Positions 1-64,000 of a DNA stretch of 64,000 nucleotides are shown here, piece after piece. Each line of letters begins with the position of its first letter. Within the stretch, counting starts at the first letter, position 1. The position numbers and the translations under genes were made by a program. The notes beneath the pieces are model-generated. The model was not told where the DNA came from. It saw only the letters and a list, made by a program, of their open reading frames with translations, and searched no databases. The stretch comes from Promethearchaeati archaeon SRVP18_Atabeyarchaeia-1 (GTDB lineage Archaea; Asgardarchaeota; Atabeyarchaeia; Atabeyarchaeales; Atabeyarchaeaceae): assembly GCA_037308085.1 (NCBI GenBank), contig CP147779.1, positions 352,001 through 416,000 of the forward strand. Reading direction: 5' to 3'.

Positions 1-955
1 CATCGAGATCGTAATTGACCAACGCATCAAGCCAATTCTCCTTGATGTACCTTCGGCAGATCAAGTCCAGCGAGTCCTTCATTGTTTCAGTCAGATCCTC
101 AAAGCTTATCTCCAGGTCCTCAGGTTCGAAAGACGAGTAAGGTACTTCGAATGTTTCGTCATACTCCTTGGAGGATGCTGGGTCAAGAGTCATGTAGACG
201 ACTCTGTCTTTGAAGAAGTGCTTGAGACCGGGGGAGCCGTCAGCTCTACTCCTCCAACCATACTCTGACTGCATGTCGAAGGCCAAAATGCATCCTTGCT
301 CCGAATCAACGACACACCCAGCTAGTAGCTTTGCTAGCCGGGTCTTGCCGTAGCCAGTTACCCCGGCAATCATGGCTGACAGTTCCATGAATTTCCCTAT
401 ATCAAGAGGCAACAACGAGTCTGTGCCAAGTAGAGTTCCGATTGAATATCTGATCTTTCTTTCAATTGGTCCATAAACTAGACTTATGTCTTTCGAGTTT
501 GCGCGATGGACCTCTGAAAAGTGCTTCGGAACGGTCACGGGCGGGGATATTTCAGAAGTCATCTTGTTGACCATTGACACTGGATTGGCGCTGATGTACG
601 AGAAGAATATTGAGCCGTATGGGTACTCGAAGGCTTCAAACGAAGAAGCTGCGGCATTGCCACTTTTCCTAGTCGCCGCCTCTCTGAACCCGGCGATTCG
701 GTCAACCAGACCTTGGTCAGTTGAAGATAGCACAATGTCATTGATTATTGAAAAGAAATCGTATCTCTCCCCTTCGCAGACAACAGGGATCCCTATTTTC
801 AGGTCCTCAGGTGAGACATTGTCATTGAGTCGGATCAAGAGTCCTTCAGTTGTGCTAGCCCCAACTACCCTACCAATACCATAATCAGACTCGTTTGGAG
901 CATCTACATTCCTTCTTCTGTTGTTGCCGCCTGACGAGGGCATCGTATTACTCAT
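1..955 (-). CDS. herA: HerA/FtsK-like ATPase with N-terminal HAS-barrel (runs off the window edge; not in ORF track)
   Basis: Manual minus-strand translation from ATG at 955 gives MSNTMPSSGG...GIGRVVGASTTEG..., Walker A AMIAGVTGYGKT (about 345-380) and CILAFDMQSEYGW (HerA FDxHGEY-like motif). Lies directly downstream of nurA. Confidence 0.85.
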   Translation of the reverse strand, partial: MSNTMPSSGGNNRRRNVDAPNESDYGIGRVVGASTTEGLLIRLNDNVSPEDLKIGIPVVCEGERYDFFSIINDIVLSSTDQGLVDRIAGFREAATRKSGNAAASSFEAFEYPYGSIFFSYISANPVSMVNKMTSEISPPVTVPKHFSEVHRANSKDISLVYGPIERKIRYSIGTLLGTDSLLPLDIGKFMELSAMIAGVTGYGKTRLAKLLAGCVVDSEQGCILAFDMQSEYGWRSRADGSPGLKHFFKDRVVYMTLDPASSKEYDETFEVPYSSFEPEDLEISFEDLTETMKDSLDLICRRYIKENWLDALVNYDLD

Positions 956-1024
956 TTAGACAATCCCCCATATTTCTTCCCTAAACCTTTGTCTGAAATC
1001 TGAATACCGTTAGACAAATCTAGG

Positions 1025-2233
1025 TTATGTTTTTACCGAACCTCTAACCAGCTGGGATCCTTTCCCTTTCCTTGAAATCCCGTCGAGTTGCGTGTGGAAA
1101 TCACTTCTAGTGGTTCCATAGATGGATGCCAGGTATGAAAGCGCTTCCTGATATGTAAAACCACTCCGTATTGCTGCCTGTAGGCAAATCGATTGAAGAG
1201 CAGGAAACATGTGCCTTAGCGTGACGGCAAGTTGGTGAGCTTCTGCGGACGGAAAAGGGTAGCCAAGACAAAGTTCATTTGACGTATAGTAGGCGATGCT
1301 CTTGATAATGCTTTCAGTGCTATGGCACCACGCCTTGGGGTTTACGGTTTTCTCATTGATGTCTATCCTGAACGGTTGGACAGCCAGGGGGTGCAACTTG
1401 GCATATCTCAATTTTACGTCCCCTGGAACCTCAATATACCAACAACCCTCGAGATTCTTCTTTCTTGCGATTTTTTCTGCATAGATCTCGTCGCGATACA
1501 TGCTGTTAAAGGAGGATTTTGAGGTGCCTTTCACAATGCCTACGAATGCGCTGGAATTACTAAAGCAGTTTCTAGCCGTGGCATCAATGTGTTCCTTGAA
1601 TGGAGCTTCACTTCTTCTGGCCAGGCCACCGTCGATGGCGATAATCGTGTTGCTGTGAACACTCGAGACCTTATCAGCCATCTCGAACTCCTTTGCTACC
1701 ATATACAGCTCGGCGGCAAAATCAGTTCTGTCCTTATTGACATATGAACGAGATGCTGTCTCACTCGACGAGTCCGGTTTGAGTTCAGCGTTTTTCCCAT
1801 GCCTTTCATCATTGTCGGGGGCGGTAATCCCCTTAGTCGTCTCCTCACCTGTCTCTATATCTATAAGGGATGAGGAAGATGAGGTGATGTGGAGGATTTG
1901 CCTCATGGTTCTGTCATCTATGTAGTCGGTGACAGATTCATCAAAGCTCAGAAGCGCTACTCGGTCATCACACACTTGGTTGATTATCTTGAAATCATTA
2001 CCGTAGGTTATCGCGGCGACTCTGACAGCGACAACTGATGTCGCCCCTAATCTCCAGAGAAAAATAAATGATCCATCGATGGCGGTGAAACTACTAGCCT
2101 GACTCGTTTCGGGGAACTCAAATTGGTTATACTGTATCTTCTCGATATCCTCTGTCATTCTGTCCTCTTGGCCAGCCATTGCAGTCTTAATCTTTCCAAA
2201 AATATCCACCAAACTCTCGACGTCTATGGGCAT
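1025..2233 (-). CDS. nurA: NurA-family 5'-3' nuclease
   Basis: AIDGS and AIDGGL acidic motifs, GIVKGT, and C-terminal GYPFPSAEAH; adjacent to herA. Confidence 0.8.
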   Translation of the reverse strand: MPIDVESLVDIFGKIKTAMAGQEDRMTEDIEKIQYNQFEFPETSQASSFTAIDGSFIFLWRLGATSVVAVRVAAITYGNDFKIINQVCDDRVALLSFDESVTDYIDDRTMRQILHITSSSSSLIDIETGEETTKGITAPDNDERHGKNAELKPDSSSETASRSYVNKDRTDFAAELYMVAKEFEMADKVSSVHSNTIIAIDGGLARRSEAPFKEHIDATARNCFSNSSAFVGIVKGTSKSSFNSMYRDEIYAEKIARKKNLEGCWYIEVPGDVKLRYAKLHPLAVQPFRIDINEKTVNPKAWCHSTESIIKSIAYYTSNELCLGYPFPSAEAHQLAVTLRHMFPALQSICLQAAIRSGFTYQEALSYLASIYGTTRSDFHTQLDGISRKGKGSQLVRGSVKT

Positions 2234-2414
2234 CTTGTGTTCACCCCAGAAAATACTGGTCCCTTGACCCGTACTTTCAAAGACCAGACAAGCATAGATC
2301 TATGAGATCCTAGGTGGACTGAGATATTTAAGCGTGCCAACCAGGAGATTACTGGATGACAGCGAAAAAGAAGGACGTGATCCGAGGGCAGCTTGCTCGG
2401 TTGGGAATTCTGGT

Positions 2415-3314
2415 TCAGGATTCCTTTGCGATTATCTCAGCTATTCCTCTTGCGACCACATCGATGATCTTTTCCCTATAGGCTGTGTCGATTGCGACTA
2501 GCCCATAGGACTTTACTCCAAGGATAGATTCTATCTCTTGGGGAGACAAGCGATTGGGCAGGTCTTGCTTATTTGCTATGCCGATTAGTGTTGCCTTCGG
2601 CTCAATAGTTTTCACAAGGTTCATAAGGTTCTTTGAACGCTCAACGTTTGTTCTTGAGGAATCTGTTACGAGCAAAACCAGCTTGGAGTTTCTCAGGAAG
2701 ATGGGCCAAGTCCTATGATACTGCTCTTGGCCTGCAAGGTCCCATACTCGGATTCTAGCATTCCTGATTAGTATGTCTTCTCTGTCAACGTTAGCGCCGA
2801 TTGTTGGGAAGTATGCTGCCGGCGCTGCAACTCCCTTTAGCAGTTTGAAAATGGTTGTCTTTCCCACCGCACCGTATCCGGCCAGAGTCAGCTTGATGAT
2901 TTGAGTTTCCTCTTCACCAGCCGAAGAGGATTTCCCTGAAGGCGCTTCGATGACGTCAACCTGCCTCTTCAGAACCCTATCGCCAATCTCCTCGAGCGAC
3001 TTATCGTCGGCTGCAATGCTCTTGACCGAGATTACGTCAGAACCGCTTGAACTACCCGAGCTCCCAGCTGATGCAGCATCTGAGGCGACGCGTCTGAAGT
3101 CACTGGGGCCAGTCGACACCCCTGCCTCTGAACCTGCAACCCCCAAACCCTCAATGCCTGATTGAATCTCTTTGAGCTCGGTACCAAGCTTCCTCAATGC
3201 ATCAATAAGTGAATCCACCAGAGCCTCTAATTGACCAGCTATCTTGGTTACGCGAGACATCAGCTTCTTGTCTGTGTTGCTCACTTCTACGAACCCCCAC
3301 CGCTCACTAGGCAC
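2415..3314 (-). CDS. Arf/Rab-like small GTPase with N-terminal coiled coil and Ser/Gly linker
   Basis: G1 GYGAVGKT, G2 PTIG, G3 WDLAGQ, G4 NKQD; heptad-like N-terminal helix of about 55 aa. Confidence 0.85.
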   Translation of the reverse strand: MPSERWGFVEVSNTDKKLMSRVTKIAGQLEALVDSLIDALRKLGTELKEIQSGIEGLGVAGSEAGVSTGPSDFRRVASDAASAGSSGSSSGSDVISVKSIAADDKSLEEIGDRVLKRQVDVIEAPSGKSSSAGEEETQIIKLTLAGYGAVGKTTIFKLLKGVAAPAAYFPTIGANVDREDILIRNARIRVWDLAGQEQYHRTWPIFLRNSKLVLLVTDSSRTNVERSKNLMNLVKTIEPKATLIGIANKQDLPNRLSPQEIESILGVKSYGLVAIDTAYREKIIDVVARGIAEIIAKES

Positions 3315-3488
3315 AGGGTTCCTCTGACCACTGCTTGAATATGCCAGCTACTGTCCAAAAGGCTAGCAGATGGCCCCTTGCCACATACTATTGAACCTAC
3401 CTATATTTATTAGCTTCCCGCCACCATCGCGCGACTTCCTTGTAATGGGCTAACTTCGCAACTTCTGGAAACTAACACTACAAGGTGC

Positions 3489-4388
3489 TCACTGATTGTC
3501 TCCTTGCTTGCTCTCCTTGTCATCTTTCCCAGTCAGGGAATGAGGGTAGGCATAAGTCTTCCACGGAGTCTGGCTTTGAATAAAAAGAAACTCTATTTCT
3601 GGAGCATCTATACCGAGCAGCTGCGCCAAGCGCCGCATGCCTAGTTCTTCTATAGCGTGCTGGTTTGCGTACACGTAGTTCATGCCCAGCTCAATCGACA
3701 GTGTCGCTACGTCCCGAGAAATACTTCCAGCTAGACACGTGTCAACGCCCTTGTTCTTGGAAAGCCGCAATAGATCAGCCACACCGTAGTCTCCGGCCAG
3801 CACCACCACCTTCTTGACTGAGGCGTGTAGGCTACCTGTGTAAGCAACATCGGTCGACCTAAGCCTCTCAACGACTCTTTCGATAAAATCAGATAGTTGG
3901 ACATCGTCGCCATCTTTTCTGCTTTCTTTCTCATGGTGTCCAGTGAAGTTGCAGACCCTGCCAATCGGAGTCTCCTTGCCCTCTTGCTCAAGGTTCAAAG
4001 GCTCGGTGACGGTAAGACCCAAGACATCTGCAAGCGTATCGTTCACCCCGCATTCTGCAGATAACCAGCTAGTATGAACGACATAGAGAAGTAACCTGTT
4101 CTCGATGAGCAGTCTGGCCTTCTCGAACAACTCATCCGTAATAGACGCCGTTGGATTCGACAAGATGCCGTGGTAGCAAAGCAGGATATTGGCTCCTCCA
4201 GAGACTGCCTTGAGAATCACCTGAGGGCCTGCATCAACGGCAATCGCGCACTTTCTAATTCGCGTTTTATCTTGGATCGCTGGGTCACGTGGACCCACCT
4301 GAATGCCGACGAGATCCCCTAGTAGGGCTAGCCTCGGCGGGCAGAATTTCTCGACGCAACTAATGAATTGTCTTAGATTCATGGCCAT
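3489..4388 (-). CDS. Nif3-like dinuclear metal-centre protein
   Basis: P..LA..GD..G.QVG N-terminus, YHG, HT..W.SA..GVND motifs; start moved to ATG 4388. Confidence 0.8.
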   Translation of the reverse strand: MAMNLRQFISCVEKFCPPRLALLGDLVGIQVGPRDPAIQDKTRIRKCAIAVDAGPQVILKAVSGGANILLCYHGILSNPTASITDELFEKARLLIENRLLLYVVHTSWLSAECGVNDTLADVLGLTVTEPLNLEQEGKETPIGRVCNFTGHHEKESRKDGDDVQLSDFIERVVERLRSTDVAYTGSLHASVKKVVVLAGDYGVADLLRLSKNKGVDTCLAGSISRDVATLSIELGMNYVYANQHAIEELGMRRLAQLLGIDAPEIEFLFIQSQTPWKTYAYPHSLTGKDDKESKQGDNQ

Positions 4389-4607
4389 GTGTAGAAGGTA
4401 CCACGCAGATCTTATAATATCACCGTTTGATTCCGGCCTGAAAATCAACCGCAGCAAACAGCTAGGCAAACAACCGCGCGGACCAAGACTGATTGTAGCT
4501 CGCTATTCGGGAAAGAAAGATTTCGGATCATTGGAGAGCAGTCGAGAAGAACTTTGCGAAGGATAATCTATCCTGCTGTCTTCTTCCAACCCGTAATCAG
4601 GTGGAGG

Positions 4608-4749
4608 TGCGGCGCTCGGGATTTTCACCCTGGAGAGCTGGCATTCCAGCATGGGGATTTGAACCCGAGTATCCACCCTCGACCAGCGTTAAAGCCGAGG
4701 TTTGAGGCTTGGAAGGCCTCAGTCCTAGACCAGACTAGACCAGCGCCGC
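4608..4749 (-). tRNA. tRNA-Gly(TCC) with two BHB introns (45/46: 4671-4701; 59/60: 4622-4657)
   Basis: Removing both introns gives a 75-nt cloverleaf: acceptor GCGGCGC/GCGCCGC, anticodon arm GAGGC-CT TCC AA-GCCTC, T arm TCGGG-TTCAAAT-CCCGA. Confidence 0.93.
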
Positions 4750-4884
4750 AAAGCTCACAGTTATTGAACTCTCTTCATGTTTTTGCTTCTTAAGTTTTTC
4801 TCTGATCCCTAGATTGTTCGCCCCTATCCTAAAGTTGTGACGCTCTGGTCGATAGCGAAAAGAAAGAACTAAGAAGTAAGTAGA

Positions 4885-5051
4885 TGGTGCGCCGACCGGG
4901 ACTTTCATTCCGCATGGCAGTCCCCATGCCGGTTTTTGAACCCGGGTTGTGCCGACATGCTGATCTTCCTGGGAGATCAGTGTTATCGGCGTGGCAGGCC
5001 AATGTCTTAGACCATTCCAGATCCCTAATTGGTTGACTGGACCATCGGCGC
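4885..5051 (-). tRNA. tRNA-Gly(GCC) with three BHB introns (17/17a: 5015-5034; 44/45: 4949-4984; 59/60: 4902-4934), CCA encoded
   Basis: Spliced product of 78 nt: GCGCCGA/TCGGCGC acceptor, TTGGC-CT GCC AC-GCCGA, CCGGG-TTCAAAT-CCCGG. Central helices CCAG/CTGG, GCCG/CGGC and TTCA/TGAA each flanked by 3-nt bulges. Confidence 0.93.
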
Positions 5052-5145
5052 ACGCACTTCCTATTGGAGGAAGAATTCTAGTTAAGAATTATTTAAATGC
5101 TTTGTATCAAAAGTCTATGTGTATCCGTATCGTCCAAAGTAATAA

Positions 5146-6108
5146 GTGATTATCATGGCTGACGCAACTCCGAGGGAGTTGGCCCAGAAGTTCGGCTACT
5201 CTACTTACCTCGTCGAACGGTATGTCGAATTATTCGGTTTGGATAATACCCTAAGGCTTCTCGAAGCTAATGAGATGGGATTGAAGAGATGCATTAGGAT
5301 AAACACACTTCGCGTGCAAACCGACAATCTGCTACAGAGGTTGGAGCGCAAGGGTTTTAAACTTGGGAGAATAGGATGGGTTCCTTATGGTTTTCGCGTT
5401 CTCGAAGAAAGGTTCCCGCTTGGATCGACTCCTGAATTCATGATGGGGTACTACTACGTCCAAGATGCTGCTTCTATGCTTCCCGCTTATGTCCTGGCGC
5501 CTGGGCCAAATGATTGCGTCGTTGATTTGGGCGCGGCCCCTGGTGGCAAAACCACCCAACTTGCGCAGATCATGGGGAACAGGGGAGTCATCGTTGCAGT
5601 CGATCTCAGCCGTGAGAGGATGAAGTCTCTCCGGTCAAACCTTTCAAGGTGTGGGGTTGCCAACGTCATCGCTTACAGAATGGATGGAAAGGATTTGCCA
5701 AGCCTAGATCTGACAATTAACAAGATTCTTCTTGACGCCCCCTGCTCTTGCGATGGCGTAATCCCCGTCGATCCCTCAAGAAAGAAGAGCAGAACCATCG
5801 AGGACATAAAATTCTGTTCTATGATACAGAGAAAACTTGTCGTTAGTGCCATTAGAAGCCTTCAACCTAAGGGAGAGATGGTTTATTCTACTTGCAGCAC
5901 TGCACCTGAGGAGAACGAGTTTATCATTGCAGACGCAATACGTGAATTTGACGTCGAAGTGATGGATACTGGTCTGGACTTCGGAGATGAAGGACTTCGG
6001 GAGGCGTTTGGAGTGAAACTTCCAGACGAGCTACGACTGGCCAGGCGGTTCTATCCACATAAACATGGAGTTGAAGGTTTTTTCCTCTGTAAACTAAGGA
6101 AGAGGTAA
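5146..6108 (+). CDS. RsmB/NOP2-family RNA m5C methyltransferase
   Basis: QDAASM, DLGAAPGGKT, LLDAPCS and YSTCS..PEENE motifs. Confidence 0.92.
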   Translation: MIIMADATPRELAQKFGYSTYLVERYVELFGLDNTLRLLEANEMGLKRCIRINTLRVQTDNLLQRLERKGFKLGRIGWVPYGFRVLEERFPLGSTPEFMMGYYYVQDAASMLPAYVLAPGPNDCVVDLGAAPGGKTTQLAQIMGNRGVIVAVDLSRERMKSLRSNLSRCGVANVIAYRMDGKDLPSLDLTINKILLDAPCSCDGVIPVDPSRKKSRTIEDIKFCSMIQRKLVVSAIRSLQPKGEMVYSTCSTAPEENEFIIADAIREFDVEVMDTGLDFGDEGLREAFGVKLPDELRLARRFYPHKHGVEGFFLCKLRKR

Positions 6109-6117
6109 GGCAATAGA

Positions 6118-6666
6118 ATGTCGGCCATAGAATTCGGATCGATCTCAGTAGATGAGAGAGCAACTATAATGGAGAGCATTGATACCCTCCTGGGCAAAGA
6201 TGTAGCTTCGAACGTCATTGGTCGGCTCGAGATCGTAGTCGCCCGAGGTAAGCGAACCGAGCTCTTCCTTGTGCCCGCGGAAGTTATGAATGTCTTCAAG
6301 AGAACGCGGAACAGACGTAATCCCTACTGCCTGGGCATCTATCTCGGGGATCTCAAGAATGATGATCTATTGCTAAGCATTGAAGGAATCACATTATGTT
6401 CACCTTACACCGAGAAGAAGGTCAAAGTCTCAGACAAAGGCGAACAATCTGTCCTATATGGAAGGGACATCTCGCGTGCCCTAGTTGATGATTACCCCAG
6501 TTCTATCACGAAAGGAGATAGAGTTGTAGTGGTCAACAGGCTTGGGGAGCCATTGGCTCTTGGGAAGGCGCTCATAGATGGCGATAAGTTCAGGAATAGT
6601 GACGTGAGCCTCTGCGTGTTAGAGAATATTCTTGATAGAGGTTGGTATCTCAGAAAAGGCAAGTAA
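6118..6666 (+). CDS. NIP7-like PUA-domain ribosome biogenesis protein
   Basis: LYGRDI, GD.VVV.N..GE.LALG and C-terminal DRGWYLRKG; follows the NOP2 gene as usual. Confidence 0.8.
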   Translation: MSAIEFGSISVDERATIMESIDTLLGKDVASNVIGRLEIVVARGKRTELFLVPAEVMNVFKRTRNRRNPYCLGIYLGDLKNDDLLLSIEGITLCSPYTEKKVKVSDKGEQSVLYGRDISRALVDDYPSSITKGDRVVVVNRLGEPLALGKALIDGDKFRNSDVSLCVLENILDRGWYLRKGK

Positions 6667-6807
6667 TGGGGGTCTCAACGAGGCTTCCTCCTTGTTCCCC
6701 AGAAGACTAAGTGAGAGGTTTGCGTGACACTACATTTAAATTCAAGTAGGGTGACGAGTGTTCTCCACCTAATCAGCACATGCTTCAAAGACTTGGTGAT
6801 CAGGCTC

Positions 6808-7560
6808 TTGGTAAAGCAACAGACTGACTCTGGAAGCGAATCTGCAGCAGAGCGGAACGACGCCATAAAGGTAGGCGACTTTTTGCTTGTCGATTACATT
6901 GGGAGAGTCAAGGACACTGGAAACCTCTTCGACTTGACTGTTGAAGAAGTTGCTAAGAAAGAGAAGGTATACCGCGAGGACGAAGCTTACGGACCTAGGC
7001 TCATAGTAATCGGCGAGGGGCTAATGCTCAAAGGCTTTGACGACGCGGTAACTTCGATGAAAGTCGGTGAAAGCAAGACGATCGAGTTACCACCCGAAAA
7101 GGCATTCGGTCTAAGAGATTCGAGCAAGGTAAAGGTTTACCCAGTTTCGGCTTTCAAAAAGAGTGACGTCAGACCGTATGTGGGTGCAAGAGTCACAGTC
7201 GAAGGTAAGACGGGATTTGTTCAAAGCGCTGGGGGTGGCAGAGTTAGAGTCGACTTCAATCCCGTACTTGCTGGGAAGACACTTGTATATGAAATCACGG
7301 TCAGGAAGAAGATCCTAGACGAAAATGAGAAGCTTAATGAGCTAATCAAGCGCCGAATCAGAGGCGCTGAGACCTCCAAGTTCCAGATGAATAAGGAAGG
7401 CGAAATCGTTTCAGTTATCATGCCCAAGGAGACATATCTCGTTGATGGAGTTCAACTAGCCAAAACTATGATCGGTAGAGACATATTGAAGAACATTGAA
7501 GGCGTGAATTCGGTCAGATTCATTGAGGTTTTTGACAAGGAGACATTCAAGCTCAAGTAG
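6808..7560 (+). CDS. Long-type FKBP peptidyl-prolyl isomerase (SlyD-like)
   Basis: GDFLLVDY.G, LFD.T, PPEKAFG and VDFNP.LAGKTL motifs; TTG start at 6808 after a GGTGA SD. Confidence 0.9.
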   Translation: MVKQQTDSGSESAAERNDAIKVGDFLLVDYIGRVKDTGNLFDLTVEEVAKKEKVYREDEAYGPRLIVIGEGLMLKGFDDAVTSMKVGESKTIELPPEKAFGLRDSSKVKVYPVSAFKKSDVRPYVGARVTVEGKTGFVQSAGGGRVRVDFNPVLAGKTLVYEITVRKKILDENEKLNELIKRRIRGAETSKFQMNKEGEIVSVIMPKETYLVDGVQLAKTMIGRDILKNIEGVNSVRFIEVFDKETFKLK

Positions 7561-8002
7561 CTGTAACTCTTCTCAGTTTACATAGGGTGAGTTGCTCATT
7601 ATTCTCACACTTACCTGACAGCCTCTCAACAACCTCTTCGATCCTACATTTGTCGCCCTCATGGAGCCCGAGCGGGTTGCAGTCTTTTGCCTTGTCGCAT
7701 TCAAGGTGAGCGCATTTCTTCGGCTTGTAGGTTATTGAGGAGCCAGGAAAACATGACCTCGAATCCAGTAGAGCCAAGATCGGCGCTTCCTTCACCTCGA
7801 CCAGCGTAACTCCTCCTTCATGAAGGTCACATTGATGAACAATGCCCCTCGACTTTGTCACTTCGTAGACTCTGCCCGGTTCGAGTTTCTGGCATACCTT
7901 GATGAGTTTGCACTCCATGCAGTTTTCGACAACCCCACAGTGCAAGAAGATCGATCCGGTCTTAGCTTGTTTTGTTCCTACCAATGTCAATATTGTGGAC
8001 AT
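7553..8002 (-). CDS. UPF0179-family protein
   Basis: ITLVG..AK.G..F, CxxCxxxxxC, LEPGRVYEV and C.LHEGGV motifs. Confidence 0.8.
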   Translation of the reverse strand: MSTILTLVGTKQAKTGSIFLHCGVVENCMECKLIKVCQKLEPGRVYEVTKSRGIVHQCDLHEGGVTLVEVKEAPILALLDSRSCFPGSSITYKPKKCAHLECDKAKDCNPLGLHEGDKCRIEEVVERLSGKCENNEQLTLCKLRRVTAT

Positions 8003-8086
8003 CTGGGGATCGTCTCCAAACTAGATTCTTCTGTTCGACGCCAATCGCGGAGAAACAGTTGCAGGTTCGGGCTCATTGCCCATCTT

Positions 8087-9139
8087 TCAGATCACGCCAG
8101 TGTGCTCTGCAAGTCTCCTGGCCGCCTCTTTGCTCAACCCCTTTTCGCCTAGGATTGTGTATCGCTCAGGTCTTGTCGTGTGAGCTATGTGCAGAGCCTC
8201 GATTACTACTTCGTCGTCGATTCCGAGTTCAGCGGCGGTTGTTGGCGCTCCTATGGTTTTGAGTGCCTGTCTTATCTTCATCCAGTCTCCGTCATGTAAG
8301 TGCTCCATCATAATCGTCCCGACACCGCATTGCGCGCCGTGGAGCGCCGGCTTCGGTGCTATTCGATCCAGTGCATGGCTAAACATGTGTTCCGACCCGC
8401 TAGCGGGTCTACTGCTGCCAGCTATGCACATCGATATTCCGCTTGAGATCAATGCCTCTAAGAGTAGCCTGAGAGCTGATTCAGTCCTCCCCTTGATCAA
8501 AAGAGTGTTTCTCATGACGACCGCGGCGCTTAGTTTTGCGATTGAAGCGGCATACTCCCCATAGTATTCGTTATGAAGCTTGTAGGAGAGCTTCCAGTCT
8601 TTGACAGCAGTCCAGTTGGCAATCGCGTCTCCACATCCAGCAACCAGTAGCTCGTCAGGGGCATGCATTATCACGTCGGTGTCTGCGATCACCGCCATCG
8701 GCGCTTGCGCTTTCACGGAATGAGGCTCGTCGATTCCTCTGACTGATGCTTGAGGCGATGCAATGCCGTCATGAGATGCGGTGGTCGGGATACTCACGAA
8801 CGGTATGTGCTCATTGAATGAAGACAGCTTAGCTATGTCTATGCTTCTTCCTCCGCCTACACCGAGAGCTACCGTTGCCCCCAATTCACGAATCTTCGTC
8901 TGAGCCTTGTCCACATTAGCGAGATCAGCCGCCTCAATTATGAAGACACTTACCTCATAGCCTTCATCATTAAGGGAATCTCCAACACTTCCTCCAGCGA
9001 CTTTCACGGTCGTCTTGTCAGCCACCAACAACGCCGGACCACTCAAGCCAAGCTCTTTGCAGAGCTTTCCCGCTGAAACCAGTACATTCTGGCCAATCAC
9101 TATGTGTCTCGGCAATTGTATTTGGTGAAAAGGAAGCAT
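8087..9139 (-). CDS. egsA: sn-glycerol-1-phosphate dehydrogenase
   Basis: GGGRSID, PTTASHDGIAS, SSRPASGSEH and LHG.QCG motifs. Confidence 0.95.
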   Translation of the reverse strand: MLPFHQIQLPRHIVIGQNVLVSAGKLCKELGLSGPALLVADKTTVKVAGGSVGDSLNDEGYEVSVFIIEAADLANVDKAQTKIRELGATVALGVGGGRSIDIAKLSSFNEHIPFVSIPTTASHDGIASPQASVRGIDEPHSVKAQAPMAVIADTDVIMHAPDELLVAGCGDAIANWTAVKDWKLSYKLHNEYYGEYAASIAKLSAAVVMRNTLLIKGRTESALRLLLEALISSGISMCIAGSSRPASGSEHMFSHALDRIAPKPALHGAQCGVGTIMMEHLHDGDWMKIRQALKTIGAPTTAAELGIDDEVVIEALHIAHTTRPERYTILGEKGLSKEAARRLAEHTGVI

Positions 9140-9396
9140 TCTCTGCCTTATCCTCCCTTACGGCGCCGACCTTGAAACTAAGATATGGTATTAGGCGTTG
9201 ATCCATCTATTAAGTAGTTCTATTTGACATCCTGTGCCACCATTCAACGACCGAATCACGCGACGAATTCGGTGCGAGAGAAAGCGAACTTCACTTCCTC
9301 TGCACGAAATACTTAAATATCGGTTATCTTTCATCTCAAAACATCTTCTGTATATTCTGCGTACTTCTACTTCACAAACTTTTCTCTCGTTTTGGA

Positions 9397-10089
9397 GTGT
9401 GTCAGGTGTTGACGTGGAGGAACACTAGGGACAACATACCAGATAACACGTTGAAAGGAACCACAACTGTTGCCCTAACATGCAAGGACGGCGTTGTTCT
9501 CGCAACCGACAGAAGGGCAACCATGGGATACTATGTTGCTTCCAAAACCGCTAGGAAACTCTTCAGAATAGATGAGCACCTCGCTGCCACCATCGCCGGG
9601 TCGGTTGCTGACGCGCAGAGGGTTATGGACTCTTTGCAGGCAGAGACCAATATCTTCAAAGTCAGAGTGGGTGTTCCTATGCGGGTCAAAGCGGCCGCCA
9701 ATCTTCTATCATCTATTCTTTTTGAGGCAAGACTCTTTCCGTATTTGATGGAGGCTGTCGTTGGAGGAATTGATGAAACTGGGCCTCAGCTGTATGCACT
9801 CGATCCCGTAGGCAGCTTGACTACCGAGAAATTCGTTGCAACCGGCAGTGGGGGTCCAATAGCCTATGGATTGCTGGAGGATTCGTATTCTGAAGATCTC
9901 ACCGTGAAAGATGGGATACCGTTAGTCATCAGGGCCATAAGATCGTCGATGGAGAGAGATGCTGCTTCGGGAAATGGATTCGACGTAGCGTACATCACGA
10001 AGTCAACTTATCATGAACTCTCCGAGAGCGAGATCCGGAAAGTCTCTGAAGAGCTCAATGCAAAAAAGAAGAAGGCTCACTCATCCTAG
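9397..10089 (+). CDS. psmB: Proteasome beta subunit
   Basis: Propeptide followed by KG|TTTV, ATDRRAT, GSG and RDAASG. Confidence 0.95.
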   Translation: MCQVLTWRNTRDNIPDNTLKGTTTVALTCKDGVVLATDRRATMGYYVASKTARKLFRIDEHLAATIAGSVADAQRVMDSLQAETNIFKVRVGVPMRVKAAANLLSSILFEARLFPYLMEAVVGGIDETGPQLYALDPVGSLTTEKFVATGSGGPIAYGLLEDSYSEDLTVKDGIPLVIRAIRSSMERDAASGNGFDVAYITKSTYHELSESEIRKVSEELNAKKKKAHSS

Positions 10090-10098
10090 GGTTTTTTT
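10089..10098 (+). terminator. Oligo-T archaeal terminator-like tract after psmB
   Basis: GGTTTTTTT immediately after the stop codon. Confidence 0.4.
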
Positions 10099-10152
10099 CG
10101 AAGATGAGTAGTCTAAGCAGAGAACCACGTACTAGGTCGTCAGAAGGAATGA

Positions 10153-12063
10153 ATGATGCAAACAGATGATGCGTTAAATGACATTAGGCAAACGATAGTC
10201 CAAGGACTACCAACGTCGTCTATGGTCACCAGTGTCGAATTTGAAGGACCAGAGATCGCTGTGTACTCCAAGAACCCGAAAGTCCTGCTTGAGGACGGTG
10301 GATTCGTCAAAGAGCTTGCAAAGAAGCTGAGGAAAAGAATAGTTCTGCGTTTCGATCCCAATGTTCGCACGAAGAAAGAGGATTCAGAGAAGAAGATCAG
10401 AGAGATTGTTCCAACTGAGGCGGAGATAACCAAGATATATTTTGACGAGAATGTCGGAGAAGTGGTAATAGAAGCGAAGAAGCCCGGACTTGTCATCGGT
10501 CGAAACGGCAACACGCTGGGAGAGATAACGAGGCTAACTTACTGGAGACCCTCAGTAGTTAGAACTCCACCTCTTGAATCGAGAACCGTGATGCAGATCT
10601 CGAATATCATGCAGAAGGAGAGCGAAAAACGAAAACAGATATTGAGAGAGGTCGGACAGAGGATCTACCGAATACCCGTCTTCAAGAACGACTGGATACG
10701 AATAATAGCGCTAGGTGGATTCAAAGAAGTGGGGAGAACCGCTATTCTTGTTCAGACGCAGGAGAGCTCCGTGCTGGTTGATTGTGGGGTGAACGTGGGA
10801 AGTTCAGAAAACGCGTTCCCAAAGTTATCCGTAAACGAGTTTAATGTAAACGAACTTGACGCCGTCATAATAACTCACGCTCATATCGATCACTCAGGTT
10901 ACCTGCCTTTCCTGTACAAGTATGGGTACAGGGGACCTGTCTACTGCACGAAAGCCACCAAGAATCTAATGACACTTCTTCAACTGGACTACTTGGATGT
11001 CGCAGAAAAAGAAGGGAAACTCCTGCCCTACAGTCCAAAGGATGTAAAGGAGACCGTCTTGCACACCATTACGCTGGATTACGGGGAAGTAACCGATATT
11101 TCGCCGGACATAAGACTCACGCTTCACAATGCGGGACATATTCTTGGTAGCGCCATGGCCCATCTCCATATAGGAGATGGCTTGTATAACATGGCATACA
11201 CGGGCGACTTCAAGTTCGCCAGAACACGATTGCTTGAACCAGCTAACGTCAACTTCCCGAGACTCGAGACTCTAATCATGGAATCCACTTACGGTGGACA
11301 GAACGATATAATGCCGCCAAGAAACAGGACGGAGGAACAACTCGCAAGGATCATCAGAGAGACTATTGGCAGACGCGGAAGAGTATTGCTTCCTGTGCTA
11401 GCAGTAGGGAGGGCACAGGAACTCATGATCGTCTTGGAAGAACTAATCCGTAGAAGGATCATAGATGAGGTCCCGATATACGTTGATGGAATGACCTCAG
11501 AAGCTACGGCTATACACACAACCCACCCAGAGCTATTAGCCCAAGATCTGAGAGAAAGGATTTTTCACCAGGGCCGCAACCCGTTTCTGGCAGAGTACTT
11601 TGTCAAGGTTGAAAGCGGCGTCGCCAGGCCCGAGATAGCTACAGGAGAACCATGCATCATAATAGCAGCATCGGGCATGTTGACTGGGGGTCCAAGTGTG
11701 GAGTACTTCAGGCTAATGGCAAGCGATGAGAAGAACTGTATGATATTCGTGAGTTACCAAGTTGAAGGAACTCTGGGCCGGAGAGTTCAGAAAGGATGGC
11801 ATGAGATTCCTCTTCCACTCAGGGATGGAAGAACTGAAGTAGTCAAGGTCAACATGAGGGTTGAGACAGTCGAGGGTTTCTCGGGGCACTCAGATCGCAA
11901 GCAGCTTCTTGCCTATGTCCGTCAGGTAACACCAAGACCTGAGAGGATAATCCTATGCCACGGAGAGAGCAGCAAATGCTCAAACTTGGCTTCGGCAATA
12001 CATAATCAGTCGAGAATAGAAACCAAGGTTCCTCAGAACCTTGAGGCAATACGACTAAGATAG
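10153..12063 (+). CDS. Beta-CASP ribonuclease aCPSF1 (FttA)
   Basis: Two N-terminal KH domains, THAHIDH, GHILG, GFSGHSD and CHGE; follows psmB as usual. Confidence 0.95.
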   Translation: MMQTDDALNDIRQTIVQGLPTSSMVTSVEFEGPEIAVYSKNPKVLLEDGGFVKELAKKLRKRIVLRFDPNVRTKKEDSEKKIREIVPTEAEITKIYFDENVGEVVIEAKKPGLVIGRNGNTLGEITRLTYWRPSVVRTPPLESRTVMQISNIMQKESEKRKQILREVGQRIYRIPVFKNDWIRIIALGGFKEVGRTAILVQTQESSVLVDCGVNVGSSENAFPKLSVNEFNVNELDAVIITHAHIDHSGYLPFLYKYGYRGPVYCTKATKNLMTLLQLDYLDVAEKEGKLLPYSPKDVKETVLHTITLDYGEVTDISPDIRLTLHNAGHILGSAMAHLHIGDGLYNMAYTGDFKFARTRLLEPANVNFPRLETLIMESTYGGQNDIMPPRNRTEEQLARIIRETIGRRGRVLLPVLAVGRAQELMIVLEELIRRRIIDEVPIYVDGMTSEATAIHTTHPELLAQDLRERIFHQGRNPFLAEYFVKVESGVARPEIATGEPCIIIAASGMLTGGPSVEYFRLMASDEKNCMIFVSYQVEGTLGRRVQKGWHEIPLPLRDGRTEVVKVNMRVETVEGFSGHSDRKQLLAYVRQVTPRPERIILCHGESSKCSNLASAIHNQSRIETKVPQNLEAIRLR

Positions 12064-12087
12064 GAAGCCAGTCAAACCCGAAATTCG

Positions 12088-12510
12088 TTAGGGTTGCGAT
12101 GTACTCTTTTTATAGATTTTGACGAAAGGCGGTGTTACCACAATATAGTCTTGCCCCAGCTGTGCAATATCGCCACCGATAGTTCTACATACACCCCTCA
12201 GCTGGTCGACAACTCTTCTAAGTTCCCGATTCTGCCCGTACTGCATTCTACCGATATACGCAATCACTATATTGCCCCTCTCCAGCTCGCCCGAAACCTG
12301 CTGGATATTCGACAGGCTTTCAAGATCGACTGACTTGATGTAAATCACATCGGATTCATCTTGATTCACTAGGTCCTTACCCGTCTCGTCTTCTTCGAGC
12401 ACACCAACCTTCTTCTTCAACTCCTCGAGGTCGGTCAACTCCGAGTCTGCCGTGCTCTTCTCACCGTTCTTTTCTTCTCTTCTGCCTCTTAGAAAACGAG
12501 GTAAGGGCAC
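12088..12510 (-). CDS. sepF: Cell-division protein SepF
   Basis: GNIVIA, L.G.C..IGGDIAQ.G..YIVVTP..VKI motifs. GTG start at 12510 preferred because a TATA-like box lies at 12561-12575. Confidence 0.85.
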   Translation of the reverse strand: MPLPRFLRGRREEKNGEKSTADSELTDLEELKKKVGVLEEDETGKDLVNQDESDVIYIKSVDLESLSNIQQVSGELERGNIVIAYIGRMQYGQNRELRRVVDQLRGVCRTIGGDIAQLGQDYIVVTPPFVKIYKKSTSQP

Positions 12511-12591
12511 TAGTAGCCTAACCCCCACGTTCCACTGTGTTTGACCTATGGTCATGCAGCTATTATAACCTTTTCATAAGCAGGCAGCAGG

Positions 12592-13107
12592 TCACGAATT
12601 CTGCGAGACACGATTCTCCAGACTCTTTGAGAAGTCCCAGATGCTATCCCCTACATAATGCACGTTGATGACAACCTTGCCCTGGCTCATCTCCTCCATG
12701 GTCTTTGCATCAACCAGGCTCACGCCTATGCAGATCGGCTTCAGGTTCTTCTCATCAGATACAATGATTACTTGTTTCGACCTTATCGCCGGATCTATGC
12801 CTCGAATGCCACCCCTAAAAACATCGGCCCCATTGCAGATATGAGGCACAGCCTTCATGTCTACGGTTACTCGAGGCAATTGAAGAGCGGATCTTAATAC
12901 GGACACTAGAAGTGGAAACATCTTTCCGTCCTCGCCCACATAGAAAGTGGGTTGACCATCCACTGCGAAGACTTCTCCCTTCTTCGATGAGAAGCCCTCG
13001 ACACGGCAACCGCGTGGAAGCAGGGAATCGCCCAGACCTATTGCACTATCAATTCTGGTTCGCAGATCCTTGATGTCATCTTTCCTGAGAAATCTGCCCA
13101 AGAGCAA
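12592..13107 (-). CDS. PUA-domain RNA-binding protein (DUF1947/MCT-1-like)
   Basis: VDMKAVPHICNGADV..GI and HYVGD.IW motifs. Confidence 0.85.
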   Translation of the reverse strand: MLLGRFLRKDDIKDLRTRIDSAIGLGDSLLPRGCRVEGFSSKKGEVFAVDGQPTFYVGEDGKMFPLLVSVLRSALQLPRVTVDMKAVPHICNGADVFRGGIRGIDPAIRSKQVIIVSDEKNLKPICIGVSLVDAKTMEEMSQGKVVINVHYVGDSIWDFSKSLENRVSQNS

Positions 13108-13387
13108 TCAACTCCATCCCTCTCAAGGGAATCGCCGAAGAACACGGGGAGAGACGAGGAAATAAAGTTTCCATAACACCCTCGCTTGACTTCGGAGACC
13201 CGCATTCTCAGAGAATCGAGCCCTAAAAAGACGATCGTTGGGTGTGCTTCAGCTTGCATCGTTGCTCGAGAGTGCTCACCTCATCGCTCCGCGAATTCGC
13301 AGGATTTCAAAAGGTTTAAATAGTTTGCACATAGCTACTCATGTTGCAACCATAGTTAGTTCCAGCAAAGGTGCGTGCTTAGAGAAT

Positions 13388-13618
13388 ATGAATCAACAGA
13401 GACCACCTGACCTTCTCCAGAGATCACTCGACTCCAATGTCCTAGTTAAGCTGAAGGGTGGCCGTGAAATCCGGGGAAAGCTTCGCGGTTTTGACATGCA
13501 TATGAATCTTGTTTTGGAAGAAGCCGAAGAGATAGTGGATGACAACAACTCAAAGAAGCTCGGAGCGATCGTTGTGAGGGGAGATAACGTGATCATGATA
13601 AGCCCGCCTCCAAGGTGA
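13388..13618 (+). CDS. Sm/Lsm protein
   Basis: Sm1 GKL.GFD.HMNLVL and Sm2 VRGDNV; ATG at 13388. Confidence 0.95.
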
Positions 13619-13624
13619 CTTTGA

Positions 13625-13810
13625 ATGACAAAAGGTACACCAAGCTTCGGCAAGATGAATCAGAAGGAGCACATAAGATGCCGAAGGTGCGGCCGTAGGG
13701 CCTACCATGTTCGCAAGAAGCGATGTGCTGCATGCGGATACGGCAGATCTAGCAAACTCAGAAGGTACACCTGGCAGACAAAAACCTTGAACAAAGAGAG
13801 ACTCAGATGA
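13625..13810 (+). CDS. rpl37e: 50S ribosomal protein eL37
   Basis: [15 protein letters not shown] and CAACGYG zinc ribbon. Confidence 0.97.
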
Positions 13811-13922
13811 GATCGTGTACGGTTTAGCAGTATTTATTAGGTGTACAAGATCACAAAGCCAGTGCACACCTCAGAAGAACATTGGACTCTGACGATTGGA
13901 ACCAGAGCAGCAGAATTCTTGT

Positions 13923-14061
13923 GGGCCGGTAGTTTAGTTTGGAAGAATGCCACGTTGGCATCGTGGAGATCCTCCTTCCGAAAAACAGAAGGAGACCACA
14001 AGTCGCGAGTTCAAATCCCGCTTGCAGTCGCTGGCGAGGGAAATTCTCGCCCGGTCCACCA
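13923..14061 (+). tRNA. tRNA-Ala(GGC) with two BHB introns (45/46: 13969-14001; 59/60: 14016-14044), CCA encoded
   Basis: Acceptor GGGCCGG/CCGGTCC with the G3.U70 Ala identity pair; CCACG-TT GGC AT-CGTGG; GCGAG-TTCAAAT-CTCGC after splicing. Confidence 0.93.
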
Positions 14062-14153
14062 CTATTATTCTGTGCAGTATGACCGCATTCTAAGCTAGTT
14101 TAAGGCTTCACCGAAAACGAGAAGCTGGCAAAATGCCTTTCTCAGGCATTGTA

Positions 14154-14350
14154 TGGTGGGCGAGGCCGGATTTGAACCGGCGATTCGGCGCTAAAGGTAT
14201 ACCCGTTTAGCTCCACCGCCGTGTCTACCCAGAGAGTATTTAGATGGCAGTCACGTTGCTGTCTCAGTGCCCAGTTACTCTCCTCAGGGCGGTATCATGA
14301 CCATCCAGAGGTCATCACAGCAGGTGAAGCCTAATCTAGACCACCCGCCC
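14154..14350 (-). tRNA. tRNA-Val(GAC) with three BHB introns (17/18: 14303-14333; 34/35: 14225-14284; 46/47: 14184-14212), CCA encoded
   Basis: Spliced 77-nt cloverleaf: GGGCGGG/CTCGCCC, CCGCC-CT G^AC AC-GGCGG, GCCGG-TTCAAAT-CCGGC. Confidence 0.9.
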
Positions 14351-14541
14351 TTCACGAAAACCCCATAGTCATATCCATATATATTGTTTTTTATCTCCGG
14401 ATTTACTTTGCCCCTTATACCTCTTAGAATGGAGTACACCAATTCAACTAGCTTAATGATGAATAATGGAAGCCAGATAGGGGAATGGAGAGGAACCCTT
14501 ATTTAGGTGACTTAAGAGATTGCTTTCGTCGTTAGAAGAGT

Positions 14542-15027
14542 ATGGGGCCTATTCTATTGTCGATTGTCTTCACTTGGAGGAAAAGAGCTAACATTGGACT
14601 TGCGCTCATGCTCATCGGATTGACAGGTCTTGTGCAGAGTTACGTCGTTTTTAATGCCCAGACGACACTGGGCATAACGGGCATCTATCTTCTGGCCCTT
14701 GTCCCGATTGGGGTTACTCTAGCGCTAAGTGGGGTTGAGCTGTCAGTGGCCGAGACCATCTACAGATGGTCCTATTCTGGCAAAAGGAAGACTTCCAAAT
14801 GGAAGGAGCCTCAGAGGGGTGGTCTCCGCCTCCTCGCGAATAGGATAGAGACGGCTTCCGTATTATCCGCCATACTGGTTCTGACGTTATCATTCTTGTG
14901 TTATTTCTCTGTTCTAGTTGCGTGCGTGGGAACTAGCATCCCCCTTTTCACTAGGTTTGTGCTAGCTGAAAGCGCGTCTATGATCGCAGCTGTCTTCCTA
15001 GGGATTCTTGGACCCAAAATAATCTAA
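14542..15027 (+). CDS. Hypothetical membrane protein (about 4 TM helices)
   Basis: Four hydrophobic segments; no recognised motif. Confidence 0.6.
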   Translation: MGPILLSIVFTWRKRANIGLALMLIGLTGLVQSYVVFNAQTTLGITGIYLLALVPIGVTLALSGVELSVAETIYRWSYSGKRKTSKWKEPQRGGLRLLANRIETASVLSAILVLTLSFLCYFSVLVACVGTSIPLFTRFVLAESASMIAAVFLGILGPKII

Positions 15028-15062
15028 ATGAAGCACTACGATTTTGGGTTCAATTCCGAAGA

Positions 15063-15074
15063 AAAACTTAAAAG
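15063..15074 (+). promoter_or_regulatory. BRE/TATA upstream of tRNA-Phe
   Basis: AAAAACTTAAAAG about 30-40 nt upstream of the tRNA 5' end. Confidence 0.6.
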
Positions 15075-15104
15075 ATGAGCCCTCCGAATATAGGAGTTGC
15101 AGAT

Positions 15105-15276
15105 GCCGCCGTAGCTTAGCCCGGGAGAAATCTTCAGATTCAACCGACAGCGCCGGTCAAGTGGAGAGGATGTCACATCCTCACGTTGGGCGAAACTGAA
15201 GATCCGGTTGTCGCAGGAGGATACTCAGAGAGGGTCGTCTGGTATCCTGCGAGTTCAAATCCCGCCGGCGGCACCA
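15105..15276 (+). tRNA. tRNA-Phe(GAA) with three BHB introns (22/23: 15128-15148; 30/31: 15157-15194; 53/54: 15218-15253), CCA encoded
   Basis: Spliced 77 nt: GCCGCCG/CGGCGGC, CCGGA-CT GAA GA-TCCGG, GCAGG-TTCAAAT-CCCGC (one A.C mismatch). Confidence 0.9.
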
Positions 15277-15434
15277 ATTTATGTGCGATATTTTTAAGAG
15301 TCAGTTCTGTGAACGTTGAATTCCCGCAGAGACACGCGATTGGCGGCGTTGGATCAGTTTTGTCAGACTAATTATGGATTGAGCAGAATGCCTATGGCTT
15401 TTCACGCGGTGCCGGACAGGGTGAAAATGGCAAG

Positions 15435-16832
15435 GTGACTTTTTTGGACGTCGAGGATATTTTCCGGGAATATGACATCCGTGGCGTGTTCAACCAAGAT
15501 TTGACCCCAGAGGTTATTTCAAAGATAGGGGTCGCATTTGGAACTTTTCTTCAGGGATCGGGCGAGGTGGTTGTCGGGAGAGACACTAGGGTAAGTAGCC
15601 AAATATTAGAGTCGATTTTCTCGTCCAGCCTAGCGTCCATGGGCTGCGATGTGACCACGGTCGGCATGGTTCCAATCTCAGTGGTCAATTTTTCTACCTG
15701 GAATAGGAAGCCCAAGGCTGGTGCGGTCGTTACGGCATCGCATAATCCTCCCGAGTATAATGGTCTGAGGTTTAGGCACAGCGACGGAACTGGGTACGTT
15801 AGCGAGAACAAGGCCATTCGTGACCTCTACTTCGGCGGGAGGTTTTTGAAGAAACGATGGAACGAAGTCGGAAGAATCGCCAGTATCGCCTCCAGTGAGA
15901 CCTTGACCAATTACTCAGGTTTTATTCGGGACCGAGTAAGGATTGGTAGGAAGCTAAGGGTTGCTTTAGATCCCGGCAATGGTGCGGCGTGTATTGTAGC
16001 CCCCACGTTGTTTAAAGAATTGGGGTTTGAGGTGTTCGCGATAAACGATAGACCTGACGGAACATTTCCAGGCAGGGATCCCGATCCGAGCGTTGAAGGT
16101 AGAGAAGTTCTAAGCGAGCTTTCTGAACTGGTCGCAAAATCGAAAGCTGATTTCGGCGTTGCCTATGATGGAGATGGAGACAGAGCTGTGTTCGTCGACG
16201 AAGTAGGGGAAAGGGCTATTCCAGAAAAGGTGGCAATACTTTTCGCCAATGAGTATCTGAACAAGGGGAAGAAGAAGATTGTGGCAAACGTATCTTGCTC
16301 CATGATTCTCGAAGACGAACTCTCTAAAGCGGGCGGGGAGGTAATAAGAGTCAGGGTCGGTGACGTCTTCATTACTGAGGCCATAAAGGTCTACAAAGCT
16401 GCTTTTGCCGTCGAGATTTCCAGTCACTTCTATTTCCCCGATTTCTATCCTTTCGACGATGGAATCTTGGCGAGCATCAAGCTAGCTGAAATACTGTCAC
16501 ATTCACACGAGGCTTTTTCAGAATACCTAAGGAAAATTAGGACCTACCCGAGCCTTAGGGAAAACGTAGAATGCCCTGACAGAATCAAGTTCAAGGTTAT
16601 TGAAATCATCAAAGAGAAGTACCAGAATGAGGGCTACAAGATCGACCTTGTTGATGGTATCCGCGTCGTCATGAGCGAAGGTTGGGGTCTCGTGAGGCAA
16701 TCCAACACTGAGCCGAAGATAAGGATCACTGTTGAGGGTCGCACCAAGGAGGCAAGCGAAAGATTATTATCTAAATTCAAGTTCGATGTAGCGAATGCCA
16801 TAAAGAAGATTGGAGGACTGCCACCGGCCTAA
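15435..16832 (+). CDS. Phosphomannomutase/phosphoglucomutase
   Basis: FREYDIRG, TASHNP, DGDGDR and R.SNTEP motifs. Confidence 0.93.
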   Translation: MTFLDVEDIFREYDIRGVFNQDLTPEVISKIGVAFGTFLQGSGEVVVGRDTRVSSQILESIFSSSLASMGCDVTTVGMVPISVVNFSTWNRKPKAGAVVTASHNPPEYNGLRFRHSDGTGYVSENKAIRDLYFGGRFLKKRWNEVGRIASIASSETLTNYSGFIRDRVRIGRKLRVALDPGNGAACIVAPTLFKELGFEVFAINDRPDGTFPGRDPDPSVEGREVLSELSELVAKSKADFGVAYDGDGDRAVFVDEVGERAIPEKVAILFANEYLNKGKKKIVANVSCSMILEDELSKAGGEVIRVRVGDVFITEAIKVYKAAFAVEISSHFYFPDFYPFDDGILASIKLAEILSHSHEAFSEYLRKIRTYPSLRENVECPDRIKFKVIEIIKEKYQNEGYKIDLVDGIRVVMSEGWGLVRQSNTEPKIRITVEGRTKEASERLLSKFKFDVANAIKKIGGLPPA

Positions 16833-16976
16833 CGCAAACAGGTGTGTGCGACGCCTCAAATCCTGCCTAGGCCCAAAGGAATAATCAAAGAAAGGGCTAT
16901 ATAGTGAAACCCTATTATGCCAATGGCAATCCACTTTCCAATGGTAGTCTACGAATGATAGAGGTGAAGTCATGAA

Positions 16977-17381
16977 TTGCCAAAAGCCTTCACATTCAGA
17001 GGCCTTTCAGTAGAAGAGCTGGAGAAACTGCCAATGGATGAGTTCGCGAAGCTCCTTCCATCTCGTCAGAGAAGAAGCTTATCACGAGGTCTTCCACCCA
17101 GACACAAGAAGTTGCTTGAGAATCTGAGACGCGCGCATAGAGCGCTTAGGAAAGGCAAGAAGGTGACTGTCAGAACCCACGATAGGGACATGGTCATACT
17201 CCCTGAGATGGTTGAGGTGAGCGTGTCAATCTACAATGGAAAGGAGTTCATCCCCATCGAGATAAGGCCCGAGATGATAGGACACTATCTTGGAGAGTAC
17301 TCGCCTCCCTGCAAGAAAGTCTCACATGGCAACCCAGGCATAGGTGCAACCAAGTCCTCAGCTTACGTACCACTCAAGTAA
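16977..17381 (+). CDS. rps19: 30S ribosomal protein uS19
   Basis: RTH.RDMVILPEM and GHYLGE motifs. Confidence 0.97.
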   Translation: MPKAFTFRGLSVEELEKLPMDEFAKLLPSRQRRSLSRGLPPRHKKLLENLRRAHRALRKGKKVTVRTHDRDMVILPEMVEVSVSIYNGKEFIPIEIRPEMIGHYLGEYSPPCKKVSHGNPGIGATKSSAYVPLK

Positions 17382-17539
17382 AGATCAGAGCTTACAAGTC
17401 GTATTTATGCAGATGCGATTGGTTTATATACTTATTAGAGGTCTCAAAACTCTGCAATTGGAATTGGATTTGTTCAGCCAGTGGTGCCTTCGAGCCACTA
17501 CTACTTCGGGACGAAATACTGGTGAGATGAAAGCCTAAA

Positions 17540-18016
17540 ATGCCAAGTTATGGATACTCAATAATGGGGGTAGACCCAGACAAAACCGTGAAGGCCAGTG
17601 GACGGGATCTACGTATCTCACCCAAGAAAACGGCAGAAGTCTGCAGGGAATTGAACGGAATGAAGCTTGAAGAAGCTAGAGGAATGCTTGAAGAAGTCGT
17701 CAGCATGACCAGAATGATGCCGTTTCGCCGACATAAGAAGAAGCTTGGCCACCATGCCAACAAACTTAGGGAATACAAGTGGTTTGCTGGCGGTTATCCT
17801 GTTAAGGTTGCGACGCGTATCCTAGCGATCCTGAAGAATGCTGAGAGTAACGCTGACTACAAGGGACTTGATGTCGATAGACTCAAGATTATCCATGCCT
17901 CGGTTGATCTGGGACCAAAACTGAGGAGGTTTACGCCCAGGGCTTTTGGCAGAAGTTCGCCGAAATACGAGCAGCTCACAAGAGTCCAAGTGGTCCTCGA
18001 AGAAATGCCAGAGTAG
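17540..18016 (+). CDS. rpl22: 50S ribosomal protein uL22
   Basis: ISPKK..EVC and PRAFGR motifs. Confidence 0.97.
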   Translation: MPSYGYSIMGVDPDKTVKASGRDLRISPKKTAEVCRELNGMKLEEARGMLEEVVSMTRMMPFRRHKKKLGHHANKLREYKWFAGGYPVKVATRILAILKNAESNADYKGLDVDRLKIIHASVDLGPKLRRFTPRAFGRSSPKYEQLTRVQVVLEEMPE

Positions 18017-18031
18017 AGGTCGAATTCTGAT

Positions 18032-18910
18032 TTGCCCATAAAAACTCATTTCGTGCTGAAGGGTCTGCAGAGAGTTCGCGTAGACGAATACCTTGAAAGG
18101 GAACTCAAGAGAGCTGGGTACGGTGGAGTTGATATTCAAAAAACACCGTTAGGAACGAGGTTTACCATTTATGCCACGAGACCTGGTTTTGTAATCGGGA
18201 GAAGAGGGAAGACTGTGCGTGAACTCACTGAATCTTTGAAGCAAGCTTTCGCAGTCGATAACCCTCAGATTGAAGTTGCAGAGGTTGAGATTCCAGAGTT
18301 TGACGCAAAGATAATGGCAAGCAAGCTTGCCTCATCCCTTGAGCGCGGATTTCAGTATAGAAGGGCAGTTTACTCGGTGCTGAGAAGAATAATGGAGGCC
18401 GGCGCTAAGGGAACTGAGATTACTATTAGCGGTAAACTTTCGAGCCAGCGTGCTCGTTACCAGAAGTTCAAGGACGGCGTCGTCACCAAAAGTGGCGAGC
18501 CAGTCAAAACCTTCGTCAGAGAGGCCACATCTCCCGCCTTCATGAAGCCTGGTGTGATGGGAGTAAGAGTTGTGATAATGCTTCCGGGCGAGCTACCTGA
18601 TAAGATAAAGGTCAAGTACCCTGAAATAGTCCAGCCCGCCGCCCAACCTCCGGCCGCCAAGCCAGAACTTCCTAAGGAAGAGGCCCCCAAGACTCAGGAG
18701 ACAATAGTCAATACTGAAACAAAACCGACTGGAATCGGTCCGGAGGAAATCAAAGAAGGAAAAGCCGTCACTGAGATCAGAGAGACCCAGCCACTGCAGG
18801 AACCAGAAAAGGCAGCTCAAGAGGCTGCGAAAGAACCCAGCGGGAAGAAACCTCGAGAAAAGAAGGAATCGAAGAAGAGTGGGAGAAAGAAGGAGAAGAA
18901 GGGGAAGTAG
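18032..18910 (+). CDS. rps3: 30S ribosomal protein uS3 with long P/E/K-rich C-terminal tail
   Basis: KH domain PGFVIGRRG and GAKG.EI.ISGKL. Confidence 0.97.
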   Translation: MPIKTHFVLKGLQRVRVDEYLERELKRAGYGGVDIQKTPLGTRFTIYATRPGFVIGRRGKTVRELTESLKQAFAVDNPQIEVAEVEIPEFDAKIMASKLASSLERGFQYRRAVYSVLRRIMEAGAKGTEITISGKLSSQRARYQKFKDGVVTKSGEPVKTFVREATSPAFMKPGVMGVRVVIMLPGELPDKIKVKYPEIVQPAAQPPAAKPELPKEEAPKTQETIVNTETKPTGIGPEEIKEGKAVTEIRETQPLQEPEKAAQEAAKEPSGKKPREKKESKKSGRKKEKKGK

Positions 18911-18916
18911 TTATCA

Positions 18917-19132
18917 ATGGCGATACTCCGCATGAAGGAGATTAGGGGATTAACCCCCGCGGAAAGAGGGAAGAAGCTTGATGAGCTCAGGGCCGAGCTA
19001 ACAAGATCAAGAGCACTTCGGACAGGGGGAGGGACTGTAGAGAGCCCTGGCAGAATAAAGGAGATACGCAGAGCAATAGCCAGGATATTGACTGTGAATA
19101 GGGAAGCAGAACCTGTAGCCAAAGGGGGATGA
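18917..19132 (+). CDS. rpl29: 50S ribosomal protein uL29
   Basis: MAILRMKEIR and RRAIARILTV. Confidence 0.96.
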   Translation: MAILRMKEIRGLTPAERGKKLDELRAELTRSRALRTGGGTVESPGRIKEIRRAIARILTVNREAEPVAKGG

Positions 19133-19138
19133 CACAGG

Positions 19139-19435
19139 ATCAGAATTACGCCAGAGAACTTGACACGCCAAGAATTGATTGGGTTACACGCAAGGATAAT
19201 ACGGAGCACCCACCAAGGATACGTAGACTTGGAAGGCCCCATAATAATGGAATCGCGCAACATGATTGTTCTGCAAAGACGTGGCCCTACACAAGTCAGG
19301 ATACCCAAGAGATCAGTCATTCTGGAGATCTCGACCCCTGATAACCAGAAGGTCAGGATTCTTGGAAGCGAAATAGTAGGGCGACCAGAGAATAGGATAA
19401 AGATGAAGAAGAGGAAGAACGCCCGAAGATTTTGA
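19139..19435 (+). CDS. rnp1: RNase P protein component 1 (Rpp29/POP4); probable ATC start
   Basis: (M)RITPENL.RQELIGL, G.I..E.RNM and G..I.GRPE.R motifs; the conserved N-terminus lies upstream of the TTG at 19160. Confidence 0.88.
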   Translation: MRITPENLTRQELIGLHARIIRSTHQGYVDLEGPIIMESRNMIVLQRRGPTQVRIPKRSVILEISTPDNQKVRILGSEIVGRPENRIKMKKRKNARRF

Positions 19436-19605
19436 AACCGGAAAGAAAGCGACTCGAAAGTCTTTTATACGGAAGACCTTATTTTGCCATCCTAAAGGGT
19501 TATCTTCGGTGAGCAGGTAACAATAACCTAACATGAATCACTGATATTCTGCCATCATGGATCCGCGCCGTCACTTGATAGACTCACGATTGTGTTAAGA
19601 GGTAA

Positions 19606-19938
19606 GTGCTCATGAAGCGAAGCATAGGACTTGATGTGAACCCACCCAAGAGCAAGTGTGAAGACGAGTTATGTCCCTTCCATGGAAGCCTTCCTGTTAG
19701 AGGCAGAGTGTTTGAGGGCACAGTCGTAAGCGGAAAAATGCCGAATACCGTTGTTGTCAGAAAGGAATACTTGTACTATGTCAAGAAGTACATGAGATAT
19801 GAGAGGAGAGGAAAGCATCTACACGCGCACAACCCTCCATGCATCTCGGCAAAAGATGGGGATGAGGTGAGGATTGCCGAGTGTCGACCGCTCAGCAAAA
19901 CGGTCTCATTCGTCGTCATCGAAAAGAAGGAGAAATAA
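19606..19938 (+). CDS. rps17: 30S ribosomal protein uS17
   Basis: CPFHG.L.VRG and ECRPLSKT. Confidence 0.97.
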
Positions 19939-19991
19939 CTCACGATTAATCCAAGACATAGAAGCCCAGACAGGTTAAGGAGGTTCTGAGA

Positions 19992-20411
19992 TTGGCCAAG
20001 AGAATAAAAATACAGATCGGCAACAAGCCCAGAATTAGCAGGGGTTTACCAGTCGGGTCACTCATAACTGCTGCCGACAACTCCGGAGCCAAAGTGCTCA
20101 AGATAATCGCGGTTCCCAGTCATAAGACTAGACTGAACCGTTTTCCTTCGGCGAGTGTTGCAGACATGGTTGTGACTTCCGTCAAAAAGGGTACGCCCGA
20201 AATGAGGAGAAAGATTGTCAGGGCAGTTATCGTCAGACAACGAAAGTCCTATAGACGACCAGATGGAGCTTGGGTTGCCTTTGAAGACAATGCCGCAATT
20301 GTTGTCAGTCCAGAGGGAGAGCCACAGGGGAGCGAAGCACGCGGTCCAGTGGCAAAGGAAGCGGCCGAGAGATGGTCAAAGATCGCAACCATAGCCAGCA
20401 TAGTTGTCTAG
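19992..20411 (+). CDS. rpl14: 50S ribosomal protein uL14
   Basis: ADNSGAK and FEDNAA. Confidence 0.97.
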   Translation: MAKRIKIQIGNKPRISRGLPVGSLITAADNSGAKVLKIIAVPSHKTRLNRFPSASVADMVVTSVKKGTPEMRRKIVRAVIVRQRKSYRRPDGAWVAFEDNAAIVVSPEGEPQGSEARGPVAKEAAERWSKIATIASIVV

Positions 20412-20473
20412 CAACCTTTGGCGGTTGCCAAATAACGGCGACTACGGCAATTGTCGCTGGAGTAGGAGAAAAC

Positions 20474-20848
20474 ATGAAGTCAAAGAGCCCCAGAAAGCAA
20501 AGAAAAGCTATTTATGATGCCCCACTTCACAGAAGGAGAAAAGCTTTGGTGGCGCAACTGTCAAGAGAACTCAGAGAGAAGTATGGCGTGAGAAATCTCC
20601 CAGTGAGAAAGGAAGATGAAGTGATGATTAGAGACGGCATGTTCTCTGGAATTCAAGGCAAGGTCAGCAAGATTGACCACAAAAATTATGCGATCCTCGT
20701 CGATGGGGTGACGGCCGAGAAGACTAGCGGTCAGTCTTATTTTGTCCCCGTCAAGCCGTCACATGTCACGATTGTCAGATTGAAGATGGATGACTGGCGC
20801 AACAAAATACTAAAACGCAAAGGAGCCGAAATAAAGGAGGAGAAATAG
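20474..20848 (+). CDS. rpl24: 50S ribosomal protein uL24
   Basis: S..PRKQRK...APLH and KOW motif; ATG 20474 after a GGAG SD. Confidence 0.96.
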   Translation: MKSKSPRKQRKAIYDAPLHRRRKALVAQLSRELREKYGVRNLPVRKEDEVMIRDGMFSGIQGKVSKIDHKNYAILVDGVTAEKTSGQSYFVPVKPSHVTIVRLKMDDWRNKILKRKGAEIKEEK

Positions 20849-21622
20849 ATGGCTAGGAAAGGAGCGAGAAGGCACCTGAAGAGACTCGCAGCTCCGAGAA
20901 ACTGGAGAATACCTCGTGGCCGATATTCGTGGGCTGTTCGACCACACTGTGGACCACACCCGATAAACACTTCTATGCCGCTCCTCAATCTCGTGAAATT
21001 GGTCCTCGCCCCAAGCTACACTGCTAGGGAAGCTAGGCATGTGCTGTTTCAGGGGAAAGTCCTGATCGACGGAGTGAAGCGAAGCGATTACAAGTTCCCA
21101 GTCGGCTTGATGGATGTGGTGTCAGTCCCTGCAACGGATAGGGTTTACAGAATTCTTCCACTACCCGTTCGAGGACTTACTCTCCATCCTATAGCGAAAA
21201 CCGAAGCAGGGTTCAAGCTCTGCAGAGTAATTAGCAAAGTATCCACGAGGGGAGGAAACCTCCAGATAAATCTCCATGACGGAAGAAACATTCTAGTAAA
21301 GAAAGATGAAGCAAATAAGGAGCTCTCGAGTGTCAAGACGCATGATACACTGAAGATAGAGGTTCCAAGTCAGAAGATCATTGAAACCGTGAAATATGAG
21401 CAAGGAACTCTTGTCTTGATCAGCGGTGGCAAGAACGTGAGTATGATCGGACGCGTCGAAAAGATTCATGAACCCAAAGGCGCTAACCTGTCCACCGACG
21501 TTTCGCTCAGAATAAGTGAAGAGAAGACCATCGAAGTTCCTAGAGACTATACCTTTGCAATAGGAAAAGAAGAGTCCCTCATATCATACCCGAAGCCAGA
21601 AGAACAGCAGGACAAACAGTGA
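20849..21622 (+). CDS. rps4e: 30S ribosomal protein eS4
   Basis: HLKRLAAP..W, GPH, PVGLMDV and LHDGRN. Confidence 0.97.
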   Translation: MARKGARRHLKRLAAPRNWRIPRGRYSWAVRPHCGPHPINTSMPLLNLVKLVLAPSYTAREARHVLFQGKVLIDGVKRSDYKFPVGLMDVVSVPATDRVYRILPLPVRGLTLHPIAKTEAGFKLCRVISKVSTRGGNLQINLHDGRNILVKKDEANKELSSVKTHDTLKIEVPSQKIIETVKYEQGTLVLISGGKNVSMIGRVEKIHEPKGANLSTDVSLRISEEKTIEVPRDYTFAIGKEESLISYPKPEEQQDKQ

Positions 21623-21680
21623 CTCAATGCTGAACTGATCAAGATCCCTACTGGAAGCAACAGAAACAGAAACGCTTTTG

Positions 21681-21827
21681 CTAGGATAGCTTCTTGAAGC
21701 CCAGCTTCTCAGAGACTTCCCTGAAGCAACGGCGGCAGAGGTTTAGCTTATATCGCCTTATTATTGCCTGATGAGAGCCACATCGCGAGCACTGCCTGCT
21801 ACCTTTTCCGTATCGAACTTTGACCAA
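21681..21827 (-). CDS. rps14: 30S ribosomal protein uS14 (zinc-binding), inverted; not in ORF track
   Basis: Manual translation [48 protein letters not shown] (48 aa); TTG start with a GGAGG SD. Confidence 0.95.
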
Positions 21828-21888
21828 ACTGAGATCCTCCGGTTCATGACCGAGCTAAACTGTTAGGCGAGAAATAATGAGGATTATG

Positions 21889-21939
21889 CTTAATAAAGCT
21901 TTACATCGCTTGGACAATGCATTACCCAAAACTTAAATG
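21889..21939. promoter_or_regulatory. Divergent BRE/TATA promoters for rps14 (-) and rpl5 (+)
   Basis: Minus strand AAAGCTTTATTAAG (21889-21902); plus strand AAAACTTAAATG (21928-21939). Confidence 0.55.
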
Positions 21940-22006
21940 CGAATGCATGTAAATCAAAGATAGCTGGTCTTGTTCAACTGACGGATCATAGGAGGTCGTC
22001 TAGCTA

Positions 22007-22555
22007 ATGGAGAACGTCGACCAAATAGCGAAGAAGTGGGAAGGAAACCCGATGCTTATGCCCAAAATAAGTGGCGTGGTCGTAAATTGCGCGGTAGGAA
22101 AGTCTGGTGAGCCTCTTCAGAAGGCCATGAAGCTAGTCGAGGAGATAACGGGTCAGAAACCTGCTCAATGCAAAGCAAAGCAGACCGTAAGAGAGTTTGG
22201 TATAAGGAAAGATGAGCCAATCTCATGCAAAGTCACTCTTAGGGGAGACCGTGCAATCGACTTCCTGAAGAGGGCATTGAGCGTAGTTGACTTCAAGTTG
22301 AAGGAGCGGAGTTTTGACGATCAAGGCAATGTGTCTTTTGGAATAAAGGAACACATTCAGCTGCCTGGAGTAAGATATGATCCAGATATGGGCATAATTG
22401 GATTTGACGTAGCCATTACAGTGGAGAGAAAGGGCCGTAGAATTTCCAAGAGGCGCCGAATCAGGAGATCTGTCCCAGAGGCTCACAGGGTCGGAAAGAC
22501 TGAAGCAATGGCCTTCTTGCAGAAGACCTTAGGGGTGAAGATTGTTGGTTCGTAG
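22007..22555 (+). CDS. rpl5: 50S ribosomal protein uL5
   Basis: NPM..PKI, KVTLRG, FD..GN.SFGI.EHI motifs. Confidence 0.97.
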   Translation: MENVDQIAKKWEGNPMLMPKISGVVVNCAVGKSGEPLQKAMKLVEEITGQKPAQCKAKQTVREFGIRKDEPISCKVTLRGDRAIDFLKRALSVVDFKLKERSFDDQGNVSFGIKEHIQLPGVRYDPDMGIIGFDVAITVERKGRRISKRRRIRRSVPEAHRVGKTEAMAFLQKTLGVKIVGS

Positions 22556-22918
22556 GGTCACTTTCAGCCAGACCTTCAAGGCAGTAATCCAGTTCACCAG
22601 GTAACCAAGACATTTAACTTTGATTTCTTCGCGCGTATCCCAAACACGCCGCCGACTCTTCTCATCCTTCTCTTGCGATTTCACGGAGCCGGGCTTTGTC
22701 TTCTAAGAAGAACTGCTGGCAGAAGATGCACTTTGAAACCATGACTTCCTCAATAAGCGCGCTAACTCCCATGGTGACAAATTCAAAAACGCCTAAAAAA
22801 AGAGGCGTGTGGAAAGTCCATTTGGATACATCGGTTTTTCTTCAAGCAACCTTTTGTATGTATAGCGCGCGCTATTAATTAGGCGTAATAGCAAAGTGTT
22901 ATTTGAGGTAAAAATGAA

Positions 22919-23122
22919 ATGCCAATAGTTCAAGTTTCTGTTTGGGAGGGCATTAGCCCTGAGAACAAGAAGAAAACAGTCGAAGGGATAACTAAAGTTT
23001 TTGAAGATTTAGGAGTTCCCAAGGAAGCAGTCGAGATCGTCATTTATGAAGCGCCAAAGAGCAATTGGGCAACAGGTGGACAATTGCATTCAGAAAGACA
23101 CGCACACACGCGCTCGCTATAA
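22919..23122 (+). CDS. 4-oxalocrotonate tautomerase family protein
   Basis: Pro-1 after Met, about 67 aa, V.IVI.E....NWATGG. Confidence 0.88.
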   Translation: MPIVQVSVWEGISPENKKKTVEGITKVFEDLGVPKEAVEIVIYEAPKSNWATGGQLHSERHAHTRSL

Positions 23123-23543
23123 GCAGCGCCACTTCCTCAGCCATAAAACCAGTGTTAGAACCGCAAACATACTCATATCCACAGACTGACAACTTATGTA
23201 ACGCGCGCGCTGCCATTCCAAGACTGCCACATTAATCCCGTCTGCCCGTACTGATATGCGTACACCATTCCACTAATGTTCTTCAAAAAAAGGGGGGAAG
23301 TTTGAGTGTTGCCTACTACTCCGGTGGATCATCTCCTCCTCCAGACCATCGAAAAGTCTTTAAGGTTTAACTCGGTTCTAATCCGCACCGCAACTGCTCC
23401 GTATACCCGTGTTTGGAACACATATCCTGTGAACGAAACATTTAATTTACAGTGTATTTTATGAGAAATAATACTCCTCCGTTTGGGAATTTGTAATGAG
23501 CTTGTTTGGCTCTGATATTCATCATTTCCATTGGGTGATATAA

Positions 23544-23936
23544 GTGACAAGACTTGACTTGCTGTCAGACGCGCTCTCAAACATCTGGAATCATGAGATA
23601 ATCGGGCATAGGGAGGTAGTCTTGAAGCCAGCTTCAAAGCTGATAGGTGCGGTACTACGAGTCATGCAGAAGACCGGCTACATAGGTGAATTCGAGTTCA
23701 TCGATGATTCCAGAACAGGGATATTCAAAGTTCAACTTCTGGGTAGAATAAGCAAGTGCCGAGTTATCAAACCAAGATTCCCAGTAGGGAAAGACGCGTA
23801 TGAGAACTGGGAAAAGAGGTACCTTCCATCGAGGGACTTCGGACTGCTTATTGTATCGACACCTCAGGGAGTGTTGTCCCACCAGGAAGCTAGAAGCAAG
23901 GGCCTAGGTGGACGCCTACTTGCGTTTGTATACTAG
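23544..23936 (+). CDS. rps8: 30S ribosomal protein uS8
   Basis: DALSNI.N, IKPRF, STPQGV and GG.LLAFVY. Confidence 0.97.
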
Positions 23937-24008
23937 CATTCGGTTTAAACCAGCTGATGATCTGAAGACTCGATCCATAAGTATAGCATTCCAAGAAGGG
24001 AAGGTATA

Positions 24009-24572
24009 ATGAGCGTTTTGGGAGAAGAGGTAAAAATCCCCCAGGGAGTAACGGCAAAAATAGAAGGAATGAGGATCCAGATCAAGGGACCCAAAGGACA
24101 AGTCCAACGTGACTTCTCGCATGCTAGCTCGATTGAGATTCAGAAGTCAAGCGGAGGTTTGACCATTCGAGCGCTTTCGGATAGGAGGCGTGCCAAATCC
24201 CTTGTGGGAACTCTGAAGACCGAAATCAATAACATGATACTGGGAGTAACGAAGGGATTCACGTATAAGCTCAAGATGGCGAGCTCCCATTTCCCTATTA
24301 GCGTCAAGGTTGATAAAGATAAGCACATAGTCAATATTGAGAATTTCATAGGCGAGCGCTATCCCAGGACTGCCAACATCGATGGGGAAGTCGATGTTGC
24401 AGTCAAAGGAGACGACGTAATAGTCTCTGGAGCTGACAAAGGATCAGTAGGCCAGACTAGCACTAACATAGGAAGAGCCTGCAGAATCAAAGACAAAGAT
24501 CCTAGAGTGTTCCAGGACGGGATATACCTCTACGAGACTTTCTGTGGAGACGAATCGATCGGGAAGATTTGA
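24009..24572 (+). CDS. rpl6: 50S ribosomal protein uL6
   Basis: GPKG, HFPI, NFIGE and DPRVFQDGIY. Confidence 0.97.
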   Translation: MSVLGEEVKIPQGVTAKIEGMRIQIKGPKGQVQRDFSHASSIEIQKSSGGLTIRALSDRRRAKSLVGTLKTEINNMILGVTKGFTYKLKMASSHFPISVKVDKDKHIVNIENFIGERYPRTANIDGEVDVAVKGDDVIVSGADKGSVGQTSTNIGRACRIKDKDPRVFQDGIYLYETFCGDESIGKI

Positions 24573-24584
24573 GAAGAATATGAG

Positions 24585-25181
24585 GTGCCACTAATGGGTC
24601 AAAAGAAGCCAAGTGACAAAGCACTCCAAGCTAGACGCAAGGTTAAGGCAAAGAAGCCTGACTTCGTTAGGTACGAGAGTTGGCGTTACACAAGACTCAG
24701 GGAGTCTTCGTGGAGAAGGCAGAAAGGTCTGGACAACAAAGTTCGGTTGAAGCTGAAGGGCTGGGAAGTCAGCCCAAATGTCGGCTATCGAGGTCCACGC
24801 GTCGCGCGCGACTTGCATCCATCTGGTTACAGGGAGATTATCGTTCACAATTCGGAGGAGCTTGAGGGAATCGATCCCAAGAAATATGCCGTCAGAATCG
24901 CGCATACGGTCGGGACGAGGAAGAGAATGCTAATACTTGGCAAGACAGAGGAACTGGGCCTGAAAGTCCTGAATCCTGTTTCAGAGATAACGCCCTCTCC
25001 TGCGGAAGTCGAAGCCCCCAGTAAGGGAAAGCAGATAAAAGAGGGAGAAGCTTCTCCGCAGAAGGAAGCTGAGAAGGCGAAGGGAAAGCCAAAAGAAGAG
25101 AAGAAGAAGAAGAAAGGCGCCGAGAGTAAACCCAAAGAGGTCAAAAAGAAGAGTTCGAAGAAGGACAAGAGTAAGAAGTAG
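24585..25181 (+). CDS. rpl32e: 50S ribosomal protein eL32 with K/E-rich C-terminal tail
   Basis: F.R.E..R, WRR.KG.DNK.R and LHPSG. Confidence 0.96.
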   Translation: MPLMGQKKPSDKALQARRKVKAKKPDFVRYESWRYTRLRESSWRRQKGLDNKVRLKLKGWEVSPNVGYRGPRVARDLHPSGYREIIVHNSEELEGIDPKKYAVRIAHTVGTRKRMLILGKTEELGLKVLNPVSEITPSPAEVEAPSKGKQIKEGEASPQKEAEKAKGKPKEEKKKKKGAESKPKEVKKKSSKKDKSKK

Positions 25182-25211
25182 GCCTTAACTGCGACACACA
25201 GGAGGTAATCT

Positions 25212-25667
25212 TTGTTGAGTCTGAGAACCCAAAGAAGACTTGCGTCCCACATAATGAAGATTGGCGAAAACAGGGTCTGGATAGATCCTACAAGAATCGA
25301 CGACGTGGCTATGGCTATCCGAAGAGAAGACATGCAGAAACTAATAAAGGAAGGGGTGATTAGGGCACTCCCGGAGGTCGGAGTAAGCAGGGGTAGAGCA
25401 AGAGTTCTACACCTCAAGAGGAAGAAGGGACTAAGACACGGGCCTGGCAGCCGGAAAGGCGCCATGCACTCTGTGATCCCGAAGAAAAGGATATGGGTGT
25501 TGATGGTTCGCCGTCTTCGAACCTACTCCAGGGGACTCAAGAGCATGAAGATGATTGACAGGCGGACATACCGAATGCTTTATAGGATGATCAAAGGCGC
25601 TTTCTTCAAAAGCACCTCTGATATCGATGACTACTTGAAACAGCACGGATTGATTAGGAGGAAATGA
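25212..25667 (+). CDS. rpl19e: 50S ribosomal protein eL19
   Basis: QRRLAS, RVWIDP and G.GSRKG. Confidence 0.97.
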   Translation: MLSLRTQRRLASHIMKIGENRVWIDPTRIDDVAMAIRREDMQKLIKEGVIRALPEVGVSRGRARVLHLKRKKGLRHGPGSRKGAMHSVIPKKRIWVLMVRRLRTYSRGLKSMKMIDRRTYRMLYRMIKGAFFKSTSDIDDYLKQHGLIRRK

Positions 25668-25673
25668 ACGTAA

Positions 25674-26279
25674 TTGGCTAGAGGTCCAAGGTACAGAGTT
25701 CCTTTCCGCAGAAGGAGAGAAGGGAAGACCGACTACTACCTTAGGCAGAAACTGCTGCGGTCACGCAAACCGAGAGTAGTAGTCAGGAAAACCTTGAAGA
25801 GTATGATCGTGCAGGTGACGCAGGCAAAACCGGAAGGGGATTTCGTGCTTGCCTCGGCCTTCTCCAAGGAACTTCGAAAGAGCGGTTGGCTAGGTGGGAG
25901 TGGCAACACACCCGCTGCTTACCTCACAGGCTACCTAGCAGGTGTGAGGGCCTCAAAAAAGGGTGTTAAAGAGGCAGTCCTTGACATAGGACTCAATGCT
26001 CCGAGCAACGGATCAAGGATCTTTGCTGCGCTCAAGGGATTTGTGGATGCAGGAATCATGGTTAACCATGATAAAAAGATACTGCCTTCAGAACAACGGA
26101 TCAAGGGAGAACACATATCTAGTTATGCAAAAGGATTGGCTGAAAAGAATCCTGAATACTACCAGAAGAGGTTCTCCGACTACTTGAAGAGGGGGCTAGA
26201 TCCACAGCGTTTGCCGAAGCACTTCAGCGAAGTCAAGGAAAAGATTGGCCCGTCAGGAGGAAAACGAATTGAGTCGTGA
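25674..26279 (+). CDS. rpl18: 50S ribosomal protein uL18
   Basis: [10 protein letters not shown] and NTPAAYLTG. Confidence 0.97.
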
Positions 26280-26934
26280 GCGATCACCTCGAGAAAGGGA
26301 AGCCCGGCAAAGGGAGACTGAAGAGTGGGCTCCTAGAACTAGGATAGGAAAACTCGTCAAAGAAGGCCGTATCACTACAATTGAGGATATTTTCAAGTCA
26401 TGTGAGATTATTAGAGAATCGGAAATAGTGGATACGCTGGTCCAGAATCTCGAAGAAGAAGTAATAGACATCAACTTGGTTCAGAAGCAGACCGAATCTG
26501 GTGAGAAGTCGAAGTTCAAGGCAACGGTAATAGTGGGTAATGGAAGTGGCTTGGTCGGGTTAGGAGAAGGAAAGGCAAAGGAAGTGGGCCCAGCGATAAA
26601 GAAGGCTGTTAAGCAGGCTAAGTTGAACATCATCCCTGTTCGATGCGGGTGTGGATCCTGGGAATGCAATTGCGGCGACATCCACTCTTTGCCATTCAAG
26701 ATTGGAGGAGAATCCGGAAGTGTGCGCATTACGCTTGTTCCAGCCCCAAAGGGAGTAGGCCTTGCTGTCGCAGACGTGCCCAAAACGGTGCTTCGCTTAG
26801 CGGGCGTCAAGGACGTCTGGTCCTATGCAAAGGGTCACACACGTTGCACAGTCAACTTCGCAAAAGCGACCTTTAATGCACTGAAGAGAACTTACTCTAT
26901 AGTTTCACCAAAGGATTGGGCAGGGGGAATATAG
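26269..26934 (+). CDS. rps5: 30S ribosomal protein uS5
   Basis: W.PRT..G, GCGSWEC.C and PAPKG.GL; TTG start at 26269 after AGGAGG. Confidence 0.97.
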
Positions 26935-26937
26935 GAA

Positions 26938-27420
26938 ATGAGCGAAGCTGGTCCGAGATTGCTAGTCCTGCGGCTCAGAGGAGACGTCGACGTGAGGGAT
27001 GAAATCAGACAGACACTGAAAATGCTTAAGTTGCACAAGGTCAACCACGCCACTTTAGTAGAGCATAGTGAGAGCTACTTAGGTATGCTGCAGAAAGTCA
27101 AAGACTATGCGACGTGGGGAGAAGTAAGCGTCGCTACGTTGGAGAAGCTTCTAGTGAAGAGGGGCAGAGTGGCAGGGAATGAACCCCTTAACGATAAGTA
27201 TGTGACTAGTAACTCAAAATTCGGCTCTGTAAAGAAATTCACTGAAGCCCTTGCTACGTCCAAGGCTTCCGTCAAAGATCTTCGTGGTCTAAAACCAGTT
27301 TTCCGGCTTCATCCGCCGAGAGGTGGGTTTGACTGGAAGAAGAAGCATTCTTTCAAGGAAGGCGGAGAACTTGGCTATAGGGGAAAGGATATCAACAGGT
27401 TACTGGAAAAGATGATCTAG
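26938..27420 (+). CDS. rpl30: 50S ribosomal protein uL30
   Basis: GML.KVKDY.TWGE and FRLHPPRGG. Confidence 0.96.
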   Translation: MSEAGPRLLVLRLRGDVDVRDEIRQTLKMLKLHKVNHATLVEHSESYLGMLQKVKDYATWGEVSVATLEKLLVKRGRVAGNEPLNDKYVTSNSKFGSVKKFTEALATSKASVKDLRGLKPVFRLHPPRGGFDWKKKHSFKEGGELGYRGKDINRLLEKMI

Positions 27421-27457
27421 AGAAAACACATCTGTGAAGAGGAATGGTGTTCCAACA

Positions 27458-27892
27458 TTGCCGCCGAGATTCAGGAGAAAAGTAAGGAGACTACGCGGCT
27501 CAAGAACATGTGGCTGGGGTAGAGTAGCGCAGCACAGAGGATCAGGGCACCGAGGGGGATACGGCAACGCGGGTGGCCACAAACACATGTGGAGCAGGGT
27601 CAATGTAGAGACTCCAGGCTACTTCGGGAAGAAGGGATTCAGGCCAAGGAAATTCATCGTCCGTCCAAGAACGATTGATCTTGAAGGAATATCTCAGGCG
27701 CTGGAGGGAATACCTAAGAAGAGCGAGGGGACTGAGAAGAAGATGAAGATCAACATAGTCGAGTTAGGCTATGAGAAAGTGCTTGGGCGAGGCAGGATCG
27801 GTAAACCCATAAATGTCGAAGCGAGAAGCTTCAGCAAAATTGCAAAGGAGAAGATAGAGTCAGCCGGAGGAAAAGCAACAGTAGTGGCTTAA
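27458..27892 (+). CDS. rpl15: 50S ribosomal protein uL15
   Basis: RGSRTCGWG, RGG.G.AG and FGKKGF. Confidence 0.96.
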   Translation: MPPRFRRKVRRLRGSRTCGWGRVAQHRGSGHRGGYGNAGGHKHMWSRVNVETPGYFGKKGFRPRKFIVRPRTIDLEGISQALEGIPKKSEGTEKKMKINIVELGYEKVLGRGRIGKPINVEARSFSKIAKEKIESAGGKATVVA

Positions 27893-27953
27893 AAGTAATC
27901 TCATTTGGGAACTTTTCTTCGACAACCAGAGCAGCAAGGATGGTAGCCAGATA

Positions 27954-29402
27954 ATGGTACGCTTCATAGACGTATTTGGATCCATGGCTAGGGTGATTCC
28001 CACTGTAAAATCACCTGACAGAAAAGTTCAGTTTAGAGAGAAACTTGGGTGGACTGTAATTGTACTTGTTATTTTCTTGCTCATGAGTAACATCCCGCTT
28101 TATGGGATTGCCCCAGGCACACAGACGACTGACTATTTGTATTGGATGCGCGTGATACTGGCTTCTACTCATGGAACATTGATGGAACTGGGAATTGGAC
28201 CCATAGTCACGGCGGGTCTGATAATGCAGCTTCTCGCTGGTTCCAAGATAATCAACATAGATCTCTCGAACACTGAAGACAGGTCAAAATTCACTGCATC
28301 CCAGAAGTCTCTTGCAATGCTGATGACCGGTATCCAAGCTTTAGCCTACATTGTGAGCGGAGCTTACGGGTCATTGGCATTAATCAGTTCGATTGTGGTG
28401 TTCCTCCAGCTCATGGTCGCTGGGCTGGTGGTCGTACTGCTTGACGAGCTGACGCAGAAGGGATGGGGGCTGGGCAGCGGAATAAGTCTTTTCATCGTTG
28501 CCAACGTAGCCCAGCAGATCCTGTGGCGCTCCTTCTCTCCAATTCGGGGAGCCGACTCGTATTATGTCGGAGCAGTGCTCGCCTCGTTCCAAGCCTTGGC
28601 CACTGGAGGTCTTCAGGCACTTGGCACGGTGTTTTGGACGAGACCCAGCGATTCCGGCAGTACCTTTGGGTTATTCGCCACAATAGCTGTCTTCGTCGTC
28701 GTAATCTACTTTGAGACCTACAGGGTCAACATACCTCTCCAATATGCGAAGTACAGAGGCTTCAGAGGCAGCTACCCCATAAAGTTGCTCTACGTATCTA
28801 ACATCCCAGTAATCTTGGTTCAATCCCTGTTTGCCACAATACTGTTCTGGGTTCAACTCGTTGCCAAGGGCAACACTGGCGGCTCAGCAAATCCTTGGCT
28901 AAACCTCCTTGGCGTCTTCAACAAGAATATTGATGCAAGCGGAAATATCACCTACCAGCCTATAGGGGGTCTCATATACTACATTACGCCGCCTGTCAAC
29001 GGCCTCGTTAGTGTAATCCGGGATCCGATCCAGGCCATCGTCTACTTGTCGCTGATGGTCTTCCTTTGCGCAGGATTTGCAAGGATCTGGGTCGAGTTGT
29101 CAGGTATCGCACCTAGGGACATTGCCAGCCAGTTACACAGCTCCGGGATGCAGATTCCTGGCTTCAGACGATCGCCTGCCATTATGGAGCAAGTGCTTCA
29201 AAGATACATCCCAGTAGTCGCCCTTCTTGGCGGGATGATTGTGGGTCTGCTAGCCGCGTTGGCAGACTTCTCTGGCGCTCTAGGAACAGGTATGGGAGTA
29301 CTGCTGACGGTTGGCATAATTTACCAGCTATATCAGACCATTGCCCAGGAGCAGCTCGCTGATATGCATCCTGCTATTCGCGGGATGCTGGGTGTCAGTT
29401 AG
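27954..29402 (+). CDS. secY: Preprotein translocase SecY/Sec61alpha
   Basis: GTLMELGIGPIVT, GLGSGISLFI, YPIKLLY.SNIP and IPGFRR. Confidence 0.97.
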   Translation: MVRFIDVFGSMARVIPTVKSPDRKVQFREKLGWTVIVLVIFLLMSNIPLYGIAPGTQTTDYLYWMRVILASTHGTLMELGIGPIVTAGLIMQLLAGSKIINIDLSNTEDRSKFTASQKSLAMLMTGIQALAYIVSGAYGSLALISSIVVFLQLMVAGLVVVLLDELTQKGWGLGSGISLFIVANVAQQILWRSFSPIRGADSYYVGAVLASFQALATGGLQALGTVFWTRPSDSGSTFGLFATIAVFVVVIYFETYRVNIPLQYAKYRGFRGSYPIKLLYVSNIPVILVQSLFATILFWVQLVAKGNTGGSANPWLNLLGVFNKNIDASGNITYQPIGGLIYYITPPVNGLVSVIRDPIQAIVYLSLMVFLCAGFARIWVELSGIAPRDIASQLHSSGMQIPGFRRSPAIMEQVLQRYIPVVALLGGMIVGLLAALADFSGALGTGMGVLLTVGIIYQLYQTIAQEQLADMHPAIRGMLGVS

Positions 29403-29463
29403 GTAAGACGAAATGTGACAAGTGAGCGGACAAGGAGAATGAATTAGAACAGACGGAAAGGAT

Positions 29464-30006
29464 GTGAAAATAGTGGACTTTGCGGAACTCATATTCATAC
29501 CACCGATTTCAACTCTTTTTGTTCTCCTCATATCTGTGACCATGTCGACTTTCACGGCCTTCGTTACAAGCAGGGTAACCGATCAATCCAAACTCAGAAG
29601 ATACAGAAAGGAAATAGCTGAATGGAGACAGATGATGGCCACAGCGAAGAAAACTGGCGACGAGAAACTGGCTTTGGAAGTCCGGAGGAGATCCAAAATA
29701 GTTCAGAATATGCAAAAGCAGGTTGCGACGCAAGGAATGAAGCCGACTTTGATCTTCTTCGTTCCCTTCTTGGTGATCTGGGCGATCCTCAGTGGCTTAT
29801 ACGGATCACGCATAGTGGCCTATGCTCCGTTCAATCTCAGAATCATACCACTTGTCGGACTCCTAATCTCCCCCGGTAGCCTTGGGATAAACCTCTTTGG
29901 ATGGTATCTTCTCTGCAACTTCTCAATAGGCACGATAATCAATAGGTTATTTGGTGTCAACCAAGTCGCAGGTTTATCGCCGACTGGTGGCTTTCCTAGC
30001 AGTTAG
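29464..30006 (+). CDS. EMC3/TMCO1 (DUF106) Oxa1-superfamily membrane insertase
   Basis: TM, coiled coil, MKP and TM, with W.WY.L; position after secY. Confidence 0.85.
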   Translation: MKIVDFAELIFIPPISTLFVLLISVTMSTFTAFVTSRVTDQSKLRRYRKEIAEWRQMMATAKKTGDEKLALEVRRRSKIVQNMQKQVATQGMKPTLIFFVPFLVIWAILSGLYGSRIVAYAPFNLRIIPLVGLLISPGSLGINLFGWYLLCNFSIGTIINRLFGVNQVAGLSPTGGFPSS

Positions 30007-30029
30007 AGTGAACTCGCGAGGTGCGGTCA

Positions 30030-30338
30030 ATGCCTAGACCTAGTCTAAGAACACGAACAATCAAGCGCAGGAATCTAAGAACTCCCGGTTCTAGAAGCGT
30101 CGTACACTATGATAGGCTTCTGAAGCCGAGCGATGCCAGATGTAGCTCTTGTGGCGCAATTCTGCCAGGAGTTCCAAGATTGCCTCCTTCTAAAATGGCG
30201 AATATCGGCAAAAGCAGAAAGAGACCAAACAGGCCATACGGGGGGCAGCTCTGCTCAAAATGCCTGTCATCGAAGGTAAGGGCACAAGTCTTTGAGCAAA
30301 CTAAGGTCCCTGTGAAAACAGGCAGGAAGTCGAAGTAA
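30030..30338 (+). CDS. rpl34e: 50S ribosomal protein eL34
   Basis: RTPG, C..CG..L.G and RPYGG.LC..C. Confidence 0.96.
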   Translation: MPRPSLRTRTIKRRNLRTPGSRSVVHYDRLLKPSDARCSSCGAILPGVPRLPPSKMANIGKSRKRPNRPYGGQLCSKCLSSKVRAQVFEQTKVPVKTGRKSK

Positions 30339-30468
30339 CTGGGCAGATCTAAGATGTCCCTTTGCAGGCACCCCACGTACCCCCAAGTTACTTACCGACC
30401 ATGCGACGCTTGTTCACTGGTCCTGCCTTCGCACCCGTTCTCCGCAGATTCAGCAGGAGATAATCTTA

Positions 30469-31014
30469 ATGGACTCAGGCATAGTCATAGTGATTGGAGG
30501 ATTGCATGGGACTGGCAAGAGTACTTGCGCGAGGCTGCTGGCCGAGAAGCTCAGTCTTCGGTATGTCTCTTCCGGAGGAATCTTTCGTTCGATCGCTAAT
30601 CAAAAGAAAATGACGATTGAGGAGCTTAGCAAGTACGCCGAGAAGCACCATGAGATCGATCGGGAAGTGGATTCCGAGGTGGTTCGAGCCTCGAGAGAAG
30701 GAAACATCGTTATTGAGGGGCAGATTGCGGCGGGTCTTGTCGAGGCGCCGGACATCAAAGTCTTCCTAACTGCTTCCGAGACTGTAAGGATCGACAGGTT
30801 GTCCTGTCGAGACAGGAAGAGTAAGGAAGAGTCATTAAGAGAGACAAAGTTGCGGGAAGCCAGCGAGAGGCGGAGATACATGGAAACCTACGGCATCAAT
30901 GTATCTGATCTCTCAGGCTACAATCTCGTCATAGACACATCCAAATGGTCAGCTGAAGCAGTCACAAGGATAATTGAGAGGTCCGTCGAGGAGTACCTTA
31001 AAGGAAAGGCTTAA
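30469..31014 (+). CDS. cmk: Cytidylate kinase
   Basis: GLHGTGKST, S.G.IFR and RE.SE..RY...YG. Confidence 0.92.
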   Translation: MDSGIVIVIGGLHGTGKSTCARLLAEKLSLRYVSSGGIFRSIANQKKMTIEELSKYAEKHHEIDREVDSEVVRASREGNIVIEGQIAAGLVEAPDIKVFLTASETVRIDRLSCRDRKSKEESLRETKLREASERRRYMETYGINVSDLSGYNLVIDTSKWSAEAVTRIIERSVEEYLKGKA

Positions 31015-31150
31015 AACACGACATACCCTTTCACTTGATGAACCAGCACCCTTTAGCAAGGGGGCAACGCTGAGTGCCTCTACCCATCCCGGATGACGGA
31101 CAAAGACACTGGGATGTGCAAGGCACGCGCTGCTGGAGGTGAAAGCACAC

Positions 31151-31432
31151 ATGGCAGCCATCGAAATTGGTAGAATCTGCGTTAAGACGCACGGAAGAGA
31201 AGTGGGGAGTAAGTGCGTTGTCGCTGACCTTATCGACGACAATTTCGTTCTCATAACTGGACCCAAAGATCTCAATGGAATCAAGAGGCGCAGAGTAAAT
31301 ATCAAACACATAGAAGCTACGAGCGACAAGATCAACCTGAAGAAAGGGGCCAGTGACGAAGAAGTCAAGAAGGCCTTACAGGCGGCCGGAAAACTCGAAA
31401 GCATGAACGAGAGGATCAAGATAAAGGCATAG
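31151..31432 (+). CDS. rpl14e: 50S ribosomal protein eL14
   Basis: IEIGRICVK..GRE.G and G.KRRR.N..H.E. Confidence 0.97.
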   Translation: MAAIEIGRICVKTHGREVGSKCVVADLIDDNFVLITGPKDLNGIKRRRVNIKHIEATSDKINLKKGASDEEVKKALQAAGKLESMNERIKIKA

Positions 31433-31547
31433 CTATCAAGGCTTCAACGCCCAGATAGCGTGCGTCAAATCTGACTTTTTCGTAATCTCCTCAGCTGATT
31501 TTTCGGCATGACTCATCCCCTAGATAAATAGGGAAGGGTACGTCAGT

Positions 31548-32611
31548 ATGTGTAAGGTGGTTTCAGCTATGAAAGAGTCGAAGCTTCCGTATGATGTTAA
31601 GAGAGACTTGTTGAGAAAGACTCGTGATCAAACTGACAGCAGGCATGGGTGCGATCCGTCCAAGCGCCAGATCAACGAGTATGTTAGCAAGGGCGTGATC
31701 AACCTTGACAAGCCGGCAGGGCCTACTAGCCATGAAGTCGTTGCCTGGATAAAGAAGATCTTCGGAATAGAGAAGGCCGGTCACGGTGGGACTCTAGAGC
31801 CACTCAGTGCGCACAACTCCGCATCGAGCGGTGGGGTAATCCTAGGGTGACTGGACTTCTTCCAGTGACTTTGAGCAGCGCGACTAGGCTTGTTCAGGCA
31901 ATTCTGCCTGCAGGTAAGGAATATGTCTGCGTTATGACGCTTCACGGAGATGTCCCAGAAAAGAAACTAGTTGAAGTTTGTAACGAGTTTGAAGGACCGA
32001 TCTACCAGAGGCCACCACTTAGATCTTCCGTGAAGCGCATGTCACGGATAAGGACGATATACTACCTGCAACTTCTCGAGGTGGATGTGCGGAATGTACT
32101 GATGAAAGTCGGGTGCCAAGGAGGGACGTACATAAGAAAACTCTGCCATGACATAGGGGAGGCAATTGGCTGTGGCGCCCATATGAAGGAACTGAGGAGA
32201 ACTAGGACAGGATCGTTCAAAGAGGATGAGACCATGGTTTCACTTCAGGATGTCGTTGATGCCGTTCATTTCTGGAAAGAGAATGGAAACGAAGCCTTCC
32301 TCCGTAGGTCAGTCCAGCCAATGGAGAAGACCACGGAGCATTTGCCTAGACTCGTTGTCCGTGATTCTGCCGTAGACGCATTATGCCATGGGGCTCAACT
32401 TGCAGCACCTGGCGTACTTGAGGTTCATACCGGAATAAAACAGAACGCACTAGTCGGGATTTACACTTTGAAGGAGGAGATTGTCGCGCTGGCTCGAGCG
32501 CAGCTTGACACCGAAGGCATAATGAAGGCAGATAAGGGTATAGTGGCTACGATTGAACGTGTTATCATGGAGCCCGGAGTATACCCGAAACATGAGAAGC
32601 AGGCTACTTAG
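31548..32611 (+). CDS. cbf5: H/ACA pseudouridine synthase Cbf5 (TruB family), interrupted by a 41-nt BHB intron at 31798-31838
   Basis: Two ORFs offset by 2 nt in frame. Removing 31798-31838 restores GHGGTLDPRVTG. Also LDKP.GPTSHEV, KEY, GTYIR and a PUA domain. Confidence 0.95.
31798..31838 (+). other. Pre-mRNA BHB intron in cbf5
   Basis: GGGA/TCCT outer helix, CTCT/GGGG central helix, bulges AG^A and TA^A, intron helix GCCACTC/GAGCGGT. Confidence 0.92.
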
Positions 32612-32650
32612 CTTCCCGGATCCAGAAAGTTAGCTGGAGGCCAACGAAAC

Positions 32651-33280
32651 ACGGCTGAACATTATTTCACCGCTGAACCCTCATCTGAGCTGAAGCTAGG
32701 CCTCTTGAAGGCAAGACTGCGAGGAGTAGATCTTCAGTTTCTTACGGCGAGGGGGGTGTTCTCTTACAGGAAAGTTGACAGGGGAACCATCGTACTCATC
32801 GACTCAATGGAGATACCTGAGAAAGGAAATGTTCTTGATTTGGGGTGTGGATGGGGTCCTATCGGAATAACTATTTCAGCGACTCACCCGCAAAACTGTG
32901 TCATCATGACTGACATCAACAAGAGGGCCATCTGGCTTGCCACCCAGAATGTCAGCCTCAACAAGGTCACCGCCGAGGTAAGGTGGGGCGAACTATATGA
33001 TCCTGTCGGTGATGCAAAATTCGACGCCATAATCACCAACCCACCCATTTCAGCAGGACGCAGCCTAGTAAGCAAAGCAATTGAAGAAGCAAACCACCAC
33101 CTCTCTCCCCGCGGAAGCCTGCAACTTGTGGCACGCACAAACAAAGGCGCTAAGGTCATTTCCATCATTATGGAAAACGTCTTCGGAAACGTACAGGAGA
33201 TTGAAAAGAAAAGCGGATATAGAGTCCTATGCTCACATAAGAAAGATGAAGGCAGCGAAGACAAGACTCTGGAGGCCTAA
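32651..33280 (+). CDS. RsmC-like small SAM methyltransferase; probable ACG start
   Basis: (T)AEHYFTAEP N-terminus upstream of TTG 32705; GVFS...VD.GT, LDLGCGWG and TNPP motifs. Confidence 0.88.
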   Translation, partial: TAEHYFTAEPSSELKLGLLKARLRGVDLQFLTARGVFSYRKVDRGTIVLIDSMEIPEKGNVLDLGCGWGPIGITISATHPQNCVIMTDINKRAIWLATQNVSLNKVTAEVRWGELYDPVGDAKFDAIITNPPISAGRSLVSKAIEEANHHLSPRGSLQLVARTNKGAKVISIIMENVFGNVQEIEKKSGYRVLCSHKKDEGSEDKTLEA

Positions 33281-33377
33281 GACACCTTAGCTAGAAAATG
33301 CGCACGACGCAAGCGATCCTGCAACGCACTAGCCGACACAGTTAAATGCCTACTCGAACCTTAAGAAAAACGTAAGT

Positions 33378-33498
33378 GCCGTGGTAGCCAAGTCTGGTTA
33401 AGGCGCGGGATTGGAGATCCCGTTCCCTTTTGGGAGCGTCGGTTCAAATCCGGCCCATTTCACGTGGTAAGCACACCATGTGGAGGCTAGCGGCGCCA
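33378..33498 (+). tRNA. tRNA-Ser(GGA) with a BHB intron in the acceptor stem (68/69: 33458-33490), CCA encoded
   Basis: CGGGA-TT GGA GA-TCCCG with a long variable arm. The 3' acceptor strand CCA^CGGC-G-CCA pairs with GCCGTGG only after intron removal. Confidence 0.92.
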
Positions 33499-33926
33499 TG
33501 CCCAATGCATGCTGAAGGACCGACATCTCCCCTGAAACCATCATGAACCGGAGTGCCCCTGCTTTCTTTTCCGCATACCCCTGTTGACGAGCTCCAGGTC
33601 CCCTGTCTCGTGTGCTCCAGAATTCAGTCGCTCAGCAACCTCAATCGCACGAATATGGCGATTGATATCTCATGCACCTTCCGATGGTTACGTAAAAGTG
33701 CATGCCAGAACCATTTCAGAAACGATTTTCGGATTGGATGGGTCGTAAGTCCGATGGATATAAAGCTCGCGAATGGAAAATGCTTAAATACTTATAATTG
33801 GCTTTCTGGTTTGCACAATCGTTCCATGCCGCGGAGAATCGGCAGGTCGATTTGCTTGGCAATGATTATATACCGATTGATCCCTAGTGGAGCGAAGCTG
33901 ACGCAGTTAATAGAGAGTGTTGCAGT

Positions 33927-34388
33927 ATGTCTGAGGGGTTTAGACACATCGTAAGAATCGCTGGCACGGATCTCCAGGGTTCAGAGAAGTTGCCCTATGC
34001 GCTGGCAAGTATCGAAGGAGTCAGCACCAGAACGGCCTACGCGGCCATCAAGATAGCTGGGCTAGACCCAGAGCTGAGGGCAGGATATCTGTCTGAGACT
34101 CAAGCCAAGGAACTTGAGAAGATAGTACAGGATATGTCCAAGATCGGCATACCAAGCTGGTTGCTCAACCGGCGGAAGGATGTAGCAACGGGGAAAGACA
34201 CCCATGTAATCGGTGCCGACTTGAAGCTGGCAAACAGGACCGATATCGAAAGGATGAAGGCAACAAAGAGTTGGAAGGGAATCAGGCACGCGCTGGGACT
34301 GAAGGTAAGAGGGCAGCATACGAGAACAACTGGCAGAACAGGGCAGACTGTTGGAGTAAGCAAGAAGAGAGCGAGAGCAGCGAAATAG
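33927..34388 (+). CDS. rps13: 30S ribosomal protein uS13
   Basis: IP.WLLNRRKD and GLKVRGQHT.TTGR. Confidence 0.97.
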   Translation: MSEGFRHIVRIAGTDLQGSEKLPYALASIEGVSTRTAYAAIKIAGLDPELRAGYLSETQAKELEKIVQDMSKIGIPSWLLNRRKDVATGKDTHVIGADLKLANRTDIERMKATKSWKGIRHALGLKVRGQHTRTTGRTGQTVGVSKKRARAAK

Positions 34389-34432
34389 GGAAAGCGTGGC
34401 GACGATCACATCTTCATTGAGGTTGAGAAAAC

Positions 34433-34981
34433 ATGGGAGACATCAAGAAACTCAGAAAGAAATATGTCAAGCCAGGTCACCCTTGGCAGAGAGACAGGAT
34501 ACGATCAGAAATCCTTCTGGTAGGCAAGTATGGACTGAGGAACAAAAGAGAGGTCTGGATCGCGAGAACACTCCTCGGTGATTTCAGAAGGCGTGCTAGG
34601 GAAGTCCTATCGCTGTCATCAGCCGAGAAGGAAGAGGAAGAAAAGGGACTGATGAGGCGCTTACGTAGGCTTGGTCTGGTAAGTGAGAATGCAAACATAG
34701 ATGATGTACTAGATTTGACACTGCCGAACATTCTCGAAAGAAGACTGCAAACAATAGTGTATAAGCTTGGGCTGGCGAAATCGGTCCACCAATCTAGGCA
34801 GCTGATCGTGCACGGGCACATCGCCATAAAGGGCTGCGCCACAACATCCCCTGGGAGGCTGGTAGGGTTAGAAGAAGAGGCGCAGGTGACGTACGCGCCT
34901 GGCAGCCCGTTCATGAACAGGGATCTTGTCAAGGAAGAAGTCGAGGAACATCCAAAAGAACAGAAGAAAAGTGTAAAATAG
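34433..34981 (+). CDS. rps4: 30S ribosomal protein uS4
   Basis: YGLRNKRE.W, LERRLQT and RQLIVHGHI. Confidence 0.97.
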   Translation: MGDIKKLRKKYVKPGHPWQRDRIRSEILLVGKYGLRNKREVWIARTLLGDFRRRAREVLSLSSAEKEEEEKGLMRRLRRLGLVSENANIDDVLDLTLPNILERRLQTIVYKLGLAKSVHQSRQLIVHGHIAIKGCATTSPGRLVGLEEEAQVTYAPGSPFMNRDLVKEEVEEHPKEQKKSVK

Positions 34982-35098
34982 TTATGAATTCACTCCGCAA
35001 AGAAAATGATTAATGTGGATTGCAAAGGAAGACTTGGTGTCGCAACGCTGTAAATACTCACTAACCAAGTTTTTAGAATATGGGGAGGCCCACCGTAA

Positions 35099-35737
35099 TT
35101 GAGCGAACGAAAAAAGAAGAAGAGCGGGAAAGAAGAGAAAGCTAAGGAAAGCATTGAGACTAAGGAACTCAAAGACAAGACAGCAAAGGACAAGAAAACC
35201 AAGGAGCAGAAGACAAAAGAAGAGAAGACAAAAGGTCAGAAAACTAAGGAACAGGCAGTAGAAAAGAAGGTCGAGGAACCAAAGCCTAAGGCAGAAGCCG
35301 TGGAAGAAGAATCCAAGAAGAGGGAAAGGCAAAGAGAACCTGAAGAAGGAAAAAGAATGAGGTGGGGTGTGGCCCACATCTTCAGCTCATACAACGATAC
35401 GATAGTCCACATTACTGATCTAACCGGGGCAGAAACTGTAGCGAGGGCATCTGGAGGCATGATAGTAAAAGCCGACCGAGACGAAGCCACGCCCTACGCA
35501 GCCATGCAAGCATCATTTAGGGCCGCCCAAGAAGCGATGGACAAGGGTGTAAGAGGAGTTCATATAAAGGTTCGAGCTCCTGGTGGTCATGGTCCAAAGA
35601 CCCCTGGACCGGGCGCCCAAGCTGCCATAAGAGCGCTGGCTAGGGCAGGTCTAAGAATAGGGCGCATCGAAGAGTGTACACCAATACCGCATGATGGAAC
35701 AAGGCGACCAGGAGGCAGAAGAGGAAGGCGTGTATAG
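35099..35737 (+). CDS. rps11: 30S ribosomal protein uS11 with about 85-aa K/E-rich N-terminal extension
   Basis: [23 protein letters not shown] and TPIPHDG. Confidence 0.97.
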
Positions 35738-35914
35738 GTTCCATTGCGGGCTTGCAGGGACCAACCTGCTACCGCGATTTCTCTTAGACTCTTGCCAGAT
35801 TCAATAGTGAGAAGAATTTGCGATTAGAGAAAAATTGAAATAACTTCAGAATTATCTGCATCTCTCAAAGACCCAGTTCACTTCATCATTCCGTCTTGTA
35901 CCCAGGTGTGATTA

Positions 35915-36736
35915 ATGGAAATCGAATTGATTGAGAAGGATCCTCTGCGAACAAAGTTCATGGTGAAGGGTATTCGCGCCTCGTTTGCAAACGCTCTGAG
36001 GAGGATAATGATTAGCGAAGTACCCACGCTTGCTATACAGGATGTGATAATAGTCGAGAATACGTCGCCTATGTACGACGAAATACTTGCCCACCGCTTG
36101 GGGTCAATACCAATAAAGACAAACTTGGAGATGTTCTCCAAACCAGAAGAATGTGAATGTAAAGGAAGCGGTTGTCCGCACTGTCAGGTTGTTCTTACTC
36201 TGGACAAAAAGGCAGTCGATGGTCCGGTAACCGTGTATTCAGGTGATCTCAAGTCTCAGGTTCCTCAGATCGAGCCGGCCACGCCCAGAATCCCCATCCT
36301 GAAGCTGAGTAGAGGACAGCACATAATTCTTGAAGCATACGCTAGGTTGGGCACGGGCAGGGAGCATGCGAAATGGCAAGCGTCGATCGCCAGCTACAAG
36401 TACCTTCCAAAGCTTGAGCTAAAGGAGGAGAAATGCGAGAAGTGCGGCGACTGCGTGGAGGCGTGCCCCCGGAACATAATTCAGATGAAAGGCGACACAA
36501 TCAAGTTTGTCAACGAGACCGATTGCACCCTTTGCAGGACCTGCGAAGAAGTCTGCAGATACGATGCAATCAGAGTCCTATGGGATGAAACAGTCTTTAT
36601 ATTCAACGTGGAGTCCACCGGGGCAATTCCCGCGGATGAAGTGGTTCGCTATGCGAGCCAAATACTATTAAACAAATCCAAAGAACTAATCAAACAGCTT
36701 GAAGAGACCAATACTAACGTTACTACACAAGGGTGA
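35915..36736 (+). CDS. rpoD: RNA polymerase subunit Rpo3 (D) with ferredoxin-like insert
   Basis: ANALRR, DEILAHRLG, HAKW and two CxxCxxCxxxC motifs. Confidence 0.96.
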   Translation: MEIELIEKDPLRTKFMVKGIRASFANALRRIMISEVPTLAIQDVIIVENTSPMYDEILAHRLGSIPIKTNLEMFSKPEECECKGSGCPHCQVVLTLDKKAVDGPVTVYSGDLKSQVPQIEPATPRIPILKLSRGQHIILEAYARLGTGREHAKWQASIASYKYLPKLELKEEKCEKCGDCVEACPRNIIQMKGDTIKFVNETDCTLCRTCEEVCRYDAIRVLWDETVFIFNVESTGAIPADEVVRYASQILLNKSKELIKQLEETNTNVTTQG

Positions 36737-36743
36737 TAGAGCT

Positions 36744-37109
36744 ATGTCCCGTAGAAGCAGACCAAATGATCCGACTGTGCTAAGACTGCTGCGCGACCTC
36801 AGAAAGAAATCCAATGAGCAGAAAGTGGAGCTCTGGCGCCATGTATCTGAGAGGTTAGCCAACCCCAGAAGAAGGATCGTGGAAGTTAACCTCTCAAGAA
36901 TAAACAGGCACACTAAAGCCAAGGACGTAGTGCTCGTTCCTGGGAAAGTACTCGCATCAGGGGAACTCGACCACGAAGTCTCAGTTGCGGCGCTTTCATT
37001 CTCGAAAAACGCTAAGGGAAAGATCGAGAAGGCGAAAGGAAAGGTATTGACGTTAATGGAATTATCCTCTAAGAATCCTAAAGGCACAAAGGTCATTCTA
37101 ATGGAGTGA
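36744..37109 (+). CDS. rpl18e: 50S ribosomal protein eL18
   Basis: VNLSRINR, VPGKVL and NPKG. Confidence 0.96.
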   Translation: MSRRSRPNDPTVLRLLRDLRKKSNEQKVELWRHVSERLANPRRRIVEVNLSRINRHTKAKDVVLVPGKVLASGELDHEVSVAALSFSKNAKGKIEKAKGKVLTLMELSSKNPKGTKVILME

Positions 37110-37119
37110 GGCATGAGCG

Positions 37120-37566
37120 ATGAAGGAAGCAACAGGCTACACGGTCATTGATACCGACGGATTGATACTTGGAAGACTATCAAGCACTGTGGCCAAGAGA
37201 CTGCTATCTGGCGAGAAAATCGCCCTAGTCAACGCTGATAAGGTGATAGTCTCTGGCAAGAGAACTAGCATAGTCAGAGAATATAAAGAGAGACTCAGAA
37301 TAAGAACCCTTGTCAACCCTGCTAAGGGTCCCTTCCACCCGCGCAGACCCGATACGATCCTGAGAAGAACGATACGAGGCATGCTGCCTTGGAACACAAA
37401 CCGAGGGAAAGAGGCTTTTGCCCGCCTGAGCACCTTTGTTGGGATTCCACTTGAGCTCAAGAACGCCAAACTCGAATCAATACCCTGCGCCCGAGTGGAA
37501 CGACTTAGAGGCAGGTTCATCAGACTTTCAGAAATCTCTTCGCAAATTGGCTGGAAACCGCTTTGA
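37120..37566 (+). CDS. rpl13: 50S ribosomal protein uL13
   Basis: ILGRL.S..AK, GPFHPR.P and RGMLP. Confidence 0.97.
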   Translation: MKEATGYTVIDTDGLILGRLSSTVAKRLLSGEKIALVNADKVIVSGKRTSIVREYKERLRIRTLVNPAKGPFHPRRPDTILRRTIRGMLPWNTNRGKEAFARLSTFVGIPLELKNAKLESIPCARVERLRGRFIRLSEISSQIGWKPL

Positions 37567-37586
37567 GAGGAAGATGGTGAGAGAGC

Positions 37587-37988
37587 ATGAAGGTTATCTT
37601 GACAAGCGGAAAAAGAAAAACTGCGGTTGCTAGGGCTGTGATAAGAGATGGTAGAGGCAGGGTCACGGTCAACAATATCCCAGCGGAAATCATGTCACCT
37701 GAACTCGCAAGAACTAAGGTCTTAGAGCCACTTTTCCTTGCTGGGGACGACAAGGTGAACAAGGTCGATATCAGTGTAGATGTTCAAGGTGGTGGCTTCA
37801 TGAGCCAAGCCGAAGCTGCGAGAATGTCTATTGCGAAAGCCCTGTCCAGATGGTATAAAGATGCCAAACTCAAGAAAAGCTTCACTGAATACGATAGAAC
37901 CATGTTGGTTGGAGACGCAAGAAGATCCGAACCTAAGAAATTCGGAGGACATGGAGCAAGGGCCAGGAAGCAGAAGTCTTACAGGTAG
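37587..37988 (+). CDS. rps9: 30S ribosomal protein uS9
   Basis: GKRKTA.A, GGG...QA and QKSYR. Confidence 0.97.
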
Positions 37989-38031
37989 GACGCCCCTAAC
38001 GAAGAAGTTTGAAGGATGGTGAGAATACCGG

Positions 38032-38241
38032 ATGATGATTCCAGTAAGGTGTTTCACCTGCGGGAAACCAATAGGAGACAAGTGGGAAGAATTTGTGAGG
38101 AGAACAAGACAGGGAGAAGAGCCCAAGAGGGTTCTCGACGAGCTGGGGGTCAAAAGGTACTGTTGCAGAAGAATGTTGCTGAGCCAAGTTGACTTATTGG
38201 AAGATGTAATGATTTTCACACCAGGTCAGGAAGAATCCTAG
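38032..38241 (+). CDS. rpoN: RNA polymerase subunit Rpo10 (N)
   Basis: IPVRCFTCG and RYCCRRM. Confidence 0.97.
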
Positions 38242-38271
38242 AAAACGAGTTAGAGACAGTAGCACTTTGAG

Positions 38272-38904
38272 TTGGAGAGAGCACCAATGGCCTTAGAGAT
38301 TAAGAGCGAAGAGTTACTGATTCCTTTAGACGACTACCTTGCAGCGGGAATGCATATCGGAACACAGGTCAAGACCGAGAGCATGTCACCCTTTGTGTAT
38401 CGCGTTCGTTCAGACGGGCTTTATGTCCTCGACATCAGAAAGGCGAATGAAAGAATAAGGGTCGCAGGAAAGCTAATAGCGAGATATGAACCGTCCAAAG
38501 TCATTGCAGCTTCTTGCAGACAGTATGGGCAGAGACCGGTACAGAAATTCTGCGAAATGATCAGGGCCAAGCCCGTTGTCGGAAGAATAGTACCGGGAAC
38601 ACTAACAAACCCATTCCTAGAAACTTACATGGAGCCAGACATCATAGTAATAACTGATCCTAGAGCCGACGTCCAAGCGCTTGAAGAGGCACTCGTCATA
38701 GGCATACCAGTGATAGCCTTATGTGATACAGACAATGTGACGACAAACGTCGATCTAGTCATACCGACGAACAACAAGGGCAGAAGGGCTCTTGCACTTG
38801 TATACTGGCTACTCGCCCGTCAAGTTCTCAGAGAAAGAGGAGAACTCCAAGCTACTCAGGAACTCGGAGCTACAATAGACGAATTCGAATCAAGGCAGAC
38901 GTAG
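38272..38904 (+). CDS. rps2: 30S ribosomal protein uS2
   Basis: YLAAG.HIG, PGTLTNP and IP.NNKG. Confidence 0.97.
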
Positions 38905-39073
38905 CTAACCAACCCTTAGACTCGGATCCTGACGGTGAACTGCCATGAGTCCAGGTGTGCAGATGAAAGGCTCTCACTCTTTTATTGAACTACCGTAGAT
39001 CGCTGTCTTGACGGGGAAGGGGTCGACTACAAGAGATAGGCTGACCACAATATGAGTGTGGAGGAAAACAGAA

Positions 39074-40012
39074 TTGGGAAAAGGATATGGCTACGGCAAG
39101 ACTATCCTTTTCGGGGAACACTTTGTGGTCTATGGTTTGCCAGCGTTGGCATCAGCGCTTGGTGCAAAAACCACAGCCATAATCGATAGGATCCCACGCA
39201 AAGGGTATGAGTTGATTGACAACCGTCCCGAGGTTCCAGGATACAAGAAAGAAAAGTTCGAGGAACAACAGATTTCCATCAAAAACGTTCTCAAATTTAT
39301 GGGAGTCGATACCGAAAAGCAAGGTCTACGTATCACTCTTGGTGGGGATCTAATCTGCGCAAGTGGAGTGGGGGCTTCAGCTGCTAGCTGTGTTGCGATA
39401 GCGCGAGCAATAACTGATGAATTCAAGCTCAATTGGAATGATGCAAGGATAAACGAGGCGGCCTATGAAGGGGAGAAGGGGTACCACGGAACCCCCAGCG
39501 GAATTGACAATACTGCTTCAACATTTGGGGGATTGGTGTATTTTGTCAAGAACATGAAGGGCGGTCCAAACACAATGGACACCACCAAATTGAAGAACGC
39601 CGTGGAACTTGTTATTGGCAGCTCCGGGATCACCTCGGATACCAAAGAGGTGGTTGATGCTGTTAAAAAGTTGAAAGACAAGGATCCCAAATGGTTTGAC
39701 GGCATTATCGGGGAATATTCAAAATTGGTCGCTCACGGGCGACAGGCTCTCGAGAAATTCGACTTGCCGCTAGTCGGAAAGTTGATGGACAAAAACCACA
39801 CACTACTACAGGAGATCACAGTATCGAATGAGGTTCTTGACTCAATGGTTGTGATCTCCAGAAAAGCAGGCGCTCTGGGAGCGAAAGTAACTGGAACAGG
39901 CCGTGGCGGAAACATGATTGCTTTAACACCTGGCGTGAAGCTACGAGACAAGGTTGCCAGCGCGCTTCAAGCTGCTGGATATGAAGTTTGGAAAACAACT
40001 ATTGGCGCTTAG
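39074..40012 (+). CDS. mvk: Mevalonate kinase
   Basis: GKTILFGEHFVVYG, SG.G.SAA, HG.PSGID and GAKVTGTGRGG; TTG start at 39074 after GGAGG. Confidence 0.93.
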   Translation: MGKGYGYGKTILFGEHFVVYGLPALASALGAKTTAIIDRIPRKGYELIDNRPEVPGYKKEKFEEQQISIKNVLKFMGVDTEKQGLRITLGGDLICASGVGASAASCVAIARAITDEFKLNWNDARINEAAYEGEKGYHGTPSGIDNTASTFGGLVYFVKNMKGGPNTMDTTKLKNAVELVIGSSGITSDTKEVVDAVKKLKDKDPKWFDGIIGEYSKLVAHGRQALEKFDLPLVGKLMDKNHTLLQEITVSNEVLDSMVVISRKAGALGAKVTGTGRGGNMIALTPGVKLRDKVASALQAAGYEVWKTTIGA

Positions 40013-40039
40013 CACGTGACATGGTGGTGGAAGTGAGAA

Positions 40040-41350
40040 ATGGATTTTCGGCAATATGTTGACAAACTAGAGAGCGAGGGAAACCTCTATAGAATAGGGA
40101 AAGTAGTTTCAGGTGATGTGGAGGCAGCTGCTGTTTTGAAGGCGGCTGAGCCGACACCTGTGCTTTTTGAGAGTATTAAGGAAAACAAGGGATTTCGGGT
40201 AGCTGGAAACGTATTTTGTACAAAAGAAAGCATTGCCAAGTACTTCGGAATCACAACCGCTGACCTAATTCCAAAACTCACCAAGGCGATTGACCAACGC
40301 AGCCAACCAGAGGAGATCAAGAACGCTCCGTGTCAAGAAGTCGATATGGGGACTGTCGACCTCAACAAATTACCCATTCTAATGCACAATAAAGCAGATG
40401 GAGGAAGGTACATCTCTTCGGCAGTGGTTATTACAAGAGATCCTGAGTATGGACAGAACTTGGACTTCCACAGAGCTATGCAGATCTCCAACAACAAGAT
40501 GAGTACTAGGATTATTCAGGGCAGAGATTTTTACAAATTCCTAGAGCGAAATGGAGAAGTTGAGGCGGCATTCTGCGTTGGCAATACTCCCAATGTCCTG
40601 GTCGCTGCTGCGACCTCTGTTCAGACTGGAATTGATGAACTCTACATCGCAAACGCCCTTGAGAAAATGCGAGTTACAAGAGCGAAATCAGTGAATCTCA
40701 TGATTCCTGCTGATTGCGAGGTAGTGCTCGAGGGTAGGGTTTCTATGAAAGAAAGAGCTGCTGAGGGACCATTCGTCGACCTAACCGAGACCTTCGATAT
40801 TGTTAGACAGGAGCCCGTTTTCGAAGTCCGTAAGATCACTCATAGGAAGGACCCTATATGGCAAGCTCTTCTCCCTGGTGCCCTAGAGCATAAATTACTT
40901 ATGGGAATGCCTCGAGAGCCAACGATTTTCAAGAAGGTCGCAGAGTCGGGTGTCAGATGCCTTGATGTCAATGTGAATCCTGGAGGATGTTCATGGCTCC
41001 ATGCAATAGTCAAGATCGAAAAAAAGAACGAAGACGATGGAAAGAAAGCAATTCTTGCAGCCTTCGCTGGTCATTCGAGCTGTAAACATGTATTCGTAGT
41101 CGATAAGGACATTAACATCTATGATCCACTCCAAGTGGAGTGGGCGATGGCCACAAGGTTCCAAGCAGACCGGGGACTAGTAAACAAAGGGAAGGAACCA
41201 GGATCCAGTCTGGATCCGAGTGCCGATCCGCAGACCAAAATGACCAACAAGGTAGGGTTTGACCTGACAGCGCCACTAGTAACGAAGGGAAAGAACTTCG
41301 CCCGCGTTGAATTCCCCAAAGTTGATTTGAAAAAGTATATCGAGGAATGA
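40040..41350 (+). CDS. UbiD-family decarboxylase (likely anhydromevalonate phosphate decarboxylase)
   Basis: EGPF, VVD.DI, WA..TR and SLDPS motifs; context between mvk and AcnX. Confidence 0.88.
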   Translation: MDFRQYVDKLESEGNLYRIGKVVSGDVEAAAVLKAAEPTPVLFESIKENKGFRVAGNVFCTKESIAKYFGITTADLIPKLTKAIDQRSQPEEIKNAPCQEVDMGTVDLNKLPILMHNKADGGRYISSAVVITRDPEYGQNLDFHRAMQISNNKMSTRIIQGRDFYKFLERNGEVEAAFCVGNTPNVLVAAATSVQTGIDELYIANALEKMRVTRAKSVNLMIPADCEVVLEGRVSMKERAAEGPFVDLTETFDIVRQEPVFEVRKITHRKDPIWQALLPGALEHKLLMGMPREPTIFKKVAESGVRCLDVNVNPGGCSWLHAIVKIEKKNEDDGKKAILAAFAGHSSCKHVFVVDKDINIYDPLQVEWAMATRFQADRGLVNKGKEPGSSLDPSADPQTKMTNKVGFDLTAPLVTKGKNFARVEFPKVDLKKYIEE

Positions 41351-41353
41351 TCT

Positions 41354-42529
41354 ATGAAGCTAACCACTGAAGAGAAGAAGATGGCTGATGGCGAGTACGG
41401 CCATGCCACTCAGAAAGCGATGGAGATACTAGTTACATTGGGGGAGATCTATGAAGCCGAACGGATGATTCCAGTCAGTTCAGTCCAAGTCTCTGGTGTA
41501 AGTTATGCAAATCTTGAAGAAGCGGGGCTTGAGTGGCTGGCTGAGATGGCTAAGGACGGAAAGGTTCGTGTACTTACTACATTGAATCCAGCAGGTATGG
41601 ATCTTGAAGATTGGAAGAAACTTGGGATAAGTGAGGATTTCGCCAGAAATCAACAGCGAGTAATCGATGCGTTTTCTCGGATGGGGATTATCACAACGTG
41701 TACATGTACCCCCTATCTCGTCGGAAACGTACCCCACTTTGGTGAACACATATCGTGGGGAGAGAGTAGCGCAGTCTGCTATGCTAACTCGGTACTCGGA
41801 GCCCGTACCAACCGTGAGGGGGGACCCAGTGCCCTTGCTGCAGCATTGACTGGAAGAACACCGGAATATGGCTTTCATCTGGACAACAAGAGACAACCAC
41901 AAGTGAAAGTCCAAGTACAGGCAACACTGAATGGCACATATCAATTTGGCGCTTTAGGAAAGGTTCTGGGCGAAAAGTTGGGGGAAAAGATTAGTTATAT
42001 CACAGGAATCCCAAGCGCATCAGTTGAGGAACTCAAATCCTTCTGTGCCTCCTATGCTACCTATGGGGGAGTTGCCCTCTTCCACATTGAGGGGATAACT
42101 CCCGATAGAGTCAGCCAAATTCCTGTTGAAACAATTACGGTTACGGATGAGCACATCAAAGCTGCGATAAGTGCTTTGAATGAAGAAACATCTATCGATT
42201 TTGTCAGTATTGGTTGCCCACACGCGACATTGGCTGAACTCGAATACATTGCCAAGAAATTGAAAGGAAAACAAGTGAAGAAAGAGGTCTGGATAACGAC
42301 TGCACGCCCCACGAAGCAAATGGCAGACCGGATGGGTTTCACCAAAATGATCGAAGGAGCTGGAGCCAAGATTGCTGCAGATACTTGCTGTGTCGTGGCT
42401 CCCATAAAAGGGAGATTTGTTGGATTAGCCACCGACTCGGCTAAGGGCTGCTATTATGGATCAGGGAAAAACAGGTTCAAGGTAAAATTGATGTCCATCG
42501 ATGAATGCATTGAGGAGGCGCTTAGGTAG
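41354..42529 (+). CDS. Aconitase X catalytic subunit (phosphomevalonate dehydratase, large)
   Basis: TTLNP, CTCTPY, ESSA..YANSV.GARTNREG, GCPH and TDS.K. Confidence 0.92.
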   Translation: MKLTTEEKKMADGEYGHATQKAMEILVTLGEIYEAERMIPVSSVQVSGVSYANLEEAGLEWLAEMAKDGKVRVLTTLNPAGMDLEDWKKLGISEDFARNQQRVIDAFSRMGIITTCTCTPYLVGNVPHFGEHISWGESSAVCYANSVLGARTNREGGPSALAAALTGRTPEYGFHLDNKRQPQVKVQVQATLNGTYQFGALGKVLGEKLGEKISYITGIPSASVEELKSFCASYATYGGVALFHIEGITPDRVSQIPVETITVTDEHIKAAISALNEETSIDFVSIGCPHATLAELEYIAKKLKGKQVKKEVWITTARPTKQMADRMGFTKMIEGAGAKIAADTCCVVAPIKGRFVGLATDSAKGCYYGSGKNRFKVKLMSIDECIEEALR

Positions 42530-42919
42530 ATGCAGCTAAAAGGAAGAAAAATCTACAAAGGCAAAGCAGAAGGGGAAGCACTCGTAACGAAACAAAGCAT
42601 CTCATTCTACGGTGGTGTTGACCCGTCAACTGGAACGATTGTGGAACGGGGACACGAGCTAGAGGGAAAATCGATCACGGGGAAGATCCTTGTATTCCCG
42701 ACGGGAAAGGGATCGACTGTTGGATCCTATGTACTTTATCAAATGTCTAGGAATGGCAAAGGACCGAAAGGACTCGTCCTAAAAGAGTGTGAGGCAATTG
42801 TGGCAGTCGGATGCATCATTGGCGGAATCCCATGCATTGACCACATAGACATCGAGAAGCTAGCCACGGGTAACCACCTCATCCTAGATGCGAACAAATC
42901 TGCTTTGGAGTTCAAGTAA
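42530..42919 (+). CDS. Aconitase X swivel subunit DUF126 (phosphomevalonate dehydratase, small)
   Basis: ISFYGGVDP..G and KGSTVGSY. Confidence 0.92.
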   Translation: MQLKGRKIYKGKAEGEALVTKQSISFYGGVDPSTGTIVERGHELEGKSITGKILVFPTGKGSTVGSYVLYQMSRNGKGPKGLVLKECEAIVAVGCIIGGIPCIDHIDIEKLATGNHLILDANKSALEFK

Positions 42920-43015
42920 AACCCGGTAGAAGAGTCTTTGTCTCAGAAGAATCAACTATCCACTGTTGGAGCAGTGGACTTCCCGCAGATCTCGGTGGCT
43001 GGCAGTTGCCGTTTC

Positions 43016-43927
43016 TCAGTCAGCATCTTCCTTGGAGAGCTGTTCCATAATCTTCATAATGACTGACTTATCGAACCTGTCAGCGAGGTCCTGTGCTTTC
43101 AGAAGTTTTCGGTGAGGCACATCATACCTAGGTACAAGGAGCACAACTCCCCAGATCTTTGCATATTTCTCCTCAACTACTGAATCACTTCGCTTAATTG
43201 AGTCGACGGGTATTTTGCACTCTCCTTTCCACTTGGCCAAGGGGAGCCCCCCGATCTCATCTGTGAAGTATCTCTTCCTCAAGATCTTCATGGGAAGTTT
43301 CAGTTTTTTCTCTTGAATTGGGGTTTGCCTTAAGGATTTCACGAAATAGACACAGTTGAATAGTTTCGGCAACAGAATGTATACGTCTCCCTTCTTTAAG
43401 ACCGAGAGGTTCTTTGTTTCAAATGACTTGTCTGGCTCGATCTGCCGAAATGACTCCATGATTCTGACGGGAACTGCGAATCTCGATCTTGCAGTTCTCA
43501 TTTGTGCAATGATGCTAGCGATTGCTGCAATAATCAATCCAGCAAACATAAGACCGATGGAGAAGATGAAGGGGAAGGTACGCTCTTCAAAGGGAATCAA
43601 GGTGATGACTACGAGAACCATTGCAAGACCTAGAATAATCAATCCCATACCTGCAACTAATATTTTCAGCGGGTACTTGGGCTCCCTCGTTTCATAGATC
43701 CTGCGTCTGCCATACTTGATCAAGATGACAAACCCGGCTAAAAGAACTACAAATGCGATTATGATGACCATCATGACTGTTTCAAAGCTATATTGAGTTA
43801 CGATCAATCTTGAGAGACTGATGATGATCATAGAGACGGCGATCATTATCCATGCCAATATTGATGCTTTTCGGCTTCCTCTGAACCGTGGTTCTTCCTG
43901 GACTTGCTCAGTCATTCCTGCCACCAC
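43016..43927 (-). CDS. Hypothetical membrane protein (4 N-terminal TM helices plus a soluble domain)
   Basis: Hydrophobic segments; no recognised motif. Confidence 0.6.
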   Translation of the reverse strand: MVAGMTEQVQEEPRFRGSRKASILAWIMIAVSMIIISLSRLIVTQYSFETVMMVIIIAFVVLLAGFVILIKYGRRRIYETREPKYPLKILVAGMGLIILGLAMVLVVITLIPFEERTFPFIFSIGLMFAGLIIAAIASIIAQMRTARSRFAVPVRIMESFRQIEPDKSFETKNLSVLKKGDVYILLPKLFNCVYFVKSLRQTPIQEKKLKLPMKILRKRYFTDEIGGLPLAKWKGECKIPVDSIKRSDSVVEEKYAKIWGVVLLVPRYDVPHRKLLKAQDLADRFDKSVIMKIMEQLSKEDAD

Positions 43928-44083
43928 ACCAATCCTCGAATCAGGGCACTTGATGGGAATCCCCCAAGCGGAACCCCTACAAATAAGTCATGAGGCGAGA
44001 ATTCCTATTAACCTTATTTTCGACAATATGCATCATAGTGTCGAGAGATTTGTAAACTACCACCTATTGAAATTAGTCAGGAA

Positions 44084-44692
44084 AGTATAGACCTGATAGT
44101 CACTTCACCGCCTTACAATGTGGACATAAGATACAACGCACACGACGACAAGATATCTTATGAAGAATATTTAGAGTTCTCAGAGAAGTGGGTGGCTCGT
44201 TGTTTTGAATGGTTGAAAGAAGACGGCAGATTCTGCCTCAACATTCCATTGGACAAGAACAAGAATGGACAACAAAGCATTGGGGCATACTTGACGACTA
44301 TCGCTAAGAAAATAGGCTTCAAGTACCACTCTACAATAGTTTGGAATGAAGGCAACATTTCAAGAAGAACTGCTTGGGGTTCTTGGAAGAGTGCCTCTGC
44401 TCCGTTTGTAATCGTCCCAGTCGAGTTAATTGTAATTCTCTACAAACAGAGCTGGAAGAAAACGAGTGGCAATGGAGTCTCGGACATTTCTAGGGACGAA
44501 TTTATGAATTGGACAAATGGTCTTTGGACTTTTCAAGGAGAAAGCAAGAAGAGGACGGGGCATCCCGCACCTTTCCCAGTAGAACTACCTAGACGATGCA
44601 TTAAGTTGTTCAGCTTTGTCGATGACGTAGTTCTAGATCCGTTTCTAGGTAGCGGGACGACTCTGGTCGCTGCTGCGCTCAACAACCGAAGA
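44084..44692 (+). pseudogene. Beta-class N4-C/N6-A DNA methyltransferase, truncated and fused to RadA debris
   Basis: [10 protein letters not shown] lies upstream of the GTG at 44120 with no canonical start before an in-frame TAG; HPAPFP and DPFLGSGTT follow, then homology stops. Confidence 0.75.
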
Positions 44693-45005
44693 CAGCTCTT
44701 CAAGATGGTTCCCGACCAGAACGTCAAACTCATTGTACTCGATTCTATGATTCAGCACTTCAGAGCTGAGTACCCAGGAAGAGAGAACCTTGCGACCAGA
44801 CAGCAGAAACTGAACCTTCATCTTCAGGACGTGAAGAGGCTGATGAGAGGGAGACGCAAGAATCGCCAAGATACTGGATGCCCCTGATCTCGATCCCAAT
44901 GTCGAAGTTGCCTTCAAGATTACTGAACAAGGTGTGGAAGACATGGTGGCGGGCGAGGATAAGGCAGAATTGTCAGAAGAAGCTGAAGTCATTCAGGTCT
45001 TATAG
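44693..45005 (+). pseudogene. radA: RadA/Rad51 fragments with an internal deletion and frameshift
   Basis: [34 protein letters not shown] (Walker B and L1 region), then in another frame [14 protein letters not shown]...FKITEQGVED (RadA C-terminus). Confidence 0.8.
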
Positions 45006-45250
45006 ATGGACAGGACAGTATTGTCCGATCCGTCATGGAGTCTGAGCAGACATTTCTCTCCGTTCGTTACCGCGACTGCATTGAAAACATCCCCAGAGCG
45101 AAGCATTTCGTTCAATGCCTTCGTGTCAGGATGAAGTAAGGATAGTATCTCATGTTCACATTCACAAACCTTGCTGACGGCCTGAAATTGTAGTGATCAA
45201 TCGTTGTTAAATATCATGAGGATTACTTGCATTAACAAGGTGGCTTTCAC

Positions 45251-46057
45251 GTGGATATCTGGAAGTATCACGACATAAGGCACAGGCGGCACCGGTTCTG
45301 CAACCCAATAGGGAATGAGAAGTTTGAGGAATTATGCAGGCAGCTTTCTCTCAGAAAAGGAGCTCGTGTTCTCGACATGGCTTGTGGAAAAGGCGAATTC
45401 CTTGTTCGCCTAGCAGAACTGTACAGGGTTCAAGGAATTGGAGTTGACATATCACCCTACTGTGTCAGGGATTGCCGAGAAAGATACAACGCTCGGGTTC
45501 CAACGGCGAAAATTGAGTTTCTTGAAATGGACGCTGCCAAGTTTGAACCTGAGTCACTGGAGAGCTATGATCTTACGATGTGTGTTGGGGCAACTTTTGT
45601 CTATGGCGGCTTCAGCGAGACTACCCGTGCTTTGAAGAAGATGACAAAGCCAGGGGGACTTGTGCTTGTGGGAGAAGTATTCTGGCAGAAGGAACCTGAT
45701 CCCGAGTATCTGGAGATGGTCGACAAAAAAAGAGAGGAATTTTCCACTCATAATGAGAATGTCGCGGCTGGGGAAGAGGAAGGGCTTAACTGCCTGTGCA
45801 CCGTCGTGAGCGACCACGACGACTGGGATCATTATGAGAACCTTAACTGGTGGTCTGTCAACGACTATCTTCTGGCTCACCCTGAGGACCCTGATATTGC
45901 TGAGATTCTTGAACGAACGGAGAAGGAGAAAGAGATCTATCTTCGCTGGGAGAGGGATACGCTGGGATGGGCAATCTACGTGTTCTGTCAGAGTAAAAGA
46001 CAAGGTTTCAGGAGAAACCAGGGACATCAAAGAGGAGAAGATTACTCTCAAGGGTGA
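45251..46057 (+). CDS. Class I SAM-dependent methyltransferase (YjhP-like)
   Basis: VLDMACGKG, GVDIS, KPGG.VLVGE.FW and WD.YE; the last roughly 20 aa look like read-through into debris. Confidence 0.85.
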   Translation: MDIWKYHDIRHRRHRFCNPIGNEKFEELCRQLSLRKGARVLDMACGKGEFLVRLAELYRVQGIGVDISPYCVRDCRERYNARVPTAKIEFLEMDAAKFEPESLESYDLTMCVGATFVYGGFSETTRALKKMTKPGGLVLVGEVFWQKEPDPEYLEMVDKKREEFSTHNENVAAGEEEGLNCLCTVVSDHDDWDHYENLNWWSVNDYLLAHPEDPDIAEILERTEKEKEIYLRWERDTLGWAIYVFCQSKRQGFRRNQGHQRGEDYSQG

Positions 46058-46326
46058 ACTTGAGGACTGAACTATTCCTAATGCCTATTGACTGGGTAAA
46101 TGCAGAAGGGAGGTTATTGAAATAGGTGGCTTGTGCTCGTGGTGAGAAGCATGGTTGCCAGCTAGTGCTTGCTCGCCGCCATGGCACTGGAGGAAGATGT
46201 ATGGCGGCTCTTTGCCCAGATGCCAGGACCAGAAACGTTGCAGCGAAAATCGAGAGCTCCGGAGGAAAAGCAATACTCACAAATAAGATGGACCAGGGTG
46301 TAACCATTGTTCTCTTAGAGATCTGA
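46020..46326 (+). pseudogene. Decayed C-terminal remnant of a GHMP (mevalonate) kinase
   Basis: LKGELED* ... LLK*VACARG ... GTGGRCMAALCP...VAAKIESSGGKAILT resembles the archaeal Mvk C-terminus (GAGGGGCMIAL...VA.AI...GG..I.T). Confidence 0.5.
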
Positions 46327-46373
46327 TATGCTCATCCATATTCAGTTGCGATTCATTAATGTTCCTAGGTTCC

Positions 46374-47228
46374 TCAAGGCATGATCAAGGTTCCGAGATG
46401 CTTCCCTTTTAGAGCCTTCGAGACATTCCCTTCTTCTAAAGCGTTAAAAACGATTGAAGGGACACCTAGAGTCCCAACAGATATCAGCTCCTTGAACTTG
46501 AGGCTCATCCCACCGTCTACATCGCAATATGAACTATCTTTGGGATTCAGTGAATTCCTCTCTGCCAAGTTGATGCTCTCGATTAGCTTGGCTTTTGGAT
46601 TTTTTTTCGGGTCATCGGTGAAGATGCCTTCGACGTCTGTGCCACAAGCCACGAGATCCACGTCTTTTAGCTCCTTTGCGCACAGGTAAAGGATAGTATC
46701 CCCAGAAAGAACTGCAGCGTTACCATTCTCATCGAAGACAAGGTCTCCGAACAGAATTGGCACATACTTGGGAATAAGACACCTGATCTTCTGGAGGTCG
46801 AAAGACGCGTCAACGCCAACCCAAGGTCGATTCTTGTCTCTCTTCGTTACAGTAAATAGTGAGCGCGGAGGAAGGCTAATTGCCGGAATACCATTGCTAA
46901 CCATCTCATTGACTAAAATGAGATTCTCCAATAGAACAGAGTACGATGTTAATGGCCAACCAACCAGTTCCTGTTGGCTTACGTCCAATTTGAGGAACTT
47001 GCTTACGGGGAAGTGTCCGAAGACACCTGCACCATGGACTATGATCAAATAGCCGAGACTGGAAAGGGATTCCCGAATCTCTGAACATATTCTTTTGACG
47101 ACCTCACGTCTGATGAATCTGGAGGAATTCTTCCATATCCCAGTTGCAGTGAGCGGGAAGTCCGTGAAACCCTTGTAGGTGACGACACTCCCGCCGAGTT
47201 TAAGAATGATGTTTCGCTTCTCTGGCAC
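46374..47228 (-). CDS. ipk: Isopentenyl phosphate kinase
   Basis: LKLGGSV.T.K, HGAG.FGH, P.LFGD, SGD, DV.G and DV.GGM..K; GTG start at 47228. Confidence 0.9.
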   Translation of the reverse strand: MPEKRNIILKLGGSVVTYKGFTDFPLTATGIWKNSSRFIRREVVKRICSEIRESLSSLGYLIIVHGAGVFGHFPVSKFLKLDVSQQELVGWPLTSYSVLLENLILVNEMVSNGIPAISLPPRSLFTVTKRDKNRPWVGVDASFDLQKIRCLIPKYVPILFGDLVFDENGNAAVLSGDTILYLCAKELKDVDLVACGTDVEGIFTDDPKKNPKAKLIESINLAERNSLNPKDSSYCDVDGGMSLKFKELISVGTLGVPSIVFNALEEGNVSKALKGKHLGTLIMP

Positions 47229-47394
47229 TGCCCAGGCACCCACATTAGCATTAATGATTAGCGGGGACACTCTGTTCAAAAGGCTAAACTGTAATATAAT
47301 GTTACTGTACTCCCAATCATTACGAGGAAAAGACAACCTGAATACTGCTGAGTGCTGCATCTTTATCTATCTTGGCTGTGTTCCAGTGAGGGTA

Positions 47395-48567
47395 TTGAAA
47401 GCTGATGAAGACGGAGAGGAAGAAGAAGAGTTGCCAGATCACATCACAAGTGAGAGAAAACTCGACCATATCCGCATATGTTTGACGAAGGATGTCCAGT
47501 CTTTGCATAAGAGACCCGGATTTCTCGACATTGAGCTAATTCACAATGCTCTCCCAGAAATAGACCTGAGCGACGTGAGCACTGAGACGGAGTTCTTCGG
47601 GAAGAGAATTGCTGCGCCGCTAGCCATAGCGGGAATGACGGGAGGGCATCCAATAGCCATGAGAATAAACGAGGCGCTGGCGAAGGCGGCCCAAGAAGCA
47701 CGAATTGCAATGGGGATAGGCAGCCAGAGGGCAGCAATCGAGGATCCATCACTTGAAGAGTCCTACTCAATTGTGAGGAAAGTCGCCCCAGATATACCGA
47801 TTATTGCAAACCTTGGTGCGCCCCAACTGTCAAGAGGGTACGGGATAGGTGAGGCTAGGAAGGCTGTTGAAATGGTCGAAGCTGATGCTCTGGCCATCCA
47901 TCTTAATCCTCTGCAGGAAGCGGTTCAAACCGAGGGAGAAACCAAGACCAGCGGAGTTCTTGATAAGATTGGCAGGATTGCCAGTAAGCTTGACGTCCCT
48001 CTCATAGCTAAGGAAACCGGGTGCGGTATTGCTTACGAAGAAGCCTGCAAGCTTCTTGACTGCAATGTAAAGGGCGTAGACGTAGGCGGAGCTGGAGGAA
48101 CAAGTTGGGCTGCCGTCGAAGCTTACAGAGAACTGGCTCAGACTCCAAGCAATGCCGATGGATATCACATGGGATTAATTTTCAGAGACTGGGGAATTCC
48201 AACGGCTGCGAGCGTTCTGGAAGTCTCATTAGTGAAGAGCCTCACGATCATAGCTACGGGTGGCGTAAGGAACGGAATCGACGTGGCCAAGTCCATTGCC
48301 CTAGGGGCAAACATAGCGGGGGTAGCACTGCCCTTGCTGAGTCCTGCGTATTCCGGTGACCAGACGACATTAGCAGCAATGATCAAGAGGATGATCAGAG
48401 AGCTGAGGACTTCCATGTATTTGACTGGGTCAAAAGACTTGAAAGACCTGGCAACAGCCAACTTGGTGATCGGAGGAGAATTGGCCGAATGGGTCACGGC
48501 GAGAGGGATCGACCTCAAGAGCCTTGCGAAGAGAAGGTCGCCACTTCCAAAGCGAAGCACACCTTAG
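47395..48567 (+). CDS. fni: Type 2 isopentenyl-diphosphate isomerase
   Basis: RK.DH, MTGG, GSQR, HLNPLQE, KETG.G and GGTSW; start uncertain (47386, 47395 or 47431). Confidence 0.95.
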   Translation: MKADEDGEEEEELPDHITSERKLDHIRICLTKDVQSLHKRPGFLDIELIHNALPEIDLSDVSTETEFFGKRIAAPLAIAGMTGGHPIAMRINEALAKAAQEARIAMGIGSQRAAIEDPSLEESYSIVRKVAPDIPIIANLGAPQLSRGYGIGEARKAVEMVEADALAIHLNPLQEAVQTEGETKTSGVLDKIGRIASKLDVPLIAKETGCGIAYEEACKLLDCNVKGVDVGGAGGTSWAAVEAYRELAQTPSNADGYHMGLIFRDWGIPTAASVLEVSLVKSLTIIATGGVRNGIDVAKSIALGANIAGVALPLLSPAYSGDQTTLAAMIKRMIRELRTSMYLTGSKDLKDLATANLVIGGELAEWVTARGIDLKSLAKRRSPLPKRSTP

Positions 48568-48699
48568 CAGGGGAAAGCTGAAGACAACTTTCAAACATCC
48601 ACAGAAGCACAAGGCTTTTATGCAATTCCGCTTTACCGAATTACACCTGAAGATCTGAATAGCTGAAGATGATCCTCTGATAAGGGGTGAAACGTACTT

Positions 48700-49080
48700 T
48701 TGTCAAAGAAGTTTGAAGCTCCAAAGGAGCTCGTCGACAAGGCGTACCAGTTGGTCGACATAGCACACAAGAGTGGAAAAGTTAAGAAAGGGACAAATGA
48801 ATCTACAAAGGCTGTTGAGCGAGGCTCTGCAAAGATCGTTGCCATAGCCGGAGATGTTGATCCCCCTGAGATTGTGGCGCCGTTGCCTTACATATGTGAC
48901 GAGAAAAAGATTCCCTTCATATTTGTTCCGAGCAAAGAGAAACTCGGAAATGCTTGCGGAATCGATGTGGCTGCCGGCGCGGTTGCAGTCACTGAGGCAG
49001 GCGAAGGTGACAAGCTCCTGAAGGAAATTGTTGAGAAACTAAAGGAATTAAGAGAGACTGGAAAAACAAGGAAAGAGTGA
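48700..49080 (+). CDS. rpl7ae: 50S ribosomal protein eL8 (L7Ae)
   Basis: KKGTNE.TKAVERG and DVDPPEIV. Confidence 0.97.
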   Translation: MSKKFEAPKELVDKAYQLVDIAHKSGKVKKGTNESTKAVERGSAKIVAIAGDVDPPEIVAPLPYICDEKKIPFIFVPSKEKLGNACGIDVAAGAVAVTEAGEGDKLLKEIVEKLKELRETGKTRKE

Positions 49081-49208
49081 ATGGCGCGACAAGACGCCTC
49101 AAGCAGGTTTACGGCACCGAAAGCACTATCAGAAACGAAACTCTGCCCAATTCCAGTCACTTTTCGTTAAGATCGTCAGGATCCTTGTAGAAAGGATGGG
49201 TTAGCAGT

Positions 49209-49436
49209 ATGTCAAGGGCATCTCAAATGGAAGATTTGTCAATACCCGCAGAGGTTATACAAGTGGTTGGAAGAACGGGAGTAACGGGCGAGATAACTCA
49301 AGTCAAAGTCAGAGTCCTTGAAGGTCGTGACAAGGGAAGAATACTGACCAGGAATATCAAAGGTCCTTGTCGAGTTGGAGATATGCTCGTTCTGCGGGAG
49401 ACGGAGAGGGAAGCTAGAAGACTAAGGACACCATGA
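49209..49436 (+). CDS. rps28e: 30S ribosomal protein eS28
   Basis: GRTG..G..TQV, RN.KGP and ETEREA. Confidence 0.97.
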
Positions 49437-49479
49437 AGATCGGAAACTGCGGGGATCGGAGAAACGCGGGTTGGTTCTC

Positions 49480-49743
49480 ATGGTTAGGGAAATCAAGTGT
49501 TCGTTCTGTGGTTCGGCCATCGGGTTCGGAACTGGAATAATGTATGTTAAGAACGATGGCGTAGTCATGAATTTCTGTTCATCGAAATGCAGAAAAAGCA
49601 TGATCAAGCTTCACAGGGATCCAAGAAAACTCAAGTGGACGATGATGCACCCGAGTTCCAAGTCGAAGAAAGGTGTACAGGAAGCAGCCAAGAGCCCCAA
49701 ACGCCCGCAAGGGGCGGAGAAGACTCTCCGGCGTCGCAGGTAG
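49480..49743 (+). CDS. rpl24e: 50S ribosomal protein eL24
   Basis: CSFCG, G.G.MYV..DG, FCSSKC and PRKLKWT. Confidence 0.96.
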
Positions 49744-49783
49744 ACGGGGCAAGATAGAGTCAATTTGGGCAGATAGCGTTCAG

Positions 49784-50482
49784 CTATTGCTTCTTTGCTC
49801 GATCCATAAGGCAAGTTTCCAATAGAACGGATGAGAATCCCTTTAGATATTTCCTGTCATGTTCCTGAAATTCTCCGTTGAGTAACGCCGTCAGGGTCTT
49901 CCCTCCGCTTTCCTCGTTGATCTTTCCATCAGCCAATCCCAAGCAGGTCTTACGGAGTTCTTGAGTATGGTCGGGAAATTTCCTGGACCCATAGTCCCTG
50001 ACATATGAATCAATTTGCTTTGCCACTGATCTTGGAGCGCCTTTCTTTAGACCGGCTTCCCGTTCCCAGAGACCGAGTTCCTCGGTAGCTGTCTGGTCAG
50101 CGTCTGACGCATGAGCGACATTGACCCCCCCATATATCCCGTACTTGCCTCGAATGGTATCGGGTTCAGCTTTATGAGCGAAAGTTGATCCCAGCACTTT
50201 TCTTATCTGCTGAATAACGCCTTCACCTTCGACGCGCATTGCGACCACAGGACCAGAGGTAATGAATCTTACAAGCCAATCATAGAAGGGCTTTCCTTCG
50301 TGGACGGCGTAATGTCTCTTAGCCAACTGAGTTGATGCAACCATTTCTTTGAAAGCTGTAGGTATGAGACCGTTTGACAGAAGAATTTTTAACGTCTCGA
50401 CGCCTACAAATCTTCTAAGAACGGCATCAGGCTTTAATATCAGTAGACTCTCTTCAACCATTCTCATCATCAACCAGCCCAA
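49784..50482 (-). CDS. ndk: Nucleoside diphosphate kinase with C-terminal extension
   Basis: LKPDAV.R, HY..H..KPF, SGPVV, TIRG and N..HASD. Confidence 0.93.
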   Translation of the reverse strand: MGWLMMRMVEESLLILKPDAVLRRFVGVETLKILLSNGLIPTAFKEMVASTQLAKRHYAVHEGKPFYDWLVRFITSGPVVAMRVEGEGVIQQIRKVLGSTFAHKAEPDTIRGKYGIYGGVNVAHASDADQTATEELGLWEREAGLKKGAPRSVAKQIDSYVRDYGSRKFPDHTQELRKTCLGLADGKINEESGGKTLTALLNGEFQEHDRKYLKGFSSVLLETCLMDRAKKQ

Positions 50483-50580
50483 GTTGTATATCGATACCCA
50501 TTAAAACCATTCGGTTACTTTCTTGCTTCGTGACTGATGCTACTACTTATGTTAGCACATATCTGCTCAAGAGGAGTTGA

Positions 50581-52368
50581 TTGAAATTGCTGATCAGGCA
50601 ACCGATAGTTGCAGTGCTGGGACATGTAAACGCCGGCAAAACCACACTCCTTGATAGGATTCGCGGAACGGCAATAAGTCTAAAAGAGGCTGGTGGGCTG
50701 ACACAGCATATAGGTGCCTCAAATCTTCCCAGTACGACCATAGAGAAGATTTGTGGAGATCTGCTTGAGAAGTTCAAGATCAAACTCGCCATTCCGGGTC
50801 TTCTGATTATAGATACCCCAGGCCATGAGATCTTCATGAACTTGAGGCGCAGGGGGGGAGCCGTGGCAGATATAGCGATACTGGTAGTAGATTTCATGAA
50901 GGGTCTAGAGGCACAGACTTACGAATCTGTAAGCATCCTGAAATCAAGAAAGACGCCATTTATAATAGCCTATAACAAAGTCGACAGGGTAGAAGGTTGG
51001 AGACCGACTGAGAACGCGCCATTTGGTGAATCTATCAGCAAACAAGCTGATTTCGTAAAAAAGCTCGTTGACGAAAGGATATACGAACTCATCGGAGAAA
51101 TGTCAAAAGAAGGATTCAGCGCTGACCGCTTTGATGCAATTACAGATTTCACAAAGAATGTGGCGATTATTCCGACGAGCGCGAAGACTGGGGAGGGCAT
51201 ACCTGAGCTGCTTGCAATTCTTGCAGGGCTTACACAGAGCTTTATGATGGGCAGGTTGCAGGTTGAGCAAGGACCCGCGAAAGGAACAGTTCTAGAGGTC
51301 AGAGATGAACCAGGTCTAGGAACTACTATTGACGTGATTATCTACAATGGCATACTGAGAAAGGGAGATACAATCGTCGTGGGGGGAAAAGACAAGGCGC
51401 TGGTAACCAAGGTCCGTGGATTGGTGCAGCCAAAGCCTCTTGTGGAGACAGGCGAGTCACGCGACAAATTCACGCATGTCGAAGAAGTCTCGGCCGCGGC
51501 GGGCGTAAAAATAATCGCCCCAGAGCTTGTCCATGCAGTATCAGGTGCGCCGCTGGTAGTCGCCAGCACTGAGCAGGACATCCAACGCGCCGTCGCGGAT
51601 ATCACCTCTGAGATAAATCGCATTAAGATCAACACAGACACGAAAGGAGTCATCCTCAAAGTCGACACACTGGGAGCGCTTGAGGCAATCGTGAAATACC
51701 TCGAAGACAGGAAGATACCCATAAGAATAGCCGATGTCAGTGACGTGTCCAAAAGGGACATCATGGAAGCGGCTGCTGTGAAGGAAGACGCACCCTTTTC
51801 GGCCGTTGTCCTCTCTTTCAATGTAAGGGTCATGCCAGAAGCAAAGGAAGAAGCTGACAGGCTCGAGATACCGGTCTTCAAGAACGACGTCGTGTACAAG
51901 CTGGTTGACGAATACGAGGGATGGGTAAAGGAGAGGAAGGAAGAGGAGAAAAGAAAAACAGTAAGCTCACTCGTGCTGCCAGCCAAGATAAAGATACTTC
52001 CAGGCTACATCTTCAGACGAAGCCATCCAGTCATAGTTGGAGTCGAGGTGCTTGCAGGAACGGCAAGGGCGAAAACAGGTTTGATAACTGAGAAGGGAGA
52101 CGACGCCGGCGAAATCGCCCAAATGCAGGACGAAGGAAAAACAGTCGCGCAAGCAACGAAAGGGCGGCAAGTGGCCGTCTCAATAAAAGGGAATATCCTT
52201 GTGGGCAGGCAGATCAACGAGGGCGACATCTTATATGCAAACATACCCGAACAAGATATCAGGATATTAAGAACAAAGCTTGAAGACGAACTCACTTCTG
52301 ACGATCTTCAAGTGTTGTCTGAGTTCATCGAGATAAAAAGGAAGAAGAACCCTGTTTTCGCCCTCTAA
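50581..52368 (+). CDS. infB: Translation initiation factor aIF5B (IF2)
   Basis: RQPIV.VLGHVNAGKT, TQHIGA, DTPGHE and NKVD. Confidence 0.96.
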   Translation: MKLLIRQPIVAVLGHVNAGKTTLLDRIRGTAISLKEAGGLTQHIGASNLPSTTIEKICGDLLEKFKIKLAIPGLLIIDTPGHEIFMNLRRRGGAVADIAILVVDFMKGLEAQTYESVSILKSRKTPFIIAYNKVDRVEGWRPTENAPFGESISKQADFVKKLVDERIYELIGEMSKEGFSADRFDAITDFTKNVAIIPTSAKTGEGIPELLAILAGLTQSFMMGRLQVEQGPAKGTVLEVRDEPGLGTTIDVIIYNGILRKGDTIVVGGKDKALVTKVRGLVQPKPLVETGESRDKFTHVEEVSAAAGVKIIAPELVHAVSGAPLVVASTEQDIQRAVADITSEINRIKINTDTKGVILKVDTLGALEAIVKYLEDRKIPIRIADVSDVSKRDIMEAAAVKEDAPFSAVVLSFNVRVMPEAKEEADRLEIPVFKNDVVYKLVDEYEGWVKERKEEEKRKTVSSLVLPAKIKILPGYIFRRSHPVIVGVEVLAGTARAKTGLITEKGDDAGEIAQMQDEGKTVAQATKGRQVAVSIKGNILVGRQINEGDILYANIPEQDIRILRTKLEDELTSDDLQVLSEFIEIKRKKNPVFAL

Positions 52369-52440
52369 GAATAAATAGATATAAAAACGCTTGATGTCTT
52401 ACCTACTGAGACATAAAAAACAGCGGAGGAATAGCAAACA

Positions 52441-52854
52441 GTGCCAGGAGTCAAGTTGGTTTTATCAGATCCCGCGACAAAGAAAGCCTACCAGATGGAG
52501 ATTAGTGATGACAAGGCGAGATCAATTCTGGGACGGAAGATGGGAGAAACCATAAGTGGAGAGACATTGGGACTTAAAGGATATGAAATCCTGATCACGG
52601 GTGGAAGCGACAAGGATGGTTTTCCGATGCGTGAGGATGTGCATGGAGAAGGCAGAAAAAAGATTCTGCTCGCAAGCGGTACCGGTTATCGCCCAACCGA
52701 GAAGGGAGTAAGGAAAAGAAAAATGATCAGAGGAAGCACAGTTACGCTCGAAATAGTCCAAGTAAATACCAAGGTCACCAAAAAGGGAGAGAAATCTCTT
52801 GAAGAGATCATCGGCAGCGGCGCCGTAGGAAAGAAGGAGGCTGAAAAGGATTAG
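52441..52854 (+). CDS. rps6e: 30S ribosomal protein eS6
   Basis: ITGGSDKDGFPM and RKRK..RG. Confidence 0.97.
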   Translation: MPGVKLVLSDPATKKAYQMEISDDKARSILGRKMGETISGETLGLKGYEILITGGSDKDGFPMREDVHGEGRKKILLASGTGYRPTEKGVRKRKMIRGSTVTLEIVQVNTKVTKKGEKSLEEIIGSGAVGKKEAEKD

Positions 52855-52903
52855 CTTGGACACACCGCTCATAGAGAGAGGAACCCCACTGAGGTGAGAG
52901 GAG

Positions 52904-54175
52904 ATTACCGAAGCCACCGAGAAAGAAAATGCTGACACGATACAAGCAGAGTTGAACATAGGCACCTGTGGCCATGTTGATCACGGGAAAACAACGCTTG
53001 TCAAAACCCTCTCGGGTGAGTGGACTATTAGGCATTCAGAGGAAATCAGAAGAGGAGTGACGATCAAGCTGGGATATGCCGACACGACAATCATGAGATG
53101 TTCCAAGTGTTCGGCTCCCGAATGCTATACAACAGATGCCATCGCCAAAGGAAAATGCCCCCGTTGTGGTGGAGATCTAGAGGTCCTCCGTAAAGTCTCC
53201 TTCGTTGACTCGCCCGGACACGAAATACTAATGGCCACAATGTTATCCGGCGCAGCGATAATAGATGGAGCGATCCTCGTAATAGCGGCAAATGAACCCT
53301 GTCCTCAGCCGCAGACTAGGGAGCATTTGGTGGCCTTGGAAATAATAGGTGTCAAGAATATTGTCATCGTCCAAAACAAGATCGAATTGGTTCCACGAGA
53401 GAAAGCTTTGGAGAACTATAAGCAGATAGTTCGCTTCACTAAAGGAACCACGGCAGAGCACGCACCCATCATACCAGTTTCAGCGATACATGGTGCAAAT
53501 ATCGACTATTTGGTCAAAGCCATTGAAGACAAGATTCCCACTCCACAGAGAGATCCCTCGAAGCCCATACGCATGTACGTTGCGCGCTCATTCGACGTTA
53601 ATAGACCCGGCGCAGAGCCCGATGAGCTTGTCGGAGGAGTAATCGGAGGATCGATACTTCAGGGAGCACTGGATGTAGGAGAGGAGATAGAGATTCGCCC
53701 AGGGGTGAAGACAAATGAGGGCGGCAAGGAAAGACACACCCCGATCTTCACAAAGGTTACGAGCTTGTCGGCTGGAAAGCAGATTAGATTGAAGGAAGCT
53801 AAACCAGGGGGGTTGATAGGAGTGGGCACAATGCTGGACCCTTCGCTTACCAAGGCTGACGGTTTAGTGGGAAGCGTCCTAGGCAGACCCGGTACACCTC
53901 CACCCGTATGGAATCAATTCACAGTTCATTATACGCTCCTAGAAAGGGCTGTCGGAACGGTCGGACAGGAACTAGTCGCGGCGATGCGGACAAACGAATT
54001 GCTCATGTTGAATGTGGGTACGGCAACCACAGCAGGGCTAATCACAAGCGCGAGAAGCGATGTCGCTGACATCAAACTAAACAGGCCAGTCTGCGCCGAG
54101 GAGGGCTCCAGGGTCGCAATAAGCAGGAGAATTTCTGGCAGGTGGAGACTAATCGGGTGGGGAAAGATCGACTAG
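52904..54175 (+). CDS. eif2g: Translation initiation factor aIF2 gamma; probable ATT start
   Basis: [24 protein letters not shown], zinc knuckle, D.PGHE, QNKI and WRLIGWG. The conserved QAE lies upstream of TTG 52952. Confidence 0.95.
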
Positions 54176-54207
54176 AGGGCCAGAAGTGATTTCGGAGTAT
54201 TGGGCTC

Positions 54208-54669
54208 ATGATACCCGAAAAAAGAGAACACAATTGGCTCAAGGTGATATTCGACTCAAGCATGCTAATAGATCTCCCTGAACTCAAAATCGATCTTGTG
54301 ACCGAAACTGAAAGGGTTCTGTCAACAAAATTCATTCCAATAGTTCTGGCCGGGACAATATCAGAGATCAGGGACGTCCTGAAGAGAGCAAGTGGAGGGA
54401 AAAGAAAAAAGGAGTTAACACTTGTCCTCCAGATTGCTGAGAAGTTTAATAAGTTGAACTACTTTCCATTAAACAACGAAGACATGGACGAGGTCGTATT
54501 TCGGGCTGCGAAAGAGCTGAAGGCCGTCGTAGCTTGTAACGACTATGAACTCAGGAAAAAGCTAGTTAAAGCAGGAATGCCCGTATTGTTCGTGCGCGGC
54601 AAATCCCACATGGAGTTGGACGGTTACTTGGACGATCTAGGAACTCATTCCACAAGCCCAGTCATTTAG
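54208..54669 (+). CDS. PIN-domain protein (Fcf1/Utp24-like)
   Basis: IFDSS, E, D and ND.EL acidic PIN pattern; conserved position after aIF2gamma. Confidence 0.8.
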   Translation: MIPEKREHNWLKVIFDSSMLIDLPELKIDLVTETERVLSTKFIPIVLAGTISEIRDVLKRASGGKRKKELTLVLQIAEKFNKLNYFPLNNEDMDEVVFRAAKELKAVVACNDYELRKKLVKAGMPVLFVRGKSHMELDGYLDDLGTHSTSPVI

Positions 54670-54727
54670 CATCAAAGCTTAAAAGAGCGATGGAATTCTG
54701 TGATACCTCTGCGAGGAGACTACTGTC

Positions 54728-55378
54728 ATGTACAAACTAGTAACAGTTAAGGACATAATCAGAATACCTCCCGACCGCTTCGGAGAAGACATTGAAAAGG
54801 TGGCAATGGACATGCTTAACAAGGACTATGGGGGCGTGTCTGACCTAGACATAGGCTTTGTGATAAGCATAGTCGGAGTGGACAACGTCGGAATTGGCAA
54901 GCTGATACCAGGCGATGGGGGAGCTTATCACGAGGTGACCTTCAAGGTACTTACTTTCAAACCGCAGCCTCAGGAAGTAATCGAAGGAGAGGTCGTCGAG
55001 ATCGTCGAATTTGGAGCCTTCATAAGACTAGGACCTACCGATGGTCTCTGTCATGTGAGTCAGGTCACGGACGACTTCATATCATACAATATGAAGAAAT
55101 CACAACTTCTTGCAAAAGAGTCGAGAAGGATCCTGAGCGAGGGGGACAAGGTTCGTGCAAGAATTATCGCCATATCGCTCGGCGAGGGCAGCAGACGAGG
55201 CAAAATCGGCCTGACAATGAGACAACCGTTCCTAGGAAAACTGGATTGGTTCCGAAAAGAAGAGAAAGAGCAGAAGGAAGGAGCCGAACAGAAAGAGCCA
55301 AAGGAACTCGAGGAGCAGAAAGAGGAAAAGGATGAGGGAAAAAGGAAAGAGAAAGAGCCGGCTGAGGCCGCACAGTAG
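54728..55378 (+). CDS. rpoE1: RNA polymerase subunit Rpo7 (E')
   Basis: RIPP..F, GDG..Y, FGAF...GP.DGL.H.SQ and GLTMRQP.LG. Confidence 0.96.
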   Translation: MYKLVTVKDIIRIPPDRFGEDIEKVAMDMLNKDYGGVSDLDIGFVISIVGVDNVGIGKLIPGDGGAYHEVTFKVLTFKPQPQEVIEGEVVEIVEFGAFIRLGPTDGLCHVSQVTDDFISYNMKKSQLLAKESRRILSEGDKVRARIIAISLGEGSRRGKIGLTMRQPFLGKLDWFRKEEKEQKEGAEQKEPKELEEQKEEKDEGKRKEKEPAEAAQ

Positions 55379-55467
55379 CGCCATTAGGGACGAAACTGGC
55401 AGAAACCCTTGAGATGCTCTTTGTTTGGCCTGCAACTAAAAGATCAAGAGGAGATAGCTAACTACCG

Positions 55468-55662
55468 ATGAGAGGAAAGGCTTGCAGAAACTGCAACTTG
55501 ATTGTGAGTGGAACCGCCAAACGCTCTTGTGAAAACTGTAAATCCTCTGACTTTTCCACGGATTATCAGGGGTTAGTCATAATCATAGATCCCGAAAGAT
55601 CCATGATTGCCAAGAAACTAGACGTGACGAGGAAAGGATGGTATGCAATCAAGGTCCGATAA
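55468..55662 (+). CDS. spt4: Transcription elongation factor Spt4 (RpoE'')
   Basis: ACRNC, C.NC, G..II.DPE.S.IA and G.YA.KV. Confidence 0.95.
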   Translation: MRGKACRNCNLIVSGTAKRSCENCKSSDFSTDYQGLVIIIDPERSMIAKKLDVTRKGWYAIKVR

Positions 55663-56185
55663 TAAGCACAAGACAGCCAAACTGCCTGACTCACTTCGAG
55701 AGGAATTATCCAAACCTCGTGGAAAACTTGTGAAGGGAAAGCAAGCCGAAGTCTCAAGAAGAGTATTCGAGTTCCTTGAGAATTCAAAACCCTCCAAGAT
55801 AATCACCGTGGGGGATGTCGTGACCCGCAGCATGATCGATGCCGGGCTTAGACCCGACTTATCAATCGTAGACGGAAAGACTCTGAGAGGTCCAGAAGAG
55901 AGCATTGACTACCCGGTCGACAGAACGTACCCTCTGGTCAACCCTCCAGGTCTCATAACTGCAAACGCGTGGAAAATCATTGGGAAAGCGTTAAAAGAAA
56001 AAGGAAAAATCAAGGTAGTTGTAGACGGAGAAGAGGATCTGCTCGGAATACTTGTAGTCTTACTAGCCCCGAAGGGAAGTCTGATGCTATACGGACAACC
56101 AAGGGAAGGGATTGTAATAGTAACTGTGGACGAACAAGCAAGAAGGTTCGCCAAGGGAATACTCAAACAAATGGAGGAACAGTGA
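55643..56185 (+). CDS. GTP-dependent dephospho-CoA kinase (DUF359)
   Basis: VGDVVT, VDGKT.R, NPPG, VDGEEDL and YGQP..G. Confidence 0.9.
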   Translation: MQSRSDNKHKTAKLPDSLREELSKPRGKLVKGKQAEVSRRVFEFLENSKPSKIITVGDVVTRSMIDAGLRPDLSIVDGKTLRGPEESIDYPVDRTYPLVNPPGLITANAWKIIGKALKEKGKIKVVVDGEEDLLGILVVLLAPKGSLMLYGQPREGIVIVTVDEQARRFAKGILKQMEEQ

Positions 56186-56583
56186 AATTGAGCCTAAAGA
56201 TCGATGTATTATCGGATCAGGAGGACAAGCTTCTAGAAAGGAGGCAGATCAGCTTCAGGATCACCCATGCCAAGACAGCCACTCCTAAACGTATTGATAT
56301 ACGCAAGGAGTTAGCGGATCAACTGAAAGTGGATCCCGAGACGATAGTCCTGAGACCCCTACGCCAGAAGTTCGGCAAAGGCGAGGCAGACGGAACCGCC
56401 CTAGTGTACAAGTCGGTTGAGAGGGCACACCTCATCGAGCGCAACTATCTTTCAGACAGACTCAAACCCAAAGAAAAGAAGGAAGAGAAGGAAGAGAAAC
56501 CCGCCGCAGAGAAACCTCCGAAGGAAGAGAAGAAGGCGGAGAAGAAGGCAGAAAAGAAAGAGGAGAAGAAGGATGTCAAGTGA
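56182..56583 (+). CDS. rps24e: 30S ribosomal protein eS24 with K/E tail
   Basis: LL.RRQI, ATP.R and FG.....G...VY; GTG start overlapping the upstream TGA. Confidence 0.93.
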
Positions 56584-57058
56584 AGAAGCAAAGAAAAAGA
56601 AGCCGACAGCTGAAGAAGCAGGGAAGAAGCCAACAGCTGGTGTAGCCGCAAAGAAGCCAACAGCTGAAGAAGCAGGGAAGAAGCCAACAGCTGGTGTAGC
56701 CGCAAAGAAGCCAACAGCTGAAGAAGCAGGGAAGAAGCCAACAGCTGGTGTAGCCGCAAAGAAGCCAACAGCTGAAGAAGCCGCAAAGAAGCCAGCAGCT
56801 GAAGAAGCCGCAAAGAAGCCAGCACCCGCAGTGGCGCCAAGGAAGCCAGCAGCTGAAGAAGCCGCAAAGAAGAAAAAGAAGAAGGCTGTCAAAGCATCCT
56901 CGTACTATAAGATCGCCGACGGGGGCGCTCTGCAAAGGAAGCTGCGATCCTGCCCCAGATGTGGCCCAGGAACCTTTCTCGCCGAGCACTACGACCGAAT
57001 CTCGTGCGGCAAGTGCGGGTATTCAGAATACAAGCGCAAGGGTGAGCCCTCTGGTTGA
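56573..57058 (+). CDS. rps27ae: 30S ribosomal protein eS31 (S27ae) with repetitive K/A/P/E N-terminal extension
   Basis: C-terminal YYK...CPRCGPG.FLA.H.DR..CGKCGY; ATG at 56573. Confidence 0.95.
56597..56866 (+). repeat. Coding tandem repeat: 10 x 27 bp, the first six units forming three near-perfect 54-bp copies
   Basis: AAGAAGCCAACAGCTGAAGAAGCAGGG alternates with AAGAAGCCAACAGCTGGTGTAGCCGCA, encoding KKPTAEEAG and KKPTAGVAA. Confidence 0.95.
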
Positions 57059-57350
57059 TCTGGGCGGTTTCCTTGCTCGAATCCACTCTATCTCATTTTG
57101 TAGTGTTACGCTGACAGCGGAACCCATCCGTTTTTCCGCACCGGTATATTAATCCTGTTGACAGCTGTTTGCGGTCGCTGTTCGTGCGCTTGTTCCGTGT
57201 TTTGCATCCCCTTGTTCCTGCGGAAGAGGTTTAGCGCCTTGAGCGTGTATTGGGGAAAGGTAATTAATAGACTTGGTTGAAGTGTAATCTAATGGAAAGG
57301 GACTTGGACTCTGGGAATTGGCAACCTATTATTGTTGCGGATGGACGAGT

Positions 57351-58361
57351 ATGTTTGAAGCAGGAAGACCTCTGATTTGTCTGGGGATCGAAGGCACTGC
57401 TCACACGGTAGGCGTCGGGATCGTTAATAGCGAGGGTAGGGTCTTAGCCAACCCCAGAAGCGAGTATGTTCCCAAGCAAGGAGGGATACATCCCCGAGAG
57501 GCGGCTGAGCACCACGCGTTGACGGTCTCCAAGCTGGTTGAGGAGGCGCTCCAGATAGCAGAGTTGAAGGAGAGGAGCGTCGATGTCATTTCATTTTCGA
57601 TGGGTCCAGGGCTAGGTCCGTGTCTGCGCGTCGTCGCAACCGCCGCCAGAACCCTTTCATACTTGTTCAAGAAGCCTCTTGTGGGCGTTAACCACTGTCT
57701 AGCCCACATCGAGATAGGGAGACTAGCTACAAAGGCAGCAGATCCTCTGACATTATATGTGAGTGGAGGAAACACGATCGTTACGGCATTTGAGTCTGGA
57801 CGTTACAGAGTTTTCGGCGAGACGCTTGATATTGCCGTCGGTAATTTGCTCGATGCCTTTGCAAGACAGGCTGGAATATCCCACCCTGGAGGACCGAAAA
57901 TCGAACGATTCGCTTTAGGAGGGAAGGATCTTCTCGATTTGCCTTACACGGTGAAGGGAATGGATTTATCGTTCTCAGGTCTCCTTACCGCAGCAACTGA
58001 TGTACTGAGAAGCGACAAGTATCGTCTAGAGGACATATGCTACAGCCTGCAGGAAGTAGCTTTCTCAATGCTTGCGGAGGTCACTGAGCGGGCTCTTGCG
58101 CATACGGAGAAGAAAACTGTACTACTTACTGGTGGCGTTGCAGCTAACAAGAGATTGCAGGAAATGGTGTCAATGATCTCAAAGGAGCACGGGGCTCAAT
58201 TCAACGTTGTCCCGGCTGAATATGCTGGCGACAACGGAGCCATGATAGGTTGGATGGGAATCATTCAGTTCAAATCAGGCATGACTTCGCCAGTCGAAGA
58301 GTCTTTCATAAGGCCCAAGTGGCGCCTTGATGAGGTAGATGTTCCATGGAGAAAGAACTGA
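57351..58361 (+). CDS. kae1: KEOPS t6A synthase Kae1
   Basis: LGIEGTAH, GGIHP, GPGLGP, HC.AH, SGG.T and DNGAMI. Confidence 0.96.
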   Translation: MFEAGRPLICLGIEGTAHTVGVGIVNSEGRVLANPRSEYVPKQGGIHPREAAEHHALTVSKLVEEALQIAELKERSVDVISFSMGPGLGPCLRVVATAARTLSYLFKKPLVGVNHCLAHIEIGRLATKAADPLTLYVSGGNTIVTAFESGRYRVFGETLDIAVGNLLDAFARQAGISHPGGPKIERFALGGKDLLDLPYTVKGMDLSFSGLLTAATDVLRSDKYRLEDICYSLQEVAFSMLAEVTERALAHTEKKTVLLTGGVAANKRLQEMVSMISKEHGAQFNVVPAEYAGDNGAMIGWMGIIQFKSGMTSPVEESFIRPKWRLDEVDVPWRKN

Positions 58362-58370
58362 CGGGGGCGC

Positions 58371-59024
58371 ATGACTAATATGCTCTTCAAGAAAGGGGCC
58401 GAGGCTTATCTCTACAAGGAGAACTGGTACGGCTTGGAGGTCATAAGAAAGAAGAGAGTCCAGAAAAGCTACAGAGCTCAGCAACTGGATTCTAGTATCA
58501 GACGATCTAGGACGGTACGTGAAGCAAGGCTTATGTTTGAAGCTTGTAGACTCGGGGTCCCCACTCCAAGCATATACTTTGTTGACCAACCTGAGTCGAC
58601 AATTATTATGGAATATATCGAGGGTAGCAAGTTAAAGGATGTTGTGGATTCACTGCAACAAGAAGTACGAGACAAGATTTTCGAGAGGGTGGGTCAACAG
58701 ATCGGGGTACTGCACGCGAACGACATAATACACGGCGACTTAACTACCTCCAACATGATCCTTACTCCCTCGCAGAAAATATTCTTCGTCGACTTTGGAC
58801 TTGGGGAGTTCTCGTCATCAATCGAAGATAAGGGAGTGGACATGCATCTAATGCATAGGGCGTTGGAAAGCACACATTATGCTAATTCCCTCCAAGCATA
58901 CAGATCGATTGTCGAAAGATATGAAAAGACAATCGGCGAAAAAAGCGCTGCAGAGATAATGAATAGAGTCCACGAAATTGAGTTGAGAGGTAGGTACTTT
59001 AAACGCGAGGCGAGTAGAACTTAG
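58371..59024 (+). CDS. bud32: KEOPS kinase Bud32
   Basis: GAEA, K.YR...LD, HGDLTTSN, DFGL and RGRY. Confidence 0.95.
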   Translation: MTNMLFKKGAEAYLYKENWYGLEVIRKKRVQKSYRAQQLDSSIRRSRTVREARLMFEACRLGVPTPSIYFVDQPESTIIMEYIEGSKLKDVVDSLQQEVRDKIFERVGQQIGVLHANDIIHGDLTTSNMILTPSQKIFFVDFGLGEFSSSIEDKGVDMHLMHRALESTHYANSLQAYRSIVERYEKTIGEKSAAEIMNRVHEIELRGRYFKREASRT

Positions 59025-59046
59025 AACGCCGAGAGGTTTGCTAGTA

Positions 59047-59631
59047 ATGGTAGCTCGTCGCATTGATATCAACTTCGCTTCCAGTAATCCCGACAAGATA
59101 TCCGAAGTCAGGGAAATTCTGAGGAACCACAATATTGGAACTAATCCAATGAATTCAAAGGTCAGAGAGATCCAAGCCAATAGTCTTGAGGAGATAGCAG
59201 CTGACTCGGCAAAGACCACCGCAGATTCCTTGGGCAAGACTGTTGTTGTGGAAGACGCCGGGCTATTCATAATCAGTCTGAGAGGCTTTCCTGGTCCCTA
59301 CTCTTCATACGTGCACAACGCCATTGGATGCGCAGGGATACTTCAACTGATGGAGAGAGAAACTGAGAGAAGCGCGGTCTTTCGATCCGCAGTGTCATAT
59401 TGTGATCCCAAGTCTGAACCCGAAGTTTTCACGGGTGAAATTAGAGGCGAGATCTCTCTCGCTGAGAGGAGCGGAAGGAGATTTGGCTACGACCCAATCT
59501 TCATTCCAGAGGAACTTGACGGAAGAGCTTTCTCAGAACTGAATCTGAATGAGAAAAACAGGATTTCACACCGATCTAGGGCTTTCGGGAAGCTTGCCCA
59601 CTGGCTTCTGCTGAAGGCGAAAAACCCATGA
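59047..59631 (+). CDS. rdgB: Non-canonical purine NTP pyrophosphatase (RdgB/HAM1)
   Basis: SSN..K..E, EDAGL, GFPGPYS, FGYDPIF and KN.ISHR. Confidence 0.94.
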   Translation: MVARRIDINFASSNPDKISEVREILRNHNIGTNPMNSKVREIQANSLEEIAADSAKTTADSLGKTVVVEDAGLFIISLRGFPGPYSSYVHNAIGCAGILQLMERETERSAVFRSAVSYCDPKSEPEVFTGEIRGEISLAERSGRRFGYDPIFIPEELDGRAFSELNLNEKNRISHRSRAFGKLAHWLLLKAKNP

Positions 59632-59772
59632 ACACCCTTGCCGATACCTCACCCGGGCAGGGCCCAAAGCACCAAAGATTTATAAAAAATGCGCGTTTAT
59701 CCTTCTCAACAAGCAATTTGAGACCTTCAAATGAGTATCATCCGCTGAGTCCATGGAAATCTGGTGTTGAAC

Positions 59773-60228
59773 TTGGCTAGAATGCACAGCAAAGCTCACG
59801 GGAAATCGGAGTCAAAGAGACCTATCAGAAGCAAGGCTCCCGATTGGGTTAAGGCTAAACCAGAATGGGTCGCCGACAAGGTTGTTGAATTAACCAGAAA
59901 GGGTATGTCTCAATCCATGATAGGTATGACCCTGCGCGACCAATATGGTATCCCGCTCACGAAACATGTGGCAGGCAAGAAGATATCCGAGATCTTGAAA
60001 GAGCGACAAGTCACCCCGGCGTTGCCGCAGGATTTGCTTGATCTCGTAAGAAAAGCCATAGATCTGAGAAGGCATCTCGAAAACAACAAGAAAGATCTTC
60101 ACGGGAAACTAGGGTTAATGAGGATCGAAAGTAAGGTCCATCGGTTAGCAAAATACTACGTTAGGGAAGGCGTGCTCCCGAAGGACTGGAAGTATGTGCC
60201 AGAGAAGATGGTCTTGTTGGTGAGGTAG
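59773..60228 (+). CDS. rps15: 30S ribosomal protein uS15
   Basis: MARMH, IG..LRDQYG and ESK..RL..YY. Confidence 0.97.
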   Translation: MARMHSKAHGKSESKRPIRSKAPDWVKAKPEWVADKVVELTRKGMSQSMIGMTLRDQYGIPLTKHVAGKKISEILKERQVTPALPQDLLDLVRKAIDLRRHLENNKKDLHGKLGLMRIESKVHRLAKYYVREGVLPKDWKYVPEKMVLLVR

Positions 60229-60405
60229 GAGAACCCCACCTCTATCCGCGTTCTCTTTTTGTGGATCCTTTCTCACCTTCTTCTTGTGTTGCTTGAGGGC
60301 GCTGCTACTTTAGTGTGTATCAAATACTAATAAGCGGGAGAAGCACAGTTCTTACAATCGAGATCCAGTCGGTCCGCAAGCGCGGTAAAAAGAGCAGGGC
60401 AGCTA

Positions 60406-61863
60406 GTGACTCAGATGGTAGAGCAACAACCTTATGCAGGTTTTTCTGAGAGCATAAATGAGACTGCCTCAAAGTTGCTGAACGAAATCTGCGGGCGCGC
60501 CAAGATAACTGTAATCTCCCACCTCGACTCAGATGGATTATCGGCAGCTGGAATCATATGCTCAGCCTTGCACAGATCAAATGCAAGATTCCATTTAAGA
60601 GTCCTGCGTCAACTCAGAAGGCAGAAAATCGAGGAACTAGCCCAAGAGCAGAAAGAAGTGTTCGTCTTTGTCGACCTAGGAAGTGGGCAGATTGATCAGA
60701 TAAGTGAATGCATGTCCAAGTCCAGAGTATTCATACTTGATCACCATCCGCCGGCGAACCCCGCTGCCAGAATATTTGCACATGTGAACCCGCATCTGTT
60801 CGGCATCGACGGAACAAACCAGGTTAGCGCATCGGGAGTAGCTTATTTCGTGGCAAAAGCCATGGATCCCTCTAACATCGCTCTCTCAGCCCTTGCTATT
60901 GTAGGGGCCATCGGAGACCAGCAGGACAAGGGCGAGCAACGGTCTCTGACTGGCTTGAATGCAGAAATAGTCAGAGATGCAGAGAAGGTCTCACTGGTTC
61001 AAGTGACTAAGGATATTAGACTTTTCGGAAGAGAGACCCGACCAATTCACGTGGCACTGGAGTATACGACAGAGCCATACGTGCCCGGTTTAACGGGAAA
61101 TGGAGACGCTTGCGCCAAGCTACTACTCAACCTTGGCATAAGGCTCAAGGAGGGAGAAACTTGGAGGACACTGTCGTCTCTAACACAAGAGGAGAAAACC
61201 AGGCTCGTGTCAGAGCTTGTCATGAGAATGATCTCAAGAGGAATGGATTCCAAAGATGCCGAGAGCATAATTGGGACAGTCTACACCTTCATCAAGGAGG
61301 ATAAGGGAACACCGCTTCGGGACGCTCGGGAATTCTCGTCATTACTAAATGCTTGTGGCAGAATGGGATACCCTGGTTTAGGTGTCGCCGTATGTATTGG
61401 AGACAGAGGAGAGGCTCTTAAGGAAACCCAGAACATACTCACGCAGTATCGTCGTAAGCTCGCGGAGTACCTAGAGTGGATCGAGAAACCCAACTTCGTC
61501 AAGGAGACCGAGCATCTTCAGTACTTCAATGGAGAGGACAAGATGGATGATCGGATGATAGGCCCAGTTACTTCAATCGCGATCGCTTCTCATATGTTGA
61601 AAACTGACAGACCCGTTGTAGCCCTTGCAAGCTCGGAAGACAACCTGACGAAGGTATCCGCTCGGGCTACAGATGAATTGGTCAAAAAAGGAATCAACCT
61701 TGGAAACGCAATAAGAGATGCCATTACCGGGATTAATGGGGAAGCAGAAGGCGGGGGGCACGACATCGCCGCTGGCGCCTTCATAACGCGAGGGCGTGAA
61801 GACATATTCTTGCTCAAGCTGGAAGATTCTATCAAGAAGCAGCTGGAAAACCGGAAATCATGA
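60406..61863 (+). CDS. DHH/RecJ-like nuclease (GAN/Cdc45-related)
   Basis: HLDSDG, DLGSG, DHH, NACGR and GGGH..AAG; conserved position after rps15. Confidence 0.9.
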   Translation: MTQMVEQQPYAGFSESINETASKLLNEICGRAKITVISHLDSDGLSAAGIICSALHRSNARFHLRVLRQLRRQKIEELAQEQKEVFVFVDLGSGQIDQISECMSKSRVFILDHHPPANPAARIFAHVNPHLFGIDGTNQVSASGVAYFVAKAMDPSNIALSALAIVGAIGDQQDKGEQRSLTGLNAEIVRDAEKVSLVQVTKDIRLFGRETRPIHVALEYTTEPYVPGLTGNGDACAKLLLNLGIRLKEGETWRTLSSLTQEEKTRLVSELVMRMISRGMDSKDAESIIGTVYTFIKEDKGTPLRDAREFSSLLNACGRMGYPGLGVAVCIGDRGEALKETQNILTQYRRKLAEYLEWIEKPNFVKETEHLQYFNGEDKMDDRMIGPVTSIAIASHMLKTDRPVVALASSEDNLTKVSARATDELVKKGINLGNAIRDAITGINGEAEGGGHDIAAGAFITRGREDIFLLKLEDSIKKQLENRKS

Positions 61864-62058
61864 AACAAAGCTATCGCCGAATATTATGCAAAGGAACCGA
61901 AGATCGCTTTGGTCAAGCGATCGCCAAGCCAGTCAACTCCGGTCATGATCAGCCAACCCAAAAGAGTTAAATCTGGTTCGTATACATCGTCTTTGAAACA
62001 TTCCAGCGGATCGCATGACCTGCAAGTGACCTTCGTCGAAAGGAGGAGTAGCTTTAAT

Positions 62059-62628
62059 TTGTCAAGCACATGGAGAACCAAGACATGGTACAACGTTGTA
62101 GCCCCGTCATATTTCGGAAACGTCGAGATAGCAAGTACACCCTCAAGTACCATTGAAAAACTCGTTGGACGAGTGATAGAGACATCGCTATATGATCTCA
62201 CAGGCGACTTCTCTCTAGCTCACGTCAAGCTGTACTTCAAAGTGAAGGAGATCAGGGGAAGCAACGCCGTAACCTCCTTCAAAGGACACGACTTCGCACG
62301 CGACTACCTCCGCAGCCTAGTAAGGCGAGGAAGCAGCCGCATAGCAGGAATCTTCGACGTTACAACAAAGGACGGCTACAAACTAAGAGCCACCAGCATC
62401 GCATTCTCAGTAGGCAGAGCAAGAACCAGCCAAAAGAAGATCATACGCGCAATAATGAAAGACATCGTAGAGAAGAAAGGAAAAGACCTCAAATTCGACA
62501 GCTTCGTCCAAGAAGCAGTCCTCGGCAAAATAGGATCAGAAATCTACAACGAAGCAAAGAAAACGCTTCCTTTACGGAAATGCGAAATAACCAAAACCAA
62601 GTTGCTCAGGGAGCCTGGAGTGACATGA
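62059..62628 (+). CDS. rps3ae: 30S ribosomal protein eS1 (S3ae)
   Basis: W..K.WY.V.AP, GR..E.SL.DL and DY.RSLVRR; TTG start at 62059 after AGGAGG. Confidence 0.96.
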   Translation: MSSTWRTKTWYNVVAPSYFGNVEIASTPSSTIEKLVGRVIETSLYDLTGDFSLAHVKLYFKVKEIRGSNAVTSFKGHDFARDYLRSLVRRGSSRIAGIFDVTTKDGYKLRATSIAFSVGRARTSQKKIIRAIMKDIVEKKGKDLKFDSFVQEAVLGKIGSEIYNEAKKTLPLRKCEITKTKLLREPGVT

Positions 62629-62637
62629 TGATGCCGG

Positions 62638-62646
62638 TCTTTTTTG
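62638..62646 (+). terminator. Oligo-T tract after rps3ae
   Basis: T-run of about 7 nt starting about 10 nt after the stop codon, between convergent genes. Confidence 0.45.
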
Positions 62647-62657
62647 GGGCTGGTTGG

Positions 62658-63593
62658 CTAGTAGAGGCCGCCTGCTATTAGGGGCTTTATCCTGGCATAG
62701 CTTTCTTTGATTTGTGGGATCTCCTTCCCTAGAACGTACTCCTTAGTCTCTCGAATCGTTCTAAGCAGTTGGGGGTCTCCCGTGGAGTATCCTCCGGCCA
62801 GTCCTTGCATTAGGAATCTTGTTAGGAATACTTCATCTGTTCCCGGTTGGGACAGTATGATGCCAGGGAGGTCCATCATGTATTCGCGGGCCTCGGTGGC
62901 GAGTCTAATTGTGTCAGGGGGATCAACGTACTTCGCCACTTTGCGCTTGGCCCATTCTCCCAGCTCGTTTCCAACAAGTATCCTGTTGGCGAATTCTGGG
63001 TGAGAGCTGAGGATTTTTAGACCTTGTTCGGTGGAGTACGTATTGGGGTCCGAGCAGTGCTCCTCAAGTTCCTTAAACGCGTCCTTGAATGCGGTGAAAA
63101 CCTTTACGGCCAATACGCCTCGGTCATACTCCTGGATGGACGAAGGCTTGTCGATGATCGAAAACGGTATCTCCACAGCGTGCTCATTTACAATGAGGTC
63201 GGTGACCCCATCATACTCCTTCCGCGCCGAACTTATGACGTCCAGTAGATGCGGAGAGATCACGATTCCAGAGACCTCTCTGCAGTCTAAGACTAGACCG
63301 CCCCCAACCCGGAAGGTGGAGTGGAATACTCCCGGTCCCACGACAAGAAGATGTACGTCCTCTGGCGAGGTGCCAACGACGTGGATGGAGCTAACCAGCA
63401 TGATTACCCAGTTTCTCACTATCTTCTCGATCTCTCTTCCGCGGTATAGCCATTTCCGAGAGTCGATTCCCATAAGGTCATTCCAGTCCTTAATAAGAAA
63501 CAGCAATTTGACGTTGCTCGAGAAATTCCTTCCAGCGATCATTTCCGCAAGAAACGACCTAGAGATGATGCCAGCCATTTCTAATTCCTCCAA
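62658..63593 (-). CDS. Hypothetical protein
   Basis: 311-aa ORF with protein-like composition; no motif recognised. Confidence 0.6.
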   Translation of the reverse strand: MEELEMAGIISRSFLAEMIAGRNFSSNVKLLFLIKDWNDLMGIDSRKWLYRGREIEKIVRNWVIMLVSSIHVVGTSPEDVHLLVVGPGVFHSTFRVGGGLVLDCREVSGIVISPHLLDVISSARKEYDGVTDLIVNEHAVEIPFSIIDKPSSIQEYDRGVLAVKVFTAFKDAFKELEEHCSDPNTYSTEQGLKILSSHPEFANRILVGNELGEWAKRKVAKYVDPPDTIRLATEAREYMMDLPGIILSQPGTDEVFLTRFLMQGLAGGYSTGDPQLLRTIRETKEYVLGKEIPQIKESYARIKPLIAGGLY

Positions 63594-63789
63594 AGACCGT
63601 AATCCAACTCACTCAGAGAAGCCGCGCTCCCCCTTTATTTGCCAGTTTCAGAGCACGGAATGATTCACTGATAGATTTAAGTCTTCCTTCCTACCCGTGA
63701 TCTGCAAGCAGGTTCTATCACCGTGATAGCTGTACGATCGATTGTCAATCCTCTGGAATAGATTCTGTTGGCTAGGGCGTTGTGGAAGT

Positions 63790-64000
63790 TTGGCAAAGGT
63801 CTTTGAAACCAACTCAATCAGGAAGGATCTTAGAAAGGTAAGAACGAAGTTTGCGATATGCTATCCCGAACCATACAGGGTCGGAATGTCCTGCATGGCG
63901 ATCCATACGATCTATTCCATGCTTAATTCTCTTAGAGACGTCGCATGTGAGAGAGCATTCCTTCAGCCTGCTTCTCCAGATGGAACGCGAACACTTGAGT
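63790..64000 (+). CDS. Radical SAM / B12-binding-like protein N-terminus (partial; not in ORF track)
   Basis: Manual translation MAKVFETNSIRKD...FAICYPEPYRVGMSCMAIHTIYSMLN...CERAF...TLE, matching the YP..Y.vGMS family N-terminus. Confidence 0.7.
   Translation, partial: MAKVFETNSIRKDLRKVRTKFAICYPEPYRVGMSCMAIHTIYSMLNSLRDVACERAFLQPASPDGTRTLE

Follow-up and report, generated by a model that had tools for sequence, protein, structure and literature searches.

A predicted BHB intron splits the catalytic Asp codon of cbf5 in an Asgard archaeon, at the site of the crenarchaeal intron

The cbf5 intron has been reported only in the Desulfurococcales and Sulfolobales, and its gain has been placed in their common ancestor (Yokobori 2009, PMC2738675); a 2023 review describes it as restricted to a small group (PMC10485636). 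The EndA of crenarchaea has a loop that broadens its substrate range (PMC3241643). In an Asgard archaeon, Atabeyarchaeia-1, introns have been reported in over 90% of the tRNAs of the genome (PMC11291895). Here we describe a putative intron of the crenarchaeal kind in the cbf5 gene of this organism. The window that we analysed is a stretch of 64,000 nucleotides (contig CP147779.1, 352,001 to 416,000), to which all coordinates refer unless a genome position is given. An earlier note, made from the letters of this DNA, had guessed a probable Asgard source, and rightly so: the sequence belongs to Atabeyarchaeia-1 (PMC11291895), which has a single-contig genome of 2,808,651 bp.

The window contains a ribosomal-protein superoperon in which cmk, L14e and cbf5 have their customary arrangement; a promoter and terminator scan, of a type ill-suited to archaea, returned nothing. 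On the plus strand cbf5 is split between two frames. The first (31548-31850, 100 aa) reads GHGGTLE up to the junction and continues to the TGA 31848-31850, 17 codons past it, so that the frameshift and stop claimed earlier for the unspliced message are indeed there; the second picks up at 31841 (PRVTGLLP) and extends to 32611. In profile searches, both parts match TIGR00425 and PRK04270 at consecutive positions: exon 1 (31548-31797, first ATG at 31548, alternative ATG at 31569) covers positions 6-71 and 3-68 of the two profiles, respectively, and exon 2 (31839-32611), with the rest of the TruB catalytic part and the PUA domain, positions 71-320 of PRK04270. Aligned with solved Pyrococcus Cbf5 chains, exon 1 runs up to residue 81 and exon 2 starts from 83; the corresponding residues are 124 and 126 in human dyskerin, and 94 and 96 in yeast Cbf5. 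The residue absent between the exons is the catalytic Asp (D125 in dyskerin, D95 in yeast Cbf5). By the profiles on both exons and the PDB chains, the host gene is a Cbf5 orthologue, and its closest named relative is Cbf5 of the Lake Cootharaba Asgard LC30 (79% identity).

Among all in-frame deletions with starts at 31785-31809 and ends at 31825-31849, TLDP is restored solely by removing 31798-31838 or the sequence-identical 31799-31839. BHB geometry, with cleavage between bases 2 and 3 of each 3-nt bulge, selects the former, and the boundaries proposed earlier are thereby upheld. Exon 1 then ends in GHGGTL plus the G of the Asp codon, exon 2 begins with AT, and the insert lies between bases 1 and 2 of that codon, the site being defined as in PMC2738675. 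The predicted intron is a hairpin of 41 nt, frame-shifting (3n+2) and free of any ORF, and its size falls inside the published range of 16-44 nt. The spliced product would have 340 aa, with Asp84 recreated as G^AT in TLDPRV. Two further assemblies agree with this sequence at 1400/1400 and 968/968 bases, insert included, and an assembly error is thereby excluded.

The most stable predicted fold of 31787-31844 is a complete, canonical BHB (-20.0 kcal/mol), which is retained in longer windows and agrees with the BHB intron of the earlier note. In this minimum-energy fold, the exon-exon helix has 5 bp between 31787-31791 and 31840-31844 (pair probabilities 0.44-0.78), and the central helix 4 bp, two of them G-U, between the exonic strand 31792-31795 and the intronic strand 31833-31836 (about 0.8, with covariation as described below). 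The 5' bulge AG^A (31796-31798), which reads AGA in 19/19 Asgard introns, would be cut after 31797, and the 3' bulge UA^A (31837-31839) after 31838; these cuts, after base 2 of each bulge, coincide with both exon borders. The cbf5 motif ranks first among the window's 515 BHB-like patterns, and the same central helix with three intron pairs arises in 0.12% of shuffled inserts. In the two other Atabeyarchaeia genomes (G001, G002) the minimum-energy fold of the junction was not a BHB in the short windows tried; all four central pairs are possible. Other classes of intron were considered and rejected, spliceosomal (GT...AG) because the ends here are AG...TA, and group I, group II or homing-endonuclease introns because the insert is a simple hairpin of 41 nt to which no Rfam family matched at the site. 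A genome search for a source among other introns found no close copy (best match 14 nt, E 0.25). Elsewhere in the window, a 42-nt BHB-like fold at 17914-17955, 0.3 kcal above the minimum and near the 3' end of the ORF 17540-18016, is in frame and without stop, and is probably due to chance.

We looked for the same site in other archaea with a DNA pattern for the cbf5 motif. Three control genomes, which we take to be A. pernix, S. acidocaldarius and S. hellenicus, gave inserts of 38, 22 and 36 nt. These are the published sizes (Table 1, PMC2738675). The pattern matched 373 of 400 Asgard genomes; 352 of the 373 have the intronless form alone, and 21 carry an insert at the same base, 19 of which are credible. 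The carriers are Atabeyarchaeia (3/3, 41 nt), one family each of Jordarchaeales (5/5) and Freyarchaeia (6/6), and two further families (4/4 and 1/1), with lengths of 26-41 nt; families f15 and f17 carry no established name. Most Asgard families are without it, and none was found in the loci named Hodarchaeota, Wukong, Thor and Hermod, or in Hadarchaeota and Hydrothermarchaeota. Two inserts in Asgard bins were set aside as probable binning contamination, possibly transfer: L134 (G336:C57), a second cbf5 copy that nests in Bathyarchaeia, and L129 (G299:C131), which groups with 'Thermoprotei' B3_G16.

Of 151 Thermoproteota genomes, sampled evenly, 139 matched the motif, and 84 of these have an insert of 11-38 nt, as counted by match length. 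A majority of Bathyarchaeia loci carry the intron, and the intronless genes L026, L046, L050, L073 and L171-L173 are nested among them; these are precise losses. One insert, in L226 (G430:C1:451178-451226), has 14 nt, and its source is presumably Ca. Caldiarchaeum subterraneum, in whose genome paper cbf5 goes unmentioned. The open-access literature that we searched, with subscription journals mostly outside it, yielded no publication with a cbf5 intron in Asgard or Bathyarchaeia. Judged from these genomes, the range of the intron is much wider than published, Asgard and Bathyarchaeia being new. The extension beyond Crenarchaeota suggested earlier therefore stands, and goes further than was thought; as an Asgard feature it does not, the intron being common in Bathyarchaeia and other Thermoproteota.

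The insert occupies the same base in 204/204 cbf5 introns, and the central helix is complete in 193 of these 204 distinct introns, a held-out metagenome set included, with all four central pairs formed in each of the 19 from Asgard. Over 70 distinct junctions it is complete in 69, whereas random re-pairing of exon halves with intron halves left it complete in 52% on average and in 64% at most. In the second central pair, which involves base 3 of the Thr codon, both partners vary (C-G in 34, U-A in 23 and A-U in 11 of the 70), counts in which kin are not independent, although the changes do fall between phyla. The third base of the Gly codon is G in 58/70 genes with the intron versus 3/44 without it. 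Synonymous exon positions are thus constrained in intron-bearing cbf5. Within Atabeyarchaeia, exons share 72% DNA identity and introns 37-56%. The first intron base is A in 115/120, and the similarity of the intron ends exceeds what pairing needs.

Lengths of cbf5 introns span all three classes modulo 3, so a frameshift is not required. An in-frame stop is found in 61/61 introns of length 3n versus 92/143 in the other classes. In the first set the counts are 39/39 (13.4 expected by shuffling) and 49/81; in the held-out metagenome set, 22/22 and 43/62 (Fisher p = 0.002, a significance inflated by kinship); and, once a third-codon stop common to many Bathyarchaeia is left out, 18/18 and 38/89. 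As the test counts related sequences, its p-values overstate. The position of the stop differs among Bathyarchaeia, Jordarchaeales, family f15 and Desulfurococcales. An apparent exception, L337, was dismissed as not cbf5. Because every 3n intron has an in-frame stop, unspliced mRNA never encodes a full-length Cbf5 without the Asp, a protein that might nonetheless associate with guide RNAs and partner proteins. From this pattern we infer selection, across the family, against full-length but catalytically dead Cbf5, exerted via a frameshift or a stop in the intron. The stop-codon rule would then be a testable mark that archaea are under selection not to read through unspliced messages.

The genome has two EndA genes, which lie near 202,600 and 624,300 of G000:C1. 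One, alpha, carries the Tyr, His and Lys motifs of the catalytic site; the other, beta, lacks the His. The best PDB match of alpha is A. pernix EndA (3P1Z, E 5e-46), and its loop aligns with the crenarchaea-specific loop of that enzyme, lysine included. RtcB and Nop10 are encoded as well, and the Gar1 match is weak. Genes for an EndA of hetero-oligomeric type (two subunits, assembly predicted) and for the ligase are therefore in place. In the mechanism that we propose, the cbf5 pre-mRNA would fold into the BHB, (alpha-beta)2 EndA would cleave after G31797 and A31838, and RtcB would ligate the exons, recreating the Asp codon; translation of unspliced mRNA would stop after 100 aa, with the catalytic Asp left out. 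Four RNA runs of the same study gave no informative cover of 30400-33500 and have no bearing on splicing either way. Anatomy, fold prediction, conservation and enzyme genes are what was established for the cbf5 intron. Taken together, they make it very probable that this is a functional cbf5 with a short, protein-spliced intron, splicing being predicted from the crenarchaeal case. An intact cbf5 elsewhere, which would have spoken against such an intron according to the earlier note, was looked for genome-wide; there is no second cbf5, the weak extra match being an intact Pus10. The idea that the intron couples pseudouridylation to EndA holds insofar as Cbf5 would depend on splicing; regulation would be conjecture, and intact Pus10 is also in the genome.

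A genome-wide scan for BHB introns in apparently frameshifted genes had also been suggested. Our strict version, which recorded BHBs joining open frames and is no census, since relaxed motifs and in-frame cases escape it, surfaced gatE next to cbf5. Outside the window, at G000:C1:2219068-2219108 (L136:3069-3109), gatE has a 41-nt BHB insert that also splits an Asp codon (G^AT), its exons matching profile positions 3-86 and 88-628. The insert is conserved, with 35 nt in G001 and 41 nt in G002. That of Jordarchaeales and Freyarchaeia, 30 nt long and with an in-frame stop, is placed 5 nt further along, at a separate site. Excision likewise restores recognisable frames in pcm (28 nt, G000:C1:305604), L39e (49 nt, 242875), EndoQ (54 nt, 320569, minus strand) and ahcY (34 nt, 488226), each with a complete central helix; candidate introns in valS and rio2 did not pass the strict BHB filter. 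The genome thus appears to have more mRNA introns of BHB type, and cbf5 would be one of several mRNAs processed by BHB splicing in the lineage.

The window also holds tRNA genes. At about 15106-15277 (plus strand), ARAGORN calls tRNA-Met(CAT) only with its intron search on; the gene has at least two BHB introns of 38 nt, starting at 15157 and 15217, and was missed by default tRNA and Rfam scans. At about 4620-4750 (minus strand) lies another, for which the ARAGORN call of Trp is uncertain, with an insert in the anticodon arm and a 36-nt BHB intron in the T-loop from 4657. The sole tRNA found by default tools, tRNA-Ser(GGA) at 33378-33463, is apparently intronless.

Two readings would dispense with splicing altogether. 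cbf5 is dispensable in Haloferax, gene callers report the locus as two genes and Pus10 is present, all of which would suit a pseudogene or an assembly error in which the insert merely breaks the gene. Yet the insert is identical in two other assemblies, both exons are intact with 76-79% protein identity across the class, and the same site and compensatory pairing recur in two phyla, so that we consider this reading very improbable, and the gene functional as originally proposed. The two overlapping ORFs in different frames could equally suggest a programmed ribosomal frameshift or hop, and frameshifted genes are reported in Sulfolobales (PMC3119797); but the Asp codon is absent from the unspliced RNA, and the lengths of homologous inserts are spread over all three classes, those of the 3n class always with a stop, which leaves this reading scarcely credible.

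With a spliced intron as the preferred reading, three histories compete, and they do not concern the mechanism. Repeated independent gains at a predisposed site come close to an even chance. Through GG pairing with CC, the Gly-Thr-Leu-Asp-Pro codons already form one half of the exon helix, and such sites would be filled in lineages where tRNA introns come and go often. The Asgard carriers are Atabeyarchaeia, Jordarchaeales, Freyarchaeia and the two further families, and the first three are named in a preprint as tRNA-intron-rich groups, with independent gains inferred (10.64898/2026.10.13.758758). Cbf5 trees (FastTree; LG+G4 on 49 rows) require 10-15 state changes, at least 5-7 of them forced by strong branches, on a backbone that is unresolved, and repeated gain near one site does happen, since the gatE introns of Atabeyarchaeia and of Jordarchaeales/Freyarchaeia lie 5 nt apart. 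Against such gains, all 204 introns sit at exactly one base position, with ends alike beyond pairing needs, and loss is easy, intronless clades being nested in Bathyarchaeia and Desulfurococcales (PMC2738675). In a second, somewhat less probable history, the intron would have been gained once, before Thermoproteota and Asgard diverged. This would explain the same site and common junction consensus across two phyla, and the scatter of the intron over numerous Thermoproteota clades as well as five Asgard families, and the kept order cmk, L14e, cbf5 fits vertical descent; it needs several losses, given the 352 intronless Asgard genomes, including one on the line to Heimdallarchaeia and eukaryotes, and it too faces the unresolved backbone. 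Transfer of the intron or the surrounding cbf5 stretch from Thermoproteota, for example from Bathyarchaeia that share the soil, seems rather unlikely to us. The junction sequences are alike, and an AU test does not reject Atabeyarchaeia with Sulfolobales/Desulfurococcales as one clade (p = 0.39); nevertheless, Cbf5 of Atabeyarchaeia makes up a separate clade on a long stem (100/100), which has intronless Asgard sequences as its nearest neighbours and lies outside the Bathyarchaeia and crenarchaeal clades. This makes recent whole-gene transfer unlikely, junction-only transfer being outside the reach of trees.

The distribution overturns the published view, in which only two crenarchaeal orders have the cbf5 intron and their ancestor gained it, and would place tRNA-type splicing of a coding sequence in Asgard archaea. 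In practice, annotation pipelines break intron-bearing cbf5 in two and lose the catalytic residue. A broader reading, in which a single ancient Thermoproteota-Asgard intron was selected as a splicing gate, with length and stop content constrained such that full-length Cbf5 comes from spliced mRNA alone, and protein-catalysed splicing spread to many housekeeping mRNAs in intron-rich Asgard, is speculative and on balance doubtful; if true, protein genes that depend on splicing would have a precedent in prokaryotes related to eukaryotes. The cbf5 intron provides no link to spliceosomal introns, since the chemistry differs and the intronless Asgard include a Hodarchaeota-labelled locus.

The stop-codon rule has a parallel in eukaryotes, where 3n introns are reportedly enriched in stop codons, as Jaillon et al. 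are said to have described in 2008. The logic is the same, in that retention never yields a full-length product; it is an analogy only, as the eukaryotic case involves spliceosomal introns and NMD, and we know of no NMD-like surveillance in archaea. In-frame cbf5 introns are noted in PMC2738675, without mention of their stop codons. The BHB intron of Haloferax HVO_1309 is likewise an EndA substrate in an mRNA, but lies in the 5' untranslated region instead of coding sequence and is served by an alpha2 enzyme (PMC7714728). The tRNA introns of Atabeyarchaeia and Freyarchaeia share with the cbf5 insert the genome, the motif and the presumed enzymes, in similar lineages; the passages covered of PMC11291895 and 10.64898/2026.10.13.758758 deal with tRNA genes, and cbf5 or mRNA introns are absent from them. 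Closest of all is the cbf5 intron known from Desulfurococcales and Sulfolobales, for which PMC2738675 cites Watanabe 2002 and Yoshinari 2006; it lies in the same gene and at the same position of the Asp codon, and is alike in BHB borders, size and hetero-oligomeric EndA genes. The host here is an Asgard archaeon, the BHB is fully canonical, and splicing is predicted; by every testable criterion, the Atabeyarchaeia insert would be the crenarchaeal cbf5 intron.

Follow-up and report, generated by a model that had tools for sequence, protein, structure and literature searches.

In the complete genomes of Atabeyarchaeia and Freyarchaeia, introns have been reported in 92–95% of the tRNA genes, often at non-canonical positions (Valentin-Alvarado et al. 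2024, Nat Commun, PMC11291895). A census of Asgard archaea that covers Atabeyarchaeia (bioRxiv 10.64898/2026.10.13.758758) places the introns at canonical BHB motifs and describes repeated gains, including 6 on the Atabeyarchaeia stem branch; acceptor-stem cases are pooled there as “other”, without description. The acceptor stem has been named as a location of archaeal tRNA introns (PMC12397907), and insertion at position 3/4 in Thermoproteales is presented as an “extreme case” (Sugahara et al. 2008, as cited in PMC4090602). As far as that citation describes the Thermoproteales introns, the intron analyzed here would share with them protein-mediated splicing at a BHB motif located off position 37/38, residence in the acceptor stem, and a two-subunit EndA of broad specificity. 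The differences are that the present intron interrupts the 3’ strand of the stem (68/69) rather than the 5’ strand, and that its host is a mesophilic Asgard archaeon rather than a hyperthermophilic crenarchaeon.

The gene in question encodes tRNA-Ser(GGA) of Promethearchaeati archaeon SRVP18_Atabeyarchaeia-1, whose genome, obtained from wetland soil, is a single contig of 2,808,651 bp; the window, that is, the whole 64,000-nt stretch of DNA that was analyzed, comprises bases 352001–416000 of this contig. The closest public relatives are “Candidatus Atabeyarchaeum deiterrae” Atabeyarchaeia-2 (CP147780.1) and Promethearchaeati MAG LC30. The very same feature is listed in Supplementary Data 4 of PMC11291895 (tRNA 8, Ser GGA, 385378–385498, intron 385458–385490, 81.9 bits, 1 intron), and these coordinates coincide with the window positions of the gene and the intron given in Table 1; thus, the intron is already known at the annotation level. 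The Atabeya-2 orthologue is included in the same supplementary file. That study covers the overall abundance and the non-canonical positions of the introns and leaves the placement of this one in the acceptor stem, its 8-nt exon and its structure without comment. In the tables published for three complete Asgard genomes, all other 3’ exons are at least 14 nt long, so that the Ser(GGA) locus is the only annotated 3’-acceptor-strand intron in the three genomes, in line with the original prediction, made from the sequence of the window, that introns at such a position are very rare. What the present analysis contributes beyond the published table is only the structural competition with the T-arm and the outlying helix lengths.

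Table 1 Coordinates of the tRNA-Ser(GGA) gene, its intron and the predicted BHB elements in the window
Feature	Window positions	Strand	Description or basis
TTAAATG element	33342–33348	+	30–36 nt upstream of tRNA-Ser(GGA); present in 6/6 orthologues
tRNA-Ser(GGA) gene, insert included	33378–33498	+	121 nt; published annotation 385378–385498
Exon 1	33378–33457	+	5’ acceptor strand, D-arm, anticodon arm (GGA), long variable arm, T-arm, positions 66–68 (CCA)
BHB intron, between tRNA positions 68/69	33458–33490	+	33 nt; BHB geometry and restored cloverleaf; equals tRNAscan-SE 385458–385490
Exon 2, CGGCGCCA	33491–33498	+	8 nt; acceptor positions 69–72, discriminator G73, gene-encoded CCA
Outer helix h, 2 bp	33450–33451 (CC, T-stem positions 61–62) with 33492–33493	+	C33450-G33493, C33451-G33492
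Central helix H, 5’ strand GGCC	33452–33455	+	tRNA positions 63–66; pairs with 33485–33488
5’ bulge CA^U	33456–33458	+	holds 5’ splice site; BHB geometry
Inner helix h’, 9 bp, with 8-nt loop	33459–33484	+	TTCACGTGG (33459–33467) with CCATGTGGA (33476–33484); two G-U pairs
Central helix H, 3’ strand GGCT (GGCU)	33485–33488	+	4/4 pairs, one G-U
3’ bulge AG^C	33489–33491	+	holds 3’ splice site; BHB geometry

The reading of the gene is straightforward once the insert is taken out (Table 1). The T-stem ends at 33454 and is followed by the trinucleotide CCA of positions 66–68 (33455–33457); removal of 33458–33490 joins the ends ...CCGGC-CCA and CGGC-G-CCA and restores a perfect tRNA-Ser, which defines the intron position as Sprinzl 68/69. 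The predicted spliced junction is ...CCGGCCCA followed directly by CGGCGCCA, and ARAGORN folds the 88-nt spliced product without a flaw as a class II tRNA-Ser(GGA), in which GCCGTGG/CCACGGC forms an acceptor stem of 7 bp. In every base, the 3’ end predicted for it matches the uninterrupted 3’ ends of tRNA-Ser(UGA) from Woesearchaeota and Methanosarcinales. With default ARAGORN and Rfam, the gene call is shortened to 33378–33463, with a mismatched acceptor stem. The difference is reflected in the scores: 81.9 bits for the spliced form (tRNAscan-SE, published table) vs 44.8 bits for the shortened unspliced gene (Rfam). In tRNAscan-SE 2.0, candidates are extended by 60 nt to catch introns near the ends of the gene. 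The locus thus shows where tRNA detection at default settings can fail: ARAGORN and Rfam cut the gene short, and tRNAscan-SE 2.0 calls it correctly.

The original prediction had placed a BHB intron at 68/69, with an 8-nt 3’ exon, and the coordinates and the restored tRNA-Ser bear this out. Its statement that excision would yield CCACGGC-G-CCA, complementary to GCCGTGG and carrying the serine discriminator G73, agrees with the ARAGORN fold. The GGCC/GGCT helix, the CA^T and AG^C bulges and the 9-bp hairpin that it named are all present at the positions given for them; the 2-bp outer helix went unmentioned in that description and completes the motif.

Upstream of the gene, the TTAAATG element probably represents a TATA-like promoter box, judging from its position and conservation. 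A conserved A-rich, GAACCTTAGAAAA-like stretch lies 3’ of it, at about −22 to −10 upstream of the tRNA; together, the two would probably correspond to a TATA/BRE promoter and the first part of a short leader. Comparison of the orthologues revealed no conserved leader or trailer element beyond the promoter box, and the trailers have no element in common. The two exons are collinear, on the + strand and 33 nt apart, with a single conserved upstream element, which rules out a split or permuted tRNA gene. A group I or group II self-splicing intron is ruled out as well, the insert being only 33 nt long and the Rfam scan of the window at gathering thresholds yielding tRNA only.

EndA cuts after the second nucleotide of each bulge of a BHB motif. 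Cuts at these points in the Ser(GGA) precursor would produce both the boundaries called by tRNAscan-SE and a perfect mature tRNA. The intron falls in the strict hBHBh’ class (Marck and Grosjean 2003, in the definition quoted in bioRxiv 10.64898/2026.10.13.758758), with 4/4 pairs in the central helix and two 3-nt bulges on opposite strands; the outer helix, at 2 bp, has the minimum length that the definition allows, and the inner helix spans 9–10 bp. In the folding of the precursor, the pairs of the inner helix have probabilities of 0.85–1.0. When the intron was shuffled, a strict hBHBh’ motif at the boundaries was recovered in 277 of the 100,000 shuffles (0.28%), and one with an inner helix of at least 7 bp in 3 of the 100,000; when the same intron was placed at 77 points of the mature tRNA, the strict motif formed at the real site only. 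The BHB motif at 68/69 is far beyond chance.

Comparative evidence comes from BLAST searches over 41 related genomes, to which pattern scans added three distinct metagenome variants. The full 121-nt gene with the insert was found in just two other members of the family among the 41 genomes (G001 and G002, with 89% and 86% identity, respectively); in G006, which belongs to another family, the Ser genes are uninterrupted. The intron site is identical in all six distinct orthologues, of which three come from genomes of the family and the other three from metagenome contigs. In the alignment of the six sequences, the exons are nearly invariant and the intron loop is different in each sequence, with the helices kept. 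The CCA is gene-encoded in four of the five orthologues in which the 3’ end is on the contig, and reads CCT in G002. Across the six sequences, 96.7% of the helix cells are paired, compared to 32–54% for slid controls; the central helix is paired in 100% and the inner helix in 94% of the cells, and both outer pairs are invariant C-G in 6/6. In two pairs of the inner helix, both partners have changed, and two orthologues have G-C in place of the central G-U pair. In the covariation control, 113 of the 500 shuffles reached the observed score, and with only six sequences, closely related ones at that, covariation supports the structure without proving it. The case for the structure was therefore built on the geometry, the slid controls and the shuffle null, not on covariation statistics.

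The distribution of the interrupted form was assessed with a covariance model that consists of the T-arm, the intron and the 3’ exon and was run with strict filters on 151 Asgard genomes. The form is present in 3/3 genomes of the family, the genome analyzed here included, and in 0/148 other Asgard genomes, a count that pertains to relatives of this intron inasmuch as the model is Ser-specific and unrelated 68/69 introns elsewhere may have escaped the filters. No presence/absence polymorphism was detected within Asgard, the exact uninterrupted junction being found just in unrelated archaea, in Ser(UGA) genes. Most likely, the intron was gained once, in the ancestor of the Atabeyarchaeum family.

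The interrupted gene is the sole Ser(GGA) gene of this genome. The published table contains one Ser(GGA) gene, and searches of the whole 2.8-Mb genome revealed neither a second GGA anticodon arm nor a contiguous copy of the 3’ end. Further copies of the intron, with up to 6 mismatches, are likewise lacking genome-wide, and a transposition model that would entail intron copies elsewhere was rejected. In this respect, the locus differs from the Thermoproteales systems as they are presented in PMC4090602, no copying of the intron between tRNA genes being seen at this threshold; the Asgard preprint likewise concludes against such copying in Asgard archaea (bioRxiv 10.64898/2026.10.13.758758). Of the 73 serine codons in six housekeeping genes nearby, 22 are UCU or UCC. 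Two candidates for a second gene were considered and rejected: the Ser-like gene at 637149–637349 (−) is a Ser(CGA) gene with three introns, and the “Ser(gga)” called at 714679–714780 by ARAGORN with the intron option is the Pro(GGG) gene of the published table.

The Ser(CGA) gene, which lies outside the window, is itself unusual: it is 201 nt long and contains inserts in the D-loop (~45 nt), the anticodon region (~26 nt) and the T-loop (~40 nt), its acceptor stem is that of Ser(GGA) with an uninterrupted 3’ end, it has partial orthologous matches in G001 and G002, and it is missing from the 40-gene table (Supplementary Data 4, PMC11291895). Counts of tRNA genes in this genome depend on the method: 9 with default ARAGORN, 22 with its intron option, many of them mis-typed, and 40 in the published tRNAscan-SE/R2DT table. 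The published table lacks several expected isoacceptors, for example, Asp, Ile, Thr(GGT/CGT), Val(GAC) and Leu(GAG), which suggests that there are more heavily interrupted genes yet to be annotated.

The enzymes of the pathway are encoded in the same genome. There are two EndA paralogues (PF01974, 104.5 and 65.5 bits) and one RtcB ligase (PF01139, 583.5 bits), the EndA paralogues being located around 202619–202873 on the − strand and 624258–624518 on the + strand of the genome; judging from the domain matches, the pair of EndA paralogues is consistent with the (alpha-beta)2 enzyme type, which cleaves non-canonical introns.

Given these findings, we consider it highly probable that the locus is a functional, single-copy tRNA-Ser(GGA) gene with a 33-nt archaeal intron at 68/69 that is spliced by proteins; going by the sequence, the intron is almost certainly spliced, and the route would be the ordinary EndA/RtcB pathway. 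A promoter some 30 nt upstream would drive transcription of the precursor, in which C66 and the T-stem 3’ strand would pair with GGCU of the intron to form the strict hBHBh’ structure, stabilized mainly by the unusually long intron hairpin of 9 bp. The two-paralogue, (alpha-beta)2-type EndA would then cut at CA^U and AG^C, RtcB would ligate A68 to C69, and the T-arm and the 7-bp acceptor stem would fold to give the mature tRNA with G73 and the encoded CCA.

The shortened tRNA with a mismatched acceptor stem that default ARAGORN and Rfam report could be taken to mean that the gene is a pseudogene, or that the insert is a scar of integration or repair, with another tRNA decoding serine UCU and UCC. 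We regard this as extremely improbable. The exons are near-invariant in the six orthologues while the intron loop drifts; the strict BHB geometry occurs exactly at the boundaries that restore the tRNA; and nowhere in the 2.8-Mb genome is there another Ser(GGA), a duplicate of the 3’ end or a further copy of the intron. The acceptor pairing of the unspliced form is not conserved (in G002, there would be 4/7 pairs), and a 33-nt insert without flanking repeats is unlike the product of site-specific integration. This reading is largely refuted. The original prediction had itself named an integration scar combined with an intact Ser(GGA) gene elsewhere as the outcome that would speak against it, and the genome contains no intact second gene, no copy of the 3’ end and no signature of integration. 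For the same set of observations (no att repeats, no second 3’ end, an insert of just 33 nt, no integrase), an attB site or integration scar was rejected as an identity of the feature. A different connection to mobile elements, also raised in the original prediction, is that selection retains the intron for its disruption of the tRNA 3’ end, which serves integrases as attB. The idea is the hypothesis of Randau and Soll (2008) that disrupted tRNA genes resist integration, and it has been published for archaeal tRNA introns and split tRNAs (in the passages of PMC4090602 and PMC4033280 that deal with it); as presented there, it was made for introns and splits near the anticodon loop and T-arm that lie over known SSV att sites, whereas neither the present gene nor its lineage has a known integrase target. 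The lineage does have tyrosine-integrase elements (PMC11529989), and the intron is conserved across the family. Against this stand the absence of any integrase, att-like repeat or mobile element near the Ser(GGA) gene; the 18 described integrated elements of Atabeyarchaeia, for which no tRNA-gene target is reported (PMC11529989), the single att motif given in that paper being an 11-bp AT-rich sequence; and the Asgard preprint, in which hardly any tRNA gene, with or without an intron, has evidence of mobile elements nearby. The locus is flanked by housekeeping genes (cmk, cbf5 and a methyltransferase to one side; rps13, rps4, rps11 and rpoD to the other), and neither an integrase nor a homing endonuclease is encoded next to it. 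Furthermore, a run of 80 nt that takes in the anticodon and T arms is left contiguous in the gene, so that disruption would be limited to att sites that span 68/69. Protection of the attB site thus finds no support at this locus, and we consider it very unlikely as the reason for which the intron is kept.

The position of the intron raises the separate issue of the order of processing, and here the competing folds of the precursor come into play. The central helix takes up three nucleotides of the T-stem 3’ strand plus C66; it follows that formation of the BHB unfolds the T-stem and that the BHB and mature folds are mutually exclusive. For naked RNA at 37 °C, the predicted minimum free energy (MFE) fold, with a non-native pairing between the D-arm and the intron, has −56.9 kcal/mol, a cloverleaf with the full 7-bp acceptor stem formed across the intron has −48.6 kcal/mol, and the strict BHB fold has −45.7 kcal/mol. 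The BHB is absent from the MFE fold of the naked precursor, the pair probability in the central helix being about 0.001, and the gap between the BHB and MFE folds, 11.2 kcal/mol, exceeds that of every other gene in the set of 12 single-intron tRNA genes from this genome (1.6–7.3). In the same set, the Ser(GGA) intron is an outlier in helix length, its outer helix (2 bp) being the shortest and its inner helix the longest by a wide margin (9–10 vs 0–6 bp). The U-to-C change in the central helix of two orthologues makes for a better BHB pair and would break the D-arm/intron pairing of the MFE fold; by strengthening the one and disrupting the other, it favours the BHB as the selected structure, and the MFE pairing, being non-native and broken in two orthologues, was not counted against splicing. 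We infer that the length of the hairpin would make up for the weakness of the outer helix and that binding of the enzyme would capture the BHB conformer.

These features could be read to mean that the 3’ position of the intron forces splicing to precede the action of RNase P, 3’ trimming and charging, and so makes it a checkpoint or regulator for the sole decoder of UCU and UCC. The original prediction likewise had splicing precede end maturation and charging. The part of this that concerns charging is trivially true, G73 and the CCA being on exon 2, which makes charging impossible before ligation; the mutual exclusion of the BHB fold and the mature T-arm/acceptor fold, and the unusually long inner helix, unlike those of the other single introns of the genome, also point in this direction. 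The predicted energies speak differently, in that the fold with the full acceptor stem across the intron (−48.6 kcal/mol) is placed below the strict BHB fold (−45.7 kcal/mol); with the acceptor stem able to form across the intron, and the two folds only some 3 kcal/mol apart, it is in principle possible for RNase P to act before splicing. The precursor also carries no conserved leader or trailer element past the promoter box, and nothing sets this reading apart from neutral persistence. On balance, a checkpoint of this type appears unlikely. A broader version, in which 3’-acceptor-strand introns are a distinct functional class, with the G73/CCA micro-exon and the exclusion of folds forcing splicing before end processing and aminoacylation, and with the long hairpin a product of convergent selection rather than of chance tolerance, strikes us as quite unlikely; if true, such introns would give a checkpoint, or protection from integration or cleavage, for a single-copy essential decoder. 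The account that we prefer is the functional gene whose intron is removed by EndA and RtcB, with the intron probably persisting because a spliceable motif happens to form, as one of many in an intron-saturated lineage, and having no dedicated function.

Outside its own lineage, the meaning of this intron is small: the gene-level annotation is public, and no new kind of system is opened. It is a clean, conserved example of an archaeal tRNA intron far from the anticodon loop, through which the last eight bases of an essential single-copy tRNA would be spliced on. The precursor is also a potential substrate for studying how an Asgard EndA deals with a BHB in competition with the T-arm, and whether splicing or end maturation comes first.

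Two more features of the neighbourhood were noticed. Directly downstream of the tRNA, a 133-aa ORF (33553–33954, +) overlaps the start of rps13 and has no Pfam match; possibly, it is a spurious reading frame of the tRNA-rps13 spacer. On the other side, at 31798–31838 (+), cbf5, which encodes a TruB-family pseudouridine synthase, contains a 41-nt strict-BHB intron whose central helix, CTCT/GGGG, lies between the bulges AG^A and TA^A; the outer and inner helices have 5 and 3 bp, respectively. The BHB intron of cbf5 is classically known from Crenarchaeota. Removal of the intron merges the ORFs 31548–31850 and 31847–32611 into one encoding a 340-aa protein with an intact GHGGTLDPRVTG motif.
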